Source: Tubiluchus corallicola
Lineage: Eukaryota > Animalia > Priapulida
DNA: 15,757 nt
Assembly: GCA_030141605.1 (NCBI GenBank)
Contig: JAQGDQ010002077.1
Coordinates: 1-15,757 of the forward strand
Direction: 5' to 3'
The position numbers were made by a program, and so were the translations under genes. Position 1 is the first letter of the stretch; every line of letters starts with the position of its first letter. Below are positions 1 to 15,757 of the stretch, in pieces. The notes beneath the pieces are model-generated. The model did not search any database. It had not been told where the DNA came from and was given only the letters and a program-made list of their open reading frames with translations.

Positions 1-1492
1 TAGCCGGAAGCGGAAGTTGCGTATTCCCTGGGACGAAGTCACGTGCAGAAATATTTAAAGTTTGTTCTACCTGGGGTGATTTAAATGCGGCATGGAAGAA
101 CGGCGTAGTTTGTTTAACGCTAGGTTCTAAACCTTCACTGGGAGAATTTTCGAAGAAGGGCTGTACATCAGATAAATAGATATCCCACCATCTACGAAGA
201 AAACCTGATTCATAGTCATCCGAAAAATTGACGTTTACATATTCAGTATAATCCCAGGGCTTCTTTCGGCCTAAAAAGTGCGCAACTTTAATCTTGCTAC
301 TGAACTGCTTCATTGCAGGAAGGTAACCGTAACGACCTTGGACGGCAGCATTATACACAAAAGGTAGGCGCTTGTCAAACTGTAAACTCCAGTTCGGAAA
401 GGCTAAATTTAATAACCCCTGATCACCGCCATCGAATGAACAGGCCTCAGTTTGTGATAGTGACATCAATCTACTGTAAGTTTCCAAATTAGGCTGAAAT
501 ACAAACATTCCAGAATTAAAACAATCAGGCCACCCCACATCTGGGGCAGCCGCAAGCTCATCATAATTGAATAACTCATCAATATTATCTAATACTAAAG
601 TATCAGCATCTAAGTAAACGCACTTTGTAAACTGTGTCATAGCCCAGCAGTGCAATTTCGAGAATGTTACATTTAGCTCTGGCCTACCTAGCAAATGCAA
701 GTTATCAAAATCACTACTCTTTAATAAATCAATCATTTGTACATAATCAAAAACATTACTAAGCTCTGCCATAACTCTGATAGAAACAGTATGGGTGACC
801 AAAATTGCTAGATGTCGAGTTGTACCAGTTCGACGCAAACTGTGTGCCAAGACAAGAGCTCCCTTAGCATAACTGTCGTTCGTTGCCATGGTGAGATAGG
901 CCTCCATAGACGTATGATGAACTGCAGGCTTGGTGTCTGATGACTGGGCTTTGGTGACGTCACGCACTCCTTGAAGCCAATCGGTAACCTTGTCCTTGGT
1001 TGACATGGGTTTCCTAGCTAAAGTCTCGTCTTTGATTTCAGGCGAGGTGACGGTTGTACGCGACTTCTGACTGGTTGCACTGCTATGTGGAGTAACTTCA
1101 CTCTCAAGTCTTAACTGTTTTAACTTCATTGCTTTTAATTTCAGCTCCTGTTCCTGAATCTTAATCTCATGCAACTTTAATTCCCTGGCACTTTTCTTCG
1201 ACCGTCTCGTAGATTTCGAATGACTAGCACCTGAAGATGCTTTGGAAGGGCTGCGCTCGCCAACTTGATGCTGCGCTGTCGCTGTAGCTGCGTCAGCATA
1301 CGACGACGTACCAGACGCTTCACATGACGTCACATTATATGAATGATCTGGTTTCTGCTGACTTGCTAAGAGTCTGTGAATTAGCTCTTCTTTACTACCA
1401 GAAACTGACAGTTGTTTGGCCCGCAGCATTTCTCGCAGCTGATCACGGGTCGTATTTTTTAATTTCTCCCTTGTTGTTTGGTCCGACATCAT
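1..1492 (-). CDS. SAP-domain / coiled-coil / glycogenin (GT8) fusion ORF, 3'-partial; probable retrotransposon gag-like ORF carrying a glycogenin domain
   Basis: Manual translation from ATG at 1492 (in-frame TAA immediately upstream) is open with no stop to the window edge. It reads MMSDQTTREKLKNTTRDQLREMLRAKQLSVSGSKEELIHRLL...SKASSGASHSKSTRRSKKSARELKLHEIKIQEQELKLKAMKLKQLRLESE...KDKVTDWLQG...MEAYLTMATNDSYAKGALVLAHSL...QTLNISARDFVPGNTQLPLPA. There are no introns. Confidence 0.93.
   Translation of the reverse strand, partial: MMSDQTTREKLKNTTRDQLREMLRAKQLSVSGSKEELIHRLLASQQKPDHSYNVTSCEASGTSSYADAATATAQHQVGERSPSKASSGASHSKSTRRSKKSARELKLHEIKIQEQELKLKAMKLKQLRLESEVTPHSSATSQKSRTTVTSPEIKDETLARKPMSTKDKVTDWLQGVRDVTKAQSSDTKPAVHHTSMEAYLTMATNDSYAKGALVLAHSLRRTGTTRHLAILVTHTVSIRVMAELSNVFDYVQMIDLLKSSDFDNLHLLGRPELNVTFSKLHCWAMTQFTKCVYLDADTLVLDNIDELFNYDELAAAPDVGWPDCFNSGMFVFQPNLETYSRLMSLSQTEACSFDGGDQGLLNLAFPNWSLQFDKRLPFVYNAAVQGRYGYLPAMKQFSSKIKVAHFLGRKKPWDYTEYVNVNFSDDYESGFLRRWWDIYLSDVQPFFENSPSEGLEPSVKQTTPFFHAAFKSPQVEQTLNISARDFVPGNTQLPLPA
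158..907 (-). other. GYG: Glycogenin catalytic domain (glycosyltransferase family 8) within the fusion ORF
   Basis: Collinear glycogenin motifs: AYLTMATNDSYAKGALVLAHSL, RPELNVTFSKLHCW, KCVYLDADTLVLDNIDELF (DxD at 610-602), AAPDVGWPDCFNSGMFVFQP, SFDGGDQGLLN, LPFVYNAAVQGRYGYLPA (acceptor-Tyr equivalent at 331-329), HFLGRKKPW and FLRRWWDIY. These match the known animal glycogenin-1 sequence motif for motif. Confidence 0.96.
1367..1462 (-). other. SAP (helix-extension-helix) nucleic-acid-binding domain at the N-terminus of the fusion ORF
   Basis: LKNTTRDQLREMLRAKQLSVSGSKEELIHRLL fits the SAP consensus Lxx(L/T)xxxLrxxLrxrgLxxsGxKxeLixRL. Confidence 0.85.
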
Positions 1493-1655
1493 TTAGGTGT
1501 GTTCAACTTTAAACATGACCAAATAACTTCTCCTGTCTACAAAAGTCAATCTATGTACGCGAAACAGTAGCTAAACCGGAAGTAGGTCACAATCTGGGTC
1601 ATATGTTGACTGTATAAAAATGTCCACTCTGGATTGTCGAATGCCGATATAAAAT

Positions 1656-1944
1656 TGTTTGGGCTTTACGGAGACAAACAAACAAAGTCATCATTTGCAC
1701 AGTGTAACTGTTTATTGTTTGTACTATTTTCATGGCACATGCCCCGTAGTCATATTTGCTTCATCCCAAAATATTACATTTTATATCGTTGGCATTAATC
1801 ATGAGTTCACACAGCCACGTCACCACATGTACACCTTGAAACCTAAATGCCCGGAAACTCTGTAGGAAGCGACTATTGAGGCCAGGTGTCGCCACTTGTA
1901 ACTTATAGCTATACTAAATTTGACAAACAAAATCCTTGACAACA
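1656..1944 (-). mobile_element. Candidate 5' LTR of the glycogenin-carrying element
   Basis: On the minus strand it begins TGTTGTCAAGG (1944) and ends CCCAAACA (1656), giving TGTT...AACA termini. It has a TATAAAA at ~1785-1779 and an AATAAA at 1716-1711, and lies 164 nt upstream of the ORF start. The outer edge coincides with the point where similarity of the neighbouring repeat to 11745 onward begins. No second LTR is in the window and no canonical TGG primer-binding site was seen. Confidence 0.55.
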
Positions 1945-2488
1945 TATTTGCACAGAAAAGTGTTTATTAACTACAGACACATGAGTAGAATGACTGCTGC
2001 ACTGAACACTGAGAATGAGAGTGTCCTGCACTGAACACTGAGAGTTAGACAGTGACTAGAAAGTGAAACCAGTCAGTATATATAGGTATAGGTGACCTAT
2101 GCAGACTTGCAAAGGCTTCACAAAAACCATTACTTTAAAACAGGGAGAGAACCAGTGAATATGCATTCACTGGACTATACAATTATACTGGGGGTAAGTT
2201 AGCTGGTGGAATGCAACAGGATTAGTTCATAGATTCAGAGTTTATTCAGAGAGAGTTTATTCATTTTCCACATTGCATCTTACAATTAGCATTAAAATAC
2301 AGATAATTTTCCATTTGAGTAAATATAAATATAAATATGAATAAATGCAGTATTATCAAGAAATTACAGAATGCGGGATATACATGTGCAAATTTCATTA
2401 CAGAATTACTTTTTGATGAATGTACAAGATGTTAGATGAATGTTAGATGGCAGCACCTAATTAAAAATGTACAATTCCAACTTCCACA
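1945..2488 (-). mobile_element. Interrupted copy of an older LTR family (same family as 11667-12114)
   Basis: Long collinear matches to 11745-12111, e.g. tatttgcaca..gaaaagtgtttatta, gtagaatgactgctgcactgaacactgagaa, gagttagacagtgactagaaagt, ccagtcagtatatataggtataggtga, gaatatgcattcactggac and agatggcagcacctaa. It lacks the ~78 bp matching 11667-11744 and carries a 209-bp insertion. Confidence 0.8.
2235..2443. mobile_element. 209-bp insertion inside the older LTR copy, possibly a 5'-truncated non-LTR retroelement tail in minus orientation
   Basis: Absent from the 11667-12114 copy (ttcatagat|ggcagc). Flanked by duplicated tagat (2230-2234 and 2444-2448). It begins with repeated gagtttattca, which reads as AATAAA plus a simple-repeat tail on the minus strand. 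Confidence 0.55.
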
Positions 2489-2827
2489 GATGTCAAAACT
2501 GGTTCATTTCTTGGTTGTTCATAAGTGCAAAACTGAACTCCTATGATTGCTGTTTGAAATTCTGTAATACCAATAGCCTTGCTCAGACAGATTCTATCAA
2601 TCTTTCATTATTGATGCCTCGAGTTTAGATTGTTATTTTTGAAATGTCAAAATTAAATCTTATTGTGATCGAAGAAAGCTCTTGAATGTGCCCGTAAAAT
2701 TGTAGAGTTGATATTAGTTCATTTTCAAATGCGAGTAAGAACATTCATGTTGCATGTGTTTAGTTAACAATTTTACCTGCATTTGTAAACAGATTTTAGA
2801 GATTTTATGCTAACTTAAATGTTTCAG

Positions 2828-2972
2828 ACATATTATATTAAAGAAAATCCCTTCAACTGGAATGAATCACTCGACGTGGATACTGCCGTAGCGAGTGTTA
2901 CTATCAGTGAACGTTCAAATCTAACCAACGCTACATTCGAAAAACCATTTGAAATTGTTCTCCAAGTTAAAG
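2828..2972 (+). CDS. Polycystin-1-like GAIN/GPS receptor, exon A (internal; gene continues upstream)
   Basis: Acceptor tttcag|ACA, donor AAAG|gtactt, phase 0 to 1. Encodes TYYIKENPFNWNESLDVDTAVASVTISERSNLTNATFEKPFEIVLQVK. The NPFxW...V.S....P..I pattern is typical of the PKD1-like GAIN region. Confidence 0.82.
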
Positions 2973-3163
2973 GTACTTGTAAGACACAGGTATTATTTAG
3001 TAAACCAGAAGCTAACACTACATTTAAAAACCATTTGAATTGTTCTCCAAGGTAAAGGTACTTGTAAGACACAGTTATTATTTGGTAAACCAGAAGCTAA
3101 CACTACGTTTAAAAACCATATGAAATTGTTCACCAAGTTAAAGGTACTTGTAAGACACAGGTA
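2927..3163 (+). repeat. Tandem repeat, ~85-87-bp unit, ~2.7 copies, spanning the exon A 3' end and its donor
   Basis: aac(g/a)ctac...aaaaaccatttgaaattgttctccaagttaaag|gtacttgtaagacacag recurs at 2927, 3014 and 3099 with a few substitutions and indels. Confidence 0.92.
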
Positions 3164-3292
3164 GACCTGTGACCGGATTTCGGAACTAGATTATCCTTAA
3201 ATCTAGAACAAGCTGTTAGAGAAAAGTACCAAACCAGAAATGGATTTGCTTTATAAATATTTAGTTTTCTCATTGTAATATCATTCCATTAG

Positions 3293-3441
3293 ACATAGAT
3301 GTGGCAAGTGTGGATACTCACGTACTGAGGACAACTGGAAACTTAACAGACAGAGAAATAACTTCGCAATCATTTGCTGTTAAAGCTAACTCACTTGTTC
3401 AACTGTTGTTTGATCAATTGCCAGTCGCTCTCATGCTAAAG
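3293..3441 (+). CDS. Polycystin-1-like receptor, exon B
   Basis: Acceptor ccattag|AC (an alternative same-phase AG lies at 3297-3298), donor AAG|gtaaag, phase 1 to 0, matching both neighbours. Encodes (D)IDVASVDTHVLRTTGNLTDREITSQSFAVKANSLVQLLFDQLPVALMLK. Confidence 0.78.
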
Positions 3442-4544
3442 GTAAAGAGCTATACTAACTCACTTGTTCAGCTGTTGTTTGATCAATTGCCAGTCGCTCT
3501 CATGCTAAAGGTAAAGAGCTATACTAACTCACTTGTTCAACTGTTGTTTGATCAATTGCCAGTCGCTCTCATGCTAAAGGTAAAGAGCTATACTAACTCA
3601 CTTGTTCAACTGTTGTTTGATCAATTGCCAGTCGCTCTCATGCTAAAGGTAAAGAGCTATACTAACTCACTTGTTCAACTGCTGTTTGATCAATTGCCAG
3701 TCGCTCTCATGCTAAAGGTAAAGAGCTATACTAACTCACTTGTTCAGCTGTTGTTTGATCAATTGCCAGTTGCTCTCATGCTAAAGGTAAAGAGCTATAC
3801 TAACTCACTTGTTCAACTGTTGTTTGATCAATTGCCAGTCGCTCTCATGCTAAAGGTAAAGAGCTATACTAACTCACTTGTTCAACTGTCGTTTGATCAA
3901 TTGCCAGTCGCTCTCATGCTAAAGGTAAAGAGCTATACTAACTCACTTGTTCAACTGTTGTTTGATCAATTGCCAGTCGCTCTCATGCTAAAGGTAAGTT
4001 TTGTTTGTGTTTGTTTGTGTTTGTGGTGGTTTTTTGTTTGTGTTTTTGGTGTTTAAAGGTAAAGAGCTATACTAACTCACTTGTTCAACTGTGTTTGATC
4101 AATTGAGCGCTCTCATGCTAAAGGTAGAGCTATATAACTCACTTGTTCAACTGTTGTTTGATCTGCCAGTCGCTCTCATGCTAAAGGTAAAGAGCTATAC
4201 TAACTCACTTGTTCAACTGTTGTTTGATCAATTGCCAGTCGCTCTCATGCTAAAGGTAAAGAGCTATACTAACTCACTTGTTCAGCTGTTGTTTGATCAA
4301 TTGCCAGTCGCTCTCATGCTAAAGGTAAAGAGCTATACTAACTCACTTGTTCAACTGTTGTTTGATCAATTGCCAGTCGCTCTCATGCTAAAGGTAAAGA
4401 GCTATACTAACTCACTTGTTCAACTGTTGTTTGATCAATTGCCAGTCGCTCTCATGCTAAAGGTAAAGAGCTATACTAACTCACTTGTTCAACTGTTGTT
4501 TGATCAATTGCCAGTTGCTCTCTTGCTAAAGGTAAAGTGCTATA
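3386..4544 (+). repeat. 69-bp tandem array (~16 copies) made of the exon B 3' end, its donor and 13 nt of intron
   Basis: Unit ctaactcacttgttcaactgttgtttgatcaattgccagtcgctctcatgctaaag|gtaaagagctata. About 9 copies, then a GT-rich interruption (3998-4053), then about 7 copies. Confidence 0.97.
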
Positions 4545-5011
4545 AGCATATTCACAGTTTCAGTGACTAACGATTTATCGGGGAAAGGTTAGAGGTTAAG
4601 TGTACCAGACAACGCATTGATGTACACTTCACAACTCCTCACAGCCCATGCTATTGTAATAGTAACTGTTTTAACAACTAGCTAGAACCTTACCTAGTCC
4701 ATTTTTTGTTGTTCTCAAGCAAGATCCTGCTAGTAAATCACTCTGCGCACAGACTAATGCATAGTTAAATAAAGTCCACGTAAAACAACTGAAGTTATTG
4801 AACTGAAGCAGCAGACGGCATTGCTTTTCCCACATGCCACGTGCCGGTTGTAGTCGAGACGCGTTGCTGTAGTACACTTAACCTTTGACATGTAACAGCT
4901 GTGCTTGCGTATTATGAAACTGTGAAAAGTTATTTACTGGCAACTTTCTTTATAGGTGATTATTGATAGGGAAGTAATTGAAATATATATATATGTACAG
5001 ATATATATATT

Positions 5012-5281
5012 TTGTCTTAACCCTTTGACATTCACAGTGCTTGAGGAAATTGAGAATGTTGGCTTGTTTCATCATCAATCAACATCATCATCATCATCAT
5101 CACCATCATCATCATCATCGTCATCATCACCATCATCATCATCATCAACAACATATTAATCATCATCGTCGTCATCATCATCATCATCATCATCATCATA
5201 TTCATTATTTTTATTGTCTTAACCCTTGACATTCACAGTGCTTGAGGAAATTGAGAATGTTGGCTTGTTTCATCATCAATC

Positions 5282-5313
<32 letters not shown>

Positions 5314-5403
5314 CATCATCACTATTACTATTGTCGTAACCCTTTGACACTCACAGTGCTTATGAAATTAAGAATGTTCTCTTGTTTCATCATCAATCAA
5401 CAT
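5012..5403 (+). repeat. Compound repeat: three copies of a ~70-bp unit separated by (CAT)n tracts
   Basis: ttgtc(t/g)taaccctttgaca(t/c)tcacagtgctt...gaatgtt..cttgtttcatcatcaatca occurs at 5012, 5214 and 5331, with imperfect CAT microsatellites between. Confidence 0.92.
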
Positions 5404-5560
5404 TGAATTCACAGAGAAATATCATTTTAGCAGGTTTATATCCAGGTTTAACATAAGAGAATAAGTGACCAGTGATAATAAGTACTAAGTAGGCCTAAAT
5501 ACAAACCAAACCCTACATTACAAATACAGTAATTAGAAAACATGTCAATATTATTTCTAG

Positions 5561-6452
5561 GCCGTTTTCAAAAAAAGTGGTCGGCCAACCGTTGACGATT
5601 TTAATGCAGATGCAAAAAATGTGCACAAAATTGGACTTATACAAGGCAACCAATCAGATGGTTTAACAGCCACTAACATCTTGAGCATCTACAATAGGGG
5701 AAATCTTGCTGTTAGATACCACGTTGGTATAATGTTTCACTCTTACCACGTTCCAACGTGTTACAAAGCTTGCCAAGACGACGTTGCGAACTGTACAAAA
5801 GAGTATGAAAAAAACTGCGGTCACACTAACACAGAAAAAGAATCGTGTGAACGCAATAAAACCAGCGTCTGCAACGTGCGCAACTGCATGCAAGAACAAC
5901 TCTGTTATCAATCCTGGATGGACCAGTGTAAGAATGTAGCATCGGACTGTCGCAAACAGACCAGACCATGTTACAACCTGCTGGAAAGATGTAATAATTA
6001 CGACCACAATTGCCAGATCTCTTGTCTAGGAGAACGCGCATGCGTGGACAACTGCTTAGAAAAGTATATTGTGTGTATTAGTGAAAGTGACGTCATTTGT
6101 AAGCCGGCTAAGGAGTGCATCAAAAACTCGGACATTGGTTGTACAGATGCGATGGCTATTTTGACCGAACAAACATGTAAACACTTGTACATTGACTGCA
6201 GCCGACATCATACCCAAGACTGTGAGATGGGCTATTTGTCTTGTAAAAAGTCGTGTCCCAAGTCTACTGAGGTTGAATGCTTGTCAGTTTGCCAGCAGAA
6301 GTTAACTTCCTGTACATCTACAATACCTGAGCAGTGTAAAAATAGAACTTTGCTGTTGAATTTTGATTGTGGTGACGTTAACCCCACCTGGCAAAACGTT
6401 TCAGAGGAAAAGGAAATACGTGATGAGGAGACGGAAACTCAAATGTCTTCAG
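5561..6452 (+). CDS. Polycystin-1-like receptor, exon C (GAIN-region strands plus Cys-rich module)
   Basis: Acceptor atttctag|GCC, donor TCAG|gtacgc, phase 0 to 1, 892 nt open (overlaps track ORF 5621-6499). Begins AVFKKSGRPTVDDFN (PTxxD[FY] motif) and includes VRYHVGIM, followed by 30 Cys in ~205 aa. Confidence 0.88.
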
Positions 6453-6542
6453 GTACGCAAGTGTCCATATTATGTCATGTCATAATCCCTATCATTTAGG
6501 TTTCTTGTATAAGTATATTGCGTTGTAATATACTACATTTTA

Positions 6543-7068
6543 CTGTATTGTGTTGTGTTGTGTTGTGTTGGATTGGATTGGATTGGATTGGATTGTGTTG
6601 AGTTGTGTTGTGTTGTGTTGTGTTGTGTTGTGTTGTGTTGTGTTGTGTTGTGTTGTGTTGTGTTGTGTTGTGTTGTGTTGTGTTATGTTATGTTTGTTAT
6701 GTTGTTTGTTTGTTTGTTTGTTGTTTGTTTGTTTGTTATGTTATGTTTGTTTGTTGGGTTGGGTTGGGTTGGTTGTGTTGTGTGTTGTGTTGTGTTGTAT
6801 TGTATTGTATTGTATTGTATTGTATTGTATTGTATTGTATTGTATTGTATTGTATTGTATTGTATTGTATTGTATTGTATTGTATTGTATTGTATTGTAT
6901 TGTATTGTATTGTTTTGTATTGTAGTGTATTGTAGTGTAGTGTAGTGTAGTGTAGTGTAGTGTAGTGTAGTGTAGTGTAGTGTAGTGTAGTGTAGTGTAG
7001 TGTAGTGTAGTGTATTGTATTGTATTGTATTGTATTGTATTGTATTGTATTGTATTGTATTGTATTGT
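6543..7068. repeat. Compound pentanucleotide microsatellite (TGTGT / TGGAT / TGTAT / TGTAG, with TTTG patches)
   Basis: Directly visible. It accounts for track ORFs 6550-6945, 6555-6935, 6605-6925 and 6741-7118. Confidence 0.98.
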
Positions 7069-7341
7069 AACAGTGTACTATACTTTCTTAGGAAACCTCG
7101 CTGAGTTTCTTTTAACAATTTTATAATTGTGGTTTGAAGAAACCAAAAAACTTGAAATTTAGTTTTAAGATTTTATTCTCAAGTGTCTACATAAACAGTG
7201 AAGTAGTGTCATGTTGAAAAGCAGAAAACCAAGTGACCAAAAGTACAGGTGAAATCATTTAGGTGTGAAAACAGATTTAGAGATTATGCATTCATAAAGA
7301 CTGTAGAAGCCAATGAAAATTTAAACAGCAAAGAGATAGAT

Positions 7342-7588
7342 TTAACAATTTTAACAAGAACACCTGAAGGTGGCAGCACTATCCAAAACTCAAAAATGTA
7401 TGATGACAATACAACATAAATTTAAATTTAGAATTTCTTCTGTCCAGTTTCTACAATTATAGTATTTGTTAGTGGGCCATTTCTTGTGGAACACCCCGTA
7501 CTTAACATTTACAAGAACACCTGAAGGTGGTAGCACTATCCGAAACTAAAAAAGTATGATGACAATACAACATAAATTTAAATTTAGA
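7342..7588 (+). repeat. Direct repeat pair of ~85-90 bp (7342-7432 and 7502-7588)
   Basis: acaagaacacctgaaggtgg(c/t)agcactatcc(a/g)aaact...gtatgatgacaatacaacataaatttaaatttaga occurs twice, separated by ~70 bp. Confidence 0.9.
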
Positions 7589-7909
7589 GTAATTAAAATG
7601 ATTTTCCTTTGTCAAATTGTTTTTTTCATTTTTGCATGTTGAACGACCCATAAAGTGAAAAATAATATAGAGGCCTACTTATGCGCAAAATGAAAAATTC
7701 CTAAAGAGCATCATTAGATCGTTTTAAAAGCAGAGATTTCTGACCTGCTTTGACATCTCTTCTACCATCGAAAGCGAGATGTCAGCATTAATGCAGGAAG
7801 TTGAGCAATTCAGTCCCAAATTATTTTTTAATAAGGAAAAATTTTTGGCTTGGTACTTTGTTTACACATAATAATTTTTTTTCTACCTGTGCTCGCGCGC
7901 TAAATATAG

Positions 7910-8246
7910 CCTGTATCCCACGGGATACATTAGGATTCAATAGAAGCATAAAATGTGCTTCATTTTGCAAATGCTGATAATTTTTTAAAGTATTTAAGAC
8001 ATTTAGTATGCATGCTATACTAATCTGTACAATGTCGTATCTAAAGTACTGTACCTTGCACAGTTTTTTATGCTATGTAGAATTTCTAGTTTGCCATTTT
8101 ATCACCATTTTTTAGTCTATTGTTATTGGCTTAAATCAAAATAACTATTAACAGATCAAATAACTGTCAGTCTTAAAATTTTATTAATTTTAAAGGCAGA
8201 AAGCATTCTCGTATCCCACGGGATACAACGGGTATGAAAGGGTTAA
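7910..8246. mobile_element. Probable right end of a piggyBac-like non-autonomous element (left boundary not determined)
   Basis: Ends ...ggtatgaaaggg|ttaa, i.e. a CCC terminus plus TTAA. The subterminal near-palindrome gtatcccacgggatac occurs at ~7914 and ~8211. No matching left terminus was found. Confidence 0.45.
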
Positions 8247-8359
8247 CAGCTAGCAGTAATTTATTCATCCAGTAATTTGGTCTACCTTTGCAAATATGCA
8301 GAAGTTGTTTAAGTTTCACTGATCGTTGCTGTGGTAAAATATTTCGTGTCCATTTGTAG

Positions 8360-8507
8360 AAAACGTGGTTTATTATCTTGCCATGCAAACAGCTGACGTA
8401 AAGAACGCAGGAACAAGTGCAAGCGTCTCTGTCCAGATTCATGGTAGTCATGGTGATTCAGATGAGATGCTACTATACAGTAACCTTGCAAGTTTTGCTC
8501 GCCAAAA
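8360..8507 (+). CDS. Polycystin-1-like receptor, exon D (PLAT/LH2 domain, N-terminal part)
   Basis: Acceptor tttgtag|AA, donor AA|gtaaga, phase 1 to 2. Encodes (E)NVVYYLAMQTADVKNAGTSASVSVQIHGSHGDSDEMLLYSNLASFARQ(K), the PLAT signature YxxxxxTxxxxxAGTxAxVxxxxxGxxG. Confidence 0.9.
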
Positions 8508-8649
8508 GTAAGATAATTATTCTTAAGCCACGCTTTCCTATTCAGTAAATTAATATGCTCTTGTATGAAATATACTGAAACATATTAAAACATAAATGTT
8601 GTTGTGTCACATGAAAACTCAATCTAGTGATTTTATACAATAGGTATAC

Positions 8650-9123
8650 CAGGGGTGTGCAAATTGCGGCCCGCCGAGAGAATTTGTGTGGCCCGCGAAA
8701 AGATGTGTCAACCTAATGAAAGTACGGCCGGGGCGATTAATTGAGTGTATCCAGCTGAAGTCCGTGCCAAAGATTGTGCGGGTAGTTTTTTCTACTAGAT
8801 CGGATGCCATTAACCCTTACAAGACGGTTGTAGCTTAATGTCAGTGTACTACACAGACTGTGTTATACACATTACTAATATGCATTGTAATGAAATTACC
8901 ACTATCTGTCCCGAAAGTAGAAATATGTGGTTTGTAATATAAATTCTAATAACTTCTAAAATAGTTTCTTGAGTGTAGTTGTAATGACGTACGCAGGTCG
9001 GATGCAAAAAAATCGTTATTAGGCCTTTCTGTACTTGGCTCCTTGACCAAACTGCCTGTGGCCCACAGGAATTGCGGGAAAGTTTAATGTGGCCCGGCTA
9101 GTCAGATAATTTGCTCACCCCTG
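8650..9123. mobile_element. Non-autonomous hAT (Charlie-like) DNA transposon / MITE, 474 bp
   Basis: TIRs caggggtgtgcaaatt ... aatttgctcacccctg with one mismatch. Perfect 8-bp TSD aggtatac at 8642-8649 and 9124-9131. Subterminal (c/t)ggccc motifs at both ends. Confidence 0.95.
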
Positions 9124-9344
9124 AGGTATACCTAAAGAAAAACTTTCGAATGTCAAGGCGCACCGGTAATGCTGGTAACCCATAGATAAGTTTAACGTTT
9201 GTACAAATTGAGATTCAGATAAGATGATAGTAAAGAGTAATCTCGCAAGTTTTAGTCGTAACGGGTAAATTTTTCTACTAAAGCAAACTGTTAGTTCCAG
9301 AAAATATAAACTGCATATCACGAGCTTGGATATTTTTTATGTAG

Positions 9345-9447
9345 ATTGGATTGGTTTAATTTAACAATGCCATCTGTAGGAAATGTCAGGTTTCTTAGTC
9401 TATGGCATGATAACAAAGGCCTTGGTCCAGCATGGCTACTAGAAAAG
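9345..9447 (+). CDS. Polycystin-1-like receptor, exon E (PLAT/LH2 domain, middle part)
   Basis: Acceptor ttatgtag|A, donor AAG|gtacat, phase 2 to 0. Encodes LDWFNLTMPSVGNVRFLSLWHDNKGLGPAWLLEK, the PLAT signature DxF...G.....WHDNxGxxPxWxL. Confidence 0.92.
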
Positions 9448-9952
9448 GTACATTGTAACTTTTAGTTTATTAGCAGCAAGTAATAGTTAATTTCTGTAGT
9501 TTATTTGATATGTCTTGACTGATGCAGCTGTTTACTTCCTGCTGAGTGTTTCTTTGTACATCTGCTATGCCACCTATGCTATACTATGCTTTCTTTGCTA
9601 TGCCACCTGTTTTTTTCTGTTAGCTTGTCAAATGTTTGTGTAATGTATGCGCTCAAACCAAAGTTGCGTTCCCATATCTATGTTAGTTTATTCTGGAAAA
9701 TACAAATTTTCTGTAGTCTAGAATTACTACCTCTACAAAACTACCAAAATAAGTGCTAGAAAATAAGTGCTACAGATTACTACGTTACACTAAAAAGCTA
9801 AAATGCATACATACATTGTTGGTCCAATATTGAGTCGAGAAAAAGCCAGAATGTCAGTAAAAGGTAGCAGTATAATTATAAGTCAAATTTTAAATGTAAC
9901 AGAGACGTGTGTACATAACAAGTTCCACCTATACAATGTCAGAGTAGAAAAA

Positions 9953-10990
9953 GTAGTCTAGCTTGTTGAACTACAGTCTAATATATTGTGGCTTCTAATG
10001 CATATACTACCTTGAGAAAGGGTAGTCTAGCTTGTTGAACTACAGTCTAATATATTGTGGCTTCTAATGCATATACTACCTTGGGAAGGGGTAGTCTAGC
10101 TTGTTGAACTACAGTCTAATATATTGTGGCTTCTAATGCATATACTACCTTGGGAAGGGGTAGTCTAGCTTGTTGAACTACAGTCTAATATATTGTGGCT
10201 TCTAATGCATATACTACCTTGGGAAGGGGTAGTCTAGCTTGTTGAACTGCAGTCTAATATATTGTGGCTTCTAATGCATATACTACCTTGAGAAGGGGTA
10301 GTCTAGCTTGTTGAACTACAGTCTAATATATTGTGGCTTCTAATGCATATACTACCTTGAGAAGGGGTAGTCTAGCTTGTTGAACTACAGTCTAATATAT
10401 TGTGGCTTCTAATGCATATACTACCTTGAGAAGGGGTAGTCTAGCTTGTTGAACTACAGTCTAATATATTGTGGCTTCTAATGCATATACTACCTTGAGA
10501 AGGGGTAGTCTAGCTTGTTGAACTACAGTCTAATATATTGTGGCTTCTAATGCATATACTACCTTGAGAAAGGGTAGTCTAGCTTGTTGAACTACAGTCT
10601 AATATATTGTGGCTTCTAATGCATATACTACCTTGGGAAGGGGTAGTCTAGCTTGTTGAACTACAGTCTAATATATTGTGGCTTCTAATGCATATACTAC
10701 CTTGGGAAGGGGTAGTCTAGCTTGTTGAACTACAGTCTAATATATTGTGGCTTCTAATGCATATACTACCTTGAGAAGGGGTAGTCTAGCTTGTTGAACT
10801 GCAGTCTAATATATTGTGGCTTCTAATGCATATACAACCTTGAGAAGGGGTAGTCTAGCTTTTTGAACTACAGTCTAATATATTGTGGCTTCTAATGCAT
10901 ATACTACCTTGAGAAGGGGTAGTCTAGCTTGTTGAACTACAGTCTAATATATTGTGGCTTCTAATGCATATACTACCTTGAGAAGGGGTA
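9953..10990. repeat. 69-bp intronic minisatellite, ~15 near-identical copies
   Basis: Unit gtagtctagcttgttgaactacagtctaatatattgtggcttctaatgcatatactaccttg(a/g)gaa(a/g)gg, with starts at 9953, 10022, 10091 and onward. Stops occur in the frames examined and there are no spacers. Confidence 0.98.
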
Positions 10991-11197
10991 ATGCACAGCA
11001 TAAATTTTTTACAATACCGCTGTAAAGAAATTTCAAGGGGCGATGATAACCGCCATTCACGCGAGAATTATGATCGTGCGTGACATGTGCTCAATACAAC
11101 TCCAACAGTCTTTTAGATGTAATTTATAATTTTTTATTGTCCAAAATGAGCAGTCATCGTCTCATCCCAAAATCACTATCACATCATGACATACTTG

Positions 11198-11219
11198 ACT
11201 GACTGACTGACTGACTGAC
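11198..11219. repeat. (GACT)n microsatellite
   Basis: gactgactgactgactgactgac. Confidence 0.9.
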
Positions 11220-11666
11220 ATATTATGTGCGACTCGACTTCGTTTTATCTGAAGCAAATAAAAACATTTTCTGCTAATCCAATGTCAAAAGGATAATTAA
11301 CAGCTATAATGAAAATGTATAATAATATTACGAAATATGAAGAAATCAAACTTAGATCTTTGCCGCATCTTACTAACTTGCTAAAGAGAACTCGACTGAC
11401 AAAGTGACACAACGTACTGAACAAGAATGACTTCTTTCCTATCCCATCTGCAAAATGAGGCCAATGGCCCATTTCCTGTCCTAGCTCACCTGTCTATCAA
11501 CAGCCTAAATTTGCAAAAAACAAACACAAGGAGGCACCACGTGGTTAAATCCAAAACAGTGGTGTAACAGATGGACTTTTTGTAATCACATCATGACTTC
11601 ACATAAGCGTGCTGTACTCAAGTCTTTGTCCTTTCAATTTGCAATCCTGATACCTGTTTTCTTCAG

Positions 11667-12114
11667 TGTTGATACATTTGTGAAAGTCATGTTTGAGGTT
11701 GTAGATGAATCACTTTGTATAAAAGAATAAACAACTATACTACATATTTGCACAAAACTGAAAAGTGTTTATTAGACCACATACACATATGTAGAATGAC
11801 TGCTGCACTGAACACTGAGAACAAGAGTGTCCTGCGCTGATCACTGAGAGTTAGACAGAATGAGGATCACGACTGCTGCCCTGCACTGAGAGTGTGAGTT
11901 AGACAGTGACTAGAAAGTAAATCCAGTCAGTATATATAGGTATAGGTGATTATGCAAACTTGGCTTCACAAAAACCATTACTGTAAAATAGGAAGAGAAT
12001 ATGCATTCACTGGACCGTACAATTATACTAGGGGTGAGTTTAGCTAGTAAAATGTAAAAGGATTAGTTCATAGATGGCAGCACCTAAAAATATACAGTTA
12101 CAATTTCCACAACA
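11667..12114 (-). mobile_element. Candidate solo LTR, 448 bp
   Basis: Termini TGTTG...CAACA. Flanks ttcag / ttctg form a 5-bp TSD with one mismatch. Minus-strand AATAAA at 11773-11768. Homologous to 1945-2488. It ends ~30 nt upstream of exon F. Confidence 0.68.
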
Positions 12115-12143
12115 TTCTGATACATTTTAATGCTTTTGTAAAG

Positions 12144-12264
12144 GTTCTTATATATTTCGAGCATTTGGAATTCACGTGTCCTTGCATGACATGGCTGGAA
12201 GGCAACTCATCAGTGAACAGACAGAAATTTCCGTGCTTTCTCTTTGCTAACTTCACACCACCAG
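12144..12264 (+). CDS. Polycystin-1-like receptor, exon F (PLAT/LH2 domain, C-terminal part and linker)
   Basis: Acceptor ttttgtaaag|GTT, donor CCAG|gtaaag, phase 0 to 1. Encodes VLIYFEHLEFTCPCMTWLEGNSSVNRQKFPCFLFANFTPP, continuing PLAT (V.I......PCxxWL). This is the only open frame. Confidence 0.85.
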
Positions 12265-13338
12265 GTAAAGTAGTTACATAGCATTATAAAGATTGTGTAC
12301 ATATAGAAATTTACTGTAGATTGGGTCTACTAAATAGTCCTTATTGTGACTGTAGTGTAGTACAGAGTCCTGAACTAATAATATAATTTAATATAATATA
12401 TCAAGGACCAAAAAACTGGAATGAGATTTGTCAATCCGCAAAAAATAGCAGATCTATTACTAGATTTAAAAAAATGCTAAAAAATCAAATTTTAAGTAAG
12501 TATCAGTGAGTTATCAAAACTTCTATCAGTATCCATCCTCACAGTAGTGGCAAAACAGTGGTGTTAGCTTAATCAAGTTATTTTATTTTTATAAATACTA
12601 TTAACAAATAATAGTCCTTCTATCTTTTATATCATCCCATATATGAGCTTCATTCATTACATCATTCCATTTTAAACACTAATGTTTTCTTATCACACGA
12701 TTCACCTTAAATTTTCATATTATTTCCATTTTTTCTATCACTGTGTGGGACAATCTAACAAGCCCTGCTTTTTGATTGCCCGCAACACATTTACCTTCGT
12801 ATATAGGTGAACAGTGTTTGAGGCTTTTCCTGTGCAGTATTTCTTATTTGTATTATATCCATTGTAGGCCCTTTCACTAGATATTGTACATGGAACTATT
12901 GTAAATGTGTAATGTGAAGTAAATGAGTTATGACTTATGAGCACTTGTTGTTTGGTTGCATTTTTGTTGACGATGAAAAAGGCTAAGGAATTTGAATTGA
13001 GATAATAAATTATGTTCAAGTGTGTTGCATGAAAGAGACAGAAAAGTTACTGAGTCAATAATTACTTTTATTTGTTTTAATCAAAGATGATAACTGTTAA
13101 GTTAAATTAAACCGTATTATAGTAAAATGAAGATTTGTCATAATTTTGTATAGTAAAATAAAGAAGTACTCCAAATTGAAGTCTCTATAAGTCTGCGATA
13201 AGTGACATAAAACAACGTATGTAGGTTCTGGAATGAAGTTTCATACCGTTTATTATTTTTCATTTCGCTGATAATTTAGACTCCACAGCGCTCTCTGTAT
13301 GTTATGATATTATAAAGTAGAATAATAACGGGTTTTTT

Positions 13339-13363
13339 ATCATCATCATCATCATCATCATCA
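13339..13363. repeat. (ATC)n microsatellite
   Basis: About 8 ATC units. Confidence 0.9.
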
Positions 13364-13728
13364 ATGTATTATGTACACCAGTACTACTTAGACATTTTTG
13401 GTATGTTCTAATCAACAGGTAGTATACAGCAACAATTGGCTAACAACTTGAATATCATGGTAATTAGTTTTATTATACACCTCTTCATACTCAAAGTATT
13501 TTTTTAGTCTTTTTAGCATTGTAATCTACATCGTATGCTTCATTTACCCTAAGTACAAATTGTTCAAGTTTTTCAACTTTCTTTGTTTTTGTCGGAATTT
13601 CTTTTAGTTGCATTTAAGTTCTTCTGTTAATTTCTTATCTGGTGTTATCAAAATATTTAGTGAACCCTTATAATAAAAAGTCTTTGTTACACTTGATTAT
13701 GAAGGATGAAAATTTTAAAATATTTCAG

Positions 13729-13832
13729 CTCCACCTCAGATATCACGAGTCAATTTTTCCATCCGTTTCTATTCCACTCAGTGTGTCTACTGGGATGAAC
13801 ATTTGGAGAAATGGTCTGATAAGGGATGTAAG
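13729..13832 (+). CDS. Polycystin-1-like receptor, exon G (first half of the GPS motif)
   Basis: Acceptor atttcag|CT, donor AAG|gtaaat, phase 1 to 0. Encodes (A)PPQISRVNFSIRFYSTQCVYWDEHLEKWSDKGCK, matching the GPS consensus CxYWxxxxxxWSxxGC preceded by the PKD1L-type VN[YF]S strand. Confidence 0.92.
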
Positions 13833-15257
13833 GTAAATTCCTAATTATCTTAATAATGATGAATGTCAGTGTGTATACTGGGATGAACATTTGGAGAAAT
13901 GGTCTGATAAGGGATGTAGGGTAAATTCCTAATGTCTTAATAATGATGAATGTCAGTGTGTATACTGGGATGAACATTTGGAGAAATGGTCTGATAAGGG
14001 ATGTAGGGTAAATTCCTAATGTCTTAATAATGATGGATGTCAGTGTGTATACTGGGATGAACATTTGGAGAAGTGGTCTGATAAGGGATGTAAGGTAAAT
14101 TCCTGATGTCTTAATAATGATGGATGTCAGTGTGTATACTGGGATGAACATTTGGAGAAGTGGTCTGATAAGGGATGTAAGGTAAATTCCTAATGTCTTA
14201 ATAATGATGGATGTCAGTGTGTATACTGGGATGAACATTTGGAGAAATGGTCTGATAAGGGATGTAAGGTAAATTCCTAATTATCTTAATAATGATGAAT
14301 GTCAGTGTGTATACTGGTATGAACATTTGGAGGAATGGTCTGATAAGGGATGTAAGGTAAATTCCTGATGTCTTAATAATAATGGATGTCAGTGTGTATA
14401 CTGGGATGAACATTTGGAGAAATGGTCTGATAAGGGATGTAGGGTAAATTCCTAAAGTCTTAATAATAATGGATGTCAGTGTGTATACTGGGATGAACAT
14501 TTGGAGATATGGTCTGATAAGGGATGTAAGGTAAATTCCTGATGTCTTAATAATAATGGATGTCAGTGTGTATACTGGGATGAACATTTGGAGATATGGT
14601 CTGATAAGGGATGTAAGGTAAATTCCTGATGTCTTAATAATAATGGATGTCAGTGTGTATACTGGGATGAACATTTGGAGATATGGTCTGATAAGGGATG
14701 TAAGGTAAATTCCTGATGTCTTAATAATGATGGATGTCAGTGTGTATACTGGGATGAACATTTGGAGAAGTGGTCTGATAAGGGATGTAAGGTAAATTCC
14801 TGATGTCTTAATAATGATGGATGTCAGTGTGTATACTGGGATGAACATTTGGAGAAATGGTCTGATAAGGGATGTAAGGTAAATTCATAATGTCTTAATA
14901 ATGATGGATGTCAGTGTGTATACTGGGATGAACATTTGGAGAGATGGTCTGATAGGGGATGTAAGGTAAATTCCTGATGTCTTAATAATGATGAATGTCA
15001 GTGTGTATACTGGGATGAACATTTGGAGAAATGGTCTGATAAGGGATGTAAGGTAAATTCATAATGTCTTAATAATGATGGATGTCAGTGTGTATACTGG
15101 GATGAACATTTGGAGAAATGGTCTGATAAGGGATGTAAGGTAAATTCATAATGTCTTAATAATGATGGATGTCAGTGTGTATACTGGGATGAACATTTGG
15201 AGAAATGGTCTGATAAGGGATGTAAGGTAAATTCATAATGTCTTAATAATGATGAAT
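13778..15257 (+). repeat. 87-bp tandem array (~17 copies) made of the GPS exon 3' end, its donor and intron start
   Basis: Unit tcagtgtgtatactgggatgaacatttggagaaatggtctgataagggatgtaag|gtaaattcctaatgtcttaataatgatggatg. The first copy lies inside exon G. Confidence 0.98.
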
Positions 15258-15757
15258 TTACCCTACATCCCTTATCAGACCATTTCTCCAAATGTTCATC
15301 CTAGTATACACACTGACATTCATCATTATTAAGACACTAGGAATTTACCTTACATCCCTTATCAGACCACTTCTCCAAATGTTCATCATAGTATACACAC
15401 TGACATCCATCATTATTAAGACATTATGAATTTACCCTACATCCCTTATCAGACCATTTCTCCAAATGTTCATCCCAGTACACACACTGACATCCATCAT
15501 TATTAAGACATCAGGAATTTACCTTACATCCCTTATCAGACCATATCTCCAAATGTTCATCCCAGTATACACACTGACATCCATTATTATTAAGACATCA
15601 GGAATTTACCTTACATCCCTTATCAGACCATATCTCCAAATGTTCATCCCAGTATACACACTGACATCCATTATTATTAAGACTTTAGGAATTTACCCTA
15701 CATCCCTTATCAGACCATTTCTCCAAATGTTCATCCCAGTATACACACTGACATCCA
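15252..15757 (-). repeat. Same 87-bp array in inverted orientation (~5.8 copies, runs off the window)
   Basis: gaatttacc(c/t)tacatcccttatcagacca...actgacatccatcattattaagac is the reverse complement of the unit. The junction shares atgaat (15252-15257). Confidence 0.97.

Follow-up and report, generated by a model that had tools for sequence, protein, structure and literature searches.

Exons and repeats in the window

The window, by which we mean the whole 15,757-nucleotide stretch of Tubiluchus corallicola DNA that was analysed, carries on its plus strand seven putative exons, designated A to G, interspersed with tandem arrays and dispersed repeats. A glycogenin-like gene on the opposite strand begins at 1492, 1.3 kb upstream of exon A. 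The remaining features are listed below, with a slash marking each splice boundary; depths refer to sequencing run X1, which is low-depth DNA judging by its behaviour.

2828-2972, plus strand: exon A, phase 0 to 1, acceptor tttcag, donor AAAG/gtactt; beta-strand-like, putatively GAIN-like
2927-3163, no strand assigned: 85-bp tandem array, 2.8 copies, beginning in exon A and taking in its donor
3293-3441, plus strand: exon B, 149 nt, phase 1 to 0, acceptor cattag/AC, donor CTAAAG/gtaaag
3386-4544, no strand assigned: 69-bp tandem array, 17 copies, beginning in exon B; unit of 23 codons, open for 263 aa
5561-6452, plus strand: exon C, long form, 892 nt, 297 open codons, phase 0 to 1
6544-7069, no strand assigned: repeat array between exon C and exons D-E
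8360-8507, plus strand: exon D, 148 nt, phase 1 to 2; predicted first third of a PLAT domain
8634-9197, no strand assigned: high-copy dispersed repeat in intron D-E, depth 6,700-35,000 versus 3.5-7 over neighbouring exons
9345-9447, plus strand: exon E, 103 nt, phase 2 to 0; predicted PLAT middle with the WHDNKGLGPAW motif
9953-10990, no strand assigned: 69-bp tandem array, 15 copies, in intron E-F
12144-12264, plus strand: exon F, 121 nt, phase 0 to 1; predicted last third of the PLAT domain
13729-13832, plus strand: exon G, phase 1 to 0; first half of a GPS motif preceded by a beta-strand-like stretch
13778-15254, no strand assigned: 87-bp tandem array, 17 direct copies, beginning inside exon G
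15254-15757, no strand assigned: inverted copies of the 87-bp unit, at least 5.8, forming a fold-back and running off the window end

When joined, the seven exons give 1662 nt, or 554 aa without a stop, with AG/GT boundaries and mutually compatible phases. An earlier note on this DNA had proposed a join of this length, and it is reproduced once exons A and B are added. Exon C belongs to a 312-codon open frame that ends with the stop at 6497-6499, and it has an alternative phase-1 donor at 5726/gtataa that defines a short form. Its first 55 aa end in a YHVG stretch and are followed by an orphan module of 30 cysteines. The exon also has four sequons (NCT, NKT, NRT and NVS) and joins exon D in frame without a transmembrane (TM) segment; the cysteines and sequons fit a predicted extracellular setting.

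Exons A and C have no match in Pfam and nothing useful in the PDB, and these comparisons thus lend no support to the closeness of the YHVGI and VNFSIRF strands in PKD1L proteins that the earlier note invoked. For the 312-aa open reading frame (ORF) of exon C, HMMER returned no match among 1.84 billion representative proteins, and its AlphaFold model has a mean pLDDT of 42. The start of exon C weakly resembles a PLAT N-terminus in a four-sequence search (17.3 bits, E 0.06-0.35), a likeness unseen by Pfam, and the lack of a Pfam signal led us to reject exon C as a second PLAT.

PLAT exons upstream of a GPS exon

The boundaries of the three PLAT exons can be read directly from the DNA as tttgtag/AAAACG ... 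CCAAAA/gtaaga for exon D, tttatgtag/ATTGGA ... GAAAAG/gtacat for exon E, and ttgtaaag/GTTCTT ... CACCAG/gtaaag for exon F. The acceptors are polypyrimidine-rich, the donors are gtaaga, gtacat and gtaaag, and the frames are open without signs of decay. Because the lengths sum to 372 nt (148+103+121) and the phases run 1/2/0/1, the block is phase 1-1 symmetric. These canonical sites and lengths bear out the phase compatibility and symmetry reported in the earlier note, and the phases also match those of the intron that hosts the block.

Several lines of evidence identify the encoded domain. Scored singly, exons D and E match Pfam PLAT (PF01477) with E values of 0.0056 (profile 5-45) and 0.023 (profile 52-84), neither reaching the 23-bit cut-off; the two matches are colinear. 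The best PDB match of exon D is a coral lipoxygenase PLAT (E 0.017), and exon E matches the human polycystin-1 PLAT in the PDB (6a70_B) with E 1e-5, including the WHDNKGL-PAW stretch. A computed join of exons E and F aligns unbroken with an uninterrupted PLAT ORF of a metagenome contig (L001), with 33% identity over 90 aa, and this alignment reaches the C-terminal strands. Exon F alone has no Pfam or PDB match, and among the window ORFs scanned, only those of exons D and E match PLAT. Since three independent comparisons (Pfam, the polycystin-1 structure and L001) agree, we consider the prediction that D, E and F together encode one complete PLAT domain, as first read from the sequence, to be confirmed. 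Its cysteines number three, and this odd count speaks against an extracellular position.

Exon G, whose boundaries read directly as atatttcag/CTCCAC ... TGTAAG/gtaaat, encodes a GPS motif's first half, C-x2-W ... W-x3-G-C. Pfam GPS scores it at 25.7 bits (gathering score 22.5 bits; profile 2-25 of 45), which upholds the earlier view that this exon supplies the CVYW...WS..GC stretch in phase after exon F. The window contains only this first half of the GPS; the C-x-C-x-H-L-T/S motif is absent in all six frames, and the second half, like TM1, would have to follow beyond the 87-bp array and the end of the window. The first unit of the 87-bp array consists of the 3' part of exon G, with its GPS codons, and the start of the following intron, and cag/51 nt/gtaaat is kept in every unit. 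We rejected splicing of these 51-nt pseudo-exons, as it would imply introns of 36 nt versus 0.3-2.7 kb elsewhere in the gene. With arrays at exon junctions in A, B and G, the locus is unstable, and resolution is poor at its 3' end.

Repeats of this kind raise the question of whether the order of the exons is an artefact of assembly, in which the arrays at 6544-7069, at 9953-10990 and from 13778 onward joined sequences that are not neighbours. Arrays do lie between exon C and the pair D-E, between that pair and exon F, and after exon G; contigs assembled from X1 are too short to bridge them, and at its end the window repeats its own 87-bp array in inverted orientation, a pattern typical of fold-back or chimeric reads. 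Nonetheless, the decisive gap between exons F and G spans 1.46 kb without an array, phases fit at every putative join, and the X1 contigs differ from the exons and flanking sequence at only 0-3 positions. Specifically, exon D has a DNA depth of about 7, exon E is spanned by a 451-nt contig whose three differences all lie upstream of the exon, and exon F is covered by a 319-nt contig with no differences. We consider such an artefact very unlikely, and the PLAT-before-GPS arrangement of exons is confirmed as real in the DNA. A second run, X2, which is RNA only by guess, placed no reads on 7130-9940.

We also rejected a multicopy element as the carrier of the PLAT exons. Depth over exons D to G is 3.5-15 in X1, versus 100-35,000 for the intronic repeats, and this single-copy-like depth indicates that the block is not part of such an element. 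No terminal inverted or direct repeats were found around it.

Topology and competing readings of the block

The long join of exons C, D, E, F and G gives 456 aa without a stop, and its best 19-residue Kyte-Doolittle mean is 0.8, too low for a TM helix anywhere in the join. Together with the compatible phases, this value agrees with the earlier reading that the PLAT exons are followed by the GPS exon with no intervening TM segment. In the flanking introns, the only hydrophobic in-phase candidates for a missed exon derive from the (TGTAT)n microsatellite or from three weak sites, one of which falls in a high-copy repeat. N-glycosylation sequons had been offered as a further sign that the PLAT is extracellular. 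The sequons NLT, NSS, NFT and NFS do occur in the 456-aa join, but as a sign of topology they are weak, with three in about 124 residues versus an estimated one or so expected by chance.

These observations lead us to a tentative reading that we favour without calling it probable: that splicing includes D-F as a phase 1-1 cassette, so that the PLAT would be extracellular and close to a predicted GAIN/GPS autoproteolysis site. On this reading exons A to G would be joined in mRNA, exons A to C would contribute strands of GAIN subdomain B, and the protein would be PKD1/REJ-like. The D-F block would derive from a PLAT repeat unit that was shuffled at the DNA level into a phase-1 intron. PLAT domains of other proteins are beta-sandwiches with membranes and proteins as binding partners, and here the domain may bind lipids or a partner outside the cell, next to the tethered-agonist region.

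The same DNA can be read without the cassette. Joins of exon C directly to exon G are open and in phase from both the short donor (90 aa) and the long donor (332 aa), so that a PLAT-less product is equally readable and the cassette is not needed. Perhaps D-F is a DNA-level insertion in a phase-1 intron that is normally skipped or rarely included, the main product being C to G without PLAT, and any canonical PLAT lying downstream after TM1. The canonical position of PLAT after TM1 in the polycystin-1 family (cited below) and the other local duplications of exon pieces at this locus speak for such an insertion, whereas the open frames, good splice sites, absence of decay and fit of the D-F phases to the host intron speak for a block in use. 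We judge habitual skipping to be rather unlikely. If it does occur, the block would be a domain module lying idle within an intron, in a gene unusually prone to repeats.

A further concern is whether the window holds a working receptor gene at all. The glycogenin-like gene on the opposite strand leaves two options: it lies within an intron of the receptor gene, or the receptor gene is a fragment truncated at its 5' end. The window offers exon A no partner further upstream. Of its 311 ORFs of at least 28 aa, 218 were scanned (114 of 161 on the plus strand and 104 of 150 on the minus strand), and none of these gave a REJ, TM or channel match. Three exon ends have grown into minisatellites, the second half of the GPS is absent from the window, and the cysteine-rich part of exon C lacks a relative in the protein search described above. 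All of these features would suit a GAIN/GPS receptor gene present only as a young partial duplicate or a decaying fragment and mixed with a stray PLAT module, possibly transcribed but yielding no working receptor. Against such decay, 554 codons in seven exons, including one exon of 297 codons, run without a stop or frameshift; by our arithmetic, about 250 random codons would stay open at this composition with a probability of only about 1e-8. Further exons may simply fall outside the 15.7-kb window. We regard such a duplicate or fragment as unlikely.

Returning to the cassette, it can be extended to a more elaborate model of the whole gene, which we put forward as possible but doubtful. The product would be a polycystin/REJ-type GAIN/GPS receptor with two insertions in the last hairpin before the cleavage motif, namely the orphan 30-cysteine module and a PLAT of the polycystin/LOXHD1 type. 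The PLAT would lie outside the cell by the tethered agonist, and two phase-1 donors combined with the phase 1-1 cassette would yield four in-frame variants of the ectodomain.

In polycystin-1 proteins, the cytoplasmic PLAT that follows TM1 is taken as a fixed landmark, with roles in membrane and partner binding and in trafficking. If the favoured reading holds, the PLAT here would be extracellular and no more than about a dozen residues from the strand preceding the GPS motif, and exon shuffling would be able to redeploy the module. The gene would also make it possible to study what insertions in GAIN subdomain B do to autoproteolysis and to the exposure of the tethered agonist, and it would warn against reading topology from the presence of a domain alone. 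An extracellular PLAT N-terminal of the GPS as a new architecture is, in our assessment, plausible but unproven.

Relatives and comparison with known systems

A metagenome scan yielded one confirmed relative, L001, among 159 candidate stretches. Two bacterial MAG loci from a genome contig scan were dropped as spurious since their matches were confined to ORF residues 3-31 and 6-24, for the most part ahead of exon E and not within the PLAT signature. A word-index protein search with the 312-aa ORF and the ORFs of exons G and E found no homologue, and a search of a protein atlas gave no usable match; like the HMMER search with the exon C ORF, these searches were unable to reveal a relative with the PLAT-before-GPS architecture. 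The phrase 'extracellular PLAT' did not occur in the 15 papers that a literature search listed, which is no proof that the architecture is unpublished.

Extracellular PLAT beta-sandwiches that bind lipid surfaces or partner proteins occur in pancreatic and lipoprotein lipases and in clostridial alpha-toxin. These are enzymes rather than GAIN/GPS receptors, and no sequence link to them was found.

Adhesion GPCRs share with exon G the C-x2-W ... W-x3-G-C pattern after a beta-strand-like stretch, and the GPS regions of two of them (ADGRF1 and ADGRG6) are its best PDB matches, although weak ones (E 0.33-1.4). In contrast to these receptors, the window has neither a 7TM region nor an HL-T/S site. 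A PLAT within the GAIN domain is not known to us from any adhesion GPCR.

The polycystin-1 family (PKD1, PKD1L1-3, PKDREJ and the sea-urchin SpREJ proteins) resembles the locus in having GPS and PLAT in one gene. Published accounts give the family's canonical order as GPS, TM1 and then an intracellular PLAT (PMC1934368), and the same order for a coral REJ protein (PMC4890752), in keeping with the earlier note. Compared with that order, the PLAT exons here precede the GPS exon with no TM segment between them, so the window's PLAT does not directly follow TM1 on the cytoplasmic side, although a second, canonical PLAT may lie downstream of the window. The REJ, TM and channel parts of the family are likewise not seen among the window ORFs scanned, and with adhesion GPCRs as the best PDB matches of exon G, placing the gene in the PKD1L family is not supported.

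In gene structure the block resembles L001. The HDNKGLGPAW sequence is common to both, and all four introns that flank or interrupt the PLAT unit agree in position and phase: the unit begins in phase 1, is split by a phase 2 intron at the same residue and by a phase 0 intron following W-[FL]-L-[DE]-K, and ends in phase 1. L001 is an unrelated multi-PLAT gene, presumably of the LOXHD1-like family, whose members have PLAT in tandem arrays, whereas the window has a single PLAT flanked by non-PLAT exons and the GPS exon. The shared intron positions and phases mark D-F as a true PLAT module of the genome, one of a type that undergoes shuffling.

A seven-exon model with a putative PLAT cassette

The window is eukaryotic DNA of about 36% G+C with no N, in which mini- and microsatellites are abundant throughout and are accompanied by dispersed high-copy repeats. 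Direct reading of its plus strand yields seven candidate exons that have AG/GT boundaries and phases compatible with one another.

Candidate exons of the putative receptor gene
Exon A: 2828-2972, plus strand, phase 0 to 1
Exon B: 3293-3441, plus strand, phase 1 to 0
Exon C: 5561-6452, plus strand, with a second donor at 5726; phase 0 to 1 with either donor
Exon D: 8360-8507, plus strand, phase 1 to 2
Exon E: 9345-9447, plus strand, phase 2 to 0
Exon F: 12144-12264, plus strand, phase 0 to 1
Exon G: 13729-13832, plus strand, phase 1 to 0

Exons A-G sum to 1662 nt, which reproduces the 554 codons of the earlier note, and the limits of the feature proposed there (8360 and 13832) are the exact start of exon D and end of exon G. 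Direct reading also bears out its central observation at the DNA level, namely that PLAT exons lie ahead of a GPS exon with fitting splice sites and phases. The exons are equally compatible with other products, as the long form of exon C (donor 6452) and the short form (donor 5726) are open and in phase both with D-F (456 and 214 aa) and without (332 and 90 aa). A PLAT-less product is therefore as readable as a PLAT-containing one. We consider it rather unlikely that the D-F block is normally skipped.

The length of exon C alone, a stop-to-stop frame of 312 codons, argues that it is coding. Beyond its first 55 residues are 30 cysteines and four sequons, a cysteine content that fits an extracellular segment. 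This orphan module of about 240 aa (5727-6452), in frame with the rest of the exon, has no relatives in searches of exon C against 1.84 billion representative proteins, Pfam and a protein atlas, and the AlphaFold prediction for the exon gives no confident fold (pLDDT 42). Searches with exons A-C, including Pfam and PDB, gave no tie to a GAIN domain and no backing for the strand adjacency suggested in the earlier note. Upstream of exon C, (TCA)n tracts at 5069-5321 translate into long stretches of His, Ile or Ser.

Farther upstream lies a minus-strand ORF of 497 uninterrupted codons (2-1492), which begins with MM at 1492 and continues past the start of the window. At its N-terminal end is a SAP motif (E 2e-4); it also encodes a domain of glycosyltransferase family 8 (E 7.6e-19), and by eye its product looks like glycogenin. 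This ORF either faces the putative receptor exons head-to-head or sits inside one of their introns. The putative receptor gene either extends upstream around a nested glycogenin-like gene or is a 5'-truncated fragment.

A complete PLAT domain encoded by exons D, E and F

Exons D and E give colinear matches to the Pfam PLAT profile (positions 5-45, E 0.0056, and positions 52-84, E 0.023, respectively), neither of which alone reaches the 23-bit cut-off. Among PDB entries, exon E matches the PLAT domain of human polycystin-1 (E 1e-5), and exon D is matched best by the PLAT domains of coral lipoxygenases (E 0.017). Exon F on its own has no match in Pfam or PDB. Joined computationally, however, E and F align continuously with a single uninterrupted PLAT ORF on a metagenome contig, L001, with 33% identity over 90 residues that include the C-terminal strands. 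Together these matches establish D, E and F as a single complete PLAT domain of about 124 codons, and phases read from the splice sites agree with the earlier description of the block as phase 1-1 symmetric.

Positions 1-1318 of L001 are a fragment of an unrelated multi-PLAT gene, in which at least two PLAT domains stand in tandem and the introns are some 50-60 nt long. Like D-E-F, the PLAT unit of this gene starts in phase 1 a few residues ahead of the first strand, has a phase-2 intron at the identical residue of an F-x-x-x-[K/Q] stretch, has another intron, in phase 0, following W-[FL]-L-[DE]-K, and ends in phase 1 after T-P. In its predicted gene structure, D-E-F matches a bona fide PLAT repeat unit. 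Exon shuffling into a phase-1 intron calls for just such a phase 1-1 unit, and the host intron, as modeled, is phase 1 on both sides. Because L001 also contains HDNKGLGPAW, this string by itself is no marker of a polycystin-type PLAT domain.

Contigs from X1, a sequencing run that behaves as low-depth DNA, reproduce the PLAT exons and their flanks with 0-3 differences. Their depth is 3.5-15 at exons versus 100-35,000 at intronic repeats, and thus the block is single-copy-like. Given this depth, and since a search for flanking terminal repeats revealed none, we rejected the idea that the block is cargo of a multicopy element. A second run, X2, which may be RNA, contributed nothing over 7130-9940.

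Dispersed repeats occupy 7788-8257, 8634-9197, 11679-12163 and 12358-12939, with summed X1 contig depths of 1,000-35,000 compared to the 3.5-15 at exons. Some X1 contigs skip 12370-13104 and 8674-9095 with short joint sides (36 and 28 nt), which hints either at polymorphism of two dispersed-repeat insertions or at recombination between the repeats.

The long C-D-E-F-G join (456 aa) has no stops, and its best 19-residue hydropathy mean of 0.8 is far under that of a transmembrane helix, as expected from the earlier model, which had no intervening transmembrane segment. The sequons NLT, NSS, NFT and NFS are likewise where they had been reported. A missed transmembrane exon ahead of the PLAT domain had been raised as a possibility, and the hydrophobic, in-phase, stop-free candidates in the C-D intron are all products of a (TGTAT)n microsatellite. 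An equivalent scan of the F-G intron returned three weak sites, one of which is within a high-copy repeat. The microsatellite itself, 526 bp at 6544-7069, has no stop in any of the three plus-strand frames, where it reads as strings of Cys, Val and Leu, and mimics transmembrane helices in hydropathy scans.

Of the stop-to-stop ORFs of at least 28 aa, 114 of 161 on the plus strand and 104 of 150 on the minus strand were scanned with Pfam, with ORFs from the TGTAT microsatellite and the 87-bp array left out. The only relevant matches were PLAT (exons D and E), GPS (exon G) and the SAP and glycosyltransferase domains of the upstream ORF; the scanned ORFs gave no match to REJ, to a PKD channel or to any other receptor domain.

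A GPS half-motif amid tandem arrays

Exon G matches the Pfam GPS profile with 25.7 bits against a gathering score of 22.5, over positions 2-25 of 45 only. Thus the GPS assignment of the earlier note stands for the first half of the motif. The cleavage half does not appear: C-x-C-x-H-L-T/S is absent from all six frames of the window, and so this half, TM1 and everything downstream would lie outside it. The best PDB matches of exon G are adhesion GPCRs, with weak E values of 0.33-1.4. The PKD1L label for the putative receptor draws only on the PLAT domain and half a GPS motif.

Within exon G, the stretch coding for the cysteine and tryptophan residues of the GPS forms unit 1 of a tandem array (13778-15254) made up of 17 direct copies of 87 bp. 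Every copy retains an acceptor-like cag and a gtaaat donor and so amounts to an in-frame pseudo-exon of 51 nt. From 15254 onward the orientation is reversed, with 5.8 or more inverted copies reaching the last base of the window (15254-15757). They may form a genuine palindromic satellite or stem from a fold-back artefact, and the 3' end of the locus may therefore reflect assembly fold-back at the contig end. That the order of PLAT and GPS is itself an assembly artefact is nevertheless improbable, as the 1.46 kb between exons F and G contain no array, and so the decisive junction does not cross a suspect join.

Similar arrays include the 3' end and donor site of exon A (85 bp, 2.8 copies, 2927-3163) and of exon B (69 bp, 17 copies, 3386-4544), the latter with a 23-codon unit that maintains an open frame for 263 aa. 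Hence a tandem array begins inside each of three exons of the seven-exon model and includes the exon's 3' end and donor, for which we roughly estimate a chance probability of 5 in 10,000. We know of no mechanism that amplifies exon 3' ends with their donors. Exons A and B share this feature with exon G, and the locus is liable to duplicate parts of its exons locally. We consider it unlikely that the locus as a whole is a young partial duplicate or a decaying fragment.

A putative extracellular PLAT domain compared with polycystins

If the D-F cassette is spliced in, the product would possibly be a GAIN/GPS receptor with its PLAT domain outside the cell and the orphan cysteine-rich module ahead of it, a reading that we favor tentatively. 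The PLAT-before-GPS interpretation, though plausible and supported in part, is unproven. The PLAT domain would end just a dozen or so residues before the strand leading into the GPS. Judging from the behavior of the domain elsewhere, an extracellular PLAT could attach to a partner protein or to the outer leaflet of the membrane, and in this way could affect the N-terminal fragment or the degree to which the tethered agonist is exposed.

In the literature searched, as distinct from domain-architecture databases, we found no description of a PLAT domain placed before a GPS, which is weak evidence of novelty; protein searches with exons C, E and G returned no homologue. PLAT-before-GPS architectures may already be widespread among invertebrate gene models, which the earlier note counted against its reading. 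One account of the polycystin-1 family gives the order REJ, GPS, TM1, PLAT and states that PLAT is 'always found intracellularly' (PMC1934368), and a coral REJ protein is described with the same domain order (PMC4890752). In contrast to this family, where PLAT follows GPS and TM1, the PLAT exons of the window precede the GPS exon and no transmembrane helix occurs in the join.
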